UHGV virus genome: UHGV-0248979
Strand: one strand, 5' to 3'
Length of the DNA stretch: 64,000 bases
Source of the DNA: a virus
Shown here: one piece after another, positions 1 through 64,000 of the stretch
Numbering within the stretch: the stretch's first letter is position 1
How the letters are laid out: each line of letters begins with the position of its first letter
The notes under the pieces: model-generated
What the model was told of the DNA's origin: nothing
Database searches by the model: none
Seen by the model: the letters and a program-made list of their open reading frames with translations, nothing else
Made by a program: the position numbers and the translations under genes

Positions 1-165
1 ATAGACGCGGACGGGGAAGAAAACCAACTTAAAAATGTACCAATAACTACAAAAGCAGGGTGTAACCAACTAGCCTCCTCAATAGGTGTAGAAGCTTACG
101 AGTACATTCGTCGTGTAGTGATGGCAGAGCGTAATAGAGGGGCGGAAAATGAGTCAAGAAAATAG
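1..165 (+). CDS. 3' end of an upstream ORF truncated by the window edge
   Basis: Frame 1 is open from position 1 to a TAG stop at 163-165, ending 17 nt into the next gene; no start within the window. Confidence 0.3.
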   Translation: MDADGEENQLKNVPITTKAGCNQLASSIGVEAYEYIRRVVMAERNRGAENESRK

Positions 166-1471
166 TTATCCTAAACAACTGACTTATCAAATTGTTACAA
201 ATTTATCGTGTAACTTGGACTGTGAGTATTGTTACGAACGTAAGTATCCCCGTAATAACAAAGCGGCGGATATTGTTGATTTTCTACACGCTTGTTTTGA
301 ACGAGATAAAGATCTGACAAACATCGAGGTCGTTATCGATATCATCGGTGGTGAGCCGTTTATTCAGCCTAAACTATTAAAGGCGGCATTTGAAACCGCA
401 GAAGAGTTATGCGAAAAACATAATCGGCCGTTTATGTTTAGCATCTCTACTAACGGAACGTTGTTAGATAGACCTTTGAATAGAGAAATTATTGAACGTT
501 GGAAAGACAGGCTGTCTATCGGCGTGTCTATTGATGGATTGCCCGAATCGCACGATAAGTACCGGATTTTTACAACAACTCGTGAAGGATCTTACGAGGC
601 CGCTGTGCGGGGCTATAACTACTTAAAAGAAGTCGGTATTGCAGAACTTGGTGTAAAAGCGACCTTTACGTTGGAAACGTTACCGTTCTATGCTGCTGGA
701 ATGAAATCATTAATTGATATTACTGGCGGCGGAACTATTTCTGGCAACGTAACCTTCGAAGACATTATGCCACGGAGCATGGCTACTTCAATCGCATTGC
801 AGATGATGGACGTGGTAGATTATTGGGTTGAGAAGGGCTTACACACCAACCCACGTAACACTTTGTCGCACATCATTCCAGACGGGTTAGATTTTGATAC
901 TATCTGGGAACCAAACTGGCGTGATCAGTTATTGTATAACGATACTGTACGTTTGAATCCAGAACGTTTACGCCCGTTCTGCGGTACGTTAACACACATG
1001 ACCTGCTTAGGATTTGATCGTAAGATCTTCGGTTGTAACCGTTTCATGTCAACCGTAACATCACGTTCTGCCGTATTTGAATTAGTTGGGCGGGAATTCG
1101 TTAGCTTAGATGACGGGAAATTGCTGGAAGAGATTCAGACGCAATACACCAACTATCCTGAAACCTGTTTAGGTTGTCCAATGAAGCACGCTTGTGGTAG
1201 TTGTGCGGCTGCATCTTACGAGAATGGAGAAGGGACGCTAGAAGATCGCAAAGCTTATCACGCTGAACGCCGTCAATGCGGCTGGACAACTGCAAAGTTG
1301 ATGGTTGCGGAATATTGGAAACAGAAAATGGGCACGACGTCAGTGAAAGATTTTCATGACAATAGCATGTGTTATTGCCCTCGTTGCGTACGTGAACGTA
1401 CCCAGAAAGAAAAACAATTGAGAGAAACCAAAGATGAAGCCAATTCTGATCCACAATATTACGAAGCGTAA
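149..1471 (+). CDS. radical SAM enzyme with C-terminal SPASM/twitch-like cysteine cluster
   Basis: CxxxCxxC motif (CNLDCEYC) near the N-terminus; Cys-rich C-terminal segment (CLGCPMKHACGSCAA...CGW...CYCPRC); 440 aa. Confidence 0.8.
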   Translation: MSQENSYPKQLTYQIVTNLSCNLDCEYCYERKYPRNNKAADIVDFLHACFERDKDLTNIEVVIDIIGGEPFIQPKLLKAAFETAEELCEKHNRPFMFSISTNGTLLDRPLNREIIERWKDRLSIGVSIDGLPESHDKYRIFTTTREGSYEAAVRGYNYLKEVGIAELGVKATFTLETLPFYAAGMKSLIDITGGGTISGNVTFEDIMPRSMATSIALQMMDVVDYWVEKGLHTNPRNTLSHIIPDGLDFDTIWEPNWRDQLLYNDTVRLNPERLRPFCGTLTHMTCLGFDRKIFGCNRFMSTVTSRSAVFELVGREFVSLDDGKLLEEIQTQYTNYPETCLGCPMKHACGSCAAASYENGEGTLEDRKAYHAERRQCGWTTAKLMVAEYWKQKMGTTSVKDFHDNSMCYCPRCVRERTQKEKQLRETKDEANSDPQYYEA

Positions 1472-2006
1472 ATTCCGTTTTCTGGAAAAATTTTTAGAAA
1501 CTACAAAATTGTTTGGTTGTTATGTGCAAATTAATGGTGAAGACTTCACTGACGATGTTAAACGATTATTAATTCGCCACGGAGTAACTGTAGTTATCCC
1601 AATGTATTGCACAGAACTCACCGATCTTTCAGTTACAGAAATTGAGAAACGGAATCCTGGGTTTGAACAACGTGTACTAGATTTTCCACGACATAAAATC
1701 GTGCTATTACGCAGGGCCTTGCAAGAACCAAGCGTCGAATCTATAACAGCATTAGGATTATCCTTTCCGGGCATCACGATTTACGCAATGCGGAATCCAG
1801 ATTCTACTATCGATGGATTTTACGAGGAACGTGAAGCGTTCCATGATTTAATTTATCCTGAACTTACCGATGAAGAACGACAAGGATTACACATCGATTG
1901 GGATTCTGGTTTTGATAACAAATTTCGCCAAATCGATTTTGAATTGTTAATTGAGCTAGGTTTAGTTAAAGGAGAAGATGAATGTCTGTTATTGACGAAG
2001 GCTTAA
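1434..2006 (+). CDS. hypothetical protein, co-oriented with the radical SAM gene
   Basis: 190-aa ORF overlapping the upstream gene end by about 38 nt; no recognisable motif. Confidence 0.5.
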   Translation: MKPILIHNITKRKFRFLEKFLETTKLFGCYVQINGEDFTDDVKRLLIRHGVTVVIPMYCTELTDLSVTEIEKRNPGFEQRVLDFPRHKIVLLRRALQEPSVESITALGLSFPGITIYAMRNPDSTIDGFYEEREAFHDLIYPELTDEERQGLHIDWDSGFDNKFRQIDFELLIELGLVKGEDECLLLTKA

Positions 2007-2656
2007 CGAAAGAGGAAATACGTCAACGTTATTTCTCACGAGGGCTTCCAATCGATCGCCACGGTAATTACATGGAACGAATTGGCAACGAGGATCGTGG
2101 TCGTGCGGGTTTTTGTGCGCTTCTACACTACAAATTAATCGATGGGTTGGAAGATAAGGCCGCAATCGAACAGATGCGTAGTTACGATATGTCGGAGATT
2201 GAGGCTAATTTCACTCTACAGAAAGCGAAAGAATTTATCGCTGATGTTCTTGAGATTGATTTAGAAGAAATACGAAACAACGTTCGATCAACTGCACGTT
2301 ATATCTATCAAGATGTTCAGAAAATCATGATAGAGATGGAACGTCTTTATGAGGAACAGCGTTATGCGCCCATTAAGTTAAATGGGTGTTATTTCCAAGC
2401 AGACGACGCATCGCGACAGATGTTAAGTCAGTATATTCAGTCTGAAACCGCCCCGGAATATTGGTTGGATACGTCGAATGCACGAATAGAACCGTTCACG
2501 TTGGAACAATGCAAAGAACTGATGGCAGCGATTGTGAAACGTGATCAGAAATTGCATGGGCAGAAAACCGAGCAGAAAAAAGAGCTTCGGCTTTTAGCCG
2601 AGCGGCGTGATTATGATACCATCCGAGCGTACGCTTTGGAAATGGGGATAAAATAA
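1982..2656 (+). CDS. hypothetical protein, last gene of the plus-strand module
   Basis: 224-aa ORF overlapping the previous gene; followed directly by a hairpin terminator. Confidence 0.55.
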   Translation: MSVIDEGLTKEEIRQRYFSRGLPIDRHGNYMERIGNEDRGRAGFCALLHYKLIDGLEDKAAIEQMRSYDMSEIEANFTLQKAKEFIADVLEIDLEEIRNNVRSTARYIYQDVQKIMIEMERLYEEQRYAPIKLNGCYFQADDASRQMLSQYIQSETAPEYWLDTSNARIEPFTLEQCKELMAAIVKRDQKLHGQKTEQKKELRLLAERRDYDTIRAYALEMGIK

Positions 2657-2658
2657 AA

Positions 2659-2706
2659 AAGTACCTACCTCCGTAAAGGAGGTAGGTAAACTTATTATTT
2701 TTTGTT
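2659..2706 (+). terminator. rho-independent terminator
   Basis: Perfect hairpin tacctacctcc-gtaaa-ggaggtaggta followed by a T-run, preceded by an A-run (could act in both directions). Confidence 0.7.
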
Positions 2707-2725
2707 GTAGTAGTTGACTTAGCGA

Positions 2726-3256
2726 TTAAGCAGTAAAGCCGTCAAGTTCACCGTCGGTGGTGGCCAGGTCAATACGATTATCAACAACTTTCGGCGTAAT
2801 TACGAAAGTTGCCATTACACCCGGTTTATAACGGAGGTTCTTTTCAGTAACGGTACAAGTTACCGTACGCAGAGTGACGCTATCGTGTTCGTCTTTCTGG
2901 TCTTCGGTGGTGTACTCAACGTCACCAGGTGCGATAGAGTCGTCAGGTTTTACTTTATTGATGTAAAACTGTAATCGGTCGCGTAGTTCGTTTTCTCCAG
3001 TCCAGAGAGCCAAATCGTCCGTTACCTCAATGCGTCCGACAACGCCAGGTTCCAGACGATCGTAATGCAGTTCGATTGCGCCTTTAAAATTTTCAGACTC
3101 TGTACGTGCGGTCATGGTAACTTTGGTATTTTTATCGCCCTTTTCAAGAGCGACAGGTTGACCAAAAGTTACCTCTTTATCAGTGACCTGATGCGGTAGC
3201 TCTGTGTTAGCAGCATTATAAAGCGCAACTAACATCATCTGGTTAGTAGCTGCCAT
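2726..3256 (-). CDS. paralog family member P1 (putative tail-associated protein); C-terminus ELDGFTA
   Basis: 176 aa; N-terminal pattern shared with five other ORFs in the window; C-terminus shared with 3324..3890. Confidence 0.6.
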   Translation of the reverse strand: MAATNQMMLVALYNAANTELPHQVTDKEVTFGQPVALEKGDKNTKVTMTARTESENFKGAIELHYDRLEPGVVGRIEVTDDLALWTGENELRDRLQFYINKVKPDDSIAPGDVEYTTEDQKDEHDSVTLRTVTCTVTEKNLRYKPGVMATFVITPKVVDNRIDLATTDGELDGFTA

Positions 3257-3307
3257 TATCTTAAATCCTTAAAATGAAAGTTAAAGAAATATCGGGGGAG
3301 GTTACCA

Positions 3308-3316
3308 CCCCCCCCC
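3308..3316 (-). repeat. homopolymeric G9 tract (C9 on the plus strand), intergenic between P2 and P1
   Basis: Nine consecutive C read directly at 3308-3316. Confidence 0.9.
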
Positions 3317-3323
3317 GAATCAA

Positions 3324-3890
3324 TTACTCTTTAGGCGCTGGTGCGGTGAAGCCATCCAGTTCACCTTCCAAACCGCTCAGTGCTACTTTCTCAATAGCCG
3401 GAGGAGTAACTTTATACGTTGCAACAGTACCTGGCAGGAACTTCAGGTGTCCAGTCACAACAGTTACTACGTAAATGGTTTTGCCTTCTTCTTCACGGGA
3501 AATAGTTTGCAGGTCGTTTTCACCGAACTCGTCATCGGTGTACCCCTTCTCAACCATGGCTGCGTTAACTTTTGCCAGGATTTTCGTTGGTGAATCGAAA
3601 TCGGTAGTAGGTGCAGTTACTTCAACTTCACCAACGATGTCGCAGGAAAGACGAGTATAGTGGAATTCTTTCTCGCCTTTGAAGTTCTGGCTTTCTGCCT
3701 TGGCGGTCAGAGTAATTTTAGTGTTGCGGCCAGCTTCTCCGGTGAAGTCAGCGACAGCACTAAAGTCAACATCAGCTACGGTGAGAGCGGAGCTCAGAGA
3801 GCTGTTTTTAGTGTTAATAAGTTCGATAAGCTGCTGTTGAAAAGTTTTAGCCATTGTTTTTACCTCGTAAGTAGTATGGGTGGTTTGCAT
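3324..3890 (-). CDS. paralog family member P2 (putative tail-associated protein)
   Basis: 188 aa; tandem paralog of P1, same ELDGFTA C-terminal motif plus a PAPKE extension. Confidence 0.6.
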   Translation of the reverse strand: MQTTHTTYEVKTMAKTFQQQLIELINTKNSSLSSALTVADVDFSAVADFTGEAGRNTKITLTAKAESQNFKGEKEFHYTRLSCDIVGEVEVTAPTTDFDSPTKILAKVNAAMVEKGYTDDEFGENDLQTISREEEGKTIYVVTVVTGHLKFLPGTVATYKVTPPAIEKVALSGLEGELDGFTAPAPKE

Positions 3891-3985
3891 AGTATTGTTC
3901 GGATTATAGAAGTGGTGTTAATAGTTATGACAGGCGGCAGAAGGGTTGCTTGTAAAATTAATTAACTTTAACTTTTTTATAAAAG

Positions 3986-4477
3986 GTGAAAAGTATGATA
4001 AAACGTTTTCTTATTGTTATGGTTGGTGTTTTTTCATTGGCAGGATGTGCCTTACAACCGAATGGTGACGGCCAATTCTCGACTGTGCCGGTGGAGCCAC
4101 ATGATATGGTTATTTACACCTGTATGGGTGCAGAGCAAGATTTTGCAAATTACAAACCTGTCGTCAGCTCGACTAATATAATGTTAGGGTCAGTAACTGT
4201 ACTCGATACTGGTGCTAACTGGGTAGCCACTTGGCCAAACGGCAAGATTGAGTCGCCGCAACTTTATAAAGATTTATTAGGTAAAGTTAATGGGAATATT
4301 GATCCTATCACAGGACAACGTTACTATCGTGTAAATGGCTTACTTTCAAAAACGCCAACGTTTGCGTATTCTACTTTAGAATATAAAACGGGTGATGGTA
4401 AAGGCATTACTTTCTTCCACTGTAAAGAAGGTGTAGCGTCTGACACTGGAACAATGCTCCATCCTGCGGAACAATAA
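3986..4477 (+). CDS. putative lipoprotein (candidate superinfection-exclusion or moron gene)
   Basis: Signal peptide with lipobox (FSLAG-C); likely true start is the ATG near 3995 with an AAAGGTG RBS; isolated plus-strand gene with its own terminator. Confidence 0.6.
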   Translation: MKSMIKRFLIVMVGVFSLAGCALQPNGDGQFSTVPVEPHDMVIYTCMGAEQDFANYKPVVSSTNIMLGSVTVLDTGANWVATWPNGKIESPQLYKDLLGKVNGNIDPITGQRYYRVNGLLSKTPTFAYSTLEYKTGDGKGITFFHCKEGVASDTGTMLHPAEQ

Positions 4478-4520
4478 AAACTACCCTACTCCTTATCGGG
4501 AGTAGGGTATATTCATTTTA
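4478..4520 (+). terminator. rho-independent terminator between convergent genes
   Basis: Hairpin ctaccctactcc-ttatcg-ggagtagggta followed by a T-rich stretch. Confidence 0.6.
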
Positions 4521-4592
4521 ACCGCCAAATCGTGCGTAAAACGCATTCTGAGCGTCTTTATACAAAATAAGGTATAAACACCTTAGAAATAG

Positions 4593-5108
4593 TTAAATCT
4601 CGACTAAGGCGCTCCAATCGATTGGTTTTTGCTTAACAACTTTCACAGTACCACGATTTGGTGACCAGAAAGTAATGTTAGGCTGGTTACGAACGTCAAT
4701 GTGCAACCAACTGATGTCACATTCAATAAAGTGAATGAACGGAAACTCGTCAGGGTTAGCAGCGATATAGTCGTGAACCTGTTTTACGGTGCTATCCAAC
4801 AACGTTGCATCAATGGCGTTACCGAATTTGTGTTGACTTCCTGAATCGGCGTAAAGCTGCAACGCACGTTGTTTATAACTACCACCCTTAGGCTTTTCTT
4901 GATTAATAAAGAAATCTAAGGTTCTTAGTCCGCGCTGTTGTGCGGCAGTTGAGTTAATCACCATTCTGCCGAAACGATTACGAATCTGTTGTAGGGAGAT
5001 CATTAACAACGGATTCATAAACCGAATTGCGGAATCGCCGTATTTGGCAATATAGGACTGTGGTACTAACTCTCTGAGTTTAAAGTTACTCGGATTTGGA
5101 TGAAACAT
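4593..5108 (-). CDS. peptidase M15-like cell-wall hydrolase (DUF882/Peptidase_M15_3-like)
   Basis: Motif SQHKFGNAIDA (SxHxxGxAxD) and a later His, typical of zinc D,D-carboxypeptidase-like M15 domains. Confidence 0.6.
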   Translation of the reverse strand: MFHPNPSNFKLRELVPQSYIAKYGDSAIRFMNPLLMISLQQIRNRFGRMVINSTAAQQRGLRTLDFFINQEKPKGGSYKQRALQLYADSGSQHKFGNAIDATLLDSTVKQVHDYIAANPDEFPFIHFIECDISWLHIDVRNQPNITFWSPNRGTVKVVKQKPIDWSALVEI

Positions 5109-5760
5109 CTTCCCTCCCAGACAGAAAAGCCCGTTTGATGTTCAGGTATTTGACATTAACGGGACAATCTGTGGTGATATCAATACGTTCGTGGTCAGGG
5201 ATTGCAGGTTCCTTAAACTCGCGAACGAATAAATAGTTTCGATTGTAATCTAACGTACGAAACGCGTTAGTGCTGTAGGATGGCTTTGCATTAGGATCTA
5301 CGTAGGCATCCCAGCCGAATTCAACAACGGCCTTATAAAATGTTTGGCAGATATAAGGCGAGATTTCCAACGACTGCATAATACGCAGGAAAGTTAAGTC
5401 AGAGAACTCTTTATCGATGAAACGCGAAACGTTACCACCCGGTGTCATGGGATAGCTACGCTCCGTGTTGCATTTTTGATAGAGTAAGTCGTGAATACAG
5501 GCCGCAGGTGCCCACGGTCCGTCAGGATGGAAAATTCCCTGGAGGTGATCAGGAATTGACGCTAAATCGGTAACGAACCCTTTCGGTGCTGTTAACCACA
5601 GTTGCGTGTCAGGCAATACACCCGTTAAATAAACCGCACGGTCTAAGTGTACGTGGTCGTGATAAATCTCGCGTAACGTAAACGGATAATGGTAATCCTC
5701 CGTTAATACAAACCACTTATTGTCTAAACGTTTATATTGAAGCTTCTCCATTACCCACAC
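5086..5760 (-). CDS. DUF1353-like phage protein
   Basis: Motif TDLASIP...HD..Y resembling the DUF1353 signature; 224 aa. Confidence 0.5.
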   Translation of the reverse strand: MWVMEKLQYKRLDNKWFVLTEDYHYPFTLREIYHDHVHLDRAVYLTGVLPDTQLWLTAPKGFVTDLASIPDHLQGIFHPDGPWAPAACIHDLLYQKCNTERSYPMTPGGNVSRFIDKEFSDLTFLRIMQSLEISPYICQTFYKAVVEFGWDAYVDPNAKPSYSTNAFRTLDYNRNYLFVREFKEPAIPDHERIDITTDCPVNVKYLNIKRAFLSGREDVSSKSE

Positions 5761-5867
5761 CTTCCCTTATAGAAACCAGAAAAATTCGTACCCACGCTTT
5801 TCGTCTTTACGTTTCCGTCCAGACGTTAACGCTTTCCACAATAGTGCTAAGAGTTTAGCAAACCAAT

Positions 5868-6458
5868 TCATTTTACTAACCCCGCCTTCACTACATAATC
5901 CGGCATTTCCCTGTACACGCGTCCGTACCAGCCGTAAGCGAATTTTTCATTCTTCTTACGCTTTTCGGAGATTTCCGTGTAGTAGGTTACCTGATGTGAG
6001 ATTAACGCAAAGATTAAGATGCCTAATCCCTCGCCTTTACGGTAATTCAGATAAGCATTCAGAGCACCTAGTGTTTTAGGTCCCATACCACCATCGGTGT
6101 CAATATCTGCGTAAAGTTTCCCTTCGTTATTTAAAACGTTGAGAATACGTTGTAACGATTTCACACAGTTAACACGGCCAGAGTTAATACCAAAATCAAA
6201 CATCCTGTCGGCGAGTATCGGCGAGATAGCGAAAATCTCATCGAGTTTAAGTTTCTTCCACCAACCACGATCGTAAATATCAAACGCTTGCGCACGGGTC
6301 AGATCTTTCATTCTTCCTTTGTACCCGTATTCGCGTGCAGTTGTCAGTGTTACCCCGTGACAGGTTTCCCCACCTTTATCGTCAGGGTCATTGACGTACC
6401 CACCCTCTAAATCTGTTTTTGATTCAATAATACCTTCTTTAGTCCAACGTTCGGCCAT
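5868..6458 (-). CDS. endolysin, glycoside hydrolase family 108-like with peptidoglycan-binding domain
   Basis: N-terminal EGGYVNDPDDKGGETCHGVT signature typical of GH108 lysozymes; C-terminal region consistent with a PG-binding module. Confidence 0.75.
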   Translation of the reverse strand: MAERWTKEGIIESKTDLEGGYVNDPDDKGGETCHGVTLTTAREYGYKGRMKDLTRAQAFDIYDRGWWKKLKLDEIFAISPILADRMFDFGINSGRVNCVKSLQRILNVLNNEGKLYADIDTDGGMGPKTLGALNAYLNYRKGEGLGILIFALISHQVTYYTEISEKRKKNEKFAYGWYGRVYREMPDYVVKAGLVK

Positions 6459-6491
6459 TTTCTTTAACTCCTCTTTTTACACAAAAAAAGA

Positions 6492-6520
6492 AAAGAGGGT
6501 GGGATTACCCCACCCTGTAG
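6492..6520 (-). terminator. rho-independent terminator
   Basis: Hairpin agggtggg-attacc-ccaccct with a T-run on the minus strand. Confidence 0.6.
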
Positions 6521-6997
6521 TTATTTCTTCTTAGCGCGCGATGGCTTAGCTGGCGGTGTCTCGACAGACGGTTTACGCGCAACACGCACTGTAAAACCAC
6601 CGACCCAGGTTAGACACTCGGGGCGGAAGAAAATACCGTGCTCGATTGCACTGCCGTCTAGCGGCAACGCACCAACCTGCTCTACCCACACATCGTCTTC
6701 GGTAAGGGTTAAGCCATACTGCTCGTTAATTACAGGCAGCAAGTCCGCAGTCGTGGTTGCTGTCTCAACTAACAGTTTCGGCAATACGTTGTGGAAATAC
6801 AAACCTGCATCAATGCGGTTATACTGGAACGTTTGCTTATTAACATAACCGAGATTTTTAACCGGCACAACCGTAATTTCGGTGTTGTACGTACCGGTAC
6901 TTACGACGGGCTCACCCAATGTGACTTTGGCGGTGTCGAGCTCGGCGTCTGGGTTAGCCTTTTTAATAAGGTCGAAGATAGTTTCTTGACTGGTCAT
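6521..6997 (-). CDS. paralog family member P3 (putative tail-associated protein)
   Basis: 158 aa; shares the N-terminal pattern of the family. Confidence 0.55.
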   Translation of the reverse strand: MTSQETIFDLIKKANPDAELDTAKVTLGEPVVSTGTYNTEITVVPVKNLGYVNKQTFQYNRIDAGLYFHNVLPKLLVETATTTADLLPVINEQYGLTLTEDDVWVEQVGALPLDGSAIEHGIFFRPECLTWVGGFTVRVARKPSVETPPAKPSRAKKK

Positions 6998-7010
6998 TAC
7001 TGTAATCCTC

Positions 7011-7859
7011 TTAATCTAAGAATCCCGGTAAGACCGAATTAGTCTTGGCTAATTCAATCTTCGACTTCGGACGATCGGTTCCGTTAAAGTGAATTAACAG
7101 TTTACCGGTCAGGTTAGAACACATACCGCTTAGGGCGAGTACCAGCACACGCGTGTACTTCGCATTTGCGCCTTCGAAACCTGCGGTAGGGCCATCGTAG
7201 ATAACCTTAGCACCGAACAAGTTATTAGCAGCGTTCTTAGGTACGCTTACCCATTTCTCATCAACAACGTTAGTCAGTTTAGTAGCTAACTCTACTAAGT
7301 CTACGGTGCCGTTGATGGTAATTGGATCAAGGTAATCTTTTTCTGCGGTGAAGTCAATTGGGTAAGAATAAACCGCAGCGTTACCTTTCTTAGTGGACGG
7401 ATACTCTACCAGGTTTTCTAATTGAGTAACAGGTAGCAATTTAGCCAGATCAATAGGATCGCGTAGCGTAAGCGTCACTTCGCCACACCACTCGTAAGAT
7501 TTCTCGTTAGCGGTAAGTTGGTGGGTTTTACCTTCAACTTTCGCATCAACGATATCCGATGGCAGAATATTTAAATCGTATTTTGCGTTGATTGCGTTAA
7601 GCAAATCTGAGGCGGTTACAACACCGTCGTTACCGAATACCAACTCACCTGTTAGGTATTCGGGCAAATTACGACGATGGTAAGTCACCGTTAAAGTAGT
7701 AGACTCATCGCCTTTGAGTTTAGAAGTCAGAACCACCTGGGTATCAACCCCAGTACCAGTAGGTTCGCCGATATCAACATCACTGAAGGTCAATGGCGGA
7801 ACAATATTGTTTTCAGTGTTGATGAGTTTTAGCAGTTTCTGTTTTGACGTAAGAGACAT
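7011..7859 (-). CDS. paralog family member P4 (putative tail-associated protein)
   Basis: 282 aa; N-terminus LLKLINTENN...FSDVDIGEP matches the family pattern. Confidence 0.6.
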   Translation of the reverse strand: MSLTSKQKLLKLINTENNIVPPLTFSDVDIGEPTGTGVDTQVVLTSKLKGDESTTLTVTYHRRNLPEYLTGELVFGNDGVVTASDLLNAINAKYDLNILPSDIVDAKVEGKTHQLTANEKSYEWCGEVTLTLRDPIDLAKLLPVTQLENLVEYPSTKKGNAAVYSYPIDFTAEKDYLDPITINGTVDLVELATKLTNVVDEKWVSVPKNAANNLFGAKVIYDGPTAGFEGANAKYTRVLVLALSGMCSNLTGKLLIHFNGTDRPKSKIELAKTNSVLPGFLD

Positions 7860-7989
7860 CGCGTTAACTCACAATAAGTAAAAAAGGTTTAAGAGGTCGT
7901 TTTACATCCCTCAGCCAGCATAGGAATAGTCGAGTAGAAGGTAAGTAAAGCAGCGTCAAAATAACAAAAAAAGAAAAGGGAAAGAAAAT

Positions 7990-8022
7990 TAATTCCGCTA
8001 TAGACCGAAGCCTATAGCGGAG
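7990..8022 (-). terminator. rho-independent terminator
   Basis: Hairpin ccgctatag-accgaagc-ctatagcgg flanked by an A/T run. Confidence 0.55.
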
Positions 8023-8027
8023 TAAGG

Positions 8028-8459
8028 TTAGCGAACGTTGTGTGCTAAGTACATCAGCGTACGAGTGTCGATGTCACGAGAAGTTTGTGACATCTGACTC
8101 AGTAACTTGTTGGCAGTAGGGTCATTGTAAACACGACTTAACCATTCGTCAACCATTTCTGGTACAGTGTCGACAAGAAGCGGATAGTTAAGATTTTCCA
8201 GTGTGTATTCAACGAATTCGTGCATCAGATTCTGGTCACGATGCATAGTGTCACCTAACTCACCTACAGGGTACTCTTCGCGAGGACGTTTACCCCAGCT
8301 ACAGATGTGCATGTAGTTAGTATTCACAATTTCCTGATATTCTTCTAACTTAACTAAATCGAAGTCAGTATTTGGACGACAGAAACCTGCTAGAACGCCC
8401 AAAGCAATCGGATTGTTACGAATGTAGTTACGGATTTCATCATTTAATACGAAAAACAT
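8028..8459 (-). CDS. hypothetical protein, paralog of 9320..9748
   Basis: 143 aa; shared N-terminal pattern LN-E-R-YIR--P----VLA; RBS CCTAAAGGAG. Confidence 0.6.
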   Translation of the reverse strand: MFFVLNDEIRNYIRNNPIALGVLAGFCRPNTDFDLVKLEEYQEIVNTNYMHICSWGKRPREEYPVGELGDTMHRDQNLMHEFVEYTLENLNYPLLVDTVPEMVDEWLSRVYNDPTANKLLSQMSQTSRDIDTRTLMYLAHNVR

Positions 8460-8535
8460 TTTAATACTCCTTTAGGTAAATACAATAATAGAGGGGTGGT
8501 AATCCACCCCTTGGTTGAATTTAGAATGTCGTTAA

Positions 8536-9297
8536 TTAACGACGTTTTTGACAATTAGGACAATCGCAATCTTTGTTGTAAATATTAAAAAGCTTTTCGA
8601 GAACCAAGGCACGTGCTTTTTCGATATAAGAATCCGTTGAAACAATTCGCAAAAAGTTCGTTAATGATTTGAAAACCTCAACATCGTTGTCGATCAAAAC
8701 GGTGAGTGTTTCACCTTTGTAAACGGATTGACGAATTTTCTCCTTGTGTTCGTGCACAGCCACACGCATGAGTTCATCAGCGGTATCTTTTCCGATACCG
8801 TGAATCGAAATAAGTCGAACGGCATCGTTATCGATCAGCTCAGCGATAGAACTAATTTCTTCCATGAGATTACGATCGTCTTTCTTCAATCGAACGACGA
8901 TCTTATCGTTATCCGAATAAATGCCTAAATCGTCGGGATAGAGGGTCTCTAACGCTTCTTTAATTTCCTTAATCTTCTTACCTTCGTACCAGAGGACGTG
9001 TGGTTCGTCTTTCTGCTGTTCTTCTACTTTCGGTTGTTCAGTCTCGGTCGTTTCCACCCGAGTGTTCGTGGTACCTTCTGCTGAGTTGAGTAACTCACCG
9101 ATTTCTTTCGCAATAGTGTCGCAAAGATAATCGTTGCAGTGAGTCCAGTAGAATACGATGCTTTCATCGTTGACCTGCTCTACACGGAAATGTACACCTT
9201 TATCCAGGAATATGCGATAAAGTTGATCGAGTAACTGTGCTTCAGGAACCGGACGGATTTCAGTTTTAACGAGCGGGGTAATTTCGATATTAAACAT
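8536..9297 (-). CDS. hypothetical protein with helix-hairpin-helix-like motif
   Basis: 253 aa; segment RLISIHGIGKDTADELM resembles an HhH DNA-binding motif; C-terminal CDCPNC. Confidence 0.5.
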   Translation of the reverse strand: MFNIEITPLVKTEIRPVPEAQLLDQLYRIFLDKGVHFRVEQVNDESIVFYWTHCNDYLCDTIAKEIGELLNSAEGTTNTRVETTETEQPKVEEQQKDEPHVLWYEGKKIKEIKEALETLYPDDLGIYSDNDKIVVRLKKDDRNLMEEISSIAELIDNDAVRLISIHGIGKDTADELMRVAVHEHKEKIRQSVYKGETLTVLIDNDVEVFKSLTNFLRIVSTDSYIEKARALVLEKLFNIYNKDCDCPNCQKRR

Positions 9298-9319
9298 GTC
9301 ATTTTTTCCTTTTGGTAAA

Positions 9320-9748
9320 TTAGCTGTAATTGTGCTTAAAGAACTCTAAAGCACGCTGGTCGTTTGTAATCGCCGTTGTGGACATTCGTTTTAACGCCTG
9401 TCGGCAGTAAGCGTCGCTCAGAATACGTTGCTGCCAAGCGTTGACTATTTCCGTCACTGTTTCCCCTTCTACAGCAGTGTTAAGTTTATCGAGGCAGTGT
9501 CGCCCTAACAGAAACGCAACCGCATAATCTGTAAACATCTCGGTGCCGAAATCCCCGTCGGGATAATCGCAACGTTTACGTACTGACGTTGCGGTAATGG
9601 AGTTATAAGCGGTTTTTATTATCTCGTGGAACTGTTCCACCGTTAAGATGTTAACGTCAGTACCTGAAAGCGTAAGCGACGCCAGTACAGGAATACTGGC
9701 TGGGTACTGACGGATGTAATCACGCAAATCTGAATTGAGCGTTTTCAT
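9320..9748 (-). CDS. hypothetical protein, paralog of 8028..8459
   Basis: 142 aa; shared N-terminal pattern. Confidence 0.6.
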   Translation of the reverse strand: MKTLNSDLRDYIRQYPASIPVLASLTLSGTDVNILTVEQFHEIIKTAYNSITATSVRKRCDYPDGDFGTEMFTDYAVAFLLGRHCLDKLNTAVEGETVTEIVNAWQQRILSDAYCRQALKRMSTTAITNDQRALEFFKHNYS

Positions 9749-10496
9749 TCATGAACCCTTTTGTTTTTATCCAATATAAGCAATTTGCACCAACCTGAAC
9801 TGGCTCGATCCTATCAAGTTCTTCCATCAGAGCCAGATAAGTATGCCAAACAGTTTGACGTTCGAAGAAAAATGATGTTGTGCCATTAGACCTAAGACAT
9901 GCACGTACTAAGTGCTCGGTTTGTGAAAACTGAATATTAACGTTGTTCAGGACACGTTGAATAGTATCAGAATCGTAATGCGCGAATCGATCTTTGTGTA
10001 CCAGAACCATCTCTATAGGCGAGGAATCGTCATTGACTGAAAAAGGTTCGTCAATGCGAATAAGGTTATTCCGGTGAGGTACCCCATCGTAACCGAGCGT
10101 ATAGACATCCATACCTTCCCCCGGGTTACAGTCGAAATACTCCAGAATTTTATCAGCGTTTTTCTCCGCCGAACGTTTAAAGTAAACAATATAAACGGTA
10201 TGACTAATCTTCTCAACTTCGTATACTTTTTCGGAGAACGATCTGAAAATTGCCATGACGTTTAATCTTCCTTTGTCTTTAGCAACGTAACATGCAACTA
10301 AACACGTTGCTTCACCACGAAGAACATCGTCAATGAACTCTTTTGCTCGTTTTAATTCATCCTCGTTAAAACCACCGATAGTGAGCTCATTCCCATAAAT
10401 CTGATAAGCAAGATGTGGAGTAACGTTTTTCAGGAAACTCGTAATGATGTGCGTGTATGCCCAAAGACTACTATTCTTAAACTCGATAGTTTTCAT
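9720..10496 (-). CDS. hypothetical protein
   Basis: 258-aa ORF. Confidence 0.55.
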   Translation of the reverse strand: MKTIEFKNSSLWAYTHIITSFLKNVTPHLAYQIYGNELTIGGFNEDELKRAKEFIDDVLRGEATCLVACYVAKDKGRLNVMAIFRSFSEKVYEVEKISHTVYIVYFKRSAEKNADKILEYFDCNPGEGMDVYTLGYDGVPHRNNLIRIDEPFSVNDDSSPIEMVLVHKDRFAHYDSDTIQRVLNNVNIQFSQTEHLVRACLRSNGTTSFFFERQTVWHTYLALMEELDRIEPVQVGANCLYWIKTKGFMNENAQFRFA

Positions 10497-10540
10497 TTTA
10501 TTTTCCTTTTGGTTTTACAAGCTGAAGCGTTAATTTACGC

Positions 10541-11086
10541 TTAGAGGTGTTTTCCGATAACTTCCGAAACTAATTCGTAAAGGTCATCGTCACTGCACAC
10601 GTCTACGCTAATTCCGATATCGATACTACGACTGCGGAACCCTACTTTGAGCGTTTTACCGAATTCGGTTTGTAGGGCTTTATAGAGTCTATTCTTATCT
10701 TCTTTAAAGAGAGGAACAGGTAGTCTAACAGTGAACTTGTAATGTTCTTTCGAAACAAGTTCGTTAGAATAATTAAAACGTTTAGCCACACGAGTTCCGA
10801 TAATCTGTGTTATCAGCTTAAACATTTCTTCGTCGCTATACGGTGTTGCACCATAACCGATATCAATAGAATTTCTACGGAATCCTGCGCAGAATAATGC
10901 ACCGAATTGCTCACGGAATTCTTTGTGTAGAATATCTTTTTCTACGTCCCACAGCCCGTAACCCAAGTCAATCGTGAATTTGTATTTTTCTTTGTCGACT
11001 AATTCGTTAGTGTAATCAAGTCTAGTGAAGTTCATGGTATATTCTCCTAAAATGGTTTCGTTAAGTGAGAGTAACTGAACTCTCAC
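10541..11086 (-). CDS. hypothetical protein built from two tandem ~85-aa repeats
   Basis: Internal duplication (NELVDKEKYKFT...SIDIGYG vs NELVSKEHYKFT...SIDIGIS); likely true start is the ATG near 11035 (MNFTRLDY) with an AGGAG RBS. Confidence 0.6.
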   Translation of the reverse strand: MRVQLLSLNETILGEYTMNFTRLDYTNELVDKEKYKFTIDLGYGLWDVEKDILHKEFREQFGALFCAGFRRNSIDIGYGATPYSDEEMFKLITQIIGTRVAKRFNYSNELVSKEHYKFTVRLPVPLFKEDKNRLYKALQTEFGKTLKVGFRSRSIDIGISVDVCSDDDLYELVSEVIGKHL

Positions 11087-11106
11087 CTAGGTAATATATA
11101 TCTGAA
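11080..11106 (-). promoter_or_regulatory. conserved phage promoter element, copy 1
   Basis: Minus-strand TTCAGATATATATTACCTAGGTGAGAG followed by an 8-bp-stem hairpin, about 45-70 nt upstream of a start codon. Confidence 0.55.
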
Positions 11107-11116
11107 AATATTTTTA

Positions 11117-11419
11117 TTAAAAACCCGCAATAAAACTGCCTAGCGAGACACGCTGTAGGTATTTGGGCTTACGGGCCAGGTAACAGTTCTTAGGATTACC
11201 TATTGCCATCTGCGCAACTGCACGTTCTAAACGCGGTGCTTCTAAGATGGCGCGATAGTTCCCTTCGTAATGCATTAACCACGCACACTCTTCAACGAAA
11301 CGTTTTGCTTCTCGGTATTCTAACGTACGAATACGTTTCTTACCACGATACAAAACCACATCACCATTACTACGAAATACAACCGTTTCACGCTTCATTA
11401 ATGATCTCCCACATTTCAC
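11117..11419 (-). CDS. hypothetical protein
   Basis: 100-aa ORF in a co-oriented array. Confidence 0.45.
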   Translation of the reverse strand: MKCGRSLMKRETVVFRSNGDVVLYRGKKRIRTLEYREAKRFVEECAWLMHYEGNYRAILEAPRLERAVAQMAIGNPKNCYLARKPKYLQRVSLGSFIAGF

Positions 11420-11600
11420 GTTTCACTTCAAGTTTATATTTTTCTACTTCAGGGCGACAGTGAATCGTTGCCTTCTTGACCAACTCTAACCCACCGTCTT
11501 TCGTTAACACACCTTCACTAATCAGTTCGGTAATAGCACAAAGTTTAAAAACCATTATCGCCACCGTTTGCAATCCAGGTTGCAACACGAACGTGTGCAC
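11388..11600 (-). CDS. hypothetical small protein
   Basis: 70-aa ORF; overlaps neighbours, start uncertain. Confidence 0.4.
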   Translation of the reverse strand: MHTFVLQPGLQTVAIMVFKLCAITELISEGVLTKDGGLELVKKATIHCRPEVEKYKLEVKREMWEIINEA

Positions 11601-11856
11601 TGTGGAAGTTAGAGACTAAAAGTATTACGCCGCCTAACGTACGTGGAACGCGTAAAGCTTCGAAACGTCGGCAGTAAGAGCGTACACAATACTCGGAACC
11701 TAAGATAACGATTTCGCAGTATTCTGAACGAATAGGCAGTAGTTGAGAAACGAGTTTATCGCACGTTTCTTTGTTGTCTTCTAATAACCCGCCACTGAGA
11801 ATATAATTGACAATGTTCTCAGGTGCCGATGTGTTCGCGATTTTATTTTCCATCAT
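11545..11856 (-). CDS. hypothetical protein
   Basis: 103-aa ORF. Confidence 0.45.
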   Translation of the reverse strand: MMENKIANTSAPENIVNYILSGGLLEDNKETCDKLVSQLLPIRSEYCEIVILGSEYCVRSYCRRFEALRVPRTLGGVILLVSNFHSAHVRVATWIANGGDNGF

Positions 11857-12254
11857 TAAACTCCTATTGTGATCTCCGTAATGTGCATTCTTCGCATCTC
11901 ACGGGTCATTCTGTCCATTGCTCGTTGACACTCGAATAAATTGTCGTAGTATTTCTGGGCGGTAACATTGAATAAAACTCGACCATCTTTCAATTGTTTA
12001 GCAGCGACTCTTATAGTTTCCGATTCAAACAACCGACCGCCACCCCTACCAACCTTAACCATAACGTCACGAATAGTAACGTTTATAAGTTCACCGTTAG
12101 GGGAAGTCACAACCTCCGTATACCAGTCGCCTTCTTTAACGACATATTGTACCCTTTTACCGCACAGCCAGTTTTTAACTTTCTCGTTAACAAACAGTTG
12201 GGCTTTTAATGACAAACGCCTTTTTAAGTAAAATAAACGTATCATGTAAATCAC
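11856..12254 (-). CDS. hypothetical protein
   Basis: 132-aa ORF. Confidence 0.5.
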   Translation of the reverse strand: MIYMIRLFYLKRRLSLKAQLFVNEKVKNWLCGKRVQYVVKEGDWYTEVVTSPNGELINVTIRDVMVKVGRGGGRLFESETIRVAAKQLKDGRVLFNVTAQKYYDNLFECQRAMDRMTREMRRMHITEITIGV

Positions 12255-12288
12255 CTTATCTCCCTCGGTGTTCCCGAGGGAGAGCTAA

Positions 12289-12570
12289 TCACAGTTTCTC
12301 TTCTATTGTATCTAATCGAACTAACGCATCGTGACTGACTTTCCGTGCGTGTCCGATTGTTCCACCGAGGGCTTTTGTTGTTGGGTCTAAGGTATTCAGA
12401 CGGTGATACTGATAATCGATATCACGTATACAACGCGCCTGTTGTTTTACCACCCGAATTAATTGTCGTTTGGTTTGACGATTGTTACTAAGCTCCTGCC
12501 GTAATCGCGTGTTTTCTTTATAAAGCTCCTGTTGACGTGAGTTAATTAAACCCAACAACCAATCTAACAT
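12289..12570 (-). CDS. hypothetical protein
   Basis: 93-aa ORF. Confidence 0.5.
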   Translation of the reverse strand: MLDWLLGLINSRQQELYKENTRLRQELSNNRQTKRQLIRVVKQQARCIRDIDYQYHRLNTLDPTTKALGGTIGHARKVSHDALVRLDTIEEKL

Positions 12571-12572
12571 TT

Positions 12573-13088
12573 TTACCCCCGGTGCAAGAAAATACGGTTA
12601 GTGTTTTCGAATTTCGGTTCTGTCCACTCCAGTTCCCAGTAAGCCTGGTTAATATCGCGAGACGTGAGTTTCAAATTCGAAACGCCAGGGATTTCGATCT
12701 GCTGCAGTAAATTAATAATCGTCACCAGCTCTTTACGAGGACGGTTCCAGATAACTTCAAGATATTCTTTCAGACGCTCTGGATAAGCGACAGGTCGAAT
12801 ATAAACTAGTCCAGCGGGATACTCAATTGCTGAGGGTGTTCTAGGCACTAACCAAACCCAGTCTTTTAATAGCGGTCCTGAGTGGTAGTTAGAGAGTTGA
12901 GTAAGCGCGTTTGCGACCGAACAACAACGGAAGTAAGTGATGTCCCAATCGTGTTCATGACAATTTCGCGCAACGATAACTTTTAAACGGTCAATAGGTT
13001 TACCGTCGATAGTCGTAACACCAGGTTGATTCGCCAGAATCTGACGTTCACGTTTAGTATAAAGATTCATGTTAATATTTACTGACAT
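12573..13088 (-). CDS. hypothetical protein
   Basis: 171-aa ORF; RBS CCTAAAGGAG. Confidence 0.55.
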   Translation of the reverse strand: MSVNINMNLYTKRERQILANQPGVTTIDGKPIDRLKVIVARNCHEHDWDITYFRCCSVANALTQLSNYHSGPLLKDWVWLVPRTPSAIEYPAGLVYIRPVAYPERLKEYLEVIWNRPRKELVTIINLLQQIEIPGVSNLKLTSRDINQAYWELEWTEPKFENTNRIFLHRG

Positions 13089-13130
13089 TTAATGCTCCTT
13101 TAGGTAAATGGTGGTGTGATTAAGCCTTCG

Positions 13131-13973
13131 TTATTTGAGATTTCGAATTTCTCTCATCTCGTTACAAAACTTATCAAACAACTGGGCGTATTTGTCAATG
13201 TGATTTTCGAACTCCCCAAAAAGGTGGCGTGAAAGGCGTTCGCTGACTTCTTTCTCGTATTTCTCGAGAACGTGTTTAAAAGATTCACTGTCTCTCTTAA
13301 TTTTCTTCGCATGGGTTTCCAAAGTTTTAAGAAGTCGTGGTTCGTTTTTGATCAGGAGATGCAAGTCACCTTTAAGATATCTGCTTTGATAAATCATTAT
13401 TTCGGCGAGCTTGTATTCACCTTTCACAACACTGATAAGCTCATCAGCACCGGCTTCTGTAATGTTTTCAACGGTAAATAGCAGAATATTTTCGCCCTCT
13501 ATATCTTTCAATAGTTGATTTATAGGAGATCGATAAGCAGTATATTCATAGCTCACTTTAAGCATGTTGTCTTCAATCACATACGTGAATTTATCGCTGA
13601 AAAAATGGTATAGTATTGGTCCAATTTTATCTGCTTGTTTGGGGGTAAGTGGGAACTCCTTTGTGTAGTAAGCGTTGCCTTTCGTAGTTGGCTTGTCCTT
13701 TAGCCCACAAGTCATTTGATCGTGTAATTCTGGATCTTTAGACACCTCAACAGATCGTACTAAAATATCCGTAATCGCACTAATGAGTTTGTTAGGAAAA
13801 TCGACATCACCTTCTACCCAGAAAATGTTAAACGATTCCGATTTAACTTTATAGTAAAAGGTGTACGTTTTTTGTAACTCAGCGATTTCCTTAATTTGTT
13901 CTTCAGTGGGGATAGGGGAGATCTTAAACCTGCTGATGACTTTTTCTTCTTCGGTGAGTTCGAACCGTAACAT
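13131..13973 (-). CDS. hypothetical protein
   Basis: 280-aa ORF. Confidence 0.55.
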   Translation of the reverse strand: MLRFELTEEEKVISRFKISPIPTEEQIKEIAELQKTYTFYYKVKSESFNIFWVEGDVDFPNKLISAITDILVRSVEVSKDPELHDQMTCGLKDKPTTKGNAYYTKEFPLTPKQADKIGPILYHFFSDKFTYVIEDNMLKVSYEYTAYRSPINQLLKDIEGENILLFTVENITEAGADELISVVKGEYKLAEIMIYQSRYLKGDLHLLIKNEPRLLKTLETHAKKIKRDSESFKHVLEKYEKEVSERLSRHLFGEFENHIDKYAQLFDKFCNEMREIRNLK

Positions 13974-13984
13974 GTTATAGTTCC

Positions 13985-14428
13985 TTAAATCATGCCTGGG
14001 AATTCGAAATCGATTTTATCTAAAAGTTTGTAGTCGTCTTTTAGTTGAAGCATTAGTGTATTCTTAAACAGTTCAAGTGAACCGATAAAGTAAGCCGTAT
14101 AGCAGCTACCACGAACAGAAGAGGAAAGACCCAAGTCTCTTAAACACTGTTTCAAGATTTCATGTTCTTCAGCGGTACCGAAAAGTTGGAAATTGATAAC
14201 GGTAATCTGTTTATTAATGATTGCCGATAACCATTCTTTAATTCTTCTCGTGGTTATACGTTCTTTGAAATCACTAGCTTCTGGCAACCAGGTAATGTGA
14301 ACAAACGGTGCATCGTAATCCACGAGAACTTTCTGCTGCCAACGTACTTGCATCAAACCACGAATACGGTTTGCTAACGTTTCAGAATCACAAAGCAACA
14401 TAATGCCATTAGTAGTATTTGGTTTCAT
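13985..14428 (-). CDS. hypothetical protein
   Basis: 147-aa ORF. Confidence 0.55.
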   Translation of the reverse strand: MKPNTTNGIMLLCDSETLANRIRGLMQVRWQQKVLVDYDAPFVHITWLPEASDFKERITTRRIKEWLSAIINKQITVINFQLFGTAEEHEILKQCLRDLGLSSSVRGSCYTAYFIGSLELFKNTLMLQLKDDYKLLDKIDFEFPGMI

Positions 14429-15276
14429 AATTGCCCTTCCTTCTTAATGTAATCTTCAACCAACTTATCAAACACGATTTTTATCTTCTCGCGTTCTTCT
14501 TCACCCAATTCACCAGAACAGGTCAGCCCATTTATCTTCCCGTACCGTAATTCCAACACATATTTCAACCGATGACGTAAGGCTTGATCAAAATGCGTTG
14601 GAATATAAATTGGTTCGAAGTTGTGCAATAAAATAAAATCGTCTTCGGTGTGTTTAGGGGGTTCGAATTTTACTCTATCTAAGATAGTAAGCCAGCGTTG
14701 TCTGTCGACTAGCCGATCGTCCCAATAAACAGGTTTTGTTTTAGAGGGGGTAAGTGTATTGTAGTTACTGGAATCGGAGATACGGAAATTTGCTGTGACG
14801 TAAGTCTTCGTGAGTAACGAGAGAAGACAGATCGTTCCTTCTTCAGAGTAGCTTAAACCCTCCTCGAGTACGTCTTTAGCTTTCTTGAAGTAGTCTTCAA
14901 TATAGTCTTCAGCAATTGGTTGAATCTCTACTTCTATAGCGCTAATTTGGGGCCCGTCTATCCGCAATGGAAATTTTAGCTCAGCGATATATTGCCTATC
15001 CGATGTATAGGCGCGTGTAACAATAGGGTAAGTAACAGGCTTAGCCAAATGACGATATTCATCATCTCTAATGACTGAGTAACGTCCAAACCTACCTTTA
15101 TTCGATTTTGAAAAAGCGTAAAGGTCTTTTAGATACTCTAGATACTGGCCATCTGTCATTTCATCGGTATTAAATTCACGAATATAAAGTCGTTCAACAA
15201 ATCCCTTTGTTTGTTCGTAGTAATAACTGGGGTCCCTATTTGCTAGAATGCGCGGGAGATAATACGGGTGTGACAT
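14425..15276 (-). CDS. hypothetical protein, first gene downstream of promoter copy 2
   Basis: 283-aa ORF; RBS AAGGAGG upstream of the ATG. Confidence 0.6.
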   Translation of the reverse strand: MSHPYYLPRILANRDPSYYYEQTKGFVERLYIREFNTDEMTDGQYLEYLKDLYAFSKSNKGRFGRYSVIRDDEYRHLAKPVTYPIVTRAYTSDRQYIAELKFPLRIDGPQISAIEVEIQPIAEDYIEDYFKKAKDVLEEGLSYSEEGTICLLSLLTKTYVTANFRISDSSNYNTLTPSKTKPVYWDDRLVDRQRWLTILDRVKFEPPKHTEDDFILLHNFEPIYIPTHFDQALRHRLKYVLELRYGKINGLTCSGELGEEEREKIKIVFDKLVEDYIKKEGQL

Positions 15277-15323
15277 CTAATCCTCCTTTTCGGCTATAAC
15301 TAATGGAGTGAACGTAAATTTCA

Positions 15324-15350
15324 CTCTCTCCTAGGTAATATATATCTGAG
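15324..15350 (-). promoter_or_regulatory. conserved phage promoter element, copy 2
   Basis: Minus-strand CTCAGATATATATTACCTAGGAGAGAG plus a downstream hairpin. Confidence 0.55.
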
Positions 15351-15356
15351 AAAAAA

Positions 15357-15392
15357 TATAAAAACCGTAGGATGGACTTAGTCCATCCTACG
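15357..15392 (-). terminator. rho-independent terminator after the tailspike gene
   Basis: Hairpin ccgtaggatggac-ta-gtccatcctacgg followed by a T-run. Confidence 0.7.
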
Positions 15393-15399
15393 GTTTAAA

Positions 15400-17520
15400 T
15401 TAAATAACTACCCAGCTTTTACCATCGGAACCAATCTGCATTAGCGTAATACTTTCACTGGTATCAATGGGTTTGGCAAGACCTTCTGTCCCACTCTTTG
15501 GAGTGATGAGAACGTTTGAATTTTCCGGTTTAACGGTGATCTTACCAGCCTTATTTGCCACGATCTGAATATTTCTGCCCACGCTATATTCTAGATCAGG
15601 AATAGTAAGTTGGCCGCCACGGTTGGTGGGTGGGAAATACACATAAGACGACACATCTTCCTCAGATAACACTATGCTACCAGAATCACGATTGACCGAG
15701 ATCTCAAACTTAGAAATATCGATATCATAGGCAGTAACTTTCGTAATATCCGTCAGAACCAATTCGTTCAAATCGGTCTTAGCTGGACTGTTCGCCAGAT
15801 CAAATGGAGTACCATTCGTACCGTCCAGCACAGGTGTGACTGTGGTTTTATTGGCACCAGGATAAATGATTTCAAGCGTATGCCAGTTATTATCGTACGC
15901 ACCAAAAGTTCCTAATTTCGCATTTTGCTTTTTATGATGCATCAGATTAAGATTCGTAGCGTCGGTCTGTAAGAAAAAAGACATTAGGTACGGGTTCGTC
16001 TCAGCCACACCAGCGTCAGCAAATGTAGTACCAGAAGGTAGGTCGGACGCGGAAATACGCCAATAAAGTCCTAATCCGAAACGATCTGCTGCTAAATCAC
16101 CTTTTAGTCTAAAAGTAACGGTCAGACGTCCACCGTAACGTATCATGTCCGCAGCAGATGTCATTGACTTAGTTACATTCCAAGGTTTCATCTTTACAGC
16201 CTTTCTTAATTCGACGAAATGCCCGTTTCCATCCTCAGAATCTTGCACGGTTACGTTACAATCAACGATATTGTTCCAACCTTGCCCTTTCAGGGAACCA
16301 TCCCCACGACGTCCGTTATAACCCACAGACTCTACTAATGGGGTATAGCTTCTTACCACATTCTTATTGTCTTTGGAGCTCTTAGTGTCGTTCTTCGTCA
16401 GGAACATTGCACCAATCGCTGTTCTTGATAATATCTCGGCAGCTATTCTCTCTGAGATAATACCGCGTCGTGCCCAAGAACTGAAATGGCTATTCCTTGT
16501 TTCAGACGTCCAGTTTTTAACAGTACGGGAGGCAGCACCGTAATAGGCCGCACCAGTGATATCAGGATCGTCAGTGGGATCATTAGTCGGTACACGTTGG
16601 CCATTATCGTCGTACATGAATGGAACAAAAAAGATATTTTTTTGTTCATTGTTACGATAATTACCGTATACGGTTTCATATTGGGCAGGATATTTTTCCT
16701 TCCAATAATAGGTAGTGTCCCCGCAGATCCATGGTACTTCGGCGGTGTCGTACTCGGGCATCTGAGAGAGATGGTCAGAGAGATCAGTTCGGAAACGCTC
16801 TACCATTGCGTTAAATAACGCTGGTTGTTGTGCGTATTGTACTTTAGTCAGATCATACTCTCCCTGCATCCACACTACAGCCAAGAGTTTATTTTTAGGA
16901 TTAACTTCTAGAGCTTTTTTGGTCCGGCTAACTAAATCTTTATAAAGCGGTTTCTCCACCCCCCATAGCATTGACGACTCAGTGGCTCCTGTGGCTTCAT
17001 CGAAGGTACCTTCTGCACCACCCGTGAAAGCAGAACCGCCGCGTGCGCAGGGTACTAGTAAGATACCGGCGTTCTTAGGAATATACGGGAGAAGACGCTT
17101 CGCGATATGTAGACCTTGACCCACACATCCGTATTCACCTTTGCTCAAATTGGCATTGGGATGCGAGTATTTGGACATATCTTGCACGTCGTGCAGACAG
17201 TGATCCGCTGGAATGACGTCGTTATATTTACAATCAGCCCCATTAGGCGTTACCTTCGCACGGCGCGCCATCTGTTTAATTCGCGGATCGGGAGCGTCCA
17301 ACGTCGCCGGTAGAGGCAACCCTTCACCATAACTCATCGCATTAGATTGCCCGGCTATAGGAATCACGAAGTAATACTCCGGCTCCGTCGTGCCCTGAAG
17401 TTTTGCAATATCAATTTTATATTCTTTTTCTTCCTTAGAAAGAAGAACTAACGCACCTTTGAGATCGCCAGAGAAATTGTCGAGTTCATGGATACGTTTC
17501 TTTCCAATTGGCTGACTCAT
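15400..17520 (-). CDS. tailspike/tail fibre protein with SASA/SGNH-type carbohydrate esterase domain
   Basis: 706 aa; N-terminal segment homologous to the 1479-aa fibre N-terminus; GQSNAMSY motif typical of sialate O-acetylesterase-like SGNH hydrolases. Confidence 0.65.
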   Translation of the reverse strand: MSQPIGKKRIHELDNFSGDLKGALVLLSKEEKEYKIDIAKLQGTTEPEYYFVIPIAGQSNAMSYGEGLPLPATLDAPDPRIKQMARRAKVTPNGADCKYNDVIPADHCLHDVQDMSKYSHPNANLSKGEYGCVGQGLHIAKRLLPYIPKNAGILLVPCARGGSAFTGGAEGTFDEATGATESSMLWGVEKPLYKDLVSRTKKALEVNPKNKLLAVVWMQGEYDLTKVQYAQQPALFNAMVERFRTDLSDHLSQMPEYDTAEVPWICGDTTYYWKEKYPAQYETVYGNYRNNEQKNIFFVPFMYDDNGQRVPTNDPTDDPDITGAAYYGAASRTVKNWTSETRNSHFSSWARRGIISERIAAEILSRTAIGAMFLTKNDTKSSKDNKNVVRSYTPLVESVGYNGRRGDGSLKGQGWNNIVDCNVTVQDSEDGNGHFVELRKAVKMKPWNVTKSMTSAADMIRYGGRLTVTFRLKGDLAADRFGLGLYWRISASDLPSGTTFADAGVAETNPYLMSFFLQTDATNLNLMHHKKQNAKLGTFGAYDNNWHTLEIIYPGANKTTVTPVLDGTNGTPFDLANSPAKTDLNELVLTDITKVTAYDIDISKFEISVNRDSGSIVLSEEDVSSYVYFPPTNRGGQLTIPDLEYSVGRNIQIVANKAGKITVKPENSNVLITPKSGTEGLAKPIDTSESITLMQIGSDGKSWVVI

Positions 17521-17523
17521 CTA

Positions 17524-18036
17524 CTACTCTCCAAAAGTTAAGATTTTATTGTCAAACGTCAACACGACAGAATCATCACCGATGCCACACGGTGTTTCAT
17601 CTGGGCCGAAAACCACCACGGAGAACTGTCCTTTATAAGCGATGGAATTCGGAGCGATGCTAAGCGTTACCGCGTCTTTACCTACCGTGAACGACTGGTC
17701 GGTTAAATCGTCGGTTTGTAAGTTAGCACCACAAACGGCATTGACGGATTCGATAAGATCGTGTGCATTAAACCCTTCACCTCTTACTTTTACCAGAATA
17801 GGTTGTTGGTTTAACCACCGCTCTGCGGTTAAACGGTTGTAGTAGATTTGCAACGTTCTGTTTCCAGGACGTTTAATCTTTACAATGGCAGTGGAGTCAC
17901 GATCCATTTCATCACTGGTTTTTACGTCACTGACTTCAACCTCGTTCTCTTGCAAGTCAAGTTGGAGGTCATGGTTAACCAGTGAAATAACCATGTTAAG
18001 TGAAGTTAGTGATAAATCTGGTGTGAATTTTTCCAC
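17524..18036 (-). CDS. paralog family member P5, translationally coupled to the tailspike gene
   Basis: 170 aa; GTG start preceded by an AGGAGG RBS; stop 3 nt before the tailspike ATG. Confidence 0.6.
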   Translation of the reverse strand: MEKFTPDLSLTSLNMVISLVNHDLQLDLQENEVEVSDVKTSDEMDRDSTAIVKIKRPGNRTLQIYYNRLTAERWLNQQPILVKVRGEGFNAHDLIESVNAVCGANLQTDDLTDQSFTVGKDAVTLSIAPNSIAYKGQFSVVVFGPDETPCGIGDDSVVLTFDNKILTFGE

Positions 18037-18090
18037 GTATGTTTACCTCCTACGGTTGGGGGTCATAAAATATTGACTAAAAAACATTCA

Positions 18091-18100
18091 CCCCCCCCCC
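18091..18100 (-). repeat. homopolymeric G10 tract (C10 on the plus strand), 5' of P5
   Basis: Ten consecutive C read directly at 18091-18100. Confidence 0.9.
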
Positions 18101-18103
18101 ACG

Positions 18104-18131
18104 ATTATTTTCAACCGCTTTCAGTTGAAAA
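18104..18131 (-). terminator. hairpin at the 3' end of the adhesin-like gene
   Basis: 12-bp perfect stem attattttcaac/gttgaaaataat with loop cgctttca. Confidence 0.5.
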
Positions 18132-18134
18132 TAA

Positions 18135-18642
18135 TTAGCTAATTCTCAAATCACGCAGTGCGCCTGTCGATTTCATCACGTTTTGGAACGCAGCGCTGAT
18201 GTTATTAGTCCAGTAATAATGCTGTCCGTTAATAACCTGCTGATAGGCCAGCGCGCAGGTGTTACCACCTAAATTTACGGTAATGTTAGAGGCTCTGCCT
18301 CCTTGTAAGTAAACCGCTAAAGTAGGCTTTGCGTTGGCAACTATCGTCGTTAACTGTAACTCAATACCTACTAAAGTTCCCACCCCGCAGTTACCCGCGT
18401 TTTGAATGGTTCCCTGATTTTTCTGGTTTAACGGCCAGCTTGGTCCTACTGCGCCCCATTTCTTACCTAAAGAATCGCTATATGCAGCGGTTGCAATTTT
18501 ACAGCCCATAGATCGTCCCACCATTTGACTCATCATAAAAGGTCTACCCAATCCTAATTTACTACCAGCAGCGCTCATCCATTGTTCGCCCGTTTCGTTC
18601 TTGGCCGAAGAACCGACCCACGAACCGGTTACCCCCCCCCAT
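18135..18642 (-). CDS. adhesin-like tail fibre-associated protein, paralog B; 5' end put out of frame by a G9 tract
   Basis: ORF track gives 18135..18578. The same frame is open upstream (…GSWVGSSAKNETGEQW) and matches paralog A's N-terminus; an ATG with AGGAG RBS at 18642-18640 is +1 out of frame across the G9 run. Confidence 0.6.
18632..18640 (-). repeat. homopolymeric G9 tract overlapping the start codon of adhesin-like paralog B
   Basis: Nine consecutive C at 18632-18640; the minus strand reads AT-GGGGGGGGG-TAACC. Confidence 0.9.
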
Positions 18643-18654
18643 CGCGATCTCCTG

Positions 18655-18885
18655 TTAAGATTTTCTACATGTTATTGAATCGAAAGCACCACGCCCAACC
18701 CAACGCCAATTATAATGATGATCAGCTTTATAAAGTGTGTATCTGCCCTGCTTTTTTACGTCGAAAATATTGATCGTAGTCTCTTCATTACCCAGCTTAG
18801 CTGTGCCGTAACATACAGGTTCGGGTAGTTGTTGACATCCACTTACTGTAAGCAATGCGAAACCCAGTAAAACTTTTCTTAACAT
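18655..18885 (-). CDS. small lipoprotein between the two adhesin-like genes (candidate receptor-masking protein)
   Basis: 76 aa; signal peptide with lipobox (LLTVSG-C); mature part about 59 aa with further Cys. Confidence 0.6.
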   Translation of the reverse strand: MLRKVLLGFALLTVSGCQQLPEPVCYGTAKLGNEETTINIFDVKKQGRYTLYKADHHYNWRWVGRGAFDSITCRKS

Positions 18886-18895
18886 CTTTCTGTCC

Positions 18896-19441
18896 TTAGA
18901 CTACACTTATTGAAATTGTTGCACCGTTCTGATTAAATAACCAGTTGGTTGCCGTCTTAGCCTCATAGCGCCGGACGCCGTTACTGTAGGAGTACGGTAG
19001 AAAAGTAATCTTCGTTCCGTTAAACGAAAGCGTAATATTCTGATTTGGTCCATTGGTTAGGGCCATGTAGATAATACCAGTATTTTGTACTTGGCTAAGA
19101 TGTGTGACGCTACAACCCAAGATCGAACCTGACACCGAACCGGCCGCATTTTGTGTTTGCACACGATTCGATACTGTAGAACCAGCACCCGTTGTTGTAG
19201 AGTTGTTCGAATACCCCCCATACGTATTTGTAATAGGAACCCACTGCGTGTTCGTAGCCTGCACCAAAACAACATAGGTTGATCGGCCTACAACGAGTTT
19301 AAGATCCTCTACGCTACGCCCGACCATCTGCGACATGTTAAATGGCGTGCTCAGTTTAAGCTTATTACCTGCCACACTCATCCACTCCTGACCGGTTACT
19401 GCCTTTGCTGAGCTTCCAACCCAGCCGGATGCTACCCCCAT
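18896..19441 (-). CDS. adhesin-like tail fibre-associated protein, paralog A
   Basis: 181 aa, Gly/Ser/Thr/Asn-rich; ATG with GGAGGA RBS just downstream of the fibre gene terminator. Confidence 0.65.
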   Translation of the reverse strand: MGVASGWVGSSAKAVTGQEWMSVAGNKLKLSTPFNMSQMVGRSVEDLKLVVGRSTYVVLVQATNTQWVPITNTYGGYSNNSTTTGAGSTVSNRVQTQNAAGSVSGSILGCSVTHLSQVQNTGIIYMALTNGPNQNITLSFNGTKITFLPYSYSNGVRRYEAKTATNWLFNQNGATISISVV

Positions 19442-19451
19442 AAATCCTCCA

Positions 19452-19481
19452 AACTAAAATAGGGGGATTACTCCCCCTATC
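19452..19481 (-). terminator. hairpin terminator after the tail fibre gene
   Basis: Hairpin tagggggagtaatccccctat followed by a T-rich run on the minus strand. Confidence 0.6.
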
Positions 19482-19482
19482 T

Positions 19483-22400
19483 TTAATTCCCCTTGAGTTC
19501 TTTAAGCTCTTGGCGAAGAGTTTTCATGCCTTCTACTAACAACGCAATAACACCATTGTAATTTAGACGTAAACGTTTTTCGCCTGAAATGGCATCGTCG
19601 TCCTCGGACACAAGTTCAGGTAACGCTTCTAATGCGTCCTGAGCAATTAGACCTACAGAAGTCTGCCAACCGTCATCAGGATGCTGAATTTCGTACAAAT
19701 AACCGGTTAGTAACTCTAACCGATCCAAAGCTTTATCCAGCTTCACCAGATTACGTTTGTTACGACGGTCAGAACGAATCTGTACGTCGTTAAACGAACC
19801 GTTACCGTTGCCAGTAACGTTATGTCCAAAGTTTACTTGGCCGTTAGAATTATTAAAAGACAACGGGCGTAATCCGTTCCAGGAACCCGCTGCGGCTTGT
19901 CCGGCGTCGGTTACTAAGAAATAGGTATTGGCACCGTCGTTACGTAAAATAAAACCGTAGGTACCGTAAGCGATTCGAAAATCAGGGTATTTAGTGGCCA
20001 ATTTACCATTAACGGTTAAATCACCGCCTACAGTACCGCCCCCTGACGGTAACGCGCCCACTTCCGCAGCAGTTGGCTTGTTTCTCGTATTGTAAGCACG
20101 ACGCCAGCCTGGTGAGTATCCATCGCCGTTAAATACGTAGATAAACTCCGCATTAGTGAGTGCTCCGCCGACGCTCGTCGTTGTGGCGGTCGTTATACGG
20201 ATCGTGTAGTTGTTTGTGCTGTTGCCGTTACTAATGACTTCTATAACGGCCCCAGCTAACGGAATGACACCACAACCCGTCTCGCTGTGAGGTATGGACG
20301 CACTGGCGGCATAAGCCCACGCACAGCGAGCAACCCACGATCTTGTGGTAAATGCGCCGTTATTTTTCAATAACGTCACTAGCTGTGCTGTAGTTATTGC
20401 ACCGCCATTAGCGCCAGTTTCTAACCAACCACTAGGTGATGCCGGACAACCTATTTCGGCTGGCCCTAACGCTATATTTCTAGTGCCATCAAACGCAATA
20501 CCATTGATGGTTCTTGCGGTTTGCAACTTTGTTGCCGTGGCTGCGTTTCCGGTGGTCGACTGATTCCCTGTTTGGTTTACTCCAGGTAAACTGATGTCTT
20601 TAGTACCATCAAAAGCTACGCCACCTATATTTCGAGCAGTCTGTAGCTTAGTCGCTGTCGCCGCATTCCCCGTAGTCGATTGGTTACCGGTTTGGTTTAC
20701 ACCAGGAAGATTAACGTCTTTTGTCCCATCGAACACCACACCGCCGATCTTACGTGCGGTTTGTAACTTAGTAGCGGTCGCTGCATTACCTGTCGTATTC
20801 TGGTTGCCTTGCTGGTTAACGCCCGGTAAATTGATATCACCTGTACCGTCAAAGCTAACGCCTCCGATCCTGCGAGCGGTTTTCAGTTTCGTCGCGGTAG
20901 CGGCGTTGCCGGTAGTATCCTGATTACCTGTGGCATTTACACCAGGAATGCTATCACGGGCAGTATAAACTTGTGCCCAATCTGACCACGGCGCATCAGC
21001 AGTATCACGTCGACTACGAATATAAACGGGTGCGTGCGCACCGCTCGTCCCCGACCATCCGATTAACAGTTCCCCTTCGCCTAGCGCAGCAGAACCGCCC
21101 AAATGCAGTAAGTTACCATAAGCGGTTGGATAACCGTTATTGTAAACTTCGTACATCTGAATACCGGGTGTACCTTTGTTTGATCCAGTCAGTGCAGTAA
21201 CACGTCCACGTCCTACCAACGTGTTGATATTGATGTCTCTAGACCCATCAAATTTCACACCGTTGATGTTTCGAGCCGTTTGTAATTTGGTTGCGGTTCC
21301 CGCGTTCCCAGAGGTGTTTTGATTACCCTGTTGGTTTACACCAGGGAGGCTAATGTCTCCGCTACCGTCGAAACTTACACCGCCGATTAAACGGGCTGTT
21401 TTCAGTTTCGTTGCCGTAGCAGCATTGCCTGTTAACTCACCTGATAACCCTTTTGCAAAGGTCTGTTTTTCTGCCCACGTATGCGCTGCATTCAATACGG
21501 GCATCTGGCGGCTAGTAATAGTACGTTTACCCTTTTCACCAGCGACGCGAACAGCAAAGAAGCGATAGTTAGCAGTAGACACTGTACCACGCCAGACCAA
21601 CATACTCCGGCCAGTACCGGTGTCCTCCGACGCCCCTACAAGAATAGTAACCAAGTTACCGTCGATAACACCCCAATCCATTCCCGCAGGAATGTTTTTC
21701 ATGGTATTCAATGGTGTACTTATCATCTGGCCAGGAACGAAGTCGAAGGTTTGCCAGTCTAACGGATCTACCTTAGCAGCAACCCCACCGATCCCTAAAG
21801 CCAACGGGAGTGAATAGGATGTGAAAATCTCTCGCCATTCGCTCCAGGCATTTCCTGTACGAATTCGTTGGAACTTGCGACCTTTCGAAGTTGCGCCTGT
21901 ACCGTATGTGGTATAATTTTGTTCAACACCTGAACCGTCTAAGCGTAAGGTAACTTCGCAAACGCCTAGCAAGGTTGCGCCAGCAGAGTCTGTTAACGGA
22001 CCGTCTGTAGCCTCGCCGGTAACACTAAAGCGACCCGGTTTAGTTAAGTCGTTAAAGCTACCCTTATAGTAGGCACCGTCTACCTGATACCCAACCTGAA
22101 TCCAATCTTCCCACTGCGGATTAGACGAATCCCAAGTCGCAGTCAAACCACGGACATACATCGTACCACGACGAGTGGTGTAACGTTGTAAACGTCCATA
22201 AAGACCGCCTTCCATGACTTCTAATACGCCTTGCGCATTACCGCCCTCTTCAGGATAATGTCTGTCGAACACCGCTAACGAACTGGACGAGTTACGCCAG
22301 TTACCCATGTGCTCAGCGCCGCCTAAGGAGTTCAGATCGATCGATGTAGATAACGGGCGTACACCTGTAGTTACCATTCTCCACGGTGACCACGGGCCAT

Positions 22401-23922
22401 TAGTTCCGTTCCACGCGGCTGACAACATGCGGTTGTACACGTTACCATTACGGCAGGTAAAACGTTGCGCTCCACTGTAGTTGCCCGCTTTATACACTTC
22501 TAGATAACCTACCGCACCGTCTTCCGGGAAGTGTTTTGCTATTGATGCGTTTGTTGATGTCGACTTGGACCATGTTCCTGTGTAATTGGCATCTGGAGCA
22601 AATGTGTTAATATCAGCATCTGCGGGCATTTCACCACGGAAACGCAGATAGGTATCAGGAGATAGACCAATATTGCGAGCAAAGGTTTCTTTATTGGGGA
22701 TATCAGCACCGTTAGAGTTTTTCTGTAACGCAGAGTTCGCTTTATCTACAGTGGCTTTTAATCCCAAGAAATTGATGATATCCGCAGTTGTCCCTTTTGC
22801 TAACAAGGTTCTGGCGGTTTCTGTAAAGTCAGTTAACCCGACTTTATTAGTGCCAGTGAAATAAGGGAGCTTGTTTGCTGCGGTTGTGACTGCGGCAATA
22901 GCAGTAAGTAGTGGACTGATAGGTTGCTTCTGTGCAAGTTTCTCAGTAATCGTTGTTGCGAAGTTAGGGTCATTACCTAACGCCGTAGCTAATTCCGCTA
23001 AGGTATCTAACGTCTCAGGTGAAGAACCAACCAATTCCGCGATAGCAGCACGCACCCAGGCCGTTGTGGAGATGCTCGTGTCGTTCGAGTCCTTTGGGGG
23101 CGTTGGTGATGTCGGGTTACCCGTAAAATTCGGCGAATGTTTATCGGCTTTTAACTGTAATTCGTCGTTCAGCTGTTTAACCGTGGACGGTGTGGCAGCC
23201 TCCGTCACGGATTCGCTAGTCAGGGTATTGTTAAGTTTAACGATACCTTTACCGGTCGTACTAGCGTCAACTAAACCCTGTGCAGCGATTTTCTCCGCAC
23301 GCAGAGCGGCTGACTCCGAGCGTGTAGCTGCGCCTTCTGAGCTTTCTTTATCTTTCGTAACCTGCGCAGCAACCTTCTCCACCGCGCCCTTACTGGCCTC
23401 AATTGAAGCCGCAGTATTTGCGATACTGGTAGCGGTCTGTTGAACCTGTCCGGCCCGTTGCGTAACCGTTTCTGCTTTCTTAGTTACATCAGCCGCTACA
23501 GCTGTCACAGATTGTTCGCTTGCGGCGACAGCTTGAGCCTTCTCATTTACTGATTGTGAAACAGTATCTACGGCAGTTTTTGCTGCTAAAACTTCAGCGT
23601 GTTTTTTGTTAACCTCCGCAGTTTTAGTGGCGACGGTTCCCGCTTGCTCATTAACTGTGGAAGCTAAAGTGGTGGTCTGTTGCTTCGCTGTTTCTGCTAA
23701 ATCTTTAGCTTTCGTAGCTTCTGTTGCGGACTGTTGTGATTTGGCCGCAGCCGTTTGTGCATCAGCAACCGCACTTCTGACGGTGTCAATGTCCGCAACG
23801 ATCTCGCGGACTGGTAACTTATAATCTTTTTCGTCTTTCGAAAAAAGTAAAACGCCTTCACCGATATCCCCGGTGTACGGATGTAAGTCGTGTAAACGTA
23901 TTTTCTTTACCGCTTTAGCCAT
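19483..23922 (-). CDS. long tail fibre protein with C-terminal intramolecular chaperone (peptidase S74-like) domain
   Basis: 1479 aa; Ala/Thr/Gln-rich N-terminal region; six ~40-aa repeats (GNQxTTGNAATATKLQTAR.IGGV.FDG); C-terminal SDRRNKRNL...LVEGMKTL motif typical of self-cleaving chaperone domains. Confidence 0.85.
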   Translation of the reverse strand: MAKAVKKIRLHDLHPYTGDIGEGVLLFSKDEKDYKLPVREIVADIDTVRSAVADAQTAAAKSQQSATEATKAKDLAETAKQQTTTLASTVNEQAGTVATKTAEVNKKHAEVLAAKTAVDTVSQSVNEKAQAVAASEQSVTAVAADVTKKAETVTQRAGQVQQTATSIANTAASIEASKGAVEKVAAQVTKDKESSEGAATRSESAALRAEKIAAQGLVDASTTGKGIVKLNNTLTSESVTEAATPSTVKQLNDELQLKADKHSPNFTGNPTSPTPPKDSNDTSISTTAWVRAAIAELVGSSPETLDTLAELATALGNDPNFATTITEKLAQKQPISPLLTAIAAVTTAANKLPYFTGTNKVGLTDFTETARTLLAKGTTADIINFLGLKATVDKANSALQKNSNGADIPNKETFARNIGLSPDTYLRFRGEMPADADINTFAPDANYTGTWSKSTSTNASIAKHFPEDGAVGYLEVYKAGNYSGAQRFTCRNGNVYNRMLSAAWNGTNGPWSPWRMVTTGVRPLSTSIDLNSLGGAEHMGNWRNSSSSLAVFDRHYPEEGGNAQGVLEVMEGGLYGRLQRYTTRRGTMYVRGLTATWDSSNPQWEDWIQVGYQVDGAYYKGSFNDLTKPGRFSVTGEATDGPLTDSAGATLLGVCEVTLRLDGSGVEQNYTTYGTGATSKGRKFQRIRTGNAWSEWREIFTSYSLPLALGIGGVAAKVDPLDWQTFDFVPGQMISTPLNTMKNIPAGMDWGVIDGNLVTILVGASEDTGTGRSMLVWRGTVSTANYRFFAVRVAGEKGKRTITSRQMPVLNAAHTWAEKQTFAKGLSGELTGNAATATKLKTARLIGGVSFDGSGDISLPGVNQQGNQNTSGNAGTATKLQTARNINGVKFDGSRDININTLVGRGRVTALTGSNKGTPGIQMYEVYNNGYPTAYGNLLHLGGSAALGEGELLIGWSGTSGAHAPVYIRSRRDTADAPWSDWAQVYTARDSIPGVNATGNQDTTGNAATATKLKTARRIGGVSFDGTGDINLPGVNQQGNQNTTGNAATATKLQTARKIGGVVFDGTKDVNLPGVNQTGNQSTTGNAATATKLQTARNIGGVAFDGTKDISLPGVNQTGNQSTTGNAATATKLQTARTINGIAFDGTRNIALGPAEIGCPASPSGWLETGANGGAITTAQLVTLLKNNGAFTTRSWVARCAWAYAASASIPHSETGCGVIPLAGAVIEVISNGNSTNNYTIRITTATTTSVGGALTNAEFIYVFNGDGYSPGWRRAYNTRNKPTAAEVGALPSGGGTVGGDLTVNGKLATKYPDFRIAYGTYGFILRNDGANTYFLVTDAGQAAAGSWNGLRPLSFNNSNGQVNFGHNVTGNGNGSFNDVQIRSDRRNKRNLVKLDKALDRLELLTGYLYEIQHPDDGWQTSVGLIAQDALEALPELVSEDDDAISGEKRLRLNYNGVIALLVEGMKTLRQELKELKGN
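20470..21450 (-). repeat. tandem ~117-nt coding repeats (phage tail fibre repeat units) inside the fibre gene
   Basis: Near-identical nucleotide units in two blocks (4 + 2 copies) separated by an insert; boundaries approximate. Confidence 0.7.
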
Positions 23923-24127
23923 GATATTTAATTCTCTATCTGGAGCTAAAAGATCTGGGAAGGTAAAACACCTCCCCCAACATTTTTATAAGCGGATTAT
24001 TATACTGGTTTTAATCCATCATCTTCTAACGTGAAAGTGATGCCCAACTCCGCGTTCTCATGATCTGGGTTTACTAAGTCTTGATAAACGTTTGCTTTGG
24101 CCTCCATTACCAGAAAAACCGTCAAGT

Positions 24128-24724
24128 TCATGTAGCCGGGTTTTCTTCAGCGGAGTCTCCATCTGGAACCTCAAATGTAAGAACAGCATCGTCACCAATA
24201 CAGAAGATTGCATCTTCTTCGTTTGCTAATGCCCGTTCAGTTTTATCAAATAACGTCACCATAAACGCATTCACCCACGCTGGAGAATCGTCAGCAACGT
24301 TGACAGCAATAGGATCGTTACCTAAAGTGATATCTGAAGCATGTAAATCCTCGGGTTGTAAGTTCGTTCCGCAGAATTCATTTACAACACCTAAAATGTC
24401 ACGAAGGTTGTCTTCGGTACCATCTAACGAAATCAAAATAGGTTCGGACGCTAACACTTTGTCCGCATCCAAGCGGTCGTAATAAACAACTACAGAAGCA
24501 CCATCAGGTTTCCTGATTTTTGTAATCTCTGTCAGTGTGTTACGACGCGACGTAGTCGGGGACAGGTTTGCCATAGTGTTGCTAATACGAATTTCGCTTA
24601 GAGACAACCGTGAACCGTTATCGTGGTTGATTAAAGCGACCACCAATTCGGCTGAGGACAGACTTAAATCAGGTACGTATGTGGCCACTATAGCCTCCCA
24701 GATCAAAAAAAAAATAAAAAACAT
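24128..24724 (-). CDS. paralog family member P6, upstream of the tail fibre gene
   Basis: N-terminal region (VPDLSLSSAELVVALINHDNG) homologous to P5; true start probably a GTG near 24681 with GGGAGG RBS (the ORF-track N-terminus translates a poly-T run). Confidence 0.55.
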   Translation of the reverse strand: MFFIFFLIWEAIVATYVPDLSLSSAELVVALINHDNGSRLSLSEIRISNTMANLSPTTSRRNTLTEITKIRKPDGASVVVYYDRLDADKVLASEPILISLDGTEDNLRDILGVVNEFCGTNLQPEDLHASDITLGNDPIAVNVADDSPAWVNAFMVTLFDKTERALANEEDAIFCIGDDAVLTFEVPDGDSAEENPAT

Positions 24725-24751
24725 CTACCGCCCATAGAATCGGGCGGTAGA
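24703..24751 (-). terminator. rho-independent terminator
   Basis: Hairpin ctaccgcccgattctatgggcggtag followed by a long T-run on the minus strand. Confidence 0.7.
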
Positions 24752-24777
24752 CAGTCATTTTACAGCTAAATATCAAA

Positions 24778-25152
24778 TCAGACCGTTAGTTCTCCACATA
24801 ACTCAACATCGATACCGAACGTCATTCCCACTTCTTGAAGTTTGTTCGCCAGTAGGTGACGATGACAAAACTTACCTGCAGGACAATAACACATCAAAAC
24901 CAGGTCTTCGTGTCTGAGTAACGACACTAAAACTTCGGCATCGGCATCTAACAGTCGTTCGAGTTTGTACAAATACTTTATCGTGTATTCACGCTCAGCG
25001 GCAGCGTCTTGGGCAGAATTTTTATACGCCATTAGGAAATCCCAGTCGGGGGCGAGTTCCTTTCGCCCTGACTTCACGGTGATATCCACCGCGTGAAATC
25101 CTTTCTGCTTAGCTAACCGCCACTTAGCGAGTTGTAGCGTCCAGATACGCAT
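24778..25152 (-). CDS. hypothetical protein with conserved Cys/His motif
   Basis: 124 aa; motif MCYCPAGKFCHRH. Confidence 0.55.
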   Translation of the reverse strand: MRIWTLQLAKWRLAKQKGFHAVDITVKSGRKELAPDWDFLMAYKNSAQDAAAEREYTIKYLYKLERLLDADAEVLVSLLRHEDLVLMCYCPAGKFCHRHLLANKLQEVGMTFGIDVELCGELTV

Positions 25153-25349
25153 TAGGAACGAGTCTGCGTTTCAGCCATCAACGCACAGCTTCTTACAGCC
25201 TGTGCATGAAGCTCTGTACCTGGAGTATAATCCTTTATACAGTCCTGATACAACTCACGTTTCGTTTCTAAAGTACGGTTGTCTAACTCAGCACTTGCGA
25301 GTGCCCCTGCGATAAGGATAAATACTAGAATCGGTAACCAAATTTTCAT
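25152..25349 (-). CDS. small membrane-anchored protein, tandem paralog of 25346..25558
   Basis: 65 aa; N-terminal hydrophobic helix; conserved Cys pair. Confidence 0.5.
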   Translation of the reverse strand: MKIWLPILVFILIAGALASAELDNRTLETKRELYQDCIKDYTPGTELHAQAVRSCALMAETQTRS

Positions 25350-25558
25350 TTCCCTCCTCCCATTCGATTAGCGTATTCCGTACACGCCATTACTAATTCA
25401 GCGTAACGTGGATTATCTACAGTAGTGCCTGACATACATTCACGATAAAGGGAGTCTCTACGTGATTCGTCAGACGTCTTAACGTAGAACATCAACATCG
25501 CTACAATCAGTGTAGTCGAAACAATTGCTGATATGATATATCCGTCATTTATTTTCAT
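25346..25558 (-). CDS. small membrane-anchored protein, tandem paralog
   Basis: 70 aa; N-terminal hydrophobic helix; pattern LY-EC...C shared with the neighbour. Confidence 0.5.
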   Translation of the reverse strand: MKINDGYIISAIVSTTLIVAMLMFYVKTSDESRRDSLYRECMSGTTVDNPRYAELVMACTEYANRMGGGK

Positions 25559-26075
25559 CTATAAAACACCAAGGTTCTGGATAAAACTCTGTAAGTAAGT
25601 CAACGTAAAAACTATGTAAATTTGTTAGCCTTATAACACACCCTAACAAATCCTGATCAGCGCGATGATAAATCACCACAGAAGTTTTTGATAATCGTTT
25701 AACATGTATAAACCCATCATCTTTTATTCTGCGATACAGCATCTTAAAATCGATTTCACCTACCGTATCAGGTTCACCTACGACGGAAAACCGAATATGT
25801 GGCCGTTCGCTACCTTGGGTTGATAAAAATTCCTCTGTCGTCTTTGCATAAACCTGCCCTAAAAAGGATAGGTGGGGAATTACTTCTTTACGCAACTCGG
25901 TGCTCGAAATCTTAGCAAAAACCTGGCGTTCCGTTAAGTGCATTAACTCGCCTAATCTCCCCAAGTCTTTGTTATATCCCAAAAAAAGAGCCACTTTCTC
26001 GTCATGCGTAATAGGCGGCCATTCGACCGCCTTTGCACGACGTTGCTTAAACCAACTCACAAGTCGCGCTATCAC
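25545..26075 (-). CDS. hypothetical protein
   Basis: 176-aa ORF. Confidence 0.55.
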   Translation of the reverse strand: MIARLVSWFKQRRAKAVEWPPITHDEKVALFLGYNKDLGRLGELMHLTERQVFAKISSTELRKEVIPHLSFLGQVYAKTTEEFLSTQGSERPHIRFSVVGEPDTVGEIDFKMLYRRIKDDGFIHVKRLSKTSVVIYHRADQDLLGCVIRLTNLHSFYVDLLTEFYPEPWCFIDENK

Positions 26076-26077
26076 GT

Positions 26078-26770
26078 TTAGTAATCCTCTTCCTGATTGA
26101 CCACCGATTGAATACGGGTTGCGACTTCGTTAGTGTCCAGATCAGTTTCGTCTACCTTATCCACAAGTTTCTGCACTTTACGTACATGGGATTCGGTAAC
26201 ATCAAAACGACCACGATCGGCTAACAGCAACGTTACCATATCCTTACGCGTAACCATCAGTTCTTCTTCAGGTAGGTGTAGGGATTTGTCTAACAGCCCA
26301 GAATGCATGAAGTTTTCCAGTAAGCGTTCTTCTCCCTGGTCGAAATCATAACGTTCGTTAGGTGCAGCAACAAAAGCATAACCGAAGTAGTTTTCTTCTG
26401 TCTCACGTAGCGATTTAATGATTTTGTCACCATGTTGGCAGAAATCACTTAACGTGTAGTCGTCAAGCGTTGCAACGATGGTTTCTGCTTGTACACCGTT
26501 ATCTGTTTCGTACAGATGCGCAACCCAAAGTTTCCAGTTACGCGGTTCGTCAAACAAACCACCGATTAACATATCAGTCGCTGCCATGCGCATACGCGGT
26601 GACGTTGTAAACTGGAAACCACGGCCCGCGTACGGGCCGATAGGACGAATAGAGCTACCGACGAAAGTAATGCGGTTTAACGCATTTTCAGCAATGGTGT
26701 GCGCGGTACGGTTAGCAGCCGCTTTCGGGTTATACTTTTTGTTACGAGGTTTCTTTTGTTTGGTAGCCAT
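26078..26770 (-). CDS. hypothetical protein with basic N-terminus
   Basis: 230 aa; N-terminal KQKKPRNKK. Confidence 0.55.
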   Translation of the reverse strand: MATKQKKPRNKKYNPKAAANRTAHTIAENALNRITFVGSSIRPIGPYAGRGFQFTTSPRMRMAATDMLIGGLFDEPRNWKLWVAHLYETDNGVQAETIVATLDDYTLSDFCQHGDKIIKSLRETEENYFGYAFVAAPNERYDFDQGEERLLENFMHSGLLDKSLHLPEEELMVTRKDMVTLLLADRGRFDVTESHVRKVQKLVDKVDETDLDTNEVATRIQSVVNQEEDY

Positions 26771-27252
26771 TATTTATTCTCAACTAATACTGTGTGAAAT
26801 GCTTTATAAAGAGCCTGTCGTGCCTCAATTAATACTGGACGATTAATCAAGCACATGTATCCGATTTTCCAAGACCAGTAAGACGTGTCGTCGGTGTTTA
26901 GCCCGTAATCAGGTTCAAGATATACCAAATCCGTGTATGCGTCCGGTATATAAAGACGACACAAACTAAGATTCCAAAAATTAGGTAAATCCGACTTTGC
27001 AAGTTCGGACATAACCTGCATTGGAAGCTGGCTTCCGATACCATCTGTTGCAAAAACAATATGCAAGTTTCCTGGCGATTTAGAATACATACCGTGGCCT
27101 TCACAGCTCCACATTGTCGCCAGATGCGGATGGTCGTTGATTAGTTTACAGGTATCACGAACACCTTTTTCAATATAGCCGTTTTTAACTGCAAACTGAG
27201 CACGGTCTTTAAATGACGCCAATCTTTCTGCGTCAACAGAAAATTGAATCAT
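26770..27252 (-). CDS. hypothetical protein
   Basis: 160-aa ORF. Confidence 0.55.
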   Translation of the reverse strand: MIQFSVDAERLASFKDRAQFAVKNGYIEKGVRDTCKLINDHPHLATMWSCEGHGMYSKSPGNLHIVFATDGIGSQLPMQVMSELAKSDLPNFWNLSLCRLYIPDAYTDLVYLEPDYGLNTDDTSYWSWKIGYMCLINRPVLIEARQALYKAFHTVLVENK

Positions 27253-27713
27253 ATCGGATTCTTCCCTAAAATTATCTCACGCATCTCCAGGTAGGTGTCA
27301 AACGGCACCACGGTGTCTTTGTAACGCAACGTTACATAGGTTACGAAGTGTTGCGGTGCCAGGAAAGCACGTTTCGGCGACCCGTCGTGGTTGTAATACT
27401 GTTTCGGACGATATTTGTTGAAAATGTCTTCCCGTGGGAATAATGATTTCTGAATAACCACTTCCCAACGGTGTGGCGTTTCCAAGAGCCCAATACGGAT
27501 CAGCATAGCATCTACCCACCGGCTCATGTTTTCGGTTAATACGAAACTGACGTGGTGGTGTTGGACTTCTGCTAACGCGACTTCGGGTTCTTTATCCAGT
27601 CGCATTAATACCGCAAACAGAGGACGATAGTCAGAATCGTACAGGTCACGGAAAGCGGTTTTCTCACGCTGCTTAAACAACTCAACAATTTCTTTAGATT
27701 CAAAACATTTCAT
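27249..27713 (-). CDS. hypothetical protein
   Basis: 154-aa ORF. Confidence 0.55.
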   Translation of the reverse strand: MKCFESKEIVELFKQREKTAFRDLYDSDYRPLFAVLMRLDKEPEVALAEVQHHHVSFVLTENMSRWVDAMLIRIGLLETPHRWEVVIQKSLFPREDIFNKYRPKQYYNHDGSPKRAFLAPQHFVTYVTLRYKDTVVPFDTYLEMREIILGKNPI

Positions 27714-27758
27714 TTTCTTTTCTCCTAATCATTAAAATAGCCACAGTTGTAAAAAAGA

Positions 27759-28280
27759 CTACGGGTTAAAAGGTAACGGCTTGCAGTCCCGCTTTTTCAA
27801 CTCCTCTACTAGCTCAGGTAATGTACACCAACGTTTAAATTTGTTGTTGGCTTTAAAGTGACTAAGAATTTCCTCTACACGTTCAATCGACCACTTCCCT
27901 TTACCCACGTTATCTAAATCTTTACGTAGCGAGAGCGTCTCAATGGTAAACGCTAATTCAGAACTGTCCGAGTGGTCGTACAGCAGTCTTACCGGTGCGG
28001 GATGATGTAGCGTAACGCGCCAACCTGACTCCTTAGTCCAGTAGACATCTTTAATTCGGCCACTGGCGTCAATTACGGAACTGATATAAGTCCAATCGGT
28101 ATCCAATTTGTTCTTTTCGGCGGTTAATGCATCTTCTAATCGTAAAGAGTTAGGGGACGGAATCCACCAACCGTACTTACCGTAATAATCGTCTATTACG
28201 GTAATACCTTCGTAATACAAATATTGTGTTTTTGTATTAACAAATAATTCATCGCCGATTAAAACCGCATTTATCTTCAT
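27759..28280 (-). CDS. hypothetical protein
   Basis: 173-aa ORF. Confidence 0.55.
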   Translation of the reverse strand: MKINAVLIGDELFVNTKTQYLYYEGITVIDDYYGKYGWWIPSPNSLRLEDALTAEKNKLDTDWTYISSVIDASGRIKDVYWTKESGWRVTLHHPAPVRLLYDHSDSSELAFTIETLSLRKDLDNVGKGKWSIERVEEILSHFKANNKFKRWCTLPELVEELKKRDCKPLPFNP

Positions 28281-28879
28281 CGTAAACCCTTCCTGTAAAA
28301 CAAGTCGTAAGTGGTCGAGCTAAACGGATCAATAGAACCTACCAATGGCATAATTTTCTTTTCTGATATTCCAGTTGCCCAAGCAGCCCGCGCAAATCCT
28401 CCACCAGAACCCGTTGCCCAAACCGCATTTTTATTTATTACAAACGTTTTAAACTTATCTGCCACTAATGTCAGCCAATGTGTTTCTCTAACCGTAAAAA
28501 TGACTATTTGATCGAATATTCGCTCTTTTTCGAAAAGATCTGCAAGCAAGGGCTCAACTTTCTGACGTTTATCCTCGTCTAAATATTCTTCTATAGCAGC
28601 GGTAATCGATATTTTCCAAAATTCGGTGTCCAGTACAAGTTCTCCCGTGTAGAAAACAAACTTGTTTTTGTGTTTGTGCAGTTTGGGCAATTCTTTAACC
28701 GTGCCACCATAATCCACAAGTCGGTCAGCTAAAATGTAATCGTTTGTTACTAAAACTGTTGTCATCATACACCTCGAAGAAAAATAAAAGTACCCTCTCT
28801 CCGTTAGGAGAGAGGGGCACTGCTTAAATCTTACGACTGCTACCGTAGCAGCCACGACCTGCTGTCGTTTTCGCAGCAC
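28277..28879 (-). CDS. hypothetical protein (true start probably the internal ATG near 28766)
   Basis: An internal MMTTVLVT start with GAGGTG RBS sits just downstream of a terminator hairpin; the annotated 5' extension overlaps the upstream gene. Confidence 0.5.
   Translation of the reverse strand: MLRKRQQVVAATVAVVRFKQCPSLLTERGYFYFSSRCMMTTVLVTNDYILADRLVDYGGTVKELPKLHKHKNKFVFYTGELVLDTEFWKISITAAIEEYLDEDKRQKVEPLLADLFEKERIFDQIVIFTVRETHWLTLVADKFKTFVINKNAVWATGSGGGFARAAWATGISEKKIMPLVGSIDPFSSTTYDLFYRKGLR
28784..28818 (-). terminator. rho-independent terminator
   Basis: Hairpin gcccctctctcc-taac-ggagagagggt followed by a T-run on the minus strand. Confidence 0.65.
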
Positions 28880-29093
28880 TGACAGGTGCTAATGCAACCA
28901 TCGTACCATCGTCCTTAACAATCTGTAAGTTACCTGCGCGAACCAGACCTTTAAAGGTAATCTTCACGCCCTTACGTAAACTCTTCACATTGAAACCGTC
29001 GAGTTTGAGTGTTTTGATTTTCTCAGGTTTACCTTCTTCGTAATAAGAAAGTACATTACCTGCACGTTTTTCAACAATATAGATCTTAGCCAT
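28824..29093 (-). CDS. small basic protein
   Basis: 89 aa, Lys-rich; GGAG RBS; preceded by a degenerate promoter-like element. Confidence 0.5.
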   Translation of the reverse strand: MAKIYIVEKRAGNVLSYYEEGKPEKIKTLKLDGFNVKSLRKGVKITFKGLVRAGNLQIVKDDGTMVALAPVSAAKTTAGRGCYGSSRKI

Positions 29094-29111
29094 TTTAGAT
29101 TACTCCATTTA

Positions 29112-29148
29112 GTTAAGTGAGAATTCTCACATAGATGAAATATATCTT
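29112..29148 (-). promoter_or_regulatory. degenerate copy of the conserved promoter element
   Basis: Minus-strand AAGATATATTTCATCTATGTGAGAATTCTCACTTAAC (GATATAT ... GTGAGA hairpin ... CACTTAAC). Confidence 0.3.
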
Positions 29149-29166
29149 AAATTTTTTAGACAGCCA

Positions 29167-29586
29167 TTAACATAGCGCAATATTAACCGACTTACCAGGC
29201 AGCGGGAAATGCTGAAGTTCTATCGATAGAAGTTTCCTGTCAATAGTCAGTATTTCATCAACGTTGGGTGTAAGGCGGAACACAGTGCGCGGTAACGTGA
29301 AAGGCACGTTCGTTGAGCAGTTTTTTAACAGTAACTGATCCTGAGGATAGTCAATTTCTACCACCCTCCCAATTACCCAACGTTCGTGAACCTCACCACC
29401 TAGCGGTGCAGTTAGTGTCCGTTGCAAGCGCTGTAAATTCGTTTCGTCGGTATTAGTGTGGTTTTGGTTCGACATAGATTTCCCCAAACACGTATGCGGT
29501 TCCGGCTTCATTTGTCGGTTTAGCAACACACCATTTCCATTCTTTAGTTTCAGGGATTTGCCAGGATAACAAAAGAGAACCCTCAC
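29167..29586 (-). CDS. hypothetical protein (likely start at the internal ATG near 29475)
   Basis: ORF overlaps the upstream gene; an internal MSNQNHT start avoids most of the overlap. Confidence 0.45.
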   Translation of the reverse strand: MRVLFCYPGKSLKLKNGNGVLLNRQMKPEPHTCLGKSMSNQNHTNTDETNLQRLQRTLTAPLGGEVHERWVIGRVVEIDYPQDQLLLKNCSTNVPFTLPRTVFRLTPNVDEILTIDRKLLSIELQHFPLPGKSVNIALC

Positions 29587-29770
29587 AGATTTCAGAGGTA
29601 TCGACCTCAGGGTGGAACAACATGAATTCGTTTTCGTTGTCGTCTACTACGACGAATTGACCTTCTTCTACCCTTTCGAACTTAGCAACACCTACTACAG
29701 TTGCTGGTTCCCCAACGGTAAATACCATTTCTTGTTTTGGTAAATCACGGTGAATCGCACTTAACCACAT
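29453..29770 (-). CDS. hypothetical protein
   Basis: 105-aa ORF. Confidence 0.5.
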   Translation of the reverse strand: MWLSAIHRDLPKQEMVFTVGEPATVVGVAKFERVEEGQFVVVDDNENEFMLFHPEVDTSEICEGSLLLSWQIPETKEWKWCVAKPTNEAGTAYVFGEIYVEPKPH

Positions 29771-29825
29771 TTAAGCTGTTCCTCAATTAATTTGTTTACG
29801 TGTGCATAATTAGACGCGGAAGCGT

Positions 29826-29866
29826 AAAAATAAATTCTCCCTCTCTCCAAACGGAGAGAGGGGAAG
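29826..29866 (-). terminator. rho-independent terminator
   Basis: Hairpin ctccctctctcc-aaac-ggagagagggga with an adjacent A/T run. Confidence 0.65.
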
Positions 29867-29867
29867 T

Positions 29868-30374
29868 TTACAGTACGTTTTCTTCGCGATCGTCTACTAA
29901 CACAGAAGTAATCACATAACGCGCTAAGCGATTACGTGCTTCTTCCGTTTCTTCTTCAGAAGGTAACTGTTCGCCCGCAGGCGCACACAACGTTAGCCCA
30001 GACTCACGAAGCTGTTCGGCATAGTCTTCCACGGCTGCGTCGAACGTACCACGAATACCTGCTACCGCATCCATAATTTCGTCGTTCGGAATAATGGATT
30101 CTTTTAGCACAGCGTGAGCATCTGTAGGCTCCACCATTTGCAGGTTCTGTTCTACCAGCAATGCCTGTTTCGCTAAGCTGTCTGTGATAAAGCAAGACAG
30201 AATCTTTTCGAAATCGTCTAACGAGAATTCTGTGTCTTCAGATGCCCCGGTAATCAATTGCCCGTAGCGATTAAAGAATTCTTTACAACGTGTTTCGTAG
30301 TCAGCTTCTAAGTCGCGAACACCGAGATCAAAATCGTGCTGCTCCAGCTGATTAAAATCCAGAGTCTCTTTCAT
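29868..30374 (-). CDS. strongly acidic protein (candidate DNA mimic / anti-restriction)
   Basis: 168 aa with about 39 Asp/Glu against about 14 Lys/Arg, counted by eye. Confidence 0.5.
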   Translation of the reverse strand: MKETLDFNQLEQHDFDLGVRDLEADYETRCKEFFNRYGQLITGASEDTEFSLDDFEKILSCFITDSLAKQALLVEQNLQMVEPTDAHAVLKESIIPNDEIMDAVAGIRGTFDAAVEDYAEQLRESGLTLCAPAGEQLPSEEETEEARNRLARYVITSVLVDDREENVL

Positions 30375-30412
30375 CTCTAAGTCTCCAGTTAAGAGGTCAT
30401 ATTACCTGCTGG

Positions 30413-30640
30413 CTAGAGTACCAACGTTAACCCGGTATGGGTTTGTGCTGAACCAACACCATCACGCGCTTTTGCTTTGGCGATAAGTTTGTCAATCACA
30501 CGTTGATGACTGCGAGTAATATCTTTACCTGGATAACCGATAATCAGCACGTTCTCAGCATTAATAACCGCCGAGAACTCGTTATCACCTGCAACATAAG
30601 CAATCTTTTTGTCTTTGGTTACAATACGTTTGATTTCCAT
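30413..30640 (-). CDS. hypothetical small protein
   Basis: 75-aa ORF. Confidence 0.45.
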   Translation of the reverse strand: MEIKRIVTKDKKIAYVAGDNEFSAVINAENVLIIGYPGKDITRSHQRVIDKLIAKAKARDGVGSAQTHTGLTLVL

Positions 30641-30649
30641 TCAATGTCC

Positions 30650-31423
30650 TTAAAAGATAAAATGACCAGTTAATGCTTCTGCCTCAACACCAGGCATCGA
30701 TGGAGGTGCTGAATATGGAAAAGTAAGACGCACGGTTGCGCCCTTTAAATACGCAATACGGTAGTACGTGGTCAAGAGCGCATTCCCGTAAGTACAATCG
30801 TTATAGAAGAAACCTTCGGTGGCAAACGTCTTTTCGTTGATTTTCGAATAGACTAAGATACCTTCAACTTTACCATCTTTACGGCAGCACAAACCTTCTG
30901 CTGCACCAATCGCTAACAATTCCAGGCAGCGCGTATCCAAGCTGACATTAACCACCTTAGTGATCGTAAACGTTTCTTCTAACGTTAGAGATTCAATATC
31001 ATCTACATCAGGCAAATCGGTGCGAACTTCAGGTTTTTCAGTAAACGTCAGCTCATAATCGATGAACGACGGCTGCATACGCAAGAACGCCATTAACTGA
31101 TCGCGACGTTTTAGGTCATTGGCAGGGTATGTGACATCAAACACCTCCACATCTAACAAACGTTTGAGTTGTGCGAAATTAATTTTCTTCTTCGCAAACA
31201 CAACGATTGCCGACATGTAGAAAATCTTACCATCGGCGCGACCGGAGAAGACACATTGCAGCTGATTCGTGTTCGAAAGAATGATAAAGGTCGGATCTTC
31301 AGATTCGCGAATGATGTCTTTTTCCATCAACCCTTTTCGTAGACGGGTTAGCGAAACTATTCTACCACCCACACCAATTGCTAAATGGTCATTACGATAA
31401 TCGTCAATATCCACTATACGCAT
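30650..31423 (-). CDS. hypothetical protein
   Basis: 257-aa ORF. Confidence 0.55.
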   Translation of the reverse strand: MRIVDIDDYRNDHLAIGVGGRIVSLTRLRKGLMEKDIIRESEDPTFIILSNTNQLQCVFSGRADGKIFYMSAIVVFAKKKINFAQLKRLLDVEVFDVTYPANDLKRRDQLMAFLRMQPSFIDYELTFTEKPEVRTDLPDVDDIESLTLEETFTITKVVNVSLDTRCLELLAIGAAEGLCCRKDGKVEGILVYSKINEKTFATEGFFYNDCTYGNALLTTYYRIAYLKGATVRLTFPYSAPPSMPGVEAEALTGHFIF

Positions 31424-32238
31424 TAGAGCACTCCCAGTAATTCAGTCACCGTTTTCCGAGTAGCGCCAGACGCACCCATATAGCGACCGACCTCAATACT
31501 ACGCCACTTAAAACCGTAATAAATTTCTCGGGTGAGCAGGGTGTCTGCATTTGACAACACGACACTGTTGCCACGTTCCACCTGCTGCTGTAGTAACTTG
31601 GCCAATTCACGATGATCCGTTTGTGAGAATTCTTTACGGTGGTATTGCGCATGTTTCGCAGTATCCGATAACGGAATATACGGAGGATCAGCATAAATCA
31701 CAGCATCCTCAGGTGTCCGTGCTAATACAGAACGAAAGTCCTCACAAACAATTTCCAGATAATCAACTTCCGCACAACGTTTAGCCCAATCCCGAATTTC
31801 TTCTAATGGATAATAAACCCCATTCGGGTAACGTCCAAACGGAACATTGAACCCACCGCTACTGTTATAGCGACACATACCGTTATAACCGTGACGCATT
31901 AAGTATAAAAACATCGCAGCACGCTCAACTTCTGACATCGATTTACCGCTATTAAACAGCTCACGACGCTCCATATACTTTACAGTGGCATTACCGTCTA
32001 AGAACAACGGTTGCGACGCAGCGATCAGTTCTTCAGGCTGTTCACGCGCAACACAAAGTAAGCGTATCAAATCAGGGTTAGAATCCGATAAAATATACCG
32101 GCTGTAATTCGTATTTAGGAAAACAGACCCTGCACCCACAAACGGTTCTACAAAGGTTGTACGTTTAGGCAAGACCTTTTGTAATTCCCCTAAAACACGT
32201 GTTTTCCCACCCATCCACTTAATAATTGGTTTCCGCAT
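31423..32238 (-). CDS. dam: DNA adenine methyltransferase (Dam-like, GATC-type N6-adenine MTase)
   Basis: Near-identical blocks to enterobacterial Dam as recalled (VEPFVGAGSVFLNT, YGYNGMCRYN, catalytic DPPY in IYADPPYIP). Confidence 0.9.
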   Translation of the reverse strand: MRKPIIKWMGGKTRVLGELQKVLPKRTTFVEPFVGAGSVFLNTNYSRYILSDSNPDLIRLLCVAREQPEELIAASQPLFLDGNATVKYMERRELFNSGKSMSEVERAAMFLYLMRHGYNGMCRYNSSGGFNVPFGRYPNGVYYPLEEIRDWAKRCAEVDYLEIVCEDFRSVLARTPEDAVIYADPPYIPLSDTAKHAQYHRKEFSQTDHRELAKLLQQQVERGNSVVLSNADTLLTREIYYGFKWRSIEVGRYMGASGATRKTVTELLGVL

Positions 32239-33217
32239 TATATCCGCCTTGTAACGATGATACTTCGTCGCCTAACACCAGCTCGACACGATTTTTCCGA
32301 CGCTCCCAACTGACGACGTCATCGTCGCGCACTAAAACAAATTCGTACTCGTAGGACCGAAATTTAAATAATTCGACGACCAGGTGTCTAAATGCAGGGT
32401 TGTTATTGAAACACCCTATCTCCAATGGTGCCGCTGTTGTCGATGCAATCTGCAGAGCACGGTATAACAAAGTCCGTCCGATACCACGCCCCCGATGTGT
32501 TTCACTTACCGCAATGGCTTTTAATTCACACTCGTTAAGATTACGCAATTTAACTTGCACCACGCCCACAACATCGTTGCCGTCCATCCAAACGTAGGTG
32601 TGGTGGTTGACGTGACGTACTAACTCCACCAACGTTTCGACTTGTGGCATGATTTGTCGTGAGCGGCCCACAGGGTCAGCGTTGATGTTTTCAACTACGC
32701 TCGCGCCTAAAAGCAACATAAGCTGTTCTCGTTGTGCAGCGGTTAACTCTTTATAAAAATCACCAGAGATGTTCTTCACGTTCGTTGGTAGAGCGATATC
32801 CAATAACGAGCGTGTACCTAAACGGTATGTGGTGTGGGTGTGTCTAAATCCTAAGTCATTAAGCTCAGAGATTTCTTCTACACCACTGGCGATTCGATTA
32901 AGATACGTAAAACCGGTGTAGTCGAGTACCAGTAGTAGGTTCAGTTTGTTCAAACAACCTGGTACAATTTCATGCATATACAAGCAGTGTAACGTTGGAT
33001 CGCCGTAAATGTGTTTTGTGATGATAAACCCTTGAATTGTTTTTCCTTTTTGTAAAGAGAACGTATTCAGTTCACTATTGCACAACGCCTCACGAATCAC
33101 CGCACCGTTAGGGCCAGATAAACAAGCCTGAAGTTGAGGGTTGCGAATATCTCTACGTGCTAACCGACCTACTGTTAAATCCGTGGCGGTACGTTCTATA
33201 GTCTTCCTAAAAGCCAT
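32219..33217 (-). CDS. two-domain protein with C-terminal GNAT acetyltransferase domain
   Basis: 332 aa; C-terminal HRGRGIGRTLL acetyl-CoA-binding motif; N-terminal ~200 aa unrecognised. Confidence 0.65.
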   Translation of the reverse strand: MAFRKTIERTATDLTVGRLARRDIRNPQLQACLSGPNGAVIREALCNSELNTFSLQKGKTIQGFIITKHIYGDPTLHCLYMHEIVPGCLNKLNLLLVLDYTGFTYLNRIASGVEEISELNDLGFRHTHTTYRLGTRSLLDIALPTNVKNISGDFYKELTAAQREQLMLLLGASVVENINADPVGRSRQIMPQVETLVELVRHVNHHTYVWMDGNDVVGVVQVKLRNLNECELKAIAVSETHRGRGIGRTLLYRALQIASTTAAPLEIGCFNNNPAFRHLVVELFKFRSYEYEFVLVRDDDVVSWERRKNRVELVLGDEVSSLQGGYNAETNY

Positions 33218-33267
33218 GTTAATTACTCCTTAAAAGGTCGTCTCAAAACAATACGCTAAAGCTGTAA

Positions 33268-33300
33268 AAACAAAAAAGAAAGGGGAACCGAAGTTCCCCA
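33268..33300 (-). terminator. rho-independent terminator
   Basis: Hairpin ggggaac-cgaa-gttcccc with a T-run on the minus strand. Confidence 0.6.
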
Positions 33301-33311
33301 ATTATTAAACA

Positions 33312-33968
33312 TCACGCAAAAGGGGCAGAGCTTGTGAAAGCAAGATTGGGTGTCATGCCAGCTTTCCCTAATTTTTCATACAGGTAATTGAAAAATCTGA
33401 GATGGACCTCGTAGTGGCCAGTCGCTACTCGCTGGCCGTAAACTTCTACCAAGTCAGGCGAAAACTTAATATGGCAGTTTTGTCTAGAGAACAAAGGTTG
33501 TTGCACCCCACCCTTAATTAAGATGCGATACTTTTTACCATCGTCTGTTACGGCGTGAAGAATATTTGTATTGAAATGGAAATAGATAGAAGGGTTAAAA
33601 CTCAACCAGTCGGCAGCATTGACTAGTAGGTCAGCTAACTTAACACCGATTTTGTCAAGTTCAGGCCCTTCAAACTTATGCATTAACCGCAGGAGAATTT
33701 CAGTAATAACCGTACCTGTAAGTAACTTGTCTCTATTAAGGCCAGGCGCAACCGCCAAAATGTCGCCATTATAAGTGCAGACAAGTGTGAATAAGTTGAA
33801 AGGCTGGTCTTGATAAAAATCGAAAACCAGGTCAGTATACGGATTAAAAGTTAAGAATTTCACCCCAATTATTTCATTAACGCAGGGTAAAAGTTCAACC
33901 TTCGCAGCCGGTTGAACTTCGTTGGCTTTAGTCTCGTTCTTTACAGTTTCTTTAGTTTTCGGTGCCAT
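33312..33968 (-). CDS. hypothetical protein
   Basis: 218-aa ORF. Confidence 0.55.
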   Translation of the reverse strand: MAPKTKETVKNETKANEVQPAAKVELLPCVNEIIGVKFLTFNPYTDLVFDFYQDQPFNLFTLVCTYNGDILAVAPGLNRDKLLTGTVITEILLRLMHKFEGPELDKIGVKLADLLVNAADWLSFNPSIYFHFNTNILHAVTDDGKKYRILIKGGVQQPLFSRQNCHIKFSPDLVEVYGQRVATGHYEVHLRFFNYLYEKLGKAGMTPNLAFTSSAPFA

Positions 33969-33989
33969 GATATTACTCCTTCAGGTTGA

Positions 33990-34349
33990 TTAGTGTGTTA
34001 CAGTGTTAGTGATAAAACGCACATTCTTCTTGGTACGTTTAATGGACGTGTTTGCAACGTAGTCCAATGCGGACTCTACGTGAACGGTTACTGAGCAACG
34101 ACCCTTAACGGAATTAAAACTAATCTGATATTTCAGACGAATCGCATCAGCAACTTTCATCATAATCGGCAAGCTTAAACGTTCTACGCGTTCGTTCTTA
34201 ATAGATGAGATAACGGGTTGTGAAACTTTCGCAAGCTGGGCAAGCTCACGCTGGGTAATGTCTTTCGTGGTCAAATGACAAACTACGTAAGACAAATGAA
34301 GGCCAAATTTACGTTTTGCCAGAACGATGGAATTGTGATTGTAAGCCAC
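33990..34349 (-). CDS. helix-turn-helix (XRE-like) transcriptional regulator
   Basis: 119 aa; HTH segment ITQRELAQLAKVSQPVISSIKN; GTG start with AAAGGAG RBS; first gene after promoter copy 3. Confidence 0.65.
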   Translation of the reverse strand: MAYNHNSIVLAKRKFGLHLSYVVCHLTTKDITQRELAQLAKVSQPVISSIKNERVERLSLPIMMKVADAIRLKYQISFNSVKGRCSVTVHVESALDYVANTSIKRTKKNVRFITNTVTH

Positions 34350-34397
34350 GGTAATACTCCTTTAGGTTAACAAGTCGGTGTAAAGAGTTAATTGTAA

Positions 34398-34424
34398 CTC
34401 TCACCTAAGTAATATATATCTGAG
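34398..34424 (-). promoter_or_regulatory. conserved phage promoter element, copy 3
   Basis: Minus-strand CTCAGATATATATTACTTAGGTGAGAG plus a downstream hairpin. Confidence 0.55.
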
Positions 34425-34468
34425 AAAAAATAAAATATAGGTACCACCGTTGGGTGGTACCTAAGCGG

Positions 34469-35092
34469 TTAGTTTGCTAAAATGTACGTAACAATCTCTG
34501 CGGCTTTCAAACGGTAATCGTCATTCTGCGTTACCGGTAATAACGCGTGAAGACAACCGCCTTCTGTTAAGATGTGGTGCGCGAATCGATAACGGTCACG
34601 TAAACCATCCCAACATTGGTTGTCCTTTAGATACTTAACTGTAAGTACCTCATCATCCCAATTCTTACCTTGTTCTTCTACACGTTTCTTAAATCGTGTT
34701 AACGCTGTTGGGTAATCAACATCTGTCCAAACATAAAGGTCAGGAGTGTGGAAATGACGAGTTAGCTTACGTTGGAAAACCACATCCTTACCATCTGTCC
34801 CCTGATAAACGATCGTTGAAGGACAGAAGCGATCGAAAATAACGACATCGTACTCGTCAACAACATGGTCCAACGTGTGAAGGAAATCATCACACATCGC
34901 TTCAGCAATTTTTGTATTCGAAGCAGACTGTACAACCAAACTGCGTGCACGAATGCCCGCCTCGGTTTCAGATGTCGGATGGTTCCGAACGCAAACTTTT
35001 AATCCGGCGGATTCCAACATCGCTTTTACCATTTTACACAACGTTGATTTCCCAGAAAAGTCAGGACCATCAATAGACACTGTCTTAAGCAT
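34469..35092 (-). CDS. tmk: thymidylate (dTMP) kinase-like nucleoside monophosphate kinase
   Basis: P-loop DGPDFSGKST near the N-terminus; DRF...YQG motif at the expected spacing; 207 aa. Confidence 0.75.
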   Translation of the reverse strand: MLKTVSIDGPDFSGKSTLCKMVKAMLESAGLKVCVRNHPTSETEAGIRARSLVVQSASNTKIAEAMCDDFLHTLDHVVDEYDVVIFDRFCPSTIVYQGTDGKDVVFQRKLTRHFHTPDLYVWTDVDYPTALTRFKKRVEEQGKNWDDEVLTVKYLKDNQCWDGLRDRYRFAHHILTEGGCLHALLPVTQNDDYRLKAAEIVTYILAN

Positions 35093-35115
35093 TATAGTTT
35101 TACCTTTTTACGCAC

Positions 35116-35158
35116 GTTAAGTGAAACTTCTCACAATGAGGGTAACAGTTGTAATAAT
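35116..35158 (-). promoter_or_regulatory. degenerate promoter-like element upstream of the kinase gene
   Basis: Minus-strand TTATTAC...GTGAGAAGTTTCACTTAAC shares TATTAC, the GTGAGA hairpin and CACTTAAC with the conserved element. Confidence 0.3.
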
Positions 35159-35206
35159 TTACAATAAAAAAGAAACCCGCCCCTACCGTTAAGTAGGGGT
35201 AAGGTT

Positions 35207-35812
35207 TTATTGGTGGTCAACAATCGGACCACTCCACACTTCTGACGTTTCCGGTGAGGTGAGGTTAGCAGCCTGTGCAGAAGTTACGCACAGCAAGACT
35301 AACCCTTGTTTAGCAAGATAATGTTGCATTCTTGCTGCCTGCACGGCGGTGTCCACAATAACGAGCTCAGCGTCACGTAGAAGCGTTAGAGCTGCTTGCC
35401 CCTCTTGCGGTGTGGTTAAAGCATCACTGTCGTCCAGAATGCGTTTAAGGCGGTTATACGCCAACCCAGTTACATTACTCCGACCTGCACGAAGATCAAC
35501 GACCATATTGCTGTATTCCCCCACCACTTGTTGCGTCGAGTTTGGATAAAATCGAAACGCAGCACGGCGACGTTTACGTCGCACCTCAGAAATCGCGCGT
35601 TGTAAAACCAGCAATACGTATTTCGGAGCCGCTTCGCTATTCGGTCGACGCATCTTGGCTAAACGTGCAGCTAAATCCAAAATTTTCGTTAAGGGATAGC
35701 GGTGTTTAAACCCGTCACGTTCGATAGTAACGCCACGTTTAGGCAACTTGCCTGTTTTGTTGATATACGATACTGTAATCAATAGTAATGAATCGAGAAT
35801 CATCTCTGACAT
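35207..35812 (-). CDS. hypothetical protein
   Basis: 201-aa ORF. Confidence 0.55.
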   Translation of the reverse strand: MSEMILDSLLLITVSYINKTGKLPKRGVTIERDGFKHRYPLTKILDLAARLAKMRRPNSEAAPKYVLLVLQRAISEVRRKRRRAAFRFYPNSTQQVVGEYSNMVVDLRAGRSNVTGLAYNRLKRILDDSDALTTPQEGQAALTLLRDAELVIVDTAVQAARMQHYLAKQGLVLLCVTSAQAANLTSPETSEVWSGPIVDHQ

Positions 35813-35826
35813 TACAAGGCCCTCTC

Positions 35827-36198
35827 TTAGAACCCCTCAAGAACAGCTTTCACAAATTCGTAAACCGTGCGTCGGTGTTCTTCAAGCGGATAAACAAACT
35901 TAGAATAATCGTTGTTCCAGACAACCGGATAGAGGTCGCCATCACAACTTAAATAGCTCTTACGAACCATGTAATAATCTAAACCTACACGGAAGTTTAA
36001 CGACAGACTACCGTGTTTACTACAAACGTGTAGCTGGAGCGATTTCACACCGTCGTGAGTTGGCGATTCAATCGTTTCCGCATACAATACATCCGAACAC
36101 TGTTCTATAGCGCTAACGACATCTCTGAGGTTGTTGTCTGCATCGATGGTCGCTTTTCGGAGAGCGTCGGTGTATTGCTGAAGTTCTCGATAGAACAT
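35827..36198 (-). CDS. hypothetical protein
   Basis: 123-aa ORF with AGGAG RBS. Confidence 0.55.
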   Translation of the reverse strand: MFYRELQQYTDALRKATIDADNNLRDVVSAIEQCSDVLYAETIESPTHDGVKSLQLHVCSKHGSLSLNFRVGLDYYMVRKSYLSCDGDLYPVVWNNDYSKFVYPLEEHRRTVYEFVKAVLEGF

Positions 36199-36737
36199 CC
36201 TGCTAATCTCCTGTCTCTACCGTAAGGTAGGGGAAATGCTTTGTGTTCATATTCTGCAACGACATACGCAGGATAGAACAAAAGGTATTTATAGAACGTA
36301 GACAACGTAACGTTTTTCTGGGTGGCTAAAAAGTAATTAAGATCGGGGTTGTCTGGAAAAGCAAAATGCAATCCTGTGTATACCTGACCTTTATACTCCC
36401 CATTAAAGGGTGTGACTGCACATCGTGGGTGTGTCGGCTCGACGTGTAACCAACGACTTCTTACGTGATAAACGCCACGGACTGTCGCGTTTCGTGTTTT
36501 ACCCAAATAACGACAACGAATATTCTTTTCCCACGCCGCACGTTGAGTGGGTGAACCCAGAGAAACAAACCGCGTTAAAGCTTCAGGTGTAAAGTAATCA
36601 AAAATGCCGGTCGGTAAACACCAACACGCTTTATCGATTCGTACCACTCTCCAACCAGGACGAAAACCCACAGCGTAACGCTCTACACCAAAAGTATATC
36701 TAGACCCGTCATGAAACGGTACTAATCTTGCAGCCAT
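36105..36737 (-). CDS. hypothetical protein (3' end overlaps the next gene)
   Basis: 210-aa ORF; 94-nt overlap with 35827..36198. Confidence 0.5.
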   Translation of the reverse strand: MAARLVPFHDGSRYTFGVERYAVGFRPGWRVVRIDKACWCLPTGIFDYFTPEALTRFVSLGSPTQRAAWEKNIRCRYLGKTRNATVRGVYHVRSRWLHVEPTHPRCAVTPFNGEYKGQVYTGLHFAFPDNPDLNYFLATQKNVTLSTFYKYLLFYPAYVVAEYEHKAFPLPYGRDRRLAGCSIENFSNTPTLSEKRPSMQTTTSEMSLAL

Positions 36738-36738
36738 T

Positions 36739-37206
36739 TTAGATTTCCTTTATCATTTCCCTGCATTCGGTACGGAATCCCATCTTCTCATACAAGGAGA
36801 TAGCTTTAACGTTGTTGTCTAACACATCCAGACTCATCCAACCACAGCCTTTGGACTTTCCGTATTCACGGACTTTGTCCATAAGCGCACGGCCTACCCC
36901 TTGAGAGCGTGCTTCAGGAACCACATAGTAATTCCCGATGTAAACAAACGTGTCCTTTGAGCAAGAACCCATTGAGAACGTCATAAATCCCAGAAGCTGT
37001 TCGTTGTCGTCCACCGCACACGCACAGAGATAATCTTGAGGCCAAATCTCTTCTAAACGTTCGATGGGGTTGAACGTGTCACGTCCGGTTAACTGACTAA
37101 TACGCACTTTCTCTTCTGCGAACAGCATGTTGTGCAGTTTGAGTACCTGGTCGCCGTATAACTTTCCGTATTTACTGTCGGGTTTGAGAATAATAGTAAT
37201 ACGCAT
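36739..37206 (-). CDS. GNAT family N-acetyltransferase
   Basis: 155 aa; motif VVPEARSQGVGRALM. Confidence 0.75.
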   Translation of the reverse strand: MRITIILKPDSKYGKLYGDQVLKLHNMLFAEEKVRISQLTGRDTFNPIERLEEIWPQDYLCACAVDDNEQLLGFMTFSMGSCSKDTFVYIGNYYVVPEARSQGVGRALMDKVREYGKSKGCGWMSLDVLDNNVKAISLYEKMGFRTECREMIKEI

Positions 37207-38339
37207 TATTTAACCTCAATCAGCGACAACCTGCACCATTCCAGTAAGCCCTCCGCAACACGCACCAACGAAGTAGTAAAGGCATCTTCTAAACGCAGCG
37301 CGTTTTTATACCGGACAGTAGCATCGCGTAACTCACGGCCATCTAACGATTTCAGCTCTTTTTTCATTCGCTGAACTTCATCGTAAATACCGGTATAACC
37401 AACACTACGTCGTTTCGTACCACGCTGACGTAACGCTCGGATAATGTTTCTAACAGCGTCTAGAGCTGAACCGATTTCGTGCAAGTTCAGAGATTTGATT
37501 GTGTGGCCAAAATCACCATCGCGGGCAATCGCCCACTCAATCTTACCGTTGTCGTGTTCAACGACCACCACGTTACCAGGCCACGGATACGCTTTCACCG
37601 TTTTAAACGGATCAATAATACCGAACAGTCCTGCGCTTCGTTTAATCGCCCAGTTCGTCGACCGACCCACTTTCTCCAAACCGCTCTCGGTAACTTTCTT
37701 GCTCTTACCGATAATAGTGCGTGTTTTAACGGTATACTCGTTGACCATCGCATCCATTGCGCTCAGGTTCTTACTGAATTCAATACATGCTTTTACGTTA
37801 GGCTTGTCTTCTAAACAAACTTTGGTTGTCCAACTTCCCGTGTCGCAGTCGACAGGCTTTAACGTGTCCTTGATGCCGAGTAAACTTAGCTTTGCGGTTA
37901 ACTTTTGCAGTTTGCGTTCTAAAGTCGTCGCTTTAGACGTCGCTTCTTTTAATTCCTTTATGACTTCTTTACCGGCGGCTTCCGCGAAGTCGACAAAACG
38001 TAACGCAAGTTGCTTAGAATGCTTACCTGCGAAGTTTCCAGTTGCCTTAGCCCCCGCTACCGCTGCCTTTCCAGCAACACGACTAGCCCCTTTAACCGCT
38101 CTGCCGGTCGCGCGTGCGACCGCTTTACCTACTCCTGCGTAAGGCTCAGTGTCCGCAACAAATTGCGCGCGTTCCATCATCGCTGCAGACTCTAGCGCAA
38201 CCTGCACATCGTCTAAAACCCACCGTTTTCGGATAGCGACAATCGCCGGATAATTGTCTTTAACATTAAGCGACTCTAACGCGACCAATCGATCGTAGTC
38301 ATCGCAAAGGACTTCTAAATCGGAATCTAATGTTGACAT
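37206..38339 (-). CDS. hypothetical protein
   Basis: 377 aa with an Ala/Lys/Gly-rich segment. Confidence 0.55.
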   Translation of the reverse strand: MSTLDSDLEVLCDDYDRLVALESLNVKDNYPAIVAIRKRWVLDDVQVALESAAMMERAQFVADTEPYAGVGKAVARATGRAVKGASRVAGKAAVAGAKATGNFAGKHSKQLALRFVDFAEAAGKEVIKELKEATSKATTLERKLQKLTAKLSLLGIKDTLKPVDCDTGSWTTKVCLEDKPNVKACIEFSKNLSAMDAMVNEYTVKTRTIIGKSKKVTESGLEKVGRSTNWAIKRSAGLFGIIDPFKTVKAYPWPGNVVVVEHDNGKIEWAIARDGDFGHTIKSLNLHEIGSALDAVRNIIRALRQRGTKRRSVGYTGIYDEVQRMKKELKSLDGRELRDATVRYKNALRLEDAFTTSLVRVAEGLLEWCRLSLIEVK

Positions 38340-38389
38340 CCTTTACCCCATTTTAAGCTAAAGCGGGGAGAAGCCCGCCCTGACTAACT

Positions 38390-38938
38390 TCATAATAAGC
38401 GTAGGTCTTCTAACCACTTAGATGCATCCGTAACATGATAATAGCAAGGGATGTTCAGTGACTGCGCATAGCGGACACCCATTGCTGTACCACCTTTTGG
38501 ATTTCCCTTTTTATCGTGTTCAGCGTAATAATAGACCGCATCTACGGGGTTGTCTAAAGCGTCACCGGATACAATATTTAAGTTTCGTCCATGCAAAGCC
38601 CAAGCTATATCCGATAGCTTATCGGGATTAGGGTGAAGCGATGCCACAATCCCACGATAACGAATGTCTTGAGGGATAACGAGAAAGTCAACATTCGGAT
38701 GTAACTTACGTAACCACAACTTACGATCGTCGGGCAAATAGCAAATATGTGGACCTGGTTCAGTACGCGCTAACATAAACTGTAATTGGTCTGGCCCTTT
38801 ATAACAACCACCCGAACGGGTTTCGATTTTGTGCTGTTTATTACGAAGAATTTTGAACCCGCGTTGCAACACGTCCAACATTTCTTGCATCGTGTCTTCG
38901 GGAGTTTCTCGAGAACCAATAATAGCGATTTTATACAT
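38390..38938 (-). CDS. SLOG/DprA/LOG-like Rossmann-fold protein (putative nucleotide-processing enzyme)
   Basis: N-terminal KIAIIGSRETP followed by SGGCYKGPD, resembling the GSR + glycine-loop motifs of DprA/LOG-type domains; weak by-eye call. Confidence 0.4.
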   Translation of the reverse strand: MYKIAIIGSRETPEDTMQEMLDVLQRGFKILRNKQHKIETRSGGCYKGPDQLQFMLARTEPGPHICYLPDDRKLWLRKLHPNVDFLVIPQDIRYRGIVASLHPNPDKLSDIAWALHGRNLNIVSGDALDNPVDAVYYYAEHDKKGNPKGGTAMGVRYAQSLNIPCYYHVTDASKWLEDLRLL

Positions 38939-38967
38939 TTGTCACCTCCATACTGAAGTTGTGAAGT

Positions 38968-39003
38968 GAAAAAAAGAAAGCAGGAGAGAACCCCGAAAAG
39001 GTT
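38968..39003 (-). terminator. rho-independent terminator
   Basis: Hairpin ggagagaacc-ccgaaaa-ggttctctcc with an adjacent T-run. Confidence 0.65.
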
Positions 39004-39023
39004 CTCTCCTATCGTTGACGATA

Positions 39024-39686
39024 TCACTCTTCTAAACTACTTAAAACGGCAGTTTCGAGTAACGCTTTACCCATCCAGACATCCAACTCACCATCTAAGT
39101 CAGCTAAAGGGCGCTTATCCAGTTCGTTGTTGTAGTTAAGTCCGTCAAGGGTTTTATTCGTAATAATTTGCCCAATATGAAGCGGTAGAATAAAACGATT
39201 TCGTGCGCTATAAATAAACGAATCACATTCGTAAACTACCGCATAGCGCTCAAGATCGTCATCATACTCAACATGGCACTGCGAGCCAGTGTCCCATGCA
39301 CGTGACAAAACCATACCACGATCTTGACACATCTTCTCTACTGACGCTTTCGCGGACTTTGCCCATTTATCGTAATTTTTCGGTTGGCCGTTTTCGAAAT
39401 CGAACCAATCCAGATACTTACCGGGAATCTCAAGAAAGTCGTTTAGTTGAAGTTTTGTGTAAGATACCATCACCGCGTCATTAATATCGTTGCGGTTAGT
39501 TAACTTTACCCGATACCGACCTTCCGGTGTGGGTGCACCCATTAAAGAAACATCCACTTTCTCAGCCGAAAGCTTTTTACGTACACTGCCGTTATTACAG
39601 TAGCTGACGAGGTTGAGTAAGTTCTGTCTATGACCAACTTCAAAATCAATTACAAAAGACATACAAACTCCGCGGGGGTTAATCAC
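39024..39686 (-). CDS. hypothetical protein
   Basis: 220-aa ORF. Confidence 0.55.
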   Translation of the reverse strand: MINPRGVCMSFVIDFEVGHRQNLLNLVSYCNNGSVRKKLSAEKVDVSLMGAPTPEGRYRVKLTNRNDINDAVMVSYTKLQLNDFLEIPGKYLDWFDFENGQPKNYDKWAKSAKASVEKMCQDRGMVLSRAWDTGSQCHVEYDDDLERYAVVYECDSFIYSARNRFILPLHIGQIITNKTLDGLNYNNELDKRPLADLDGELDVWMGKALLETAVLSSLEE

Positions 39687-40078
39687 TAATACCCGTATAA
39701 CGGGTAGCGTGCGGTGATCTCATCACCGACATAAAAAGTTAAACGTTGGATTTTAATACTTTTATTTACATAGGGTACAGTTTCTAACGTTACCTTTACA
39801 CCGGCAGAACAGCTTCCAGGATCAACAAACTGATATGTACGTCGTTTGATATTTACCAAATAGTAGCCACCCGCTGGGCACAGTTCGGTTTTGCCATAAT
39901 TTACCGTGGCAAACTCATCGTTTTGAACCGCAACGACTGGTTGGTCGGTAGATTTAAATACGACAGGTTTATCCCCTGGCACCGTAGGTTCAAAACGACT
40001 AATATCGTGCGGTTTAAATTCCGCTATCGCGGAAAATGAAAGTAACGTTAGAAAAAGGGTAATAACAGATCTTTTCAT
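39686..40078 (-). CDS. secreted (periplasmic) protein with signal peptide
   Basis: 130 aa; N-terminal signal sequence MKRSVITLFLTLLSFSAIA; four Cys in the mature part. Confidence 0.6.
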   Translation of the reverse strand: MKRSVITLFLTLLSFSAIAEFKPHDISRFEPTVPGDKPVVFKSTDQPVVAVQNDEFATVNYGKTELCPAGGYYLVNIKRRTYQFVDPGSCSAGVKVTLETVPYVNKSIKIQRLTFYVGDEITARYPLYGY

Positions 40079-40554
40079 CAGTATACCTCATCAAGATGTT
40101 CGCGTAGCCATGGTTTCGACTCTAAGCGCGGAATCATGTTCCGCGTGTTCGGCGAAAACCATAACGCTTCGCGATATTTCTTTTTGAAACGTTCCCAGTG
40201 ATACGAGAATGGCTTGGGTGTAAAACCGCGCTCTTTTAGCACCTCCTCCCAAACCAAGTCTTTAATAAAATCATCCACTAAAATTAATACCAGCGCTTTC
40301 CATTTACTACGTCGGTAGTGCCGTGTAAAAGATTTGCGGAGATCAGAAAAGTCCTCTCGTCGCCGAGAACGTACTACTGGAGTTGCCTTCTCTTTAAATT
40401 GCGAACAAGGATTATGTTCTATTATCGTTACAGGAACACCCCGAACACGACCTGTACGCAAGTCAATCTCGTGAGCGGGGATAACTTCAACGCAACGTAA
40501 CACTTTTGCTTTATTGCCTTCCAAGCACCGCGTCTCATATTCGACACGAATCAT
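40078..40554 (-). CDS. hypothetical basic protein
   Basis: 158 aa, Arg/Lys-rich. Confidence 0.55.
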   Translation of the reverse strand: MIRVEYETRCLEGNKAKVLRCVEVIPAHEIDLRTGRVRGVPVTIIEHNPCSQFKEKATPVVRSRRREDFSDLRKSFTRHYRRSKWKALVLILVDDFIKDLVWEEVLKERGFTPKPFSYHWERFKKKYREALWFSPNTRNMIPRLESKPWLREHLDEVY

Positions 40555-40573
40555 TTTGGGCTCTCAACCATTT

Positions 40574-41050
40574 CTAATAAATCTTATCCGCAACAGAGAG
40601 AAAGATGGGGGTGTTTTCAATAAAATCCACCAAATATCCTTCTTCTGGCGGGGTGTATGACGAATCAATGTTACTGTTCGTCATACGAAAATACCGACGG
40701 GAGTCACTGGCAATAAACCATCGGTCTATTTGGAAGCCTTTTTTGGAAAAGAAACACAGCCCGTCGATGTTTGAGGGATGAACACGACACATCACCATTT
40801 GACGATCTGAATTGAGTTGAACGTATTTCAGTAAAAAGGAACCTACACCACTGCGACGAGAACCCTCGGCCACCACCAGATAAATAAGATTCCCCGGTTC
40901 CCAGATTGCAACCCCATGTGTAATATCGTCTTCAACGGCCAAAGTGATTCTAACCGGCGTTTCACGAATCGAATTTAAGTCTTTCACATATTCGCACAAT
41001 TCAGGAAATTTAGCAGAGATTTTGTCTTCGGTAATATTTAACGGTTGCAT
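40574..41050 (-). CDS. GNAT family N-acetyltransferase
   Basis: 158 aa; motif VVAEGSRRSGVGSFLL. Confidence 0.7.
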   Translation of the reverse strand: MQPLNITEDKISAKFPELCEYVKDLNSIRETPVRITLAVEDDITHGVAIWEPGNLIYLVVAEGSRRSGVGSFLLKYVQLNSDRQMVMCRVHPSNIDGLCFFSKKGFQIDRWFIASDSRRYFRMTNSNIDSSYTPPEEGYLVDFIENTPIFLSVADKIY

Positions 41051-41712
41051 TATTGTTCCCCTATCGATAAAACATTTTTAACAAATTCATCCCACGTGGT
41101 GTTCCCACCAGAAGTAAATAAACTGCTAAGTGGGACGTTTCGATGTTGTGGAATAATTGCATCGAGTTTCGTTACTGGAACTTCGCTCCATAAAGCCCAA
41201 CCGTACAACCCTTCCACCGTTTTTCTCTCACCACGTAGGGTCGGCACCCACCAAGCAAACTGAATGAATCTTTTACCGCGACAGATTTTAAGGGCGGTAG
41301 TAAAACCGTGGTCTAACATCCGAACGTCGTCAAACTTACAATTAATCGAGAAAATACCATAGCGGGTGAGTAATCTCCTTATCTGAAGTCTTAGGTCATT
41401 CTGATACTCGTTCAATTCGACAGCGTCTACAAAAACCTGTCCCTTCCCAACCCCAAACCCTTTCTTTTCTAAGTGCTCCGCTATTAACGCAGACGTACTC
41501 CCCTCCACACCCGGACAATCTAAACTGCCGGATAAAGGCACTGCACGATAATAGCGATGGACCGTCTCTTGAAAAGCGGTCGTAACAATTTTTTCGTCTT
41601 TAACGAAATCAACAATTTCCCCATTAGAGGCGACCAACGGTCCAACCTTCAGCTCCTGAATAGGTATCAGCAACGTTCTGGTCATTAAGCGTAACGGTTC
41701 CACAATTAACAC
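41050..41712 (-). CDS. hypothetical protein
   Basis: 220-aa ORF. Confidence 0.55.
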   Translation of the reverse strand: MLIVEPLRLMTRTLLIPIQELKVGPLVASNGEIVDFVKDEKIVTTAFQETVHRYYRAVPLSGSLDCPGVEGSTSALIAEHLEKKGFGVGKGQVFVDAVELNEYQNDLRLQIRRLLTRYGIFSINCKFDDVRMLDHGFTTALKICRGKRFIQFAWWVPTLRGERKTVEGLYGWALWSEVPVTKLDAIIPQHRNVPLSSLFTSGGNTTWDEFVKNVLSIGEQ

Positions 41713-41754
41713 TCCTTCTTTTAAGTCTCACACTATGTTTAAAAATTGTAAAAA

Positions 41755-41792
41755 TAAAAAGAAGTAACCTCTACCCGAAGGTAGAGGTTAAT
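41755..41792 (-). terminator. rho-independent terminator
   Basis: Hairpin aacctctacc-cgaa-ggtagaggtt with a T-run on the minus strand. Confidence 0.65.
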
Positions 41793-41793
41793 A

Positions 41794-42372
41794 TTATTTC
41801 GTTGTTGGGCTTTCTGTCTTCGACTTAAGCTGGCCTGATTTCTCAAGCTTCTTCTCAACAACTTTTGTGGCTATCTCAAGAGACTTATAAGCCAACGTTT
41901 TAATCGGCCAAGTCGCAAAAACAACCAATGCAAAGAACGGTACCAACGTCACAATCAGAACATCTAGACTGTCTTCTGGAAAATGTTGATGTGTGTCGTA
42001 ACCCAGGAACCCCGTTACAATAACCGTCGCCAACGTCAGAATGGCAATAATGAACTTCTGGGAAGCGGCTAATTTCGGCCATAAGGTTAGCATGGTTTCT
42101 TTACTAACCTCATCCCCGAGAGATTCCACAGCATCAGTTGCCTGCTGATGGAATTGTTCTGATAGTTTGCCTAAATTATCAATTAACGTCGGTCGTAAGT
42201 CGGAAAGAATCTTTGTTCCCGAACGGGTAACGTCAACATCGACTTCATCCCCATACGCCGCTTTCAAGAGTTTCGTTAACTGTTCAGATTGTTCTTTACT
42301 TAACTTTTTGTTTCCAGCTTGAATCAGCAAGTCAAGTATTTCAGTGGGTAGTGCTTGTGTGCTTGGTTCCAT
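41794..42372 (-). CDS. membrane protein (two predicted transmembrane helices)
   Basis: 192 aa; hydrophobic segments FIIAILTLATVIVTGFLGY and LIVTLVPFFALVVFATWPI. Confidence 0.6.
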   Translation of the reverse strand: MEPSTQALPTEILDLLIQAGNKKLSKEQSEQLTKLLKAAYGDEVDVDVTRSGTKILSDLRPTLIDNLGKLSEQFHQQATDAVESLGDEVSKETMLTLWPKLAASQKFIIAILTLATVIVTGFLGYDTHQHFPEDSLDVLIVTLVPFFALVVFATWPIKTLAYKSLEIATKVVEKKLEKSGQLKSKTESPTTK

Positions 42373-43016
42373 TAACGTTTTCTCCGACGCCTTCTCCGCC
42401 TGGAGGTCTTAGTCGACTTTTGTTTAGGCGGTAGCAAGCTATTTAAGTTTAACAGATTTACCCTGACGAAAATATTTCCCACCGCCACAGCATCAATGCT
42501 GTGCTCATCTAACGTTGTAATATCAAACAAAGCATGTTCACGGTAGAGCTTGGTCACGGCCCGAAACATATCGGTTTTATCCGTCCCCTTCGCTTCCACC
42601 CCAACGAATGATTTTACAATGATAGGATTGAAGCCGTGTAAAATTTTCTCCGGGTAAATATCCCACAAAGTACGTCGCAACATTAATTGTAGTTCGACGC
42701 CAGATTCATAAGCGGAGAGTTTTGCTCTCCGCATGAACGGTGTCTCAGTTGCAACGAAAGTTGGGCAGGCAATCCGAAGAAATTCACGGTAACAAGCTTC
42801 GAGCTTAACTAAACGATCGTCACGTTTACCGACACACTCTGCGAACGCATTTGGATGCGTTGGGTCTAATACATGCATGGTATCAGCCCAAACCACTTCG
42901 GCTTGATCGCTGCCGTATTCCCAATCCAATACTGCCATACCAAGATGGCTCGTACCGGGGTCTATTGCCGCGATTCTTACCATCTTATCTGGAAGTCTCG
43001 GCTCGGGTATCAACAT
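42372..43016 (-). CDS. RuvC-like Holliday junction resolvase with poly-Arg C-terminal tail
   Basis: N-terminal RIAAIDPGTSHLGMAVL resembling the RuvC/YqgF catalytic motif; C-terminal SRRRRRRRKR. Confidence 0.6.
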   Translation of the reverse strand: MLIPEPRLPDKMVRIAAIDPGTSHLGMAVLDWEYGSDQAEVVWADTMHVLDPTHPNAFAECVGKRDDRLVKLEACYREFLRIACPTFVATETPFMRRAKLSAYESGVELQLMLRRTLWDIYPEKILHGFNPIIVKSFVGVEAKGTDKTDMFRAVTKLYREHALFDITTLDEHSIDAVAVGNIFVRVNLLNLNSLLPPKQKSTKTSRRRRRRRKR

Positions 43017-43903
43017 CAGTTAGCTGTCCCCAGGAAGAACGGCGCAGGTTGTCCGATGCGAATGGTCAAAGACAGTTTGTCATTCGTCTGTGCCAGGTTG
43101 GTAAACATCGAAATATAGTACAGCGCCTGGACCCCAATCGCCTCGTTATAGCTGAATTTAGACCCAGCTGCAGAATCCCCGGACGCTACCTGGTCTAACC
43201 CAGAACAGAGTGCCAGTTCAGAGATAATTGAACTACGCGGACTACCACGCATAATGCTCGTTACGTTCATGTATTCCTGAACATCAAAGTCTGTCCACGG
43301 AATAACCAGGTCAGCACCAGATTCGACATAACGTCCGTCTGGAATTGCGACAGTACCATCGTCATCGTAATCGTAATCCGGCAATACTTTCGGCACGGGG
43401 TTTAATTCCGTGTCTGTGTACACAAAGTCTTCGACCGTCTCAACGCCGTTCTCACGCTTGATATCGTAGTCTGACGTTTTTACAGCACGCATGTCGATAC
43501 GTTTTAAGTAATACGCCCAATACTGACGTTTATTGATGGTTTCCAGAGTACGGAAGGCGTATTTCTTACGCTGTTCGTCAGACAGATCATTGTCTTTTGT
43601 ACGCAGGACAAACGGAACGCGGGAAAACATCCCGGAAGCAATAGGTTCTTTACCTACAGGTACAACGTCAGCCACCACATCAGAGGTGTCGACCATATGA
43701 CCACGGTTGCCAATTGCCATGTACTGCAAATGAGGACGCGCTTTACCATCCGGCACTGGCGTTTGCATGAGTTTATAGAACTCATTCAGTGTGGATTTTT
43801 GTGGGTATTGCACGTCAGCACCGGTAATTAATGCGGTAGCTAAACGCATCGCATTAAGCGTTACCGTCGAGAGTTTACCGTCGTAAACTTTGACATTAGA
43901 CAT
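43016..43903 (-). CDS. hypothetical protein
   Basis: 295-aa ORF. Confidence 0.6.
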   Translation of the reverse strand: MSNVKVYDGKLSTVTLNAMRLATALITGADVQYPQKSTLNEFYKLMQTPVPDGKARPHLQYMAIGNRGHMVDTSDVVADVVPVGKEPIASGMFSRVPFVLRTKDNDLSDEQRKKYAFRTLETINKRQYWAYYLKRIDMRAVKTSDYDIKRENGVETVEDFVYTDTELNPVPKVLPDYDYDDDGTVAIPDGRYVESGADLVIPWTDFDVQEYMNVTSIMRGSPRSSIISELALCSGLDQVASGDSAAGSKFSYNEAIGVQALYYISMFTNLAQTNDKLSLTIRIGQPAPFFLGTAN

Positions 43904-44423
43904 TGATTAATTCTCCTGGGCGGAACCCATCCAACGCCAATTTCGTCACAAGAGACGCCAATTTGCGTGGAGTGGAATCAGTAAATACGACCGGAATCGT
44001 TCCTTTAAAAGACAAATGATTCGGGACGAGACGAACATCATAAGAATCCAGTTCCTCTGAAATCGGCTCAATCATAATGTCGTCGGCACGCAGGTCGAGC
44101 CCTGTTTGTGCGACGATATAATCAGCCAACTCTTCGCTGGACGTTACTGCGCCTTTCGGTACACTCACCGGTTCATCGGCCAAGAACGTTGCCAAATCAA
44201 CGCGAGTTAAAATGAATTCCTGGTTACCGACAACGCCGTTACGGAAGACGGCAGCAACCTTTGATTCTAGTCCGTAACGTTGACGTTCTGCTAAGGTTAG
44301 CGGTTGAACGCCGTTTGCGTTAAACTCGATGTTATCAGCAGTATAGGATAGACTAAATACGTAGTTAATCCGGTCTACTAAAATTTGTTTAGGTGCTTTC
44401 GTTAAATCGACACGATATGCCAT
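43896..44423 (-). CDS. hypothetical protein
   Basis: 175-aa ORF. Confidence 0.6.
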   Translation of the reverse strand: MAYRVDLTKAPKQILVDRINYVFSLSYTADNIEFNANGVQPLTLAERQRYGLESKVAAVFRNGVVGNQEFILTRVDLATFLADEPVSVPKGAVTSSEELADYIVAQTGLDLRADDIMIEPISEELDSYDVRLVPNHLSFKGTIPVVFTDSTPRKLASLVTKLALDGFRPGELINV

Positions 44424-44430
44424 GGTTTTC

Positions 44431-46626
44431 TCACTTAGGTAGCTGGTCTAACGTAAACCCTTCGAGATCGTTAATTTTCACCTGTTCGCTTAACGACCAG
44501 TCGTCAAGTGAAGACTTGACCTTAACAACCCCGGTGGTCGGTTCATTAATATTCACCACGACTTGCTGATTCACTCTCACACGGATACCCATGTAAATGT
44601 TCATCCGTAGTTTGATGTGTTGCGGCATGGACAGCTCTTTAATCACCGGCGCTGCGGGAAGCACTTTGTCCGTCGTCATGTGTTGATGTCGCGTAACTGA
44701 CTGTACGCCTAAGAGAGGTTCAATGATGGTAACTGTACCCTCCCCACTCATAGGGATATCCCCTAAGATTGGACAAAGCGGGTCCATAACGTCGTAAGAA
44801 TCTGACCCCATCCGCGCAGCAAAATGTACGGTATACGACGAAAGCTTGGTCATCAATCGAACCATCGCACGTTGTATTTCAGATTGCGAAATAGTTGCAC
44901 GCGTTTCGAGGTTTGTTGCGGTGTTCAATGCATCAGTTGCGATATCTTGCCACGTCTCTGCGGAGACCAGTGTGTAGTCTAAACCGAAGGTCTTAAAGAA
45001 CTCATCGTAGTTACGATACTTTAACTTTAAATCACATCGGTAATCGCGATAATGGTAATCGAACAACATTAGGCCCGCTGCACGGTCGGGAATTTTACGG
45101 CGGTTTTGGCTGTAACGCCAACGGCGTCGCTTCTGCAAAATAATTTCATTAACAGTGTCGTAAAGTTCATCGGCACTGAGAATGGTTCCGACTACCTCGG
45201 TGTGGGTGTCGGTGTAGTAGTTAATCAGTGCGTCGAAACGGTGTTCCCAACTCGGGATAAGATGTTGTTCCATTTCATCGAACGAAACCCATCGTTTAAT
45301 CAAAACATCAAAAACGTTAAATACCGGGATTTCTTCAAGAGCGACATCGGAGTAACCTTTGTACGCGGCGTACAAAAACAACGCCAACAGCTCTTTCGAA
45401 CTCATTTTTAACGTGTCGCCGTTGGTCGGGTTAAGAATCTCGTGGTAGATGCTGTATTTTCCCTTCGCGACCAAATGCACCCATTCATTAAAGAGGTTAT
45501 GTGTGTATTCAAAACGCTCAATAGCTTCTGGGTCAACAGCGGTGACTTCTACGAGTTTCGTCGTTAAGTTGGGGTATTGTGTCAGACTCAGTCGGGTGTC
45601 TAAGTCTTCTTGATACTCCGGTTCGTACGCCGGGTTATTATACGCTAACCCCACCTCTTTTTGGATTATGTCCGTAGTGGCAACAATATCCAAATCGCGT
45701 CCAGAGTCTTTCTCTGTGTAGTTTAAAGATTGCTGATAGCCGATAGGTAACGGTGTTAAGGAATTATCATCGTTATCTTTCGGTTCGTGAATCTGCTGTG
45801 CAACATTATACCCAACCGCAGGCATTCCCCAACCTGTCAATAGCGCATCGATTTGCCAATCGAAGATCTCCTCTTTCCCTGAATTGCGTTCCCAGTATCG
45901 GATATTCCGATAAAGAATGAATTTTTGTTTCTGAGTCAGATACGGCATAAACTCATGCAGTTCCTGATGCGAAGCTAAAAATTCGGTAACGAAGAAAGAG
46001 TGCGTTTCTGTCGTATGCTGTAAAGAAGAACGTATATAACCAATTATGCCTGGTAACTGAGGAAACAACATGCAATAGAAAGCTAACACAAACGCATCGT
46101 TGTGGACCTTCCAACCCTCAGCCATGTAACGGACATGTGCCGCACGAATTCTCGCTTCCAGTCGGCTAATCAATGACGTCTCTTGCGATTCTACTAACGA
46201 GCTGTCGTAATACAAAATAGAACAATCGTCTACACGTAAAGCGTATTTTAAATCGATTGGCGTAAAGACGCCGCGAATATAAATCGCGTATTCGGGATAA
46301 CTTGCGATCAACGCCTCGATGTACTCAGCATTCGAACGAAAAACGTTAGAGGTCTTTTTATGACGGGACAGGTTGGCTGTCGTTAATTCTATCTGCTCTT
46401 GCGTGTCGAGCGACGTTATGTAAATGGGTTTATCCATTTCGTGACGTTGTCCTGCTAAATGCAGGTAGTATCGCCACGTACTACGGTTATCGGAAACGAA
46501 ACCGCCGTTCTCGGTTATTGCCAGATTCATCTGTTGTGCGATTGATTCTGATTTAATAATCAGCGATTTCGCCAACGTGATGTTCTGATCACGAAATATG
46601 TTAAATCTCTGCATCGGAGACCCCAA
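44431..46626 (-). CDS. large hypothetical protein (ATG start likely at 46614)
   Basis: 731 aa; no Walker motif or other recognisable signature. Confidence 0.65.
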   Translation of the reverse strand: MGSPMQRFNIFRDQNITLAKSLIIKSESIAQQMNLAITENGGFVSDNRSTWRYYLHLAGQRHEMDKPIYITSLDTQEQIELTTANLSRHKKTSNVFRSNAEYIEALIASYPEYAIYIRGVFTPIDLKYALRVDDCSILYYDSSLVESQETSLISRLEARIRAAHVRYMAEGWKVHNDAFVLAFYCMLFPQLPGIIGYIRSSLQHTTETHSFFVTEFLASHQELHEFMPYLTQKQKFILYRNIRYWERNSGKEEIFDWQIDALLTGWGMPAVGYNVAQQIHEPKDNDDNSLTPLPIGYQQSLNYTEKDSGRDLDIVATTDIIQKEVGLAYNNPAYEPEYQEDLDTRLSLTQYPNLTTKLVEVTAVDPEAIERFEYTHNLFNEWVHLVAKGKYSIYHEILNPTNGDTLKMSSKELLALFLYAAYKGYSDVALEEIPVFNVFDVLIKRWVSFDEMEQHLIPSWEHRFDALINYYTDTHTEVVGTILSADELYDTVNEIILQKRRRWRYSQNRRKIPDRAAGLMLFDYHYRDYRCDLKLKYRNYDEFFKTFGLDYTLVSAETWQDIATDALNTATNLETRATISQSEIQRAMVRLMTKLSSYTVHFAARMGSDSYDVMDPLCPILGDIPMSGEGTVTIIEPLLGVQSVTRHQHMTTDKVLPAAPVIKELSMPQHIKLRMNIYMGIRVRVNQQVVVNINEPTTGVVKVKSSLDDWSLSEQVKINDLEGFTLDQLPK

Positions 46627-49343
46627 TGGACGATATTAGTAAATTAACGGGCGACCCCGCCGTAGCTGCAATTCTTCGTAAAACTACGGGCCCAGCACCC
46701 CAGCAACAACGCGGTACGCGTAGCGAGGGTGGTTCTACGCCAACACGTCAGGAACTTGCAGGAATTGTAAGTTCGCGTATTCGTACTATCAAAAATGCGG
46801 AACGTATCTTTGATGCGTTACCTGAACTCGAAACGATTGTTACCATTGCAACTTCGAGCTTGCTGTCGACAAAAGACTTAATCAACACCACGTTGATTTA
46901 CGACAACATCGCAGACATTCCAATTGACTTACGTAATGACTTACTGACACCAACGCGTGATTATCATGATAACGTACGTCAATTACCTAAGAAATTATAT
47001 CAGTGGATTTACGACGCGTTAAAAACAAAAGGCGCAAGTCCAGTGATGATAATCTCGGACAATGGATTTGACCAGCTGTTCGGTTTAGACACCAAAATCG
47101 CTACCGAATCCATGCGTCGTTCTCAAGCCGCGTATTTCGAAGAACAACTCGGTATTCTCGGCCCAATCAACTCGCAAGATGACGGGCAACGCGTGGGTGT
47201 GGAATCTATTCTGAGTCGTGTCCGTGGACCTGTTAAAGGACCACAATCACTGAAAATCAATTTCAGTAACCATGATAAGATGTTCTCAGATAAGTTCGAA
47301 ATGGACATCTCGATTACCGACAACCCACGTATCACGTTACTGCCCCATGCTTATCGTCGAATCGCGCATGAGAACGCTCGTACTGGTCTCTACGGCCAAT
47401 TAGAGCAAGCCGCATATGAAAAGCCTGCCACACCGACAGGTGCTGCGCCGTATGAAGTTAATCAACAGTTTAACGATCGTCAGCGCGATGCGGCTGAAAA
47501 AGGTTTCATTAACTTAGGTGATCTGAACGAAGCGTACAAAAGTACACCAAAAACTCAGCTTTATGGTAACATCCCGATTATTTCGATGGATGAAAACAAC
47601 CAGATCGACTATTTCGAATGTTTACTCCCTGCTGAGTCTACCGCCCCGTTGGTTATTGGTGACGACGTTCGTAACCCTATTGGGTTTCTGACCATTATTG
47701 ACGATATGGGTAACTTCATCAACTCACGTTCCTCACTTTACGGGGACGCGAACTTTATGAACTACCTTAATAACGACGGCATGACAGACAGTATTATCAA
47801 CCGCTCTAATTTAGGCTTGGGTAATACCTCTCGTATAACGCCTGAAATCGCCAACCGTTTAAGTGCACGTTGCAGCGAGATTGCTGAGAACGAATTTACC
47901 CGCGCTTTAAGCCAGGCGTTGGGTGGTGCCGAAATCAGCATGAAAATTACCGAAACCTTCGGTCGTATTCTACTGGCACGTCACCTCGCAAAACGTCACA
48001 CACAGGTTGTCTATATCCCGGTTAATAACTTATGCTACTTTGCAACCGACTTTAACGAAGATGGTATCGGGGTGTCTATTACCGAACGTTCCTTTATCAT
48101 CTCCACGGTCAGGATGGCGCTGTTGTTCGCAACAATGAACTCTTCAGTGTTGAACTCAGCGCGTCACATGCAATATGACATTGAGCTATCGCCGGACGAT
48201 ATGAACGGTCAGAAAACAGTTGACCAAGTTAAATCGGATATCCTCAACTCCTATAATCGTCGTTTACCGATGTGGGGCGATATCAACGATGCCTGGTCAA
48301 TGGGGGCTAATGCCGGGATTGCATTTAACGTGACGGGTAACGAATACTACGCCAGTCATAAAGTGTCAGTTTCGGACACAACGCCTGAGTATAAAGTGCC
48401 CGATCAGCAAATCGATGAAAACTTACTCCGCCGTACTTGCCACATCGCGTGTGTAGACCCGGATCTTGTTTTGACACCAGAAAACCTGGAATTTGCTTCG
48501 CAGATTTATTCCAAGTCACTGCTGGTGACTCAACAAATCGTGAAGAAACAAGAAATCCTGTCTACGCCGTTAACACGCTACGTGACAAACAGTTTGCAAG
48601 CCTCTCCTAAGTTACAAGCAGAATTGATTCGTATTATCGTTGAGTATATTCGCAATCAAAATCCTAACGTAACAGGTGAAGACTTGACCAAGCAAACGTC
48701 AGAGTATCTGGCGAAGTTCATCAATGGCATGAAAGTCACCTTACCACCACCAGACACATCAGCTTCTTCTTCACAAGCGGATCTGTTCGATAAACGCTAT
48801 GAGTTCATTGAGAAACTGGCGGATCTGGTTGTTACCGACGACATTTCAAATATGCTTCAGAATGAAGGTATCGAAATGCAACCTGATGATCTCAAGACGA
48901 TGATTAAATCGTTCTATACGCGTAACTGGCTACGCAATCAGGGCATCGAAACCGATCTGTTTGATTTGATCTACGACGAAGATAAACGTGGCGAAAACGT
49001 CAAGATGATTTCTGATGAAATTGCATCGGCATCTAAAACGTTGATTCAGTTAGCAAAGCGTGCAACAGGTAAAGTTGAAACCTTAGCAAAAGCGGCTGAT
49101 TTGAATCCTGAGTACGCCAATAACTTCGGCGGGGGTAGCGACTTTGGTGGCGGGTCTGAAGACGACGGCGGCTTAGGTGGCGATGAGGACTTAGGTGGTG
49201 ACGATCTGGGTGGTGATGAAGACATGGACATGTCTGATGAAGAAACGACGGAAACCGATACGACAACGGAAGAAGACGTTTCTGCTGAAGACACGGACGA
49301 GACGGATACCGGTACAGACGACAACACCGACGAAACTCTCTAA
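46626..49343 (+). CDS. large protein with acidic Gly/Asp/Glu/Thr-rich C-terminal tail (possible virion protein)
   Basis: 905 aa; C-terminal ~70 aa low-complexity acidic (GGGSDFGGGSEDDGG...TDETDTGTDDNTDETL). Confidence 0.7.
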   Translation: MDDISKLTGDPAVAAILRKTTGPAPQQQRGTRSEGGSTPTRQELAGIVSSRIRTIKNAERIFDALPELETIVTIATSSLLSTKDLINTTLIYDNIADIPIDLRNDLLTPTRDYHDNVRQLPKKLYQWIYDALKTKGASPVMIISDNGFDQLFGLDTKIATESMRRSQAAYFEEQLGILGPINSQDDGQRVGVESILSRVRGPVKGPQSLKINFSNHDKMFSDKFEMDISITDNPRITLLPHAYRRIAHENARTGLYGQLEQAAYEKPATPTGAAPYEVNQQFNDRQRDAAEKGFINLGDLNEAYKSTPKTQLYGNIPIISMDENNQIDYFECLLPAESTAPLVIGDDVRNPIGFLTIIDDMGNFINSRSSLYGDANFMNYLNNDGMTDSIINRSNLGLGNTSRITPEIANRLSARCSEIAENEFTRALSQALGGAEISMKITETFGRILLARHLAKRHTQVVYIPVNNLCYFATDFNEDGIGVSITERSFIISTVRMALLFATMNSSVLNSARHMQYDIELSPDDMNGQKTVDQVKSDILNSYNRRLPMWGDINDAWSMGANAGIAFNVTGNEYYASHKVSVSDTTPEYKVPDQQIDENLLRRTCHIACVDPDLVLTPENLEFASQIYSKSLLVTQQIVKKQEILSTPLTRYVTNSLQASPKLQAELIRIIVEYIRNQNPNVTGEDLTKQTSEYLAKFINGMKVTLPPPDTSASSSQADLFDKRYEFIEKLADLVVTDDISNMLQNEGIEMQPDDLKTMIKSFYTRNWLRNQGIETDLFDLIYDEDKRGENVKMISDEIASASKTLIQLAKRATGKVETLAKAADLNPEYANNFGGGSDFGGGSEDDGGLGGDEDLGGDDLGGDEDMDMSDEETTETDTTTEEDVSAEDTDETDTGTDDNTDETL

Positions 49344-49354
49344 ATAGCAAAAAA

Positions 49355-49400
49355 AAAATAATTCGAGCTTACTCCGACCCTTCTGGGGTCGGAGTAGCTT
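49355..49400. terminator. bidirectional rho-independent terminator between convergent genes
   Basis: Hairpin gcttactccgaccc-ttct-ggggtcggagtagc flanked by an A-run upstream and a T-run downstream. Confidence 0.75.
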
Positions 49401-49404
49401 TTCT

Positions 49405-49710
49405 TTATTCGGACCATGCTATTTCGTCTTTATTAATAACATGGTCTAACATAATTCCTATCGCTAAAGGATCGTTATCAAACGCCATCAGTTTCGCTAA
49501 CAATTCTTGCTGACCTGATTTCTTGACGGCTTTCAGTAACTCATTACGTGCATTATAGTAGATAAGCCAGTATCTACCGCGATTGACTTTGGTGTTTGAA
49601 TGCTCTAAAAAGTAACGATTAAACTCCATGGTTGCATTGGTTTCAGGTAATTCGAAGCGAAAACGTGGACTACGTTCGTAGTTTACATTAATAACAACAT
49701 ATTTAATCAT
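49405..49710 (-). CDS. hypothetical protein
   Basis: 101-aa ORF. Confidence 0.5.
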   Translation of the reverse strand: MIKYVVINVNYERSPRFRFELPETNATMEFNRYFLEHSNTKVNRGRYWLIYYNARNELLKAVKKSGQQELLAKLMAFDNDPLAIGIMLDHVINKDEIAWSE

Positions 49711-49798
49711 TTCCTCATTCCCTCACTATAGTGGGCGGCTATAATAAATTGGGGAATAAAAATAAAGGAGGAGAGCCGAAGCTCTCCTGTGGGGGCGA

Positions 49799-50047
49799 TT
49801 AAACAATAGCGGCAATGCGTTCTTCTAACAACAATTTCTCTGCGGCCATTACCTCCAGTTCCGCAGTGATCAGTTTCACTTGGCGTTCGTCAATGAAAAT
49901 TGGGCGTTTTTCAATGAGCTGTTCGCGTTCATGTATCCGAACTTGGAGTTGGTATAACTCCAGATTAAGTTGTTGTTTTAAACGTGCGGCGGTATCAATC
50001 TCCTTTAACTCAATTTTTGTTTTACTATAATCAACATAGGCTGCCAT
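49799..50047 (-). CDS. hypothetical coiled-coil protein
   Basis: 82 aa with heptad-like Leu/Glu/Gln-rich sequence. Confidence 0.5.
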   Translation of the reverse strand: MAAYVDYSKTKIELKEIDTAARLKQQLNLELYQLQVRIHEREQLIEKRPIFIDERQVKLITAELEVMAAEKLLLEERIAAIV

Positions 50048-50091
50048 GATACTGTCCTGTGGTGTCTATAGATTAGGGGGCACGAAGCCCC

Positions 50092-51732
50092 TTAGTAACG
50101 CACCGGCGCGGTAATTTCACCATTGCTAAGCAGCGTGTACGATGCCGACGGCGTAGCCAGCTTCACAATAGCTTCAGGTGCGCGTTGGTTAATTGCTTCA
50201 TAGATACCGACGATAGGTTCAAACGCATTACCGAATGAGGAAATCTCTACGATATTGCGTCCTTTCGCAGACGGATAATCCGCAGGCAGCTGAATGGTGT
50301 ACGTTACGCGGCAAATTTCAATAGCATGATCGTTAGATTTCAGACGGAAATGTAGCTTACGAACAGAACGTGCGACCAGCAAGCACAGTTCGCGGAAGAA
50401 ATCCGCAGCCGTGGTTACGCCATTTTCACCGATGGTGCGCGGGAACAGAGTGTCACGGAAATATTCGAGATCGCTTAAGTTGCAATCGAATTGCACAAAT
50501 TTCGTACCTGGGATACCTTTACCGTAGTTTGTCGCAACAGAAATAGCGTTGTGAACCAAAACAGTGAGTGTTGCGTTAAACTGCTGACAGAACTCCACAC
50601 AGCTTTGTTTCAACGTTTCTGGCTCCTCAGCCTGGCTATTGAAATATTGCAGTAGGCATTCAGACATTTTACGGATGTGGAACACCATTTCGATAGTATT
50701 CTTCAGCATCTCTTCCGGATCGTCAATATCGCGAATGTCTTCAATACCATCAATTGCCTGACGGGTGGCGGTATAAAATTCTTGAAGGTAAGTTTTGCTC
50801 GAGTCCGTACTTACCATCGGGAACAATTTATACTCGCTTTCGGTTTTCACCATCACGTCCGCTTCATCATAGACGCAATAATCGATGTCTTTATTATCGA
50901 TGATTTCGTCAACCTTTTCAGACCAATTGCGGTGGCTTGAATACGGTGAATTTTTGATGCGTTCGTTGAGTTCTTTTGGCGTAAGAATGTTTTTCTTAAT
51001 CTGTTCTCTAAGTTCGTGATCTAAATAGTCTTCCACAATTTCTACCCGGAAATGATCGATGATAGGTTTATTGTAACGTTCGACAAGTTCTTCGATGGTT
51101 TTCTCGTCGAGCTCACGCGGCTTGTTAGCTTCCACCATAGAGTGCGAAACAGTCGGTTGTGGCTGTGCCTGTTGCACTGGTTGTTGTGCAGGCTGACCGA
51201 AGTTACCTTGCGGTTGCGCTGTTTGCTTCTGTTCCGCTGTGCGCGGATCGTAAGTTGACATTGGGATAGAACCCCCTTCTACCGCTGTTGCTGGTCGTGG
51301 GCTACCGTGGCCACTGCCTGTAAAGCTAGACGCGGGCATCGCTAAGCTCGGCGAAGCGGGCATTGTTGGGCCAGCGAAAGAGCTCGAATGTCCCATAAGC
51401 TGTTTAGCTTGTACCGCATACTGATTCGCCGTACGGAATTCCTGTTCCAGCTGGCTGTGAATACGCGGGTCCAATGGCTGCATACCACGCCCCAGTAAGT
51501 CACTATACAGCGTCGATTTAAATGTTGCCAGAATCGCCGATGCAGTTTCGTTATCTGGACGACGGTTGTATACAAACCACGTGGCGACGGTAACAGCATT
51601 ATCCATGTATTTGTCGTCATTCATTCCGGCAGCACGTGCTTGATTACAAAGGTATGATAAAAGTTCGTCGCGGCCACTAGAGATTGTGCTATAGATGTGG
51701 TTACGAATTGCGTCTTTATTGACAGTTGCCAT
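50092..51732 (-). CDS. hypothetical protein with Gln/Pro/Ala-rich linker (possible structural or assembly protein)
   Basis: 546 aa; low-complexity segment in the middle. Confidence 0.65.
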   Translation of the reverse strand: MATVNKDAIRNHIYSTISSGRDELLSYLCNQARAAGMNDDKYMDNAVTVATWFVYNRRPDNETASAILATFKSTLYSDLLGRGMQPLDPRIHSQLEQEFRTANQYAVQAKQLMGHSSSFAGPTMPASPSLAMPASSFTGSGHGSPRPATAVEGGSIPMSTYDPRTAEQKQTAQPQGNFGQPAQQPVQQAQPQPTVSHSMVEANKPRELDEKTIEELVERYNKPIIDHFRVEIVEDYLDHELREQIKKNILTPKELNERIKNSPYSSHRNWSEKVDEIIDNKDIDYCVYDEADVMVKTESEYKLFPMVSTDSSKTYLQEFYTATRQAIDGIEDIRDIDDPEEMLKNTIEMVFHIRKMSECLLQYFNSQAEEPETLKQSCVEFCQQFNATLTVLVHNAISVATNYGKGIPGTKFVQFDCNLSDLEYFRDTLFPRTIGENGVTTAADFFRELCLLVARSVRKLHFRLKSNDHAIEICRVTYTIQLPADYPSAKGRNIVEISSFGNAFEPIVGIYEAINQRAPEAIVKLATPSASYTLLSNGEITAPVRY

Positions 51733-51771
51733 TATTATACTCCTGTTACGTCTTTTCTATAATTTAATTCG

Positions 51772-53547
51772 TTAACGGCCAATCTTCGCAATGTCTTCTT
51801 CGGTTGCTTGGATCAAGTCGTTGAGTTTTGGATTACGTACCATCACCAGTTGGGTATTCGTCTTCATATACGGATTGAGAATGCCCGATTTGAACGGTGA
51901 TGATTTCGGAATGTAATACACGTTACCACATTCCAGATGAGATGCAGAGGCATGTTTTGTCCGGTCGTTAAGGTTAACCGTCTTACCGCCCTTGCTGCTA
52001 CGTTTTGATTCTGTTTCTGTCTGGCTGATAGCATGGGTTGAAACCCCCAGCACCATAGACTCTGTAGAAGCGTTGAAATAACTTACACCGCCGTTACCGG
52101 TAATGTTCCGCAATACCAGGCTGGTTACAATGTCTTTATTCAACGCACTGCGTATCATGTTCGCACAAGACTCCGGTGTTCTATTCTCCGTTTGTCCCAA
52201 GTGAAAACGAATCGCAGCAATGGTAGGTGTAAAACCACGCTCACCTAATAACAGGTAATCTGTTACGGTCAGACGTTTTCCATACATTGACGGAATATCG
52301 CCTTGTTTCGTGAGACGCGTTCTCACCATCAACTTCGTCGCGTACCAGAAGAAATCAAACATATCCATATCGTCCGGGATATCGGGATCTGACATCATTA
52401 ACTCGCCACGGAATGTTGAGTTAACGTAGCGTTCACACTCCGTATAGTGTTTCGTCATGCTGTGTGCCAGTTCAATATCAGACGGTTTAAGTCCAACAAT
52501 ACTTCTCCCCAAAATCTCCCGCCAAATTGCGGAGGAATTCAGGTTTACAACATCGTCCTCCATTGCAAGTTCATTAATAGCGGTAAACAACGGCGGTAAA
52601 GGAACAACGTTGCCGTTTTTAATCGCTTGTTTTCCGCAATAATAGTGCGCTGCTTTAAAGAATGCAGAAATCGCTACGAGTAATAAGTGTTCGTTTTGAT
52701 CCCATCCCGCTTTATCGAGATTCGGTAAAGCCTCTGCAGGAACCGTCACTACGTACATAATCGCCCGATTATGCTTAGGTTCACCTGAACCGATTACTAC
52801 TTTTTTATCGAGATCGATTTCAGGTACTTTGAATGCAGGATATATCTCTACATCCACACCAGTATAACGTTTGATGGCTTCCTTAAATCCATAACGTCCG
52901 AATAACCAGTACATTAACGGTTTCTCGTCCGTATCAGGATGTGTGGCGTTTTTGGCTTTAAACAAATTGTTTGTTCCGGGCAAGAACAACTCTTCTTTCT
53001 TCCCATTCACTAAAATACGTACCGGGTGCTTACAGAATTTTAGTGACGCTTTACGTTTAAAGTCAAAATTAACAAACACCCCGCCATGCTCACGACAGAT
53101 ACCCGGCTGATGAATAACAGGCGCAACGTGGTACGTTGTCCCGTAATAGTTCATCAACCCACCACGACGAATGAATGGCAAGTTAATCGGTCTTGAGATC
53201 GGCCTTGAGTCGCCAGGAATACGGAACGACGACATGACCATATACGCATCGGTATTCGCTATAGACATCACCCCACGACGTTTATCCATTCTGCTGCTCT
53301 CTGAGCGAGACAACTTGTAGATAAAAGTTTCGAACGGCGACATTAAACGAACACCCAATACAGCCAAGCCTTCAGGAACACGCGGATTCTCTACAGGATG
53401 GTAATCTAGCTCACGTTTCAAGATACGATGCACACGATCGTGAATACCATCTTTGGCTTGTGTATATCCGACTCCTTCCGCAATCGCGCGGTTAAAGGGT
53501 ACTATTTTACCACTCTCTTTAAGCTTTTTGATTGCATCTTTAAACAC
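51772..53547 (-). CDS. hypothetical large protein (possible structural or assembly protein)
   Basis: 591-aa ORF co-oriented with the putative capsid gene. Confidence 0.65.
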   Translation of the reverse strand: MFKDAIKKLKESGKIVPFNRAIAEGVGYTQAKDGIHDRVHRILKRELDYHPVENPRVPEGLAVLGVRLMSPFETFIYKLSRSESSRMDKRRGVMSIANTDAYMVMSSFRIPGDSRPISRPINLPFIRRGGLMNYYGTTYHVAPVIHQPGICREHGGVFVNFDFKRKASLKFCKHPVRILVNGKKEELFLPGTNNLFKAKNATHPDTDEKPLMYWLFGRYGFKEAIKRYTGVDVEIYPAFKVPEIDLDKKVVIGSGEPKHNRAIMYVVTVPAEALPNLDKAGWDQNEHLLLVAISAFFKAAHYYCGKQAIKNGNVVPLPPLFTAINELAMEDDVVNLNSSAIWREILGRSIVGLKPSDIELAHSMTKHYTECERYVNSTFRGELMMSDPDIPDDMDMFDFFWYATKLMVRTRLTKQGDIPSMYGKRLTVTDYLLLGERGFTPTIAAIRFHLGQTENRTPESCANMIRSALNKDIVTSLVLRNITGNGGVSYFNASTESMVLGVSTHAISQTETESKRSSKGGKTVNLNDRTKHASASHLECGNVYYIPKSSPFKSGILNPYMKTNTQLVMVRNPKLNDLIQATEEDIAKIGR

Positions 53548-53557
53548 GCCATGCTCC

Positions 53558-54568
53558 TTACGTTAGCATCCCTATAAATGCGACACCCGCCGCCAAATAC
53601 GCAGGGACAGATTTAAATAGGTCTGAGCCGTCCTTACGAATGTAAGAACGCGTCTCGTAGAATTCTTTACGCGCCTCAGCCCGTGACTTCGCTTCCAATT
53701 CCTGTTGTTTGAATGCTAAAGTCAATCGCTCCTTTTCTAAAGCCATGCTCTGTAGTTGTTTCTTGTGTTCCAATTCTAGCTTGTCTTTTGCCGAATCCAA
53801 GCTTTCTAATTTTTCTTTGTACTGCTCCTCTAAACGTTGCTTAATCTCAAAGAGACCGGGAACTGCTTCTTGCCATCGAAACGCGTCCGCCGCTGCCTCA
53901 TCCTTAAATAATCTAAATGGTGAAGTAATGTCGTCAAATTCAAAATGAATCATACGACTCCCTTCCACCCTCGTACCACCTCCTATTATCATGTAAACGC
54001 CTGGTTCATAATAGCGAGACGTTATTGGCTCGATTTTCATTTTCGTGCCGTAGAAACGTAGCCACCGATAGTTGTCAGGCTCATCGTAGCGCTGCACAAC
54101 AACAACACCCAATGTAAATTCAGTGCGCTCACCTCCAGGGCGCGTGGTCGGGGGTTTACTATCTAAGCGTATTGGTGTTGTTGAGAAAGCAAAGCCTAAC
54201 TGCTTTAGTACAACCAAATCTCCTCGCAGCAACGCACCAACATCGTTTACTGCATACTCTAACGTCACCTCCCCTTTTTCTTTCAATTGGTCGCAAAAGC
54301 GAGAAAATTGTTTTCCCGGCAACAGTTCAGCAAACCCATTGAGATTCGCACATCTTCCGTACGATTGATACGTCACGTAAACGATAACCCCATGCTCATC
54401 AGCGGGGTTTTTCGAAGCATTTAAAATAAAGCTACCGCCACTGGTTTCAGTGACGTGAATAGGTACGCCAGTGTTATTTTCAAACGTAACGAGTTTCCTC
54501 AATCCAGACGTTTGATACAACGAGCGTTCAGAGATACTGGGCACCACATCGATATCAAGACGTTTCAT
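53558..54568 (-). CDS. hypothetical protein with C-terminal coiled coil and terminal hydrophobic segment
   Basis: 336 aa; C-terminal Lys/Glu/Leu-rich region then AYLAAGVAFIGMLT. Confidence 0.6.
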   Translation of the reverse strand: MKRLDIDVVPSISERSLYQTSGLRKLVTFENNTGVPIHVTETSGGSFILNASKNPADEHGVIVYVTYQSYGRCANLNGFAELLPGKQFSRFCDQLKEKGEVTLEYAVNDVGALLRGDLVVLKQLGFAFSTTPIRLDSKPPTTRPGGERTEFTLGVVVVQRYDEPDNYRWLRFYGTKMKIEPITSRYYEPGVYMIIGGGTRVEGSRMIHFEFDDITSPFRLFKDEAAADAFRWQEAVPGLFEIKQRLEEQYKEKLESLDSAKDKLELEHKKQLQSMALEKERLTLAFKQQELEAKSRAEARKEFYETRSYIRKDGSDLFKSVPAYLAAGVAFIGMLT

Positions 54569-54694
54569 GGGTGACCCAAGCTAAATTTTAATGATGTTAC
54601 ATATCTTTAGTTTAAACTGTATTTTTTCCATACATACTCCTTTAAAGCCAACTGACTGTCTCCCTTTAATAATATCTATCCAAAAAATAATAGA

Positions 54695-54745
54695 AAGAAA
54701 AAAATAAAAGGTCTAAGCCCCGAAGGGCTTAGACTCTTTTTAAGC
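54695..54745. terminator. strong bidirectional rho-independent terminator after the codon-optimised structural gene
   Basis: Hairpin gtctaagccc-cgaa-gggcttagac flanked by an A-run and a T-run. Confidence 0.75.
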
Positions 54746-54749
54746 AAGA

Positions 54750-57044
54750 TTACTTACCGGCAGCAGCTTTGCCTTCGCCAGCAACGTTACCTGCTACACC
54801 ACCTTCGGTTTGTTTCTGACCGTTCTGTTCAACAGAAACATTGTAAGCCAGTTTTTCTTCAACCAGTTTGGTGATGCCTTTAACCCAGATCAGACCAGTG
54901 ATCGGGCAGTGGCAGATGTGCGCGTTACGCGGCTGTACGGCCAGCTCTTTAGAGGTAGAGCCGTTACGCTGAATGTTGATGTTAGTAACCATGATCGGAG
55001 ACCAGAAGTGGTTACCCCAGTTCAGCACGTTGTAGGAACCATCGTCCGCAGTCGGAACTTTCAGGAACCATTGCAGACGACGAGTCCAGGAACCGTCAGC
55101 TGCGTTGTAGATACGCCAGCGGTCATCGTTGGTGGTGATCACTTCGTATTCGTAGCGATCGCCCAGCAGACGTTGGTCGCCCTGTACCAGCAGCAGCATG
55201 GATGCAGTCGGTTCGTCGGTTGCAATAACAACCTTCGGCAGAATGTCCGGATCAGCAGTGTACAGACGCAGCGCAGGAATGAAGCGAGATTCCTGGATAG
55301 CCTGAGTTACCTGATTACCGATACGCTGTACCAGACCCTGACGAGCGTTGATCAGTGCTTCTTTGGTATCCAGGGACTGTACAACTTTATCAACGTTGTA
55401 GTCAGACTCTTTGAACCACGGAGCAACCCAGTGACGGCCCAGACCACGAATGGCCGGTTTGTCCCACGGAGTGATCATGCTTGCAGCAGCGTTACGTACC
55501 GCTTCGGTGTAAGACAGTGTCTGAGTGATAGCCAACTGTTCGTTACGGATGTTAACTGCGGAAATCAGGTCGTCCAGACGCTCGGTATCGTCGTATTCAA
55601 CGCCAACCGGAGACTTGGTCAGAATCGGAGAACCGTATTGCAGCTTGTAGTTTTCTTGTTCCCAGATTGGGTCGAGCAGCAGACCCTGGGTACGACGGTT
55701 TTCGTTGGTACGAGTACCATCGAAACGCCAGCCGATCAGTTCAAGTTTCAGATTTTCCAGGACAGCTTTGCCGGTACCAGTCTTAATATCAACTTTGTTA
55801 CCGGTAGCGTCGTACAGACCTTCGATTTCCAGTTTGTGACCAGCGATGTCAACTTTACCACCGAACTGACCGGTAGTGAACAGAGACATGTTGATGGTGA
55901 TCACATAACGCAGGGTGTAGGAGTTCTGTTCCAGTGTTTTCAGAGCCGGAATAGCTTCGCCTTTCCAGTCGGTAGTTTTCGCGTTCAGAGAGAACGCAGT
56001 ACGACGGAATTGCAGTACCAGCTCACGGCCATCACCTTCAGCAGGGCGCTGGAAGGTTGCGAACTGCATGTCGCGAACGTGCAGTTTAATGAATTTACCT
56101 GCTTTTGCATCTTCAGCCGCTTTACGTACGGAAATCAGCAGGCTGCCCAGAGCACAGCCCGGCGCGATTTCATCAGTTTCGTCGTAACCTTCGATTACGA
56201 TACCCGGATGCGCGGACAGCTGGAACAGGTTCAGAGTGTCTTTAGCAAAGCTCAGGTAGTTAGTCGGGTACGGAGGTACACGACCCAGACGAACAGATTC
56301 GTTCGGTACCAGATCTTCGCTTACGAAGTATTCAGCGTTTTCACCGGTTTCCATTACGTAAGGAACGATGTTGATCGCTTCGTCCTGGAGAACAGTGTGG
56401 TCAGTCAGCGCTTCATGTAAGTTACGACGATGATCTTCAACAACGTCTTTGCTCAGCAGTGCGTTCATTACACCGCGAGAAACGGTGGTCACTTTGGTAC
56501 GTACGGTAATACCAACATCGTTAGTGTCAACAGTGATGGTCGGGAACAGAGTCTCAGCAAAACGAGACTGGGTTTCCAGAGCACGTACGTTCAGCGTCCA
56601 GGTCAGACCCAGGTTTTTGTCGTAGTCTTTGTTGGTGTAGTATTCCTGAGCGACAACCATACGCTCTTTGCCCCAGTCGCCGTTACCAGCTTGGGAGCCA
56701 GGAATCGCAACGTCCAGGTTAAAACGGCTATGGAATTCCGGTTTAGCGTATTCTTGAGCTACTTTTTCTTGCAGGTCCATACCGTGACCAGCAGCACCCA
56801 GAATCATTGCAGAAGCAACTTCCGCAGCGTGGGACATTTTCTTACCGCCAGCAAACGCGTTTGCGTAGTGCTGTGCAGCGTCGTCACGCAGGGTACCAAA
56901 AACTTTAGTGTTGCTACGTACAGATTCACCAGCAACGATGGTGTTCCACATTTCGCCAGCAGTGTTGTTACTAATGACGCTTTGTACCAGCGAGTTACCA
57001 GCTTGTACGAGTTTCTCCAGATTAGAGATTCGGGTATCTTTCAT
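54750..57044 (-). CDS. major virion structural protein, probable major capsid protein
   Basis: 764 aa; codon usage visibly distinct (GC-rich third positions, CTG/CGT/GGT/CAG) as in very highly expressed genes; flanked by strong terminators. Capsid versus sheath not resolved. Confidence 0.45.
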   Translation of the reverse strand: MKDTRISNLEKLVQAGNSLVQSVISNNTAGEMWNTIVAGESVRSNTKVFGTLRDDAAQHYANAFAGGKKMSHAAEVASAMILGAAGHGMDLQEKVAQEYAKPEFHSRFNLDVAIPGSQAGNGDWGKERMVVAQEYYTNKDYDKNLGLTWTLNVRALETQSRFAETLFPTITVDTNDVGITVRTKVTTVSRGVMNALLSKDVVEDHRRNLHEALTDHTVLQDEAINIVPYVMETGENAEYFVSEDLVPNESVRLGRVPPYPTNYLSFAKDTLNLFQLSAHPGIVIEGYDETDEIAPGCALGSLLISVRKAAEDAKAGKFIKLHVRDMQFATFQRPAEGDGRELVLQFRRTAFSLNAKTTDWKGEAIPALKTLEQNSYTLRYVITINMSLFTTGQFGGKVDIAGHKLEIEGLYDATGNKVDIKTGTGKAVLENLKLELIGWRFDGTRTNENRRTQGLLLDPIWEQENYKLQYGSPILTKSPVGVEYDDTERLDDLISAVNIRNEQLAITQTLSYTEAVRNAAASMITPWDKPAIRGLGRHWVAPWFKESDYNVDKVVQSLDTKEALINARQGLVQRIGNQVTQAIQESRFIPALRLYTADPDILPKVVIATDEPTASMLLLVQGDQRLLGDRYEYEVITTNDDRWRIYNAADGSWTRRLQWFLKVPTADDGSYNVLNWGNHFWSPIMVTNINIQRNGSTSKELAVQPRNAHICHCPITGLIWVKGITKLVEEKLAYNVSVEQNGQKQTEGGVAGNVAGEGKAAAGK

Positions 57045-57056
57045 TTGTTTAATACC

Positions 57057-57581
57057 TTAATGAGATAAATGACATGCGTATAATTGCGTCAGCACTTCGT
57101 TAGCGGCAAACTGCGTTGAGGTACTGAAGCAGTCATCCACGACGCGAGTCTTGGTACGCATATATTTAAAAAGTTCTGCGCAGAACATCTTTTTCGCAGC
57201 GTGGTCTTCACCCGAAGAAAAACCCGAACCGGACTTTGCTTCTGCAAATGACGCCACAATCGTATCACCACGTTGAGTAAACACCCAACGTACGCGACAA
57301 GGAATTGTTTCCCCATATAAATCGTCAAGGGAAACCTTTTCGCCTGATTCGACCAGACGTAACACCTGATCATAATATTTACCTGGAAGCACAGGCGGAG
57401 CCATCAGTGCTTTATAAATAGCAGAACGACTTACTTCAGGTAAGATGATAGAACTGAAACCATTCGGACAGTCATATAACCAGTTAAAGAACCCTGCCTG
57501 GAGCAATTCTATACTTTTAACGGCAGCGCCTTTATCTATGTTAGGTTGAACTTCCCACGGTGGACTAAAACGAATTTGCAT
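57057..57581 (-). CDS. hypothetical protein upstream of the putative capsid gene
   Basis: 174-aa ORF, 13 nt from the next gene. Confidence 0.6.
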   Translation of the reverse strand: MQIRFSPPWEVQPNIDKGAAVKSIELLQAGFFNWLYDCPNGFSSIILPEVSRSAIYKALMAPPVLPGKYYDQVLRLVESGEKVSLDDLYGETIPCRVRWVFTQRGDTIVASFAEAKSGSGFSSGEDHAAKKMFCAELFKYMRTKTRVVDDCFSTSTQFAANEVLTQLYACHLSH

Positions 57582-57594
57582 TTAAGGATGCTCC

Positions 57595-59157
57595 ATGAAT
57601 AACAAAATGATGTTGATAACCGCCTTAGCCACATTATACGCTGAAAGTCTTCTGACCGATCCTGAAAAGGACCACGACATCATAAGAAAAGTGCTGTTAG
57701 AGGCTAAGCTTCCTGATTACGCAGAGGAAGGTGACGAACGTGCCGCCCTCGTCGAAATCAAGGATATCATCACATCCATCATAGACGGCGGTATGCCTTA
57801 CGACCACACAAACGTCATGAAACGTTTGAAACTGGCCACTACGCAAATACGTCCTCTATACGATACGATTACCAAATTCCTGGAAGATGATATTCCAGAA
57901 GAACCAGAAGCACGCATCGAGCATCTTAATCGCCAAGTAGCACAATACTACTTTCAGTTACGTCAAGCTATTCAAGGCGTACAACTGAAACAAAAATTGG
58001 GTCGTACGTTAGGCGCACTGAACGGTACCGAAACGCGCGTTGATTTACAAACGGCGCTCAACGACCTTAAGGATACCTTATCCACGTTCAGTGAACGCTC
58101 TCATAATAAGATTCCTTCTCTGGTAGGGGAATTGATTACTGATAATAAAGCACCTTTCGTGCACGTTTTCGACTCTATCAGTAAGAAAGCGGCAGGGAAC
58201 GGGTTGCGTACAGGCTGGAAAGCAATTAACCAGATGCTCGGTTGTAACAAAGGGATCACCGAAGAACTCTGGCTGATGCCTGCTCTCCCCTTTAACTGTA
58301 AGTCATTATTCAGTTTATTGCTCTCTATTAGCATTCCTGTTTTCAACACCCCAGAAAAAGTGATGGCGAATGTTAAAGGTGATCTACAACCGGTTATTCT
58401 AGATTTAAGTTTAGAAAACGAATTGGATGTTAACTTGGCTTACGCGTATCAGGCACTTTACGGACACTTTGAAGGTACAGCCCCGGTGATGGTTGCGCCA
58501 GAAACCGCAACTGACGAAGAAAAAGCGTCACATAATGCACAAATGTCAGACTACCTCTGTAGTAAGATGCGGGCGAACGGTTGGGAGTATATTTTCCAAA
58601 AACACACAAACTCCGATTTTAAAATTCACTATTTGAACGATTTGATTTTAGATTTAAAACGTCGAGGTTATCATGTAGCTGGAATACGCGGAGACTATTT
58701 CGGTACTATCAGCAAAGCAGGGCACGGTAACGGCATTGCGGGTAGCGACATTAAAGAAATTTATCGTATCGCACGAAACATCCAAGTGGTACGTAATCGT
58801 GGTTTCCTGTTAGCACCACACCAAATCTCACCAGAAGGCAAAAAATTAAAAGCACTCGACCCAGCAAGTTTCTGTAAGAACTTACCTGGTCGTGGTCTTT
58901 ACGACAACTGCTCTAGCTTAGACAACGAAGCTGACGGTGAGATGTATTTTAACAAACGTGTCGTCAACGGTCACAGCTATTTAGAAGTACAACGCGGTAA
59001 ACACCGTACCATTATCGATACCAAAGAAGCTTATCATTATACTGTAATACCTTTCCGTGATGTTGGCATTTTGCCATGGGATTGTGATAAAGAAGAAACT
59101 GTAACAGCCTCGTCGATTAACGTATTTACCGGCGGCATGGGTGACGAACTCTTTTGA
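57595..59157 (+). CDS. hypothetical large protein (possible virion or assembly protein)
   Basis: 520-aa ORF diverging from the minus-strand block. Confidence 0.65.
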   Translation: MNNKMMLITALATLYAESLLTDPEKDHDIIRKVLLEAKLPDYAEEGDERAALVEIKDIITSIIDGGMPYDHTNVMKRLKLATTQIRPLYDTITKFLEDDIPEEPEARIEHLNRQVAQYYFQLRQAIQGVQLKQKLGRTLGALNGTETRVDLQTALNDLKDTLSTFSERSHNKIPSLVGELITDNKAPFVHVFDSISKKAAGNGLRTGWKAINQMLGCNKGITEELWLMPALPFNCKSLFSLLLSISIPVFNTPEKVMANVKGDLQPVILDLSLENELDVNLAYAYQALYGHFEGTAPVMVAPETATDEEKASHNAQMSDYLCSKMRANGWEYIFQKHTNSDFKIHYLNDLILDLKRRGYHVAGIRGDYFGTISKAGHGNGIAGSDIKEIYRIARNIQVVRNRGFLLAPHQISPEGKKLKALDPASFCKNLPGRGLYDNCSSLDNEADGEMYFNKRVVNGHSYLEVQRGKHRTIIDTKEAYHYTVIPFRDVGILPWDCDKEETVTASSINVFTGGMGDELF

Positions 59158-59299
59158 GTCTGGGGAGCTTCGGCTCCCCCTATAACCCCTTATGCGTCTC
59201 GAAAAGCAAAAAAAAACAGAAGGCTATTAATTATGAACGGAAAACAACTACCGAACTAAGTAGGGGGTGTTGCTACCACCCCCTTTATTAGTTAGTAAC

Positions 59300-59461
59300 T
59301 TATCTCCTTAGAGGTGGTTGCTGAACATTGTGGTTGTTAACCGTTTTCGGTGCCGCAACGAGGCCGAGACGAACATATTCGTCCATGCGTTGGTTAAACT
59401 GAATTTGTTTTTCACGATTTCGCATCGCGGTATTGAACATCTGTATTTGATATTCGTTCAT
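59300..59461 (-). CDS. small protein sORF-A (53 aa), member of a three-gene tandem family
   Basis: Not in the ORF track (below cutoff); ATG with upstream purine-rich RBS; shares QR..EY..LG...KP pattern with sORF-B and sORF-C. Confidence 0.55.
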   Translation of the reverse strand: MNEYQIQMFNTAMRNREKQIQFNQRMDEYVRLGLVAAPKTVNNHNVQQPPLRR

Positions 59462-59550
59462 TTTTCATTACCTTTCGTAATGTTGTAAAAACGTCAACAA
59501 CTTTATGTGTTGACACCGTACAGCAGAGACTGGCGGAACAGCCTCTGCTG

Positions 59551-59578
59551 CTTTAACTTCTCTTTCGAAAAGTTAAAG
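59551..59578. promoter_or_regulatory. conserved hairpin element, copy 1 (ctttaacttctctttcgaaaagttaaag)
   Basis: 9-bp stem / 10-nt loop, flanked by GC-rich hairpins at 59521-59550 and 59584-59609. Confidence 0.5.
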
Positions 59579-59685
59579 CTATGAAAAGGGGTGGTGGTGC
59601 ACCCCTTTTTATTATACCTACGACCACCATCTCGGCAGGTTACTGTACGAGGAGGAGAGGCGTGTCAGCGCCTCTCCTTTATTTG

Positions 59686-59859
59686 TTAGTAGTGTTCACT
59701 CCTCTTTTCGGTGAATATCTGCGTGAAACGGTTGGTAGACGGTTTTAACCGTTTATCCATGCCGAGCTGACTATACTTGTAGATACGTTGCTGTAAATTG
59801 GTCTTTGCTGCACTCTGTTCTGCAAGCATTTTGTCAGTAAAGTAGTAACCATTGTTCAT
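59686..59859 (-). CDS. small protein sORF-B (57 aa), tandem family member
   Basis: ATG with AGAGGG RBS; C-terminus QIFTEKRSEHY matches sORF-C QIFTERRSNY through synonymous codon changes. Confidence 0.6.
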   Translation of the reverse strand: MNNGYYFTDKMLAEQSAAKTNLQQRIYKYSQLGMDKRLKPSTNRFTQIFTEKRSEHY

Positions 59860-59949
59860 GGTAGGCCCTCTTTGTAGGGTGATTAAAGAAATCCACTACG
59901 GAAACGTAATGGTGTTGTAAAGGGGTGTGACAGCACCCCTTTATTTTAT

Positions 59950-60120
59950 TTAGTAGTTACTTCTCCTTTCGGTGAAGATTTGTACTCGAGGATTATTAGA
60001 AGGTTTAAGCCTTTTATTTAATCCTAGCTGTTGAACTTCTCTTAATCGTTCATTAAACCTCGCTTGTTCTGCATAGCTGTTTGAAATAGAAGTAAAGATA
60101 CGTGAATTGTTGTTAGTCAT
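59950..60120 (-). CDS. small protein sORF-C (56 aa), tandem family member
   Basis: ATG with GAGG RBS; conserved LG(M/L)(D/N)KRLKPS...QIFTE core. Confidence 0.6.
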   Translation of the reverse strand: MTNNNSRIFTSISNSYAEQARFNERLREVQQLGLNKRLKPSNNPRVQIFTERRSNY

Positions 60121-60205
60121 GTTAAAACCTCACACGAGTTGGGGATTAAGCTATTACGTGACTGTAATAGCGACAAGTAGGGACTGCTGGTACAGCCCCT
60201 ACTGC

Positions 60206-60233
60206 TTTATCTTCTCTTTCGAAAAGATAAAGC
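60206..60233. promoter_or_regulatory. conserved hairpin element, copy 2 (ctttatcttctctttcgaaaagataaag)
   Basis: Same loop as copy 1 with a compensatory A/T to T/A change in the stem; flanked by GC-rich hairpins at 60177-60205 and 60235-60267. Confidence 0.5.
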
Positions 60234-60454
60234 GCCTAAGGGGAGTGCGCCAACACACCCCTTTAGGTTGTTACCTTCTTTCAACTATCAACTGGATGTT
60301 TCTTGGGTATGCAACCTTGGGCTACGTTAACGTTGGTCGCGGTATTGCACTAACCCTTCGCTGAAACTCAAGTTGTTTTGTTGACAACTCGTTTAACCGT
60401 CGAAACAGCAGTTCATGTTTCGTGAACTCATCTCCTATGTCGAATTTGCGAAAA

Positions 60455-60502
60455 TAAATAAAGTGTACCCCTAATCCCGAAAAGGATTAGGGGTTGCTTT
60501 TA
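60455..60502. terminator. hairpin terminator
   Basis: Hairpin cccctaatcc-cgaaa-aggattagggg followed by TTGCTTTTATTT. Confidence 0.6.
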
Positions 60503-61315
60503 TTTAGTCGCTACGTATTGAACATGGCCACATTCCTTACATTCCACGTTGGCTTTCGGGATTGTCAGGCCGGTTAAAGGAACACGTATTTGATACTGTG
60601 CTCCACATTCTTCACAAACAAAATCGTATTCTGGATAAACACGACCTTCTAATTTCTCTTCTTTCCTTAGTGTGCCTGCTAAGAACAGCATTGCGCCTAA
60701 CGCTTCATTAATCTGCTGTTCCCATTCTCCGTCTAACGGGTAAGCGAACGCGCGAGTCAACGTTTCCACCATCTCTGGAGTATTACTTACATAAACGTGT
60801 TTCAGTTCAAACTCAACACGTTCTAAACCAAACAATACGCGCGCCGTCACCGTAACATTATCCAACGTTTGTGCAAACACAACGGGATTATCGTCACCGT
60901 GCATTGCGAATAACGCAGCACGTTCGTATTCGATATCACTCCACTCGATTAGTTCTACAGATTTAATCGCTTCCGCAATCTCAGCATTACCGAACGTTTC
61001 GTGTTCCAATAATCCGACGATAACTTCATTCAACGATTTCAATTGCTGTAATCGAATCGTAGGATCGGTATTCACGATAAGTAAACGATGCATTCTGGAT
61101 TTCAACCAGTTAATCGTTCCTTCTACACCGCCCCTAAACGAGCAGATGCTTATCACTTCAGGTTCACGAAGGATAAGAGTAGATTTTCCTGCTGCCGTAC
61201 TCAAGTAGAGTTTAAAAGACTTATCGTTAGACTCTGCAACGATGGCAATGTCTTCAGTTGGAACGAAGTTTTCATTGCTCAGCCCACGCGGAAAATAATC
61301 TTTAATAGTAATCAT
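60500..61315 (-). CDS. hypothetical protein with C-terminal CxxC...CxxC pair
   Basis: 271 aa; C-terminal CEECGAQ...CKECGH zinc-ribbon-like motif. Confidence 0.6.
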   Translation of the reverse strand: MITIKDYFPRGLSNENFVPTEDIAIVAESNDKSFKLYLSTAAGKSTLILREPEVISICSFRGGVEGTINWLKSRMHRLLIVNTDPTIRLQQLKSLNEVIVGLLEHETFGNAEIAEAIKSVELIEWSDIEYERAALFAMHGDDNPVVFAQTLDNVTVTARVLFGLERVEFELKHVYVSNTPEMVETLTRAFAYPLDGEWEQQINEALGAMLFLAGTLRKEEKLEGRVYPEYDFVCEECGAQYQIRVPLTGLTIPKANVECKECGHVQYVATK

Positions 61316-61370
61316 CTTTTATGCTCCAATTAATAAAAAAATTAAGGGCACCCGAAGGTGCCTTATACAT

Positions 61371-61514
61371 TAACCACGACCAGTGCACTGTGCAACGGAA
61401 TTACCGTTGTCGATGCAAGTGTCGTAGCCTTTGTCGATATCCAGGTACAGGCAACCCAGAACAACAGCGATAACAACAGCGAAGATAGCTTTTTTGTGTT
61501 TTACAGAAATCATG
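61371..61514 (-). CDS. small signal-peptide/lipoprotein-like peptide (47 aa), unannotated
   Basis: ATG with AGGAG RBS directly downstream of promoter copy 4; MISVKHKKAIFAVVIAVVLG-C then a Cys-containing ~27-aa mature part; optimal-looking codons. Confidence 0.5.
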
Positions 61515-61559
61515 ATATAACTCCTAATTAGGTATTCGATAAATGAGTATTACGTAAAC

Positions 61560-61587
61560 TCTCACCTAGGTAATATATATCTGAAAT
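61560..61587 (-). promoter_or_regulatory. conserved phage promoter element, copy 4
   Basis: Minus-strand TTCAGATATATATTACCTAGGTGAGAG, about 50 nt upstream of the 47-aa sORF. Confidence 0.55.
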
Positions 61588-61714
61588 CTTTTTGAATCCA
61601 TATACCCTCTAGAACGCTCTAAAACGCATTCTAACGCAATTTTCTTTTTAAAGGGTAATTAGTCGTCTTAATGGAGAAATGACTTCTGTGTGGCGTTTAG
61701 GGATAAATAAAAGG

Positions 61715-61750
61715 TATTCCCGTTACCCACAGAGGTAACGGGAAGTTTTT
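61715..61750 (-). terminator. rho-independent terminator
   Basis: Hairpin ttcccgttaccc-acagag-ggtaacgggaa followed by a T-run on the minus strand. Confidence 0.65.
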
Positions 61751-62555
61751 ACAGACCTTGCATCTTATCCATTACAGCGATTTCAGGATCGCTAATGCCC
61801 GTCTTCGAAGAAATCATAAAGCGCTTATCGCTAATAGCTTCTACGGATTCGCGAATAAACAATGACTTTTCTTCCGCAACAGGAAGAATAGAATCGTTAT
61901 CCTGCGGACCCACAAGCTGGCAACTGAAAGGTACATAGCTGTTGAAGGTCACATAAGGACCTAACTGCAAGACCGGATACACTTCATTGAAGTTATTTGA
62001 TGTGCCACTGTCTGTAGAAATAACAGAATAGCGCACCACCGCACGCACAGCCGTGGTATATTCAGGGTCGCGGGCTTCACCCACTACGGTAAAACGAAAC
62101 GCATTGAAGTCATAGTCTTCCGACTCACTAAAGTGTGAAGGGAGAATACGTTCAATATACTGAGGATAGGTTTCCTGTTGCCCTGGGGTAACCGCTGCAG
62201 CCAATTTCTGAGCATAGAAGTAACAATAAGCAAAGCCGTATTGCGCTTCTAAAGCACCAGACACCACAGCAGTTGTGATCGCGTGCAGGAACAACAAATG
62301 ACCTAACGTCCCTTTTTCTTCGATTGATAATAAGCGACAATTCTGTACACCGTCTACGGTATAGATAACAGAAATCGTTTTGTCAGCACTGGACGCCATG
62401 ATGTAATCCAACTGGCGTTGTTCGCCACCAGGAATAACATTAAGGCAACGTTCTAACAACTTCGACGGTTTCGAAAAATTCTCTTCTTCGAATTTGTCGA
62501 TTTGAATTAACGTTTGACCAGACATTCTGAAAGTAAGTAGATTACTCATTAACAA
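61749..62555 (-). CDS. hypothetical protein
   Basis: 268-aa ORF; RBS CCTAAAGGA. Confidence 0.6.
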   Translation of the reverse strand: MLMSNLLTFRMSGQTLIQIDKFEEENFSKPSKLLERCLNVIPGGEQRQLDYIMASSADKTISVIYTVDGVQNCRLLSIEEKGTLGHLLFLHAITTAVVSGALEAQYGFAYCYFYAQKLAAAVTPGQQETYPQYIERILPSHFSESEDYDFNAFRFTVVGEARDPEYTTAVRAVVRYSVISTDSGTSNNFNEVYPVLQLGPYVTFNSYVPFSCQLVGPQDNDSILPVAEEKSLFIRESVEAISDKRFMISSKTGISDPEIAVMDKMQGL

Positions 62556-62581
62556 ATCCTTTAGGTTACGGACAACATAAT

Positions 62582-63901
62582 TTACGTAGCGGTTGTAAAT
62601 TTTTCATTAGTCAACCACAACGTCAATTGACTAATGGTATTAAATTGTGGGGACGCCATCGAACCGCCATCAACGGCAGCTTGGAAAACTTCACCAACCA
62701 ACGTCCCATAACGAGTGTATACACCGTAATTATTCGCATACAGATATTTTACTGCCATACCCGGCTGTAATAAACCGTACGCCGAACGGTTCCAGGTCGT
62801 TGCGGTAAGTGTCCCTCTAGCGGCAGCCAACTTAGAACGACGGGGTTTATCTGTGTCGCTGAAGTGTTCGTTTGGATCAATAGGCGCATTAACAACACCA
62901 CCAGGGTACTGTGTAGGGTCTGCCGCTGAAACAAACGAATCTGACGTCGTTGCCGAAACATCGCCTGGAGAGAAAGAACTTGCACGTCCATCTAAGGCAC
63001 GGATTGAACCCACACGGTAACCCGTTCCCTGATTTAGCGCAAGGGCGTCTTTGTCTTCGAAGGTGTGAACATCGCCACCACAAATCAGATAAATGACGTC
63101 ACCTGCAATGTGACACGTTTTATCTAAATAGGCAACCTTCTCTCTTGGAAGGTTAATTACCACCAGTTTCTTTTTCGCCGTAGAGAATTTCTTAGAGTCC
63201 CACGGCTGAAAGATATGCCAACGGTGTTTATACAAGAAGACACCTAATCCTTGGCTATACACACCGTAACGGTTCTGAATGAAATCGAAAACCGAAAGAA
63301 AACTTTGCGAATCGGGAATCAAAATGTCACGATAAGGCTGTTGTTCTTCTTCCTCGTATTCCACACCAACCAACTGACCTTCTGGTGCATCCCCAGTAGG
63401 TAACGTATCAGCAAGTAATGCACGAACGACACTTAATCCATCCGTCTCGTGGTAAATCCCTCCTACCTGCCGACAGCGAAGGAACCACATCGATTCGTCC
63501 ATCAGTTCCAGCGTCACCACGCCCAACCCTTTTTGATCAGACTCACCCAAGAACATCGTGGGCGATTCCATATCAGGATCGTGATTGTTAACCACGATTC
63601 CTCGGTAGTTCAGCTGAGCAATGGTTTTCTTGTTCATTGTCCGCATCAGGATTTTAACTGATAAATCCCCTTCTGCCGACGACGTAAGAATACGTTGCTG
63701 GCTCAGTGGAATTACCACACTGAGATGTGTGATAGTCGTTAAATCCTGAGCGAAATTACTGGCATGGATTATCGACATGGTTTTGTAAACGTCGATCGTC
63801 ACCCCACGAACTGTAATAAGGGGTACGTAGTCGATGGCCGGTAATCCCGCCGCTTGTGCAATGTGCACGTTTGCTATGTTCTGTAACCGACCAAACGACA
63901 T
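62582..63901 (-). CDS. hypothetical protein (possible structural component)
   Basis: 439-aa ORF; start codon overlaps the stop of the upstream gene (TAATG). Confidence 0.6.
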   Translation of the reverse strand: MSFGRLQNIANVHIAQAAGLPAIDYVPLITVRGVTIDVYKTMSIIHASNFAQDLTTITHLSVVIPLSQQRILTSSAEGDLSVKILMRTMNKKTIAQLNYRGIVVNNHDPDMESPTMFLGESDQKGLGVVTLELMDESMWFLRCRQVGGIYHETDGLSVVRALLADTLPTGDAPEGQLVGVEYEEEEQQPYRDILIPDSQSFLSVFDFIQNRYGVYSQGLGVFLYKHRWHIFQPWDSKKFSTAKKKLVVINLPREKVAYLDKTCHIAGDVIYLICGGDVHTFEDKDALALNQGTGYRVGSIRALDGRASSFSPGDVSATTSDSFVSAADPTQYPGGVVNAPIDPNEHFSDTDKPRRSKLAAARGTLTATTWNRSAYGLLQPGMAVKYLYANNYGVYTRYGTLVGEVFQAAVDGGSMASPQFNTISQLTLWLTNEKFTTAT

Positions 63902-64000
63902 TACAGAATTCCTCCACGTCTACGGTATATCTGTTCAATACGGTGCATAATCGTATCGTTGAACTGATGCCGTTCTGTTTCCAATCGGACTTCGCCAAAT
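63901..64000 (-). CDS. 3' end of a minus-strand ORF truncated by the window edge
   Basis: Frame open from the window end to a TAA at 63903-63901 (…EQIYRRRGGIL*), overlapping the downstream start. Confidence 0.35.
   Translation of the reverse strand, partial: FGEVRLETERHQFNDTIMHRIEQIYRRRGGIL

What the first reader, a model, noticed from the sequence alone, without database searches (positions are those of the whole stretch)
18091..18100. G10 tract between a terminator hairpin and the RBS of the P5-tailspike operon
Ten G on the coding strand sit immediately after a 12-bp-stem hairpin and about 55 nt upstream of the GTG start of P5, which is translationally coupled to the esterase tailspike gene. 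Length changes here would alter spacing or structure of the 5' region of a receptor-binding operon. Together with the other two tracts this looks non-random in a moderate-GC genome.
Basis: partly seen in the sequence, partly recalled or inferred. Interest (0 to 1): 0.55.

Follow-up and report, generated by a model that had tools for sequence, protein, structure and literature searches.

The report
Hypervariable poly-G in tailspike leader
The ten-G run is real and far from chance: it is a slippage-prone repeat forming one arm of a conserved RNA hairpin ahead of a tail-spike gene pair in an uncultured giant gut phage. Its length differs between near-identical genomes, but an effect on expression is unproven and predicted to be small.

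Summary
Observation confirmed. C10 on the + strand (G10 on the coding strand) lies at 18091-18100. It is 3 nt after a 12-bp A/U-rich hairpin and 54 nt before the GTG of a DUF7941 gene, which is followed 3 nt later by a NanS-type esterase tailspike gene. The window is part of a ~225-kb SPN3US-related jumbo phage. G/C runs of 9 or more are expected 0.08 times in 64 kb; three occur, all G on the sense strand.

The tract is hypervariable. It is G9, G10 or G11 in 11 near-identical metagenome genomes, and G5 to G13, sometimes interrupted by A, in the wider clade.

It is the 5' arm of a predicted leader stem-loop found in 14 of 15 clade relatives, pairing with CCCCC or CUCCCC just upstream of the Shine-Dalgarno site. 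Pairing potential is conserved, but covariation is not significant.

The upstream hairpin is not a canonical terminator. No sigma-70 promoter uses the tract as spacer. Folding predicts at most about a 2-fold effect for G9-G11.

Best reading: a contingency-type repeat in a slippage-tolerant hairpin, acting as a fine tuner or neutral. The clear ON/OFF switch is the neighbouring G9 at the start of a second gp38-like adhesin gene (in frame with G8 or G11, out of frame here). The tract also marks a mosaic recombination boundary.

The parts
18091..18100 (-). G10 homopolymer (C10 on the + strand). A hypervariable simple-sequence tract that forms the 5' arm of the basal helix of the leader stem-loop.
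   Evidence: Lengths are G9 x3, G10 x6 and G11 x2 in 11 near-identical genomes, and G5-G13 in the wider clade.
18101..18106 (-). Conserved 5' flank AATC(GT). All relatives read A(A/T)TC immediately before the G run, sometimes with G(A/T) inserted. The mosaic junction maps here.
18058..18090 (-). Rest of the predicted leader stem-loop: inner A/U stem UGAAUGUU...AAUAUUU, a loop with conserved UAG, and the 3' arm CCCCC (18062-18058) that pairs with the G run.
   Evidence: Folds. Covariance model R1 finds one copy per genome. 90% of cells are paired against 57-68% in slid controls, with no significant covariation.
18034..18057 (-). AACCGU linker, Shine-Dalgarno AGGAGG (18051-18046), 9-nt spacer containing an in-frame TAA, and the GTG start (18036-18034).
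   Evidence: conserved in alignment A2.
18104..18135 (-). 12-bp A/U-rich hairpin directly after the adhesin-2 stop codon. It is conserved, with changes that preserve pairing, in relatives that carry adhesin 2. It is not a canonical intrinsic terminator.
   Evidence: In relatives the stem reads CAAC/GUUG, CAAGC/GCUUG or CAAAC/GUUUG. Not called terminator-like.
17524..18036 (-). DUF7941 (PF25613) 170-aa virion-structural-type protein ('P5'). It is a putative adaptor, because paralogues or homologues directly precede fibre or spike genes here and in SPN3US.
15400..17520 (-). 706-aa tailspike-like protein with a NanS/NanS-p 9-O-acetyl-sialate esterase domain plus DUF6645. Its ATG lies 3 nt after the DUF7941 stop.
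   Evidence: SASA, DUF6645; PDB 3pt5 E=3e-122; 6yp6 E=2e-38.
18135..18642 (-). Second gp38-like adhesin gene. A G9 tract (18632-18640) directly follows, and includes the G of, its ATG (18642-18640). It is out of frame here and in frame with G8 or G11.
3294..3316 (-). Sister element: G9 (3316-3308) pairing with CCUCCCCC (3301-3294), in the leader between two DUF7941 paralogues (3324-3890 and 2726-3256).
15362..15396 (-). Canonical intrinsic terminator that closes the receptor-binding gene cluster. The early-promoter-like motif TCAGATATATATTACCTAGG follows it.

Best explanation
The G10 is a replication-slippage-prone homopolymer, a contingency-type simple-sequence tract, on the sense strand of the leader of the DUF7941 adaptor / sialate-esterase tailspike gene pair. 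The host genome is a ~225-kb SPN3US-related jumbo phage.

In the mRNA the G run is the 5' arm of the basal helix of a conserved stem-loop of about 45-50 nt. It pairs with a pyrimidine run (CCCCC here, CUCCCC with G-U pairs in sister lineages) that ends 6 nt before the Shine-Dalgarno site.

One arm is a homopolymer, so it can slide. Gaining or losing a G only changes the 5' overhang or the loop, and leaves the hairpin and the SD-start geometry intact. The functional unit is therefore most likely the hairpin. Its inferred role is leader stabiliser, processing site or insulator for the downstream cistrons, and also the conserved linker at which receptor-binding modules recombine. Length variation of the G arm is tolerated and at most fine-tunes expression about 2-fold or less. 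It is not an ON/OFF switch.

Shown:
- the tract exists and is non-random;
- it is hypervariable;
- pairing potential is conserved;
- its distance to the start is fixed;
- a mosaic junction maps to it.

Inferred:
- the RNA-level role;
- the small size of any effect on expression.
For: - Length polymorphism at constant flanks: G9 x3, G10 x6, G11 x2 in genomes encoding the identical DUF7941 protein. Apart from one 120-nt indel in the fibre gene, the only internal indels in 6.5 kb across these genomes lie at homopolymer or dinucleotide repeats.
- Wider clade: G5, G7, G9, G10, G13 and the A-interrupted forms GGAGGGGG, GGGGGAGGGG and GAG7/GAG10. The 3' end of the tract stays 54-55 nt from the start.
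- The same hairpin is predicted in all six lineage representatives, z = -2.1 to -4.3.
- 90% of cells are paired against 57-68% in slid controls. Pairs 19/54 and 23/50 each show GU, GC and AU. The interrupting A in L001, L004 and L014 faces a U.
- The many G-U pairs fit the sense RNA, not the DNA or the antisense strand.
- In the L003-type lineage all nine Gs lie inside the helix.
- TIR opening energy is 8.1, 8.4 and 9.7 kcal/mol for G9, G10 and G11 here, and flat in the L002 lineage.
- The hairpin persists for every n of 5 or more.
- Mosaicism: the 300 nt upstream of the L005 tract are 90% identical to L001, but its leader is 98% identical to L002, L003 and L009. The window's upstream is 98% identical to L013, but its leader only 72%.
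- L011 lacks the element yet keeps the gene.
Against: - Covariation is not statistically significant: there are no double compensatory changes and the shuffles score as high. The structure therefore rests on conserved pairing potential among fairly similar sequences.
- Two very distant DUF7941 paralogues, not alignable by BLASTP, both carry A(A/T)TC-G9-11-TG...pyrimidine-arm leaders. In both, the length centres on 10 across lineages. This hints at selection on the long tract itself, or on a recognised motif, rather than mere tolerance.
- In a complete 222-kb relative the only G/C runs of 7 or more are two G9 tracts, one of them this sister leader.
- No transcription start, processing site or expression data exist.
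- Assembly consensus lengths of homopolymers may be wrong by one.
Confidence: 0.5

Rival explanations
1. True expression rheostat or phase-variable control. Tract length sets the level of the adaptor-tailspike mRNA or its translation, through the 5' overhang of a terminal stem-loop, helix length, RNase access or the register with SD-proximal bases. Together with the ON/OFF adhesin-2 tract this would give combinatorial heterogeneity of the receptor-binding apparatus. The bacterial analogue is the G(n) tract upstream of Moraxella uspA1.
For: - Hypervariability is established.
- Long tracts are retained at two leaders of distant DUF7941 paralogues, with the mode at G10.
- All long tracts in the window lie in or beside receptor-binding or DUF7941 genes.
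- All have G on the sense strand.
- Modelled SD accessibility falls from about 0.5 (G5-8) to about 0.3 (G10-13).
- The uspA1 precedent shows 21-fold mRNA differences between G10 and G12 (PMC7302503).
Against: - The predicted energetic effect is small, and absent in the sister lineage.
- Some relatives do well with G5 or A-interrupted, 'locked' tracts, and one lacks the element altogether.
- Only about 6 non-coding G5:C5 hairpins exist in the window, so two expansions could be neutral.
- There are no expression data.
Confidence: 0.27
2. Recombination linker or hot spot. The conserved AATC-G(n)-hairpin is the boundary sequence at which adhesin and adaptor-spike cassettes are exchanged between co-infecting phages. 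Poly-G tracts flank the adhesin-2 cassette on both sides (18632-18640 and 18091-18100).
For: - Sharp identity switches occur exactly at the tract in L005 and in the window compared with L012 and L013.
- Tracts bracket adhesin 2 in the window, L003, L007 and L009.
Against: - A mosaic boundary at any conserved intergenic sequence is expected and needs no poly-G.
- No relative shows the deletion predicted from recombination between the two tracts. L002 lacks a second adhesin, but through a hybrid gene with no tract at its start.
- This reading is not exclusive of the other explanations.
Confidence: 0.12
3. Promoter element. The tract is either the spacer of a sigma-70-type promoter (porA/opc style) or the start site or discriminator of a promoter whose -10-like xxTAAT-C sits just upstream, so that transcripts begin in the G run.
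For: - TTGAAA or TTGATT lies 8-10 nt upstream of the tract and TGAAAT follows it in many relatives. G9-G11 would then give 17-19 nt spacers.
- TATAAT, CATAAT or TAGAAT followed by C precedes the run in several relatives.
- TTTTCA-16-AATAAT is reported at 18131-18104.
Against: - In the window the would-be -10 is TGAATG, lacking A2 and T6, and no site is called.
- Promoter-like hits in the region are at chance level: 11 found against 14.3 expected.
- Close relatives of this phage group transcribe with their own multisubunit RNA polymerases, independently of the host enzyme, and their late promoters are not sigma-70-like (PMC7598289).
- The phiKZ late motif TATG occurs in the window's hairpin but is not conserved; relatives read TACG or TCAC.
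Confidence: 0.06
4. Part of a transcription terminator or attenuator between the adhesin gene and the spike operon, which was the first reader's 'terminator hairpin' context.
For: - Two consecutive hairpins follow the adhesin-2 stop.
- The sister element at 3294-3316 is followed by a U-rich stretch, GAUAUUUCUUU.
Against: - No U run follows either hairpin at this locus. AACCGUAGGAGG follows the G/C hairpin, and CGU plus G10 follows the A/U hairpin.
- The scan that detects the canonical terminators of this phage does not call either one.
- The element travels with the downstream gene, not the upstream one (L001, L004 and L005 contexts).
Confidence: 0.03
5. Sequencing or assembly artefact, or chance.
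For: Homopolymers are error-prone, so consensus lengths may differ by one.
Against: - The same tract with the same flanks occurs in more than 25 independent assemblies from ENA, IMG/VR, GenBank WGS and Logan.
- The expected number by chance is 0.016.
Confidence: 0.02

Closest known systems
Hypermutable polyG tracts in receptor-binding protein genes of Campylobacter Fletchervirus phages (Sorensen et al. 2021, Cell Rep 35:109214, as cited in PMC12633550)
   Same: Runs of 7-11 G in the receptor-binding region of a lytic phage. Length heterogeneity creates sub-populations. The neighbouring adhesin-2 tract here works in exactly this way, by shifting the reading frame.
   Different: The G10 studied here is non-coding: it lies in a leader hairpin and cannot shift a reading frame. 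The host is enterobacterial, not one whose own genome is rich in polyG. The phage is an SPN3US-like jumbo phage.
Phage contingency loci in T2/T4 and other phages (Gomez, Barrick & Waters, bioRxiv 2025, PMC12633550)
   Same: Homopolymer repeats that mutate by polymerase slippage and diversify phage progeny. A few lie in intergenic regions.
   Different: Those tracts are mostly repeats of 6 or more bases inside ORFs, and that study reports them as under-represented in tail-fibre genes of coliphages. Here the tracts are G9-G11, are clear outliers of the run-length distribution, and are concentrated at receptor-binding or adaptor genes.
Non-coding G(n) tract upstream of the Moraxella catarrhalis uspA1 ORF (PMC7302503)
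   Same: A polyG of about 8-12 upstream of an adhesin ORF, whose length gives graded rather than ON/OFF changes in mRNA level.
   Different: That case is bacterial and transcribed by host RNA polymerase, and its effect has been measured. Here no effect has been measured, and the tract is one arm of a hairpin.
Homopolymer tracts in promoter spacers (Neisseria porA/opc type; from general knowledge) and the Helicobacter sabA T-tract rheostat (PMC4081817, listed)
   Same: A repeat upstream of a surface or adhesion gene, with length-dependent expression.
   Different: No -35/-10 pair flanks the tract in the window, and phages of this group use their own RNA polymerases.
5'-terminal or intercistronic stabilising stem-loops and RNase III processing hairpins of phage mRNAs (ompA 5' hairpin, T7 RNase III sites; from general knowledge)
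   Same: A long irregular stem-loop just upstream of a ribosome-binding site, in a polycistronic late region.
   Different: No cleavage or stability data exist here, and a homopolymer arm is not a feature of those elements.

Membership tests
Simple-sequence contingency locus (slippage-driven phase or graded variation) | A homopolymer or short repeat long enough for frequent slipped-strand mispairing | tested here: met
   G10. Run lengths jump from 6 to 9-10 with nothing between. Runs of 10 or more are expected 0.016 times.
Simple-sequence contingency locus (slippage-driven phase or graded variation) | Repeat number differs between closely related genomes while the flanks stay the same | tested here: met
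   G9 x3, G10 x6, G11 x2 in genomes with the identical downstream protein. G7-G13 at identical flanks in L002, L003, L009 and L010.
Simple-sequence contingency locus (slippage-driven phase or graded variation) | High-frequency, reversible switching within a clonal population | not testable with these tools
   This needs read-level or plaque-level data. Only assembly consensus sequences are available.
Simple-sequence contingency locus (slippage-driven phase or graded variation) | Repeat number changes expression or function of the associated gene | tested here: inconclusive
   For G10 the tract reaches no reading frame. Folding predicts about 1.6 kcal/mol or less between G9 and G11, and none in the sister lineage. 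For the neighbouring adhesin-2 tract the feature is met: the frame is open with G8 or G11 and closed with G9 or G10, and the 165-codon frame is intact in all 13 genomes.
Intrinsic (rho-independent) terminator | A G+C-rich stem-loop followed directly by a U run | tested here: not met
   The 12-bp hairpin is A/U-rich and is followed by CGU plus G10. The G/C hairpin is followed by AACCGUAGGAGG. Neither is called by the terminator scan, which does find 15396-15362 and 24753-24722.
Sigma-70 promoter with a homopolymer spacer (porA/opc type) | -35 and -10 hexamers flank the tract at 16-18 nt, with A at position 2 and T at position 6 of the -10 | tested here: not met
   The sequence is TTGAAA, then 18 nt, then TGAATG in the window. 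The -10 lacks both key bases and no site is called. Some relatives have TGAAAT, TAAGAT or TAAAAT.
phiKZ-type late promoter (T-3 A T G+1) | A conserved TATG at the transcript start | tested here: not met
   TATG is present at 18066-18063 in the window but is replaced by TACG, TCAC or TTAC in relatives. Motif definition taken from PMC7598289.
Any curated RNA family (Rfam 15) | A covariance-model match | tested here: not met
   No match with E of 1 or less in 17900-18800 on either strand.
Conserved structured RNA element | Base pairs supported by compensatory (both-sides) substitutions beyond the phylogenetic expectation | tested here: inconclusive
   90% of cells are paired against 57-68% in slid controls. 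There are 0 pairs with double changes, and shuffled controls reach the observed covariation. One-sided GU/GC/AU series occur at two pairs.

The most novel reading that the evidence does not exclude
Poly-G leaders of the form A(A/T)TC-G9-13-pyrimidine-arm hairpin are a dedicated, selected RNA-level rheostat attached to DUF7941 adaptor genes. Together with the frame-shifting poly-G in the second gp38-like adhesin, they would let a jumbo coliphage population continuously generate virions with different combinations and doses of receptor-binding proteins (fibre tip adhesin 1 or 2, sialate-esterase spike). This would be a multi-locus bet-hedging system in a nucleus-forming-type phage of the human or animal gut.
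Probability: 0.22. Interest if true: 0.72.

Novelty: new variant of a known kind. Interest (0 to 1): 0.55.

Why it matters
Slippage-prone poly-G tracts that diversify receptor binding have been shown experimentally only for Campylobacter phages. Phage 'contingency loci' in general were proposed only in 2025.

Here an uncultured but widespread SPN3US-like jumbo phage carries three such tracts around its receptor-binding genes. The exact protein is indexed in 192 blocks of the public assembly collection.
- One tract toggles a second fibre-tip adhesin on and off.
- Two are non-coding and form hairpin arms in the leaders of adaptor genes.

If the non-coding tracts tune expression, they would be the first leader-RNA rheostats described in a phage. 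They would also bear on how giant phages adjust host range, which is relevant to phage-therapy cocktails and to reading metagenomic 'frameshifted' tail genes correctly.

If they are neutral, they still flag a hairpin that tolerates slippage, a recombination boundary, and a pitfall for annotation.

Tried and rejected
1. Megablast of the locus against INPHARED phages. The only hit was a 135-nt adhesin fragment in SSU5-like phage-plasmids, so no close cultured relative exists.
2. A genome-contig scan with the DUF7941 protein found nothing.
3. An exact scan of IMG/VR for AATC+G10 returned 120 or more unrelated contigs, some at contig ends. It was uninformative.
4. Longer ORF through the tract. All three frames close between the tract and the GTG, and there is an in-frame TAA next to the SD. 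Rejected.
5. uORF starting at the AUG in the hairpin's 5' arm and ending at the TAA beside the SD. It is present in the window and in the L002 type, absent or truncated in L012-L014, and an analogous GTG-uORF at the sister element is absent in L015. Read directly from the sequences. Not supported.
6. Sigma-70 promoter with the tract as spacer, and a phiKZ-type TATG late promoter. Not met.
7. Terminator reading of the upstream hairpin. Not met.
8. Rfam: no family matched.
9. Covariance model search for further copies. There is one copy per genome, and the sister G9 element is not the same RNA.
10. Covariation statistics: not significant.
11. G-quadruplex. A single G10 cannot supply four G tracts with loops (reasoning only).
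12. Anti-SD model, in which the C arm would pair with the SD unless the G run sequesters it. With n=0 the model does pair the C run with the SD, but accessibility changes only from 0.38 to 0.5. Weak.
13. A Markov simulation timed out and was replaced by the analytic expectation.

Full report
**1. What is there**

The + strand carries C10 at 18091-18100. The neighbouring genes are all on the - strand, so the coding strand reads G10. Reading the - strand 5' to 3', the order is:
- the end of an ORF, with its TAA at 18137-18135;
- a 12-bp A/U-rich hairpin (18135-18104);
- CGT;
- G10;
- UGAAUGUUUUUUAGUCAAUAUUUUAUGA;
- CCCCC (18062-18058);
- AACCGU;
- AGGAGG (18051-18046);
- 9 nt that include an in-frame TAA;
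- the GTG at 18036.

The distance from the tract to the start is 54 nt. All three frames are closed between them, so the tract is non-coding.

**2. Genomic setting**

The window belongs to a jumbo phage.
- It has a 764-aa major head protein (phrog_3231) that is 78-80% identical to those of Erwinia phage Asesino, phiEaH2 and Salmonella phage SPN3US.
- No close relative is present in the cultured-phage collection.
- The nearest annotated record is a 222-kb 'plasmid' of Enterobacter ludwigii, which is clearly the same kind of phage.

The local gene order on the - strand is:
1. DUF7941 paralogue (24688-24128);
2. a 1479-aa fibre with gp34-trimer and S74 chaperone domains;
3. gp38-like adhesin 1;
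4. a Cor-like 76-aa gene;
5. gp38-like adhesin 2;
6. the two hairpins and G10;
7. DUF7941 ('P5', 170 aa);
8. a 706-aa spike with a NanS/NanS-p sialate-O-acetylesterase domain;
9. a canonical terminator.

This order rests. The DUF7941 stop and the spike ATG are 3 nt apart, with GGAG inside the upstream gene. In SPN3US the DUF7941 homologue, annotated as a virion structural protein, also directly precedes tail-fibre genes. An adaptor role is therefore a reasonable inference.

**3. More than chance**

The base-composition expectation is 0.077 G/C runs of 9 or more and 0.016 runs of 10 or more per 64 kb. Three are observed: 3308-3316, 18091-18100 and 18632-18640. All are G on the sense strand, and no run of length 7 or 8 exists.

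In the complete 222-kb relative the only G/C runs of 7 or more are two G9 tracts, again G on the sense strand. One is the homologue of the 3308 element. The other splits a Cys-rich repeat-protein gene.

**4. Hypervariability**

Ten ~225-kb metagenome contigs encode exactly the same 170-aa protein. They differ from the window by 17-148 substitutions in 6.5 kb. In these contigs plus the window:
- the leader tract is G9 (3 genomes), G10 (6) or G11 (2);
- the adhesin-2 tract independently is G8 (1), G9 (4), G10 (5) or G11 (1);
- apart from one 120-nt indel in the fibre gene, every internal indel lies at a homopolymer or a (GA)n repeat.

In the wider clade, where the DUF7941 protein is 69-92% identical, the leader tract takes these forms:

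| Form | Genomes |
|---|---|
| G5 | L012, L013 |
| GGAGGGGG | L001, L004 |
| G5AG4 | L014 |
| GA+G7 | L009 |
| G9 | L003, L006 |
| G10 | L002, L005, L008 |
| GA+G10 | L007 |
| G13 | L010 |
| element absent | L011 |

L002, L003, L009 and L010 have identical flanks but G10, G9, G7 and G13. One caveat applies: these are assembly consensus sequences, and a single length could be off by one.

**5. The tract is an arm of a hairpin**

In every lineage the minimum-energy fold pairs the 3' part of the G run with a pyrimidine run just upstream of the SD. This encloses an inner A/U stem and a loop with an invariant UAG.
- In the L003-type sequence all nine Gs lie within an 18-position helix: 7 pairs with UCUCCCC, one G-G mismatch, then G-C.
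- Where the tract is interrupted by A (L001, L004, L014), the A faces a U.
- A covariance model of the element finds exactly one copy per genome and none elsewhere.

On the model-based alignment 90% of cells are paired, against 57-68% when partners are slid. However, no pair has a change on both sides, and shuffled controls reach the observed covariation. Pairing potential is thus conserved, but the structure is not proven by covariation. The many G-U pairs point to the sense RNA rather than to DNA or the antisense strand. Rfam has no matching family.

**6. What length changes would do**

A homopolymer arm can slide, so the hairpin is predicted for every n of 5 or more. The geometry from the hairpin's C arm through the SD to the start does not change with tract length.

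The modelled cost of opening the ribosome-binding region is 8.1, 8.4 and 9.7 kcal/mol for G9, G10 and G11 in the window's context, and flat in the L002 lineage. That amounts to roughly a 2-fold effect at most. I therefore see no computational support for an ON/OFF switch at this tract. A modest graded effect, or an effect through RNA decay or processing that folding cannot capture, remains possible.

**7. What it is not**

- The upstream A/U hairpin is conserved, with changes that preserve pairing (CAAC/GUUG, CAAGC/GCUUG, CAAAC/GUUUG). It lacks a U run and is not called by the scan that detects the phage's canonical terminators.
- No sigma-70 promoter uses the tract as spacer in the window. 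Phages of this group are known to use their own RNA polymerases, with promoters unlike sigma-70 ones (PMC7598289).
- The phiKZ late TATG motif is present in the window's hairpin but is not conserved.
- A short uORF that could be read from the hairpin to the TAA beside the SD is not conserved either.

**8. Hints that the long tract is more than tolerated**

A second non-coding tract (G9, 3316-3308) lies in the leader between two other DUF7941 paralogues. It shares three features with the G10 leader:
- it is preceded by A(A/T)TC;
- it is followed by TG;
- it pairs with CCUCCCCC.

It is G9-G11 (mode 10) in ten near-identical contigs and G9-G11 in more distant relatives. Yet the two downstream proteins are so diverged that BLASTP cannot align them. 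The common leader architecture is therefore not simple inheritance.

Against this, the window has only about six non-coding G5:C5 hairpins, so two neutral expansions are not implausible. Some lineages also carry short or 'locked' tracts.

**9. Mosaic boundary**

Sequence identity switches partner exactly at the tract.
- The 300 nt upstream of the L005 tract are 90% identical to L001, while its leader is 98% identical to L002, L003 and L009.
- The window's upstream is 98% identical to L013, while its leader is only 72% identical to L013 and 91% identical to L006 and L008.

The AATC-G(n)-hairpin is thus the junction between the adhesin cassette and the adaptor-spike cassette.

**10. The real switch next door**

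The G9 at 18632-18640 includes the G of an ATG that is preceded by AGGAG.
- With G9 or G10, translation stops after 26 codons or fewer.
- With G8 or G11, it reads a complete 168-169-aa gp38-like adhesin.

Both ON states occur in nature (L141 G8, L146 G11, L003 G8). The 165-codon frame is intact in all 13 genomes examined, whether ON or OFF. This is a textbook phase-variable gene. It is the closest parallel to the Fletchervirus polyG tracts cited in PMC12633550.

**11. Verdict**

The G10 is a genuine, hypervariable, contingency-type tract embedded as one arm of a conserved leader stem-loop, at a module boundary of the receptor-binding cluster. Most likely the hairpin is the functional unit and the length variation is buffered, acting as a fine tuner or neutral (confidence about 0.5). 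A true expression rheostat is the main rival (about 0.27).

It is a new variant of a known kind, a non-coding poly-G in the leader RNA of a jumbo coliphage, rather than a new category.

Noticed in passing
window 18135-18642 (- strand), tract 18632-18640: A second gp38-like adhesin gene is phase-variable through a G tract that begins with the G of its ATG. It is out of frame in the window (G9) and in frame with G8 or G11 in L141, L146 and L003. The 165-codon frame is intact in all 13 genomes. The ORF listing shows only a truncated 147-aa ORF (18135-18578).
   Followed up: yes
window 3294-3316 (- strand): A G9 pairs with CCUCCCCC in the 67-nt spacer between two DUF7941 paralogues (3324-3890 and 2726-3256). 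It is G9-G11 in relatives and shares the A(A/T)TC...TG flanks with the G10 leader. It is followed by a U-rich stretch, so it could be a weak terminator.
   Followed up: partly
window 18655-18885 (- strand): A 76-aa ORF between the two adhesin genes matches the Cor superinfection-exclusion family (phrog_1119, E=1e-25). Cor is known from phi80/N15-type siphophages. It is odd to find it inside the fibre-adhesin cluster of a jumbo phage.
   Followed up: no
window 15400-17520 (- strand): The 'tailspike' carries a NanS/NanS-p 9-O-acetyl-sialic-acid esterase domain (PDB 3pt5 E=3e-122; 6yp6) of the kind found in EHEC prophages. It is fused to a ~44-aa N-terminus shared with the otherwise different spikes of relatives.
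   Followed up: partly
window 16959-16964 (C6 on +); L149 about 4072: In contig L149 this G6 (sense strand) is G7 and splits the esterase spike into 193 + 533 aa. Even the 6-mer slips, or is mis-assembled.
   Followed up: partly
window 15335-15343, 34409-34417, 11091-11099, 61570-61578 (- strand): The repeated motif TCAGATATATATTAC(C/T)TAGG lies just downstream of canonical terminators. It resembles the AT-rich early (virion RNA polymerase) promoters described for jumbo phages. A (GA)n repeat right after it varies in L142.
   Followed up: partly
window 24686-24753 (- strand): The T6AT10 run (A10 on + at 24705-24714) is the U tract of a canonical terminator (CTACCGCCC...GGGCGGTAG). The 198-aa ORF call starting at 24724 is therefore too long. 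The DUF7941 paralogue more likely starts at GTG 24688, behind GGGAGG.
   Followed up: partly
window 23957-23977 and 19461-19477 (- strand): Further G-run/C-run hairpins (GGGGAGG...CCTTCCC; GGGGGAG...TCCCCC) punctuate the fibre and adhesin-1 junctions. The receptor-binding cluster is separated by G5:C5-type hairpins, two of which have expanded arms.
   Followed up: partly
L165 13331-13339 (NZ_CP134650.1 213331-213339, - strand genes): In the Enterobacter relative a sense-strand G9 sits at the junction of a 69-aa and a 170-aa ORF. These ORFs belong to a family of Cys/Ser/Gly-rich repeat proteins next to a coiled-coil 401-aa protein. The stretch has no CDS in the plasmid table, so it is probably another frame-shifting tract. 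The record is labelled a plasmid but is a jumbo phage genome.
   Followed up: partly
L014 3967-3976; L007 2383-2392; L013 2375-2383: Other relatives carry long tracts at different spots in the same cluster:
- G10 inside the gene after DUF7941 (L014);
- G10 serving as the SD of adhesin 2 and paired with CCTCCCCCC (L007);
- C9 as the 3' arm of the hairpin upstream of adhesin 2 (L013).
   Followed up: no
L141 and L149 fibre gene compared with window 19483-23922: A 120-nt in-frame indel in the 1479-aa fibre gene gives 1439-aa variants in closely related genomes.
   Followed up: no

What the first reader, a model, noticed from the sequence alone, without database searches (positions are those of the whole stretch)
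18135..18642. G9 homopolymer tract puts an adhesin-like gene's start codon out of frame: candidate phase-variable switch
Downstream of the tail fibre gene are two adhesin-like paralogs separated by a lipoprotein gene. Paralog A starts MGVASGWVGSSAKAVTGQEWMS. For paralog B the same frame is open upstream of the annotated Met and reads ...GGVTGSWVGSSAKNETGEQWMSAAGSK, clearly homologous. There is an ATG with an AGGAG RBS 6 nt upstream at 18642-18640, but it is fused to a run of nine G (AT-GGGGGGGGG-TAACC) and sits +1 out of frame. With 8 G (or 11) the ATG would give a full-length protein MGGVTGSWVGSS...; with the observed 9 G translation from that ATG stops after 26 codons. The pattern matches slipped-strand phase variation, transcriptional slippage, or a homopolymer sequencing error. 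Two further tracts (G9 at 3308-3316, G10 at 18091-18100) lie in the same receptor-binding region and nowhere else in the window.
Basis: partly seen in the sequence, partly recalled or inferred. Interest (0 to 1): 0.85.

Follow-up and report, generated by a model that had tools for sequence, protein, structure and literature searches.

The report
Poly-G on/off switch on phage adhesin
A gut jumbo phage of E. coli-type bacteria carries a second receptor-binding adhesin whose start codon is fused to a run of 7-11 G's; the run length differs even between otherwise identical wild genomes, switching the gene on or off, which probably lets the phage hedge its host range.

Summary
On the minus strand, AGGAG-N6-ATG is fused to G9 (18632-18640). 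G9 puts the ATG out of frame with a Gp38-type adhesin gene that is otherwise intact. Only G5, G8, G11 or G14 give the full protein.

The window is part of a ~225-kb jumbo phage, distantly SPN3US-like, that recurs in many metagenome assemblies.
- In 16 independent assemblies the tract is G7 (1), G8 (1), G9 (6), G10 (6) or G11 (2).
- A collection-wide census gives 55 contigs with truncated calls and 18 with in-frame forms (G8 or G11).
- Three of four genome pairs differing by at most 1 SNP in 11 kb differ at this tract and toggle on/off.
- Tract length is uncorrelated with SNP distance.
- The ORF downstream is intact everywhere, with dN/dS about 0.06-0.1.
- Orthologues start ATG+G5 or have no G run. 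Adhesin A's own ATG+G5 start is invariant.

Layout: fibre, then an adhesin A plus Cor cassette (shared with Stx phages), then switchable adhesin B.

Best reading: a slipped-strand poly-G contingency switch on an auxiliary adhesin, the same kind of switch known in Campylobacter Fletchervirus phages but in a new phage group and gene family.

Not shown: heterogeneity within a population, presence of the protein, or any host-range effect.

The parts
19483..23922 (-). Long tail fibre gene (1479 aa) with phage fibre repeats, a Gp34_trimer domain and a C-terminal Peptidase_S74 intramolecular chaperone.
   Evidence: ORF. Pfam PF21446, PF03406 and PF13884.
19454..19482 (-). Intergenic GGGGG-AGTAAT-CCCCC hairpin followed by a T run (terminator-like), between the fibre gene and adhesin A.
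   Evidence: Sequence printed (upstream context of the adhesin A start).
18896..19441 (-). Adhesin A (181 aa), Gp38_N-type tail-fibre adhesin. Its start ATGGGGGTAGC (G5) is invariant in 15/15 genomes.
   Evidence: Pfam Gp38_N E 2.4e-20. phrog_1121 tail fiber adhesin E 7e-53. G5 invariance. 68.6% nt identity to adhesins of Stx2 phage 86 and POCJ13.
18655..18885 (-). Cor superinfection-exclusion lipoprotein (76 aa, lipobox LTVSGC). It forms a cassette with adhesin A.
   Evidence: phrog_1119 E 1.3e-25. tblastn to annotated Cor of POCJ13, Stx2 phage 86, SSU5 and N15. Same fibre-adhesin-Cor order in POCJ13.
18649..18653 (-). Shine-Dalgarno AGGAG, 6 nt upstream of the adhesin B ATG.
   Evidence: Sequence.
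18640..18642 (-). True start codon (ATG) of adhesin B. Its G is the first base of the G run.
   Evidence: Homologues start at the same position with ATGGGGGTA or ATGGGGATA.
18632..18640 (-). Hypervariable poly-G tract: G9 here (OFF), G7-G11 in other assemblies of the same phage.
   Evidence: length table; census of products.
18135..18642 (-). Adhesin B gene (168 aa with G8). In this window the longest conventional ORF is 18135-18578 (147 aa from internal Met22).
   Evidence: Pfam Gp38_N 2-40/40. phrog_1121. Full-length homologues at 59-95% identity. ORF intact in 16/16 genomes with dN/dS about 0.06-0.1.
18104..18135 (-). 14-bp stem hairpin (AUUAUUUUCAACUG-AAAG-CGGUUGAAAAUAAU) immediately after the adhesin B stop codon; terminator-like.
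   Evidence: RNA fold (141 nt, z -2.55). An equivalent hairpin is present in relatives.
18091..18100 (-). Intergenic poly-G tract (G10 here, G9-G11 elsewhere) between the adhesin B hairpin and the DUF7941 gene. It is predicted to pair with CCCCC at about 18055-18059, just before the next RBS.
   Evidence: Conserved in relatives L004-L006, L038 and L039; degenerate in L040.
17524..18036 (-). DUF7941 virion structural protein (170 aa, GTG start), the gene downstream of the intergenic tract.
   Evidence: Pfam PF25613. phrog_2935 and phrog_1037 virion structural protein.
15400..17520 (-). 706-aa SASA esterase/DUF6645 protein, a probable tail-spike-like glycan esterase. It contains a G6 run near 16960 that is G7 (frameshifted) in one assembly.
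   Evidence: Pfam PF03629 and PF20350. G6/G7 difference in L026.
3308..3316 (-). Third poly-G tract (G9 here; G9 x2, G10 x7, G11 x2 across assemblies). It is intergenic and forms the 5' arm of a hairpin.
3292..3318 (-). G-rich hairpin (UCGGGGGGGG / CCUCCCCCGA, loop GUGGUAA) followed by a U-rich stretch, between two DUF7941-like paralogs (3324-3890 and 2726-3256).
   Evidence: RNA fold (z -2.0). ORFs. phrog_4862 and phrog_1037.

Best explanation
The G run fused to the start codon of adhesin B is a hypermutable simple-sequence repeat that acts as a translational on/off switch, i.e. a contingency locus.

How it works (inferred): during phage DNA replication, slipped-strand mispairing changes the run by one or more G.
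- G8 or G11 put the ATG in frame. The product is a 168- or 169-aa adhesin with a complete Gp38_N fibre-docking domain.
- G7 or G10 run into the TAA directly after the tract.
- G9 yields a 26-aa peptide.

Genomic setting: the phage is a ~225-kb enterobacterial jumbo phage. It encodes a long tail fibre, then a constitutively startable adhesin A (G5 start) paired with a Cor exclusion lipoprotein, then the switchable adhesin B. A and B share the conserved N-terminal docking domain, so they presumably compete for the same fibre tip.

Consequence (inferred): every lysate would contain B-ON and B-OFF genomes. Virions made in B-ON infections would carry a second receptor specificity. Because particles are built from the proteins of the infecting genome, the phenotype lags the genotype by one infection cycle.

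What is shown: the tract, the frame logic, the natural length polymorphism including near-isogenic pairs, the conservation of the ORF, and the short ancestral state.

What is inferred: the slippage mechanism and its rate, protein production, docking on the fibre, and a host-range effect.
For: - Anatomy: AGGAG-N6-ATG-G9. Frame outcome for each tract length. The restored N-terminus matches Gp38_N positions 2-40 of 40. Eight of the 16 invariant N-terminal residues lie upstream of internal Met22.
- Length variation: G7 x1, G8 x1, G9 x6, G10 x6, G11 x2 in 16 independent assemblies.
- Census by exact product for this allele: 54+1 contigs with truncated calls, 12 with the G8 form, 6 with the G11 form.
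- Near-isogenic pairs (at most 1 SNP in 11,149 columns): L008/L026 are 8 vs 9, L011/L021 are 9 vs 11, L012/L017 are 11 vs 9. Each pair is ON versus OFF.
- Tract difference versus SNP distance: Spearman -0.06, Mantel p 0.60.
- Internal controls: adhesin A's ATG+G5 is invariant in 15/15 genomes. Only 3 of 48 runs of 5-7 nt vary in length, against 3 of 3 runs of 9 or more.
- Purifying selection: 165 codons intact in 16/16 genomes; 3-5 synonymous versus 1 nonsynonymous difference; dN/dS about 0.06-0.1. The identical protein is found on 73 contigs.
- Ancestral state: the run is G5 or absent in single-adhesin relatives, CMS-2020a, Stx phages, and the E. coli 98232 and Enterobacter ludwigii elements.
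- A second dual-adhesin relative (P0018) implies ATG+G9 on its second adhesin, and P0022 implies G8.
- Not chance: 0.08 runs of 9 or more expected, 3 observed.
- Precedent: Fletchervirus phages carry G7-11 tracts in receptor-binding protein genes (Sorensen 2021, cited). Contingency loci have been measured in T2 and T4 (bioRxiv 10.1101/2025.10.21.683753).
Against: - All length data are consensus calls from short-read metagenome assemblies, and homopolymers of 9-11 are error-prone. Contigs break at these tracts (L003). A T10 run also varies 9/10.
- No read-level data were available, so heterogeneity within a population and switching rate are unknown.
- In-frame states are only about 19-25% of genomes, at or below the 33% expected from random lengths. 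The modal lengths (9, 10) are both OFF. There is therefore no sign that ON is favoured, and the pattern also fits relaxed selection on a redundant second adhesin.
- The purifying-selection signal rests on only 4-6 substitutions per comparison.
- The two other G tracts vary just as much although they are intergenic. Variability is thus a property of any long G run in this phage and does not by itself prove an evolved switch.
- No protein, adsorption or host-range evidence exists.
Confidence: 0.7

Rival explanations
1. Relaxed selection, not an evolved switch. After the adhesin A plus Cor cassette was inserted (or wherever another adhesin precedes it), adhesin B became redundant. Its native ATG-GGG-G codons expanded by slippage, and the gene now drifts between frames on its way to becoming a pseudogene. 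The tract is really hypermutable but has no adaptive role.
For: - ON states are only 3/16 assemblies and 18/73 contigs, no more than random expectation. The modal lengths G9 and G10 are OFF.
- Expanded tracts are seen only where B is the second adhesin (the window lineage; P0018 behind a T2-type gp38). Single-adhesin relatives keep G5.
- Intergenic G tracts vary equally.
Against: - No other lesion occurs in 165 codons in 16/16 genomes, and the identical protein is found on 73 contigs.
- Polymorphism is 3-5 synonymous versus 1 nonsynonymous.
- The tract is pure G in all copies, and the RBS and ATG are intact in all.
- ON forms of two different lengths persist in many samples.
- The E. coli 98232 element keeps both adhesins intact with G5, so a second adhesin is not inherently dispensable.
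Confidence: 0.18
2. Sequencing or assembly artefact. The true tract has one fixed in-frame length (for example G8), and the apparent G7-G11 spread is homopolymer miscalling in short-read consensus.
For: - Homopolymers of 9 or more are the only runs that vary, including a T10 run.
- Assemblies break at the G tracts (L003; L038 has coverage of only 2.8x).
- Tract lengths at the adhesin B start and at the intergenic site are loosely similar within samples.
Against: - Five different consensus lengths are seen, with differences of 2 nt between genomes 1 SNP apart that came from the same cohort and pipeline naming.
- The distribution is centred on 9-10 rather than on any in-frame value.
- Dozens of contigs support each of G8, G11 and the out-of-frame states.
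- Homologues show that the run is expanded relative to G5 whichever length is 'true'.
- Even under this reading, a G8-or-longer run at a start codon would be expected to slip in vivo (established knowledge of G/C homopolymer instability).
Confidence: 0.06
3. Expression despite the frameshift. Transcriptional slippage by the phage RNA polymerase on the G9-G11 template, or ribosomal frameshifting or reinitiation, yields some full-length (or Met22-initiated) adhesin B from every genotype. The tract would then set a dose rather than an on/off state.
For: - Long homopolymers are known slippage sites for RNA polymerases (established knowledge).
- The majority OFF genotypes still keep the ORF intact.
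- In G9 genomes the 26-codon upstream peptide ends 16 nt downstream of the Met22 ATG, a geometry compatible with reinitiation.
Against: - Well-documented bacterial and phage transcriptional slippage sites are mostly A/T runs (established knowledge). No slippery heptamer or stimulatory structure is evident: the fold of 18590-18670 is no better than shuffled sequence (z +0.11).
- No Shine-Dalgarno sequence precedes Met22.
- A Met22 product lacks half of the invariant residues of the Gp38_N domain.
- DNA-level variation is directly observed and is sufficient to explain the data.
Confidence: 0.06

Closest known systems
Hypermutable poly-G tracts in receptor-binding protein genes of Campylobacter Fletchervirus phages (Sorensen et al. 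2021, Cell Rep 35:109214; summarised in bioRxiv 10.1101/2025.10.21.683753 and PMC10877375)
   Same: - A phage-encoded G7-11 homopolymer inside a receptor-binding gene.
- Length changes shift the reading frame.
- The population holds ON and OFF subpopulations with different receptor use.
- The phage carries more than one receptor-binding protein.
   Different: - The host is enterobacterial (E. coli, Shigella, Salmonella) rather than Campylobacter, whose own genome is full of poly-G switches.
- The phage is a ~225-kb SPN3US-like jumbo phage.
- The gene is a small Gp38_N-type tip adhesin, not a fibre or H-fibre protein.
- The tract is fused to the start codon itself.
- The switchable adhesin sits behind a constitutive adhesin plus Cor cassette.
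- The evidence here is metagenomic polymorphism, not experiment.
Bacterial contingency loci with 5'-proximal homopolymers (e.g. Neisseria, Haemophilus and Campylobacter surface genes), and phage contingency loci in T2 agt and T4 rIIA (Gomez, Barrick & Waters, bioRxiv 2025.10.21.683753)
   Same: - Slipped-strand mispairing in a simple repeat near the 5' end of an ORF gives reversible frameshifts.
- The ORF is otherwise conserved.
- Tract length is uncoupled from phylogeny.
   Different: - The T2/T4 loci are mostly short A/T runs of 6-9 in non-structural genes. That study found repeats of 6 or more under-represented in tail-fibre and other infection genes of BASEL coliphages.
- Here a long G run sits in an adhesin.
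- In a virus the phenotype is built by the parental genome, so genotype and virion phenotype are offset by one cycle.
T2/S16-type Gp38 tail-fibre tip adhesins, and the 'tail fiber adhesin' of Stx-converting Sepvirinae phages (P13374 ORF66, POCJ13 gp57)
   Same: - N-terminal Gp38_N docking domain.
- The gene lies immediately downstream of the long tail fibre gene.
- The C-terminal receptor-binding part is modular and exchangeable.
- Adhesin A plus Cor has the same order as in POCJ13.
   Different: - The C-terminal domains of A and B lack the glycine-rich motifs of T2-type Gp38, which are present instead in the first adhesin of the E. coli 98232 and E. ludwigii relatives.
- Two adhesins sit in tandem.
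- None of the described homologues carries an expanded G run at the start.
Other phage host-range diversification systems: Mu/P1 invertible tail-fibre segments and Bordetella BPP-1 diversity-generating retroelements
   Same: The outcome is the same: a lysate that is heterogeneous for receptor specificity through a programmed or high-rate change in the tail-fibre module.
   Different: The mechanism is entirely different. No invertase, inverted-repeat crossover sites or reverse transcriptase is involved; the change here is a simple homopolymer length change.

Membership tests
SSR-mediated phase-variable (contingency) locus | A simple-sequence repeat long enough to be hypermutable (G/C homopolymer of about 7-8 or more) | tested here: met
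   G9 at 18632-18640; G7-G11 in other assemblies. 0.08 such runs expected by chance in the window.
SSR-mediated phase-variable (contingency) locus | The repeat is placed so that length changes switch expression of an otherwise intact gene | tested here: met
   The tract begins with the G of the ATG. G5/8/11/14 give the full-length protein and all other lengths give 2-27 aa. RBS, ATG and 165 downstream codons are intact in 16/16 genomes.
SSR-mediated phase-variable (contingency) locus | Tract length polymorphic among closely related genomes and uncoupled from phylogeny | tested here: met
   Five lengths in 16 assemblies. Three of four pairs with at most 1 SNP differ. Mantel p 0.60. 55 OFF versus 18 ON contigs.
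SSR-mediated phase-variable (contingency) locus | High-frequency, reversible switching within a clonal population | not testable with these tools
   No read-level data or cultures were available. Only consensus sequences of assemblies could be compared.
SSR-mediated phase-variable (contingency) locus | ON and OFF states give different selectable phenotypes | not testable with these tools
   Adhesin function is inferred from Gp38_N and phrog_1121 homology only.
Fletchervirus-type phage poly-G receptor-binding-protein switching | A poly-G tract inside a phage gene for a receptor-binding protein | tested here: met
   The tract lies in codons 1-4 of a Gp38_N/phrog_1121 tail fibre adhesin gene.
Fletchervirus-type phage poly-G receptor-binding-protein switching | Homology of the phage or of the switched gene to the Fletchervirus system | tested here: not met
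   The window's relatives are SPN3US-, Asesino- and Machina-type jumbo phages. Adhesin homologues are in Stx phages, T-even-like phages and CMS-2020a. This is analogy of mechanism, not common descent.
Gp38-type tail-fibre tip adhesin | N-terminal Gp38_N fibre-attachment domain | tested here: met
   PF21721: E 1.3e-18 for B (restored) and 2.4e-20 for A, both above the gathering threshold. Invariant W8, G10, S11, S12, A13, K14, G18, W21, M22 and further residues.
Gp38-type tail-fibre tip adhesin | Encoded directly downstream of the long tail fibre gene | tested here: met
   Order is fibre 19483-23922, then A, cor, B. In single-adhesin relatives the B orthologue starts 4 nt after the fibre stop codon.
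Gp38-type tail-fibre tip adhesin | C-terminal receptor-binding domain with glycine-rich motifs and hypervariable segments (T2/S16 type) | tested here: not met
   No GRM-type sequence in A or B. Such motifs are present in the first adhesin of L039 and L040. No PDB sequence match for B at E up to 1. A and B belong to the phrog_1121 subtype shared with Stx phages.
Programmed ribosomal frameshift / transcriptional slippage site | A slippery motif with a stimulatory downstream structure, or documented heterogeneity in the RNA | tested here: inconclusive
   The homopolymer could slip. No significant local RNA structure was found (z +0.11). RNA data are not available.
Cor superinfection exclusion protein (neighbouring gene) | A small lipoprotein homologous to Cor of N15, HK022, phi80 or T1, encoded next to the tail-fibre or adhesin genes | tested here: met
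   phrog_1119 E 1.3e-25. 44-61% identity to annotated Cor of N15, SSU5, POCJ13 and Stx2 phage 86. Lipobox LTVSGC. Same position after the adhesin in POCJ13.

The most novel reading that the evidence does not exclude
The phage may run a multi-locus set of poly-G switches in its host-recognition region.
- One tract gates translation of a second, competing tip adhesin.
- At least two more conserved, length-variable G tracts form arms of terminator-like hairpins upstream of DUF7941 virion-protein genes. These could tune read-through or translation, because the G run is predicted to pair with a C5 stretch just before the next RBS.

Together they would generate combinatorial virion types in each burst, a viral counterpart of bacterial multi-gene contingency systems. 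The tract at the second adhesin may have evolved more than once, in different dual-adhesin layouts (the window lineage and the P0018/P0022 lineage).
Probability: 0.15. Interest if true: 0.8.

Novelty: new member of a known kind. Interest (0 to 1): 0.62.

Why it matters
Phage-encoded homopolymer switching of receptor-binding proteins has been shown experimentally only in Campylobacter phages, whose hosts are themselves rich in poly-G switches. A recent survey found simple repeats depleted in tail-fibre genes of coliphages.

This locus would be a clear natural example in an enterobacterial jumbo phage. Both ON and OFF genotypes are already visible across dozens of wild assemblies, most carrying what look like human-cohort sample names.

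It offers a directly testable system for bet-hedging of host range:
- two adhesins with the same docking domain;
- one of them switchable;
- a Cor partner hinting at the first adhesin's receptor.

Practical lessons:
- Annotation pipelines call this gene as a truncated 124- or 147-aa protein in three quarters of genomes.
- Consensus genomes of therapeutic or reference phages can hide a heterogeneous receptor repertoire.
- Tract-locked variants could be used to fix or broaden host range.

Tried and rejected
- Close relatives in INPHARED phage records: none cover the locus. There is only a 135-nt hit to CMS-2020a and distant jumbo-phage hits elsewhere.
- Pattern scans of IMG/VR for the window-type and the VASGW-type start with any tract length: 0 hits.
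- Scan of JGI metagenome contigs with the conserved 43-mer just downstream of the tract: 0 hits, although one JGI contig (L007) was found through the exact-protein index.
Their tract lengths are inferred from protein sequence only.
- Exact look-up of the 188-aa ORF next to tract 3 failed. The 176-aa neighbour worked.
- PDB sequence search with adhesin B: no match at E up to 1.
- Idea that the first adhesin of the E. coli 98232 element is also N-terminally frameshifted: rejected. It is a mis-annotated TTG start with an AAGGTGG RBS.
- Idea that the cassette's right junction in POCJ13 explains the origin of the G tract: no similarity.
- Idea that a local RNA structure at the adhesin B start stimulates frameshifting: the fold is no better than shuffled sequence.
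- Sigma-70 promoter scanning was not used, because phiKZ/SPN3US-like phages transcribe with their own polymerases.
Full report
**1. The observation**

Read on the minus strand, the window has the stop codon of a small gene, then C-AGGAG-ATCGCG-ATG. The G of that ATG is the first of nine G's (18640-18632), followed by TAACCGGTTCG.

From that ATG, translation ends after 26 codons. The frame one base over is open from upstream of the tract. It reads GGVTGSWVGSSAKNETGEQWMSAAGSK... through to the stop at 18135. A mechanical ORF list therefore reports only a 147-aa ORF from an internal Met (18135-18578).

Replacing the run with 4 to 14 G's shows the frame logic:
- G5, G8, G11 and G14 give a full-length protein of 167-170 aa.
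- G7, G10 and G13 hit the TAA formed by G-TAA-CC right after the run.
- G6, G9 and G12 give a 25-27-aa peptide.

All three are G on the coding strand. C runs jump from length 6 to 9-10 with nothing in between. A first-order Markov model expects 0.08 runs of 9 or more, and none of 300 simulations had three.

**2. What the genes are**

The restored 168-aa protein matches Pfam Gp38_N (the fibre-attachment domain of tail-fibre adhesins) over positions 2-40 of 40. Paralog A matches positions 1-40. Both fall in phrog_1121, 'tail fiber adhesin'.

The gene upstream of both is a 1479-aa fibre with Gp34_trimer and a C-terminal Peptidase_S74 chaperone. The 'lipoprotein' between the paralogs is a Cor superinfection-exclusion homologue (phrog_1119, E 1e-25). 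It shares 44-61% identity with annotated Cor proteins of N15, SSU5, POCJ13 and Stx2 phage 86.

Adhesin A plus Cor is a cassette. Shigella phage POCJ13 has the same order: tail fibre, A-type adhesin (546 nt), Cor. Adhesin A is 68.6% identical at nucleotide level to that adhesin.

Adhesin B has full-length homologues (residues 3-168, 59-63% identity) annotated as tail fibre adhesin or Gp38 in another set of Stx phages (P13374, phi191) and in phage CMS-2020a.

Eight of the sixteen invariant residues of the shared N-terminal region lie before the internal Met22. A product started at Met22 would therefore lack half the docking domain. No Shine-Dalgarno sequence precedes that Met.

**3. What the genome is**

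The window belongs to a jumbo phage only distantly related (about 74% identity over short stretches) to SPN3US, Asesino and Machina-type phages.

Exact-protein look-ups found this phage as contigs of about 225 kb in many independent metagenome assemblies. More divergent relatives turned up in Logan and NCBI assemblies. Related elements of about 222 kb are deposited as 'plasmids' of E. coli 98232 and Enterobacter ludwigii. Cluster members come from Shigella, Salmonella and E. coli assemblies, so the host is enterobacterial.

**4. The ancestral state of the site**

In single-adhesin relatives the B orthologue (84-95% amino-acid identity) starts 4 nt after the fibre stop codon with ATGGGGGTAGCA (MGVASGW, G5). 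The other homologues start as follows:
- CMS-2020a: ATGGGGGTAACA (G5).
- P13374: ATGGGGATAACA.
- E. coli 98232 element: ATGGGGGTAGCG (G5).
- E. ludwigii element: ATGGCTGTAGCA, with no G run.

The window's run is therefore an expansion of the native Met-Gly-Val codons from G5 to G7-G11.

**5. The decisive comparison**

*Tract lengths.* Across 16 independent assemblies of this phage species, the tract at the adhesin B start is G7 (1), G8 (1), G9 (6, including the window), G10 (6) and G11 (2).

*Relation to phylogeny.* In an 11,149-column alignment of 15 genomes, four pairs differ by at most 1 SNP. Three of those pairs differ at the tract (8 vs 9, 9 vs 11, 11 vs 9), each time switching between in frame and out of frame. 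Tract difference is uncorrelated with SNP distance (Spearman -0.06, Mantel p 0.60).

*Controls in the same genomes.* Adhesin A's ATG+G5 start is invariant in 15/15. Only 3 of 48 runs of 5-7 nt show any length change. All three runs of 9 or more (G9, G10, T10) do.

*Census.* By exact product sequence, the window's allele has 54+1 contigs with truncated calls, 12 with the G8 form and 6 with the G11 form. No G5 or G14 form is on record.

*Selection.* The 165 codons after the tract are intact in all 16 genomes. There are only three alleles, differing by 3-5 synonymous and 1 nonsynonymous change (dN/dS about 0.06-0.1).

**6. The other two tracts**

*Tract at 18091-18100.* This G10 follows a 14-bp hairpin after the adhesin B stop codon. 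It is predicted to pair with a C5 stretch just before the RBS of the next gene (DUF7941). It is G9-G11 among assemblies. It is conserved in relatives, where it is 9, 9, 10, 10 and 11, and it is degenerate (GGAGGGGG) in the E. ludwigii element.

*Tract at 3308-3316.* This G9 is the 5' arm of a G-rich hairpin followed by a U-rich stretch, between two DUF7941-like paralogs. It is G9-G11 among 11 assemblies.

Long G runs in this phage are therefore variable wherever they occur. Only the run at adhesin B sits where length decides whether a protein is made.

**7. Interpretation**

The best-supported reading is a slipped-strand homopolymer switch (contingency locus) on the second of two tip adhesins. 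What is shown and what is inferred are set out under the best explanation above.

The architecture suggests how it would work. Adhesin A can always be started, and it travels with Cor. Cor proteins disable the phage's own outer-membrane receptor (as summarised in PMC11990801; FhuA for the classical Cor proteins, from established knowledge). Adhesin B shares A's docking domain, so when ON it should share or compete for fibre tips and add a second specificity. Virions are assembled from the proteins of the infecting genome, so the virion phenotype lags the packaged genotype by one cycle.

Dual adhesins are not peculiar to this lineage. The E. coli 98232 and E. ludwigii elements carry a T2-type Gp38 with glycine-rich motifs followed by an intact B-type adhesin.

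The N-terminal extension of P0018 is the out-of-frame reading of such a T2-type gp38 3' end running into ...EGRWGGVASGW. This implies ATG+G9 on the second adhesin in yet another layout, and P0022 (MGGVASGW) implies G8. These two lengths are inferred from protein sequence only, because their DNA could not be fetched.

**8. Rivals**

*Neutral drift of a redundant gene.* This is the most serious alternative. ON genomes are only about 19-25%, the modal lengths are OFF, and expansion is seen only where B is a second adhesin. Against it stand the intact, conserved ORF on more than 70 contigs, the intact RBS and ATG, the purity of the tract, and the persistence of two different ON lengths.

*Pure sequencing artefact.* This is unlikely given five consensus lengths, 2-nt differences between near-identical genomes, and dozens of contigs supporting each state. 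It cannot be fully excluded without reads.

*Transcriptional slippage or reinitiation.* Either could add leaky expression. Neither is needed to explain the data, and no supporting structure was found.

**9. Comparison with what is known**

The mechanism matches the poly-G (7-11) tracts in receptor-binding protein genes of Campylobacter Fletchervirus phages (Sorensen 2021, cited). It also fits the broader idea of phage contingency loci measured in T2 and T4. That study reported repeats of 6 or more to be under-represented in tail-fibre and other infection genes of BASEL coliphages.

This locus is not homologous to the Fletchervirus system. It differs in host, phage group, gene family, the position of the tract at the start codon, and the tandem-adhesin-plus-Cor context. 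I therefore file it as a new member of a known kind, supported by natural polymorphism but not yet by experiment.

**10. Verdict**

- Confidence that the tract is a real, hypermutable ON/OFF determinant in natural populations: high, about 0.85.
- Confidence that it is an adaptively maintained host-range switch: moderate, about 0.5-0.6.
- Combined confidence in the stated explanation: 0.7.
- Interest: 0.62.

Noticed in passing
window ~20587-20706 (fibre gene); L018 and L026: A 120-nt (40-aa) unit of the fibre's GNQxTTGNAATATKLQTAR...DG repeat array is present or absent between strains (1479 vs 1439 aa). This is copy-number variation of fibre repeats within one phage species.
   Followed up: partly
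window ~16960 (706-aa SASA/DUF6645 gene, 15400-17520); L026: A G6 run is G7 in one assembly, splitting this probable glycan-esterase tail protein into 193 + 533 aa. That genome is 1 SNP from one with G6.
   Followed up: partly
L017 ~3659 (fibre gene; window ~21230): A 1-nt deletion in a non-homopolymer context (ATCAATATCAAC to ATCAATACAAC) splits the fibre gene into 902 + 557 aa in one assembly. It could be an assembly error or a defective variant.
   Followed up: partly
window 24705-24714: An intergenic A10 run (T10 on the coding strand) is 9 or 10 among strains (7 vs 8 genomes), so long A/T runs are also length-polymorphic. The A10 at 49349-49358 and the A9 at 59208-59216 were not examined.
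   Followed up: partly
window 18655-19441; L041 (POCJ13) 2513-3298: Adhesin A plus Cor is a two-gene cassette shared with Stx-converting and Shigella podophages. It is inserted here between the jumbo phage's fibre gene and its resident adhesin, an example of module exchange between very different phage types.
   Followed up: yes
L039 (NZ_CP173450.1, E. coli 98232) and L040 (NZ_CP134650.1, Enterobacter ludwigii): Related jumbo-phage genomes of about 222 kb are deposited as circular 'plasmids' of bacterial isolates. Contigs of about 225 kb also occur in Shigella and Salmonella isolate assemblies. This suggests carrier-state or pseudolysogenic persistence, or co-sequenced phage.
   Followed up: no
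L039 5186-5965: The T2-type gp38 of the E. coli 98232 element is annotated from an internal Met. An AAGGTGG RBS and a TTG start 63 nt upstream restore the conserved ...PGWIGSSAK N-terminus.
   Followed up: yes
window 18036-18135 and 3256-3324; L004-L006, L038, L039: The intergenic G tracts share a context (ATC-G(n)-TG...). They can pair with a C4-5 stretch just upstream of the next gene's RBS. They are conserved but length-variable in relatives and interrupted in L016/L027 (GAG10) and E. ludwigii (GGAGGGGG). A possible regulatory role was not tested.
   Followed up: partly
window ~15331; L019: A (GA)n dinucleotide repeat upstream of the 283-aa gene gains one unit in one strain.
   Followed up: no
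L004 4815-4823: A more divergent relative has an additional intergenic G9 between a 1001-aa tail gene and its fibre gene, where the window has no long run.
   Followed up: no

What the first reader, a model, noticed from the sequence alone, without database searches (positions are those of the whole stretch)
18655..18885. Small lipoprotein inside the tail fibre operon: candidate receptor-masking superinfection exclusion protein
A 76-aa ORF with a clear lipoprotein signal peptide and lipobox sits between the two adhesin-like genes, directly downstream of the tail fibre gene. In T5 (Llp) and in T1-like and lambdoid phages (Cor) a small lipoprotein next to the receptor-binding genes blocks the outer-membrane receptor. 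The position here matches that arrangement.
Basis: inference. Interest (0 to 1): 0.55.

Follow-up and report, generated by a model that had tools for sequence, protein, structure and literature searches.

The report
Cor receptor-blocking lipoprotein in jumbo phage
The small gene is a genuine member of the known Cor family of phage lipoproteins, which block an outer-membrane receptor from inside the cell; what is unusual is that it sits in a roughly 225-kb jumbo phage, paired with a tail-fibre adhesin it appears to have arrived with.

Summary
The 76-aa ORF at 18655-18885 (-) is real. It has a textbook lipoprotein signal peptide: R3 and K4, a hydrophobic core, lipobox VSGC with Cys17, and Gln at +2.

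The genome is an SPN3US/phiEaH2-like jumbo phage. Three sets of relatives lack cor. In every assessable case this Cor subclade sits downstream of one particular gp38-like adhesin subtype: Stx2-86, SSU5, 12 of 12 IMG/VR loci, and here. That points to a portable adhesin-plus-blocker module.

Which receptor it blocks, and whether it excludes anything, is untested. FhuA or another TonB-dependent transporter is the best guess.

By-product: the second adhesin gene starts with a poly-G tract of 8 to 11 G in otherwise identical genomes. Only 8 and 11 are in frame, so this is a candidate phase-variable adhesin.

The parts
18655..18885 (-). cor homologue: 76-aa prolipoprotein. Signal peptide is aa 1-16 (18838..18885). 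The lipidated Cys17 codon is 18835..18837. The mature part is 60 aa with Cys25, Cys73 and an NWRW motif.
18893..18897 (-). Shine-Dalgarno AAGGA for cor. It overlaps the TAA stop of adhesin 1, so the two genes are translationally close-coupled.
   Evidence: read from sequence
18896..19441 (-). Adhesin 1: a 181-aa gp38-like tail-fibre tip adhesin of type 1, the partner of cor in the transferable module.
   Evidence: Pfam Gp38_N E = 2.4e-20; phrog_1121; 69% identical to the adhesin directly upstream of cor in Stx2 phage 86 and 47.5% by tblastn to that of SSU5 (MAFFT alignment); upstream of Cor in 12 of 12 assessable IMG/VR loci
18135..18642 (-). Adhesin 2 (type B): a second gp38-like adhesin with the same N-terminal fibre-attachment domain and a different C-terminal domain. 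In this window the ATG at 18642..18640 is out of frame with the body of the gene (ORF 18135..18578).
   Evidence: Gp38_N partial hit and phrog_1121; intact 168- and 169-aa versions in L002 and L006; 67% identity to adhesin 1 over the first 43 aa only
18632..18640 (-). Poly-G tract (9 G here, including the G of the ATG) at the start of adhesin 2. It is 8, 9, 10 or 11 G in otherwise identical genomes; 8 and 11 are in frame.
   Evidence: contig counts OFF 54, ON 12 + 6
18649..18654 (-). Shine-Dalgarno AGGAGA for adhesin 2, immediately after the cor stop codon (18655..18657).
   Evidence: read from sequence
19483..23922 (-). 1479-aa long tail-fibre gene with an intramolecular chaperone at its C-terminus. 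It is the first gene of the run, and the adhesins attach to its tip.
   Evidence: Pfam Phage_fiber_2, Gp34_trimer, Peptidase_S74
17524..18036 (-). 170-aa DUF7941 virion structural protein, the next gene in the same run.
   Evidence: Pfam DUF7941, phrog_2935
15400..17520 (-). 706-aa protein with a fibre-like N-terminus plus SASA/SGNH esterase and DUF6645 domains. It is the last gene of the run.
   Evidence: Pfam SASA, DUF6645; phrog_143
15362..15396 (-). Terminator-like hairpin (16 bp stem followed by a T-run) that closes the fibre-adhesin-cor gene run.

Best explanation
The ORF encodes a Cor-family prolipoprotein.

Shown here: it has a signal-peptidase-II type signal peptide and lipobox. It is homologous to Cor. 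It keeps the family's conserved Cys pair and NWRW motif. It is predicted to fold like T5 Llp.

[quoted passage not shown] T5 Llp, a protein with the same fold, binds the periplasmic face (the plug) of FhuA. That binding makes extracellular loops fold inward, so the phage's receptor-binding protein can no longer dock (PMC9586334). Cor of phi80, N15, HK022 and T1 inactivates FhuA.

Inferred: this protein does the same to an outer-membrane receptor, most likely FhuA or another TonB-dependent transporter. The target is probably the receptor used by the type-1 gp38-like adhesin encoded 10 nt upstream, because the two genes travel together between unrelated phages.

Inferred: cor sits inside the fibre/adhesin gene run with no gap or terminator before it, so it is probably made late together with the fibres. 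Its main benefits would then be two. It would stop new virions being wasted on the lysing cell, debris and vesicles. It would also shield infected or carrier-state cells from superinfection by phages that use the same receptor.
For: Family membership: NF047972 at 69 bits against a cut-off of 31, E = 2.6e-19; phrog_1119 at E = 1.3e-25; 61.5%, 54%, 44% and 40% identity to Cor of Stx2-86, SSU5, N15 and HK022/phi80; conserved C17, C25, C73, G32, NWRW and F68.

Lipoprotein signal.

Module: the order fibre, type-1 adhesin, cor is seen in Stx2 phage 86, in SSU5 and in 12 of 12 assessable IMG/VR loci.

Cor is absent wherever the type-1 adhesin is absent: the E. ludwigii relative L001, L010, L012 and L013, and plasmid p09EL50.

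The ORF is intact, with the exact same sequence, on 96 contigs, and only single-residue variants occur.

Mechanism of Llp and its relation to Cor: PMC9586334 and bioRxiv 10.64898/2026.03.26.714494.
Against: There are no functional data. The receptor of the type-1 adhesin is unknown, and I know of no gp38-type adhesin that binds a TonB-dependent transporter.

Within the Cor/Llp superfamily, sequence similarity does not track receptor. T5-like homologues at 27-33% identity are annotated Cor or receptor-blocking protein, and from memory T5-like phages as a group use FhuA, BtuB or FepA.

Characterised Cor proteins are prophage morons or genes of small siphophages. Late co-expression with the fibres is inferred from gene spacing only. 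Promoters of phiKZ-like phages are not covered by the sigma-70 scan, which found no more sites than chance.

The genomes were retrieved by exact Cor sequence, so their identity says nothing about selection.
Confidence: 0.7

Rival explanations
1. Competitor exclusion only. The protein blocks FhuA, as its closest characterised homologues do, to keep out T1-, T5- and phi80-like phages. That receptor has nothing to do with this jumbo phage's own adhesins.
For: The closest experimentally characterised homologues (N15, HK022, phi80) are from FhuA-dependent phages. Known gp38-type adhesins bind porins, OmpA, Tsx or FadL rather than TonB-dependent transporters (my own knowledge).
Against: This Cor subclade is strictly linked to one adhesin subtype across a podovirus, a phage-plasmid and a jumbo myovirus. 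It is absent with other adhesin types. That pattern is what a matched adhesin/blocker pair would show.
Confidence: 0.17
2. Hitch-hiker. cor came in with the adhesin cassette by recombination and is carried along without any role in a virulent jumbo phage.
For: The cassette is clearly horizontally acquired. Relatives lack it, and there is no nucleotide variation from which to judge selection.
Against: The ORF is intact on at least 96 contigs, with signal peptide, lipobox, Cys pair, motif and a well-placed SD. It has persisted at 54-61% identity alongside the adhesin in three very different phage backgrounds.
Confidence: 0.09
3. A lysis lipoprotein (an o-spanin like Rz1), or an exported fibre-assembly or virion factor.
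For: It is a small lipoprotein. In SSU5, cor lies next to the holin/endolysin/spanin genes.
Against: It matches Cor models, not spanin models. There is no i-spanin partner, holin or endolysin next to it here. It is not proline-rich. An exported lipoprotein cannot take part in cytoplasmic fibre assembly.
Confidence: 0.03

Closest known systems
Cor of Stx2-converting phage 86, Shigella phage POCJ13 and related Stx phages (annotated, not characterised)
   Same: 61.5% identity. The gene order is the same: fibre, then type-1 gp38-like adhesin (69% identical), then cor, with only about a dozen bases between adhesin and cor.
   Different: Those are roughly 60-kb temperate short-tailed phages. Here the host genome is a roughly 225-kb jumbo phage with a contractile-tail-type structural set, and a second adhesin follows cor.
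Cor of phi80, N15, HK022, mEp167 and T1 (characterised; excludes FhuA-dependent phages by inactivating FhuA)
   Same: Same family by the NCBIfam equivalog model and by PHROG. 40-44% identity to N15, HK022 and phi80; about 25% to T1. It is a lipoprotein encoded next to host-recognition genes.
   Different: In those siphophages, to my knowledge, the neighbouring receptor-binding protein is the central tail fibre (J-type) that binds FhuA. Here the neighbour is a gp38-type tip adhesin of a long fibre, and the receptor is unknown.
Llp of phage T5 (PDB 8A60, bound to FhuA)
   Different: Sequence similarity is not significant (profile E = 0.08). From my own knowledge, llp is an early gene transcribed opposite to the receptor-binding gene, whereas this gene is co-oriented inside the fibre gene run.
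Rtp45 of phage Rtp (blocks LptD)
   Same: A small exclusion protein encoded beside the receptor-binding gene that changes the receptor's conformation (PMC12685063).
   Different: No homology to Rtp45 was tested or seen here. It serves only as a reminder that such proteins need not target a TonB-dependent transporter.
Hypermutable poly-G tracts in receptor-binding genes of Campylobacter Fletchervirus phages (for the side finding on adhesin 2)
   Same: A G-run inside a receptor-binding gene whose length decides whether the protein is made.
   Different: The host here is enterobacterial and the phage is a jumbo phage. The tract sits right at the start codon, and the gene is one of two alternative tip adhesins. 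The Campylobacter example is recalled from memory; one search lists related papers only.

Membership tests
Cor superinfection-exclusion lipoprotein (NCBIfam NF047972 lamb_exclu_cor; PHROG 1119) | Sequence match to the family model above its curated cut-off | tested here: met
   69 bits against a cut-off of 31, E = 2.6e-19, covering 6-75 of 76 aa; phrog_1119 E = 1.3e-25
Cor superinfection-exclusion lipoprotein (NCBIfam NF047972 lamb_exclu_cor; PHROG 1119) | Small (about 75-80 aa) prolipoprotein with a signal-peptidase-II signal and a lipobox Cys | tested here: met
   MLRKVLLGFALLTVSG-C17 passes the PS51257 rule. SignalP and LipoP were not available.
Cor superinfection-exclusion lipoprotein (NCBIfam NF047972 lamb_exclu_cor; PHROG 1119) | Conserved mature-domain residues: a Cys pair (presumed disulphide) and the NW[RQ]W motif | tested here: met
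   C25, C73, G32, N59-W60-R61-W62 and F68 align with conserved columns of 16 family members
Cor superinfection-exclusion lipoprotein (NCBIfam NF047972 lamb_exclu_cor; PHROG 1119) | Encoded next to the phage's host-recognition genes | tested here: met
   10 nt downstream of a gp38-like adhesin and 12 nt upstream of another
Cor superinfection-exclusion lipoprotein (NCBIfam NF047972 lamb_exclu_cor; PHROG 1119) | Expression excludes FhuA-dependent phages and inactivates FhuA | not testable with these tools
   Needs plating, adsorption and ferrichrome/colicin M/albomycin assays
Llp (T5 lytic conversion lipoprotein) | Significant sequence similarity to T5 Llp | tested here: not met
   The family profile against PDB sequences gives 8a60_B at E = 0.08, mostly over the signal peptide
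Llp (T5 lytic conversion lipoprotein) | Llp fold | tested here: met
o-spanin (Rz1-like lysis lipoprotein) | Lies in a lysis cassette, within or next to an i-spanin gene, and matches spanin models | tested here: not met
   The neighbours are adhesins. There were no spanin hits in PHROGs, Pfam or NCBIfam.
Phase-variable (hypermutable homopolymer) receptor-binding gene; applies to adhesin 2, not to cor | A homopolymer inside the coding sequence whose length varies between otherwise identical genomes and switches the frame | tested here: met
   8, 9, 10 and 11 G in 7 genomes with identical flanks. In-frame products are on 12 + 6 contigs and the out-of-frame call is on 54. Caveat: two other 10-nt homopolymers also vary by one base.
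Phase-variable (hypermutable homopolymer) receptor-binding gene; applies to adhesin 2, not to cor | Within-population switching that changes host range | not testable with these tools
   Needs read-level data and plating on receptor mutants

The most novel reading that the evidence does not exclude
The type-1 gp38-like adhesin and Cor form a portable 'key plus lock-jammer' cassette that moves between podoviruses, phage-plasmids and jumbo myoviruses. On this reading the adhesin recognises the very receptor that Cor shuts down, possibly a TonB-dependent transporter, which would be new for gp38-type adhesins.

In this jumbo phage the cassette was inserted in front of a resident second adhesin that is switched on and off by a poly-G tract. 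A minority of virions would then carry an alternative key that is not affected by the phage's own (or kin) Cor block. That would be a bet-hedging way around self-exclusion and receptor loss.
Probability: 0.2. Interest if true: 0.65.

Novelty: new member of a known kind. Interest (0 to 1): 0.4.

Why it matters
Cor/Llp-type receptor blockers are known from lambdoid prophages, T1-like phages and T5-like phages. In the 50,697-record phage collection, none of the roughly 100 Cor matches I could list lies in a genome above 115 kb. Finding one in a jumbo phage shows that this exclusion strategy is also used by very large phages.

The strict linkage to one adhesin subtype offers a practical handle. 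Identifying the receptor of either partner predicts the other. The pair could also be used to assign receptors to a widespread but uncharacterised class of gp38-like adhesins found in Stx phages, SSU5-like phage-plasmids and jumbo phages.

This matters for phage therapy with jumbo phages of E. coli, Shigella and Salmonella, because a Cor-expressing infection or carrier state could cross-protect cells against cocktail partners that use the same receptor.

The candidate phase-variable second adhesin, if real, would extend poly-G host-range switching beyond Campylobacter phages.

Tried and rejected
- Pfam has no model that hits the ORF.
- The search for homologous proteins returned only a 99% variant.
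- A single-protein scan of IMG/VR found nothing. The 16-sequence alignment was too diverse for a locus scan. A 4-sequence alignment worked.
- The sigma-70 promoter scan found no more sites than shuffles (18 against 19.0 +/- 4.8) and none on the minus strand just upstream of cor. It is in any case uninformative for a phiKZ-like phage with its own RNA polymerases.
- Synonymous/non-synonymous counting was uninformative. The cor gene is nucleotide-identical in all seven genomes, which were selected by exact Cor sequence.
- Literature searches found no paper describing Cor in a jumbo phage or a gp38-adhesin/Cor module.
- I considered whether the frameshift in adhesin 2 is a simple sequencing error. 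Four different lengths across assemblies, plus in-frame versions on 18 contigs, argue for real instability. But two other 10-nt homopolymers also vary by one base, so technical noise is not excluded.
- Two further long G/C runs are not within coding sequence. The run at 3308-3316 is the stem of a terminator-like hairpin, and the run at 18091-18100 is intergenic.

Full report
**1. The observation**

The minus-strand ORF 18655..18885 encodes 76 aa: MLRKVLLGFALLTVSGCQQLPEPVCYGTAKLGNEETTINIFDVKKQGRYTLYKADHHYNWRWVGRGAFDSITCRKS. Its start is the first ATG after a stop.

AAGGA lies 7 nt upstream and overlaps the TAA of the preceding gene, so the intergenic distance is 10 nt. The stop codon is followed at once by AGGAGA-N6-ATG of the next gene.

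The N-terminus has two basic residues, a 10-residue hydrophobic core and V-S-G-C17. It passes the PROSITE PS51257 rule as I coded it. Only 8 of 1405 possible reading frames of at least 40 aa in the window pass, and several of those are alternative starts of real genes. Residue +2 is Gln. By the established Lol sorting rule (Asp at +2 retains a lipoprotein in the inner membrane), that predicts an outer-membrane lipoprotein.

The ORF lies between two genes that both carry the Pfam Gp38_N domain.

**2. What it is**

Pfam has nothing for it. Two other libraries name it Cor:
- PHROG 1119, 'Cor superinfection exclusion protein', E = 1.3e-25.
- The NCBIfam equivalog model NF047972, 'phage exclusion lipoprotein Cor', 69 bits against a curated cut-off of 31.

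tblastn against 50,697 phage records gives the following identities:

| Phage | Identity |
|---|---|
| Stx2 phage 86, POCJ13 and related Stx phages | 61.5% |
| SSU5 | 54% |
| N15 | 44% |
| HK022, phi80 and the mEp phages | 40% |
| T1-like Cor | 24-27% |
| T5-like 'receptor-blocking' proteins | 27-33% |

An exhaustive HMMER scan of 1.84 billion representatives found only 14 relatives at E <= 0.001. In their alignment the lipid Cys17, Cys25, Cys73, Gly32, the NWRW motif and Phe68 fall in conserved columns.

**3. The genome around it**

The window comes from a jumbo phage. Its 764-aa major head protein is 78-80% identical to those of Erwinia phages Asesino and phiEaH2, Escherichia phage EC001 and Salmonella phage SPN3US. 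Other large genes hit PHROGs typical of that group.

The exact Cor protein is on 96 contigs, many of them 225-227 kb metagenome scaffolds that are 96-99.8% identical to the window over 12 kb.

The gene run on the minus strand is:
- fibre (19483..23922);
- adhesin 1 (18896..19441);
- cor;
- adhesin 2 (18135..18642);
- DUF7941 structural protein (17524..18036);
- 706-aa SASA-esterase protein (15400..17520);
- a strong terminator-like hairpin at 15396..15362.

Nothing resembling a terminator separates adhesin 1 from cor. On this basis I infer, but have not shown, that cor is co-expressed late with the fibres.

**4. Cor travels with one adhesin subtype**

The two adhesins share only the first roughly 43 residues, the fibre-attachment domain, at 67% identity. 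They differ in the rest.

Adhesin 1 groups with Stx2-86 gp22 (69%) and SSU5_022 (47.5% by tblastn; 51% in the alignment). Adhesin 2 groups with the single adhesin of the SSU5-like plasmid p09EL50 and with the second adhesin of the Enterobacter ludwigii relative.

Every type-1 adhesin I could examine has cor downstream:
- Stx2 phage 86, 13 nt apart.
- SSU5, two genes apart.
- 12 of 12 assessable IMG/VR loci of this Cor subclade. One of these, L022, is a 107-kb contig with the same adhesin-cor-adhesin order as here.

Every place with only other adhesin types lacks cor:
- The closest DNA relative, a 222-kb circular 'plasmid' of E. ludwigii. It has fibre, a 261-aa T2-type GP38, a type-B adhesin and DUF7941.
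- A Salmonella-associated contig with the same layout.
- Two contigs with fibre, type-B adhesin and DUF7941.
- p09EL50.

So in this lineage a two-gene unit, type-1 adhesin plus cor, occupies the first adhesin slot. The 135 nt that encode the shared N-terminal domain of adhesin 2 are 96% identical to SSU5-like phage-plasmids of E. coli O104:H4 and Shigella sonnei. This suggests that this conserved adaptor sequence is where recombination happens.

**5. How it most likely works**

This part rests on established knowledge of the family and on inference.
- T5 Llp is periplasmic and binds a non-native conformation of the FhuA plug. It makes loops EL7 and EL8 fold inward over the site where the phage's receptor-binding protein docks. 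The authors argue that Cor proteins work the same way and that other TonB-dependent transporters could be targeted likewise (PMC9586334).
- Cor proteins functionally inactivate FhuA (cited).
- I therefore propose that this lipoprotein binds the periplasmic face of an outer-membrane receptor and closes it to phage adsorption.
- The linkage in section 4 makes the receptor of adhesin 1 the most likely target.
- The closest characterised homologues make FhuA the single best guess, at roughly 0.35. Another TonB-dependent transporter comes next.
- Because the gene sits in a late structural run, protecting progeny from debris and vesicles may matter as much as blocking superinfection.

None of this has been tested.

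**6. Rivals**

- It may block FhuA purely against competitor phages.
- It may be a passenger of the adhesin cassette.
- Spanin or virion roles are contradicted by the model matches, the neighbours and the export signal.

Details and refutation tests are in the rival list.

**7. Comparison and novelty**

It is a member of the Cor family by every feature that could be tested. It belongs to the same fold superfamily as Llp but is not an Llp by sequence.

Three things are new about the setting:
- a jumbo phage rather than a lambdoid, T1-like, T5-like or SSU5-like element;
- a gp38-type tip adhesin as partner rather than, as I recall it, a J-type central fibre or pb5;
- the flanking second adhesin.

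I found no open-access paper describing any of this. I rate it a new member of a known kind, of moderate interest.

**8. By-product: a candidate phase-variable second adhesin**

The ATG of adhesin 2 (18642..18640) runs straight into a G-tract, which is the C-run 18632..18640 on the plus strand. The window has 9 G, which puts the start codon out of frame with the body of the gene. Six near-identical genomes have 8, 10, 10, 9, 11 and 10 G with identical flanks.

Lengths of 8 and 11 give intact 168- and 169-aa adhesins beginning MGGV and MGGGV. Across the protein collection, the in-frame forms are on 12 and 6 contigs, and the truncated 124-aa call is on 54. The E. ludwigii homologue starts ATG GCT GTA GCA and has no tract.

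Runs of 9 or more G or C are expected 0.14 times in this window. Three occur, and all are poly-G on the coding (minus) strand.

Caveat: the intergenic G10 at 18091-18100 and the A/T 10-mer at 24705-24714 also differ by one base among the assemblies, while runs of 7 or fewer never do. Assembly noise at long homopolymers therefore cannot be excluded without reads. The adhesin tract does show the widest range.

Noticed in passing
window 18632-18642 (minus strand); L002-L007 around 6244-6256: A poly-G tract directly after the ATG of the second gp38-like adhesin is 8, 9, 10 or 11 G in otherwise identical genomes, and only 8 and 11 are in frame. The in-frame proteins are on 18 contigs and the truncated call on 54. 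This is a candidate phase-variable alternative adhesin.
   Followed up: partly
window 18091-18100 and 24705-24714: An intergenic G10 (minus strand), between adhesin 2 and the DUF7941 gene, and an A/T 10-mer also vary by one base among the seven genomes. Shorter runs do not vary. Either all long homopolymers slip in this phage, or the assemblies are noisy there.
   Followed up: partly
window 3308-3316: A third 9-nt G/C run forms the stem of a terminator-like hairpin (CGGGGGGGGGTGGTAACCTCCCCCG followed by T-rich sequence), just after the gene 3324..3890 (-).
   Followed up: partly
window 15400-17520 (minus strand): The 706-aa protein with a fibre-like N-terminus and SASA/SGNH esterase domain carries many amino-acid changes among near-identical genomes (for example 22 non-synonymous against 11 synonymous, and 30 against 26), while its neighbours are invariant. 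In relatives L010, L012 and L013 a 206-aa gene sits at this position, and the E. ludwigii locus (L001) has no DNA match there. It looks like a second fast-evolving host-recognition gene.
   Followed up: partly
window 20481-21449 within the fibre gene 19483-23922: The fibre contains about 120-nt (40-aa) repeats of the type GNQ.TTGNAATATKLQTAR.IGGV.FDG..D..LPGVNQ. One genome (L002) encodes a fibre exactly 40 aa shorter (1439 against 1479 aa), which suggests copy-number change of a repeat.
   Followed up: no
L001 (NZ_CP134650.1), and cluster members: The nearest relative of this jumbo phage is deposited as a circular 222-kb 'plasmid' of Enterobacter ludwigii. Adhesin-2 relatives on contigs of about 225 kb carry names taken from Shigella flexneri and Salmonella enterica isolate records. 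This suggests carrier-state persistence of these phages in cultured isolates.
   Followed up: no
window 18486-18620: The 135 nt that encode the N-terminal fibre-attachment domain of adhesin 2 are 96% identical to SSU5-like phage-plasmids of E. coli O104:H4 and Shigella sonnei, although the rest of the genomes are unrelated. This is a likely recombination handle for swapping adhesins.
   Followed up: partly
L022 (IMGVR_UViG_3300045988_158219, 107 kb), locus coordinates 1484-3642: An SSU5-sized viral contig has the same order: type-1 adhesin, Cor, then a second Gp38_N adhesin. The adhesin-cor-adhesin layout is therefore not unique to the jumbo phage.
   Followed up: no
window 3995-4477 (+) and 61370-61513 (-): Two further ORFs pass the lipoprotein rule: a 160-aa protein (MIKRFLIVMVGVFSLAGC..., phrog_9559) and a 47-aa protein (phrog_8574). 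Both are of unknown function.
   Followed up: partly
window 19461-19477: A G+C-rich hairpin (GGGGGAGTAATCCCCCT) sits in the 41-nt gap between the fibre gene and adhesin 1. It could lower expression of the adhesin-cor genes relative to the fibre.
   Followed up: no
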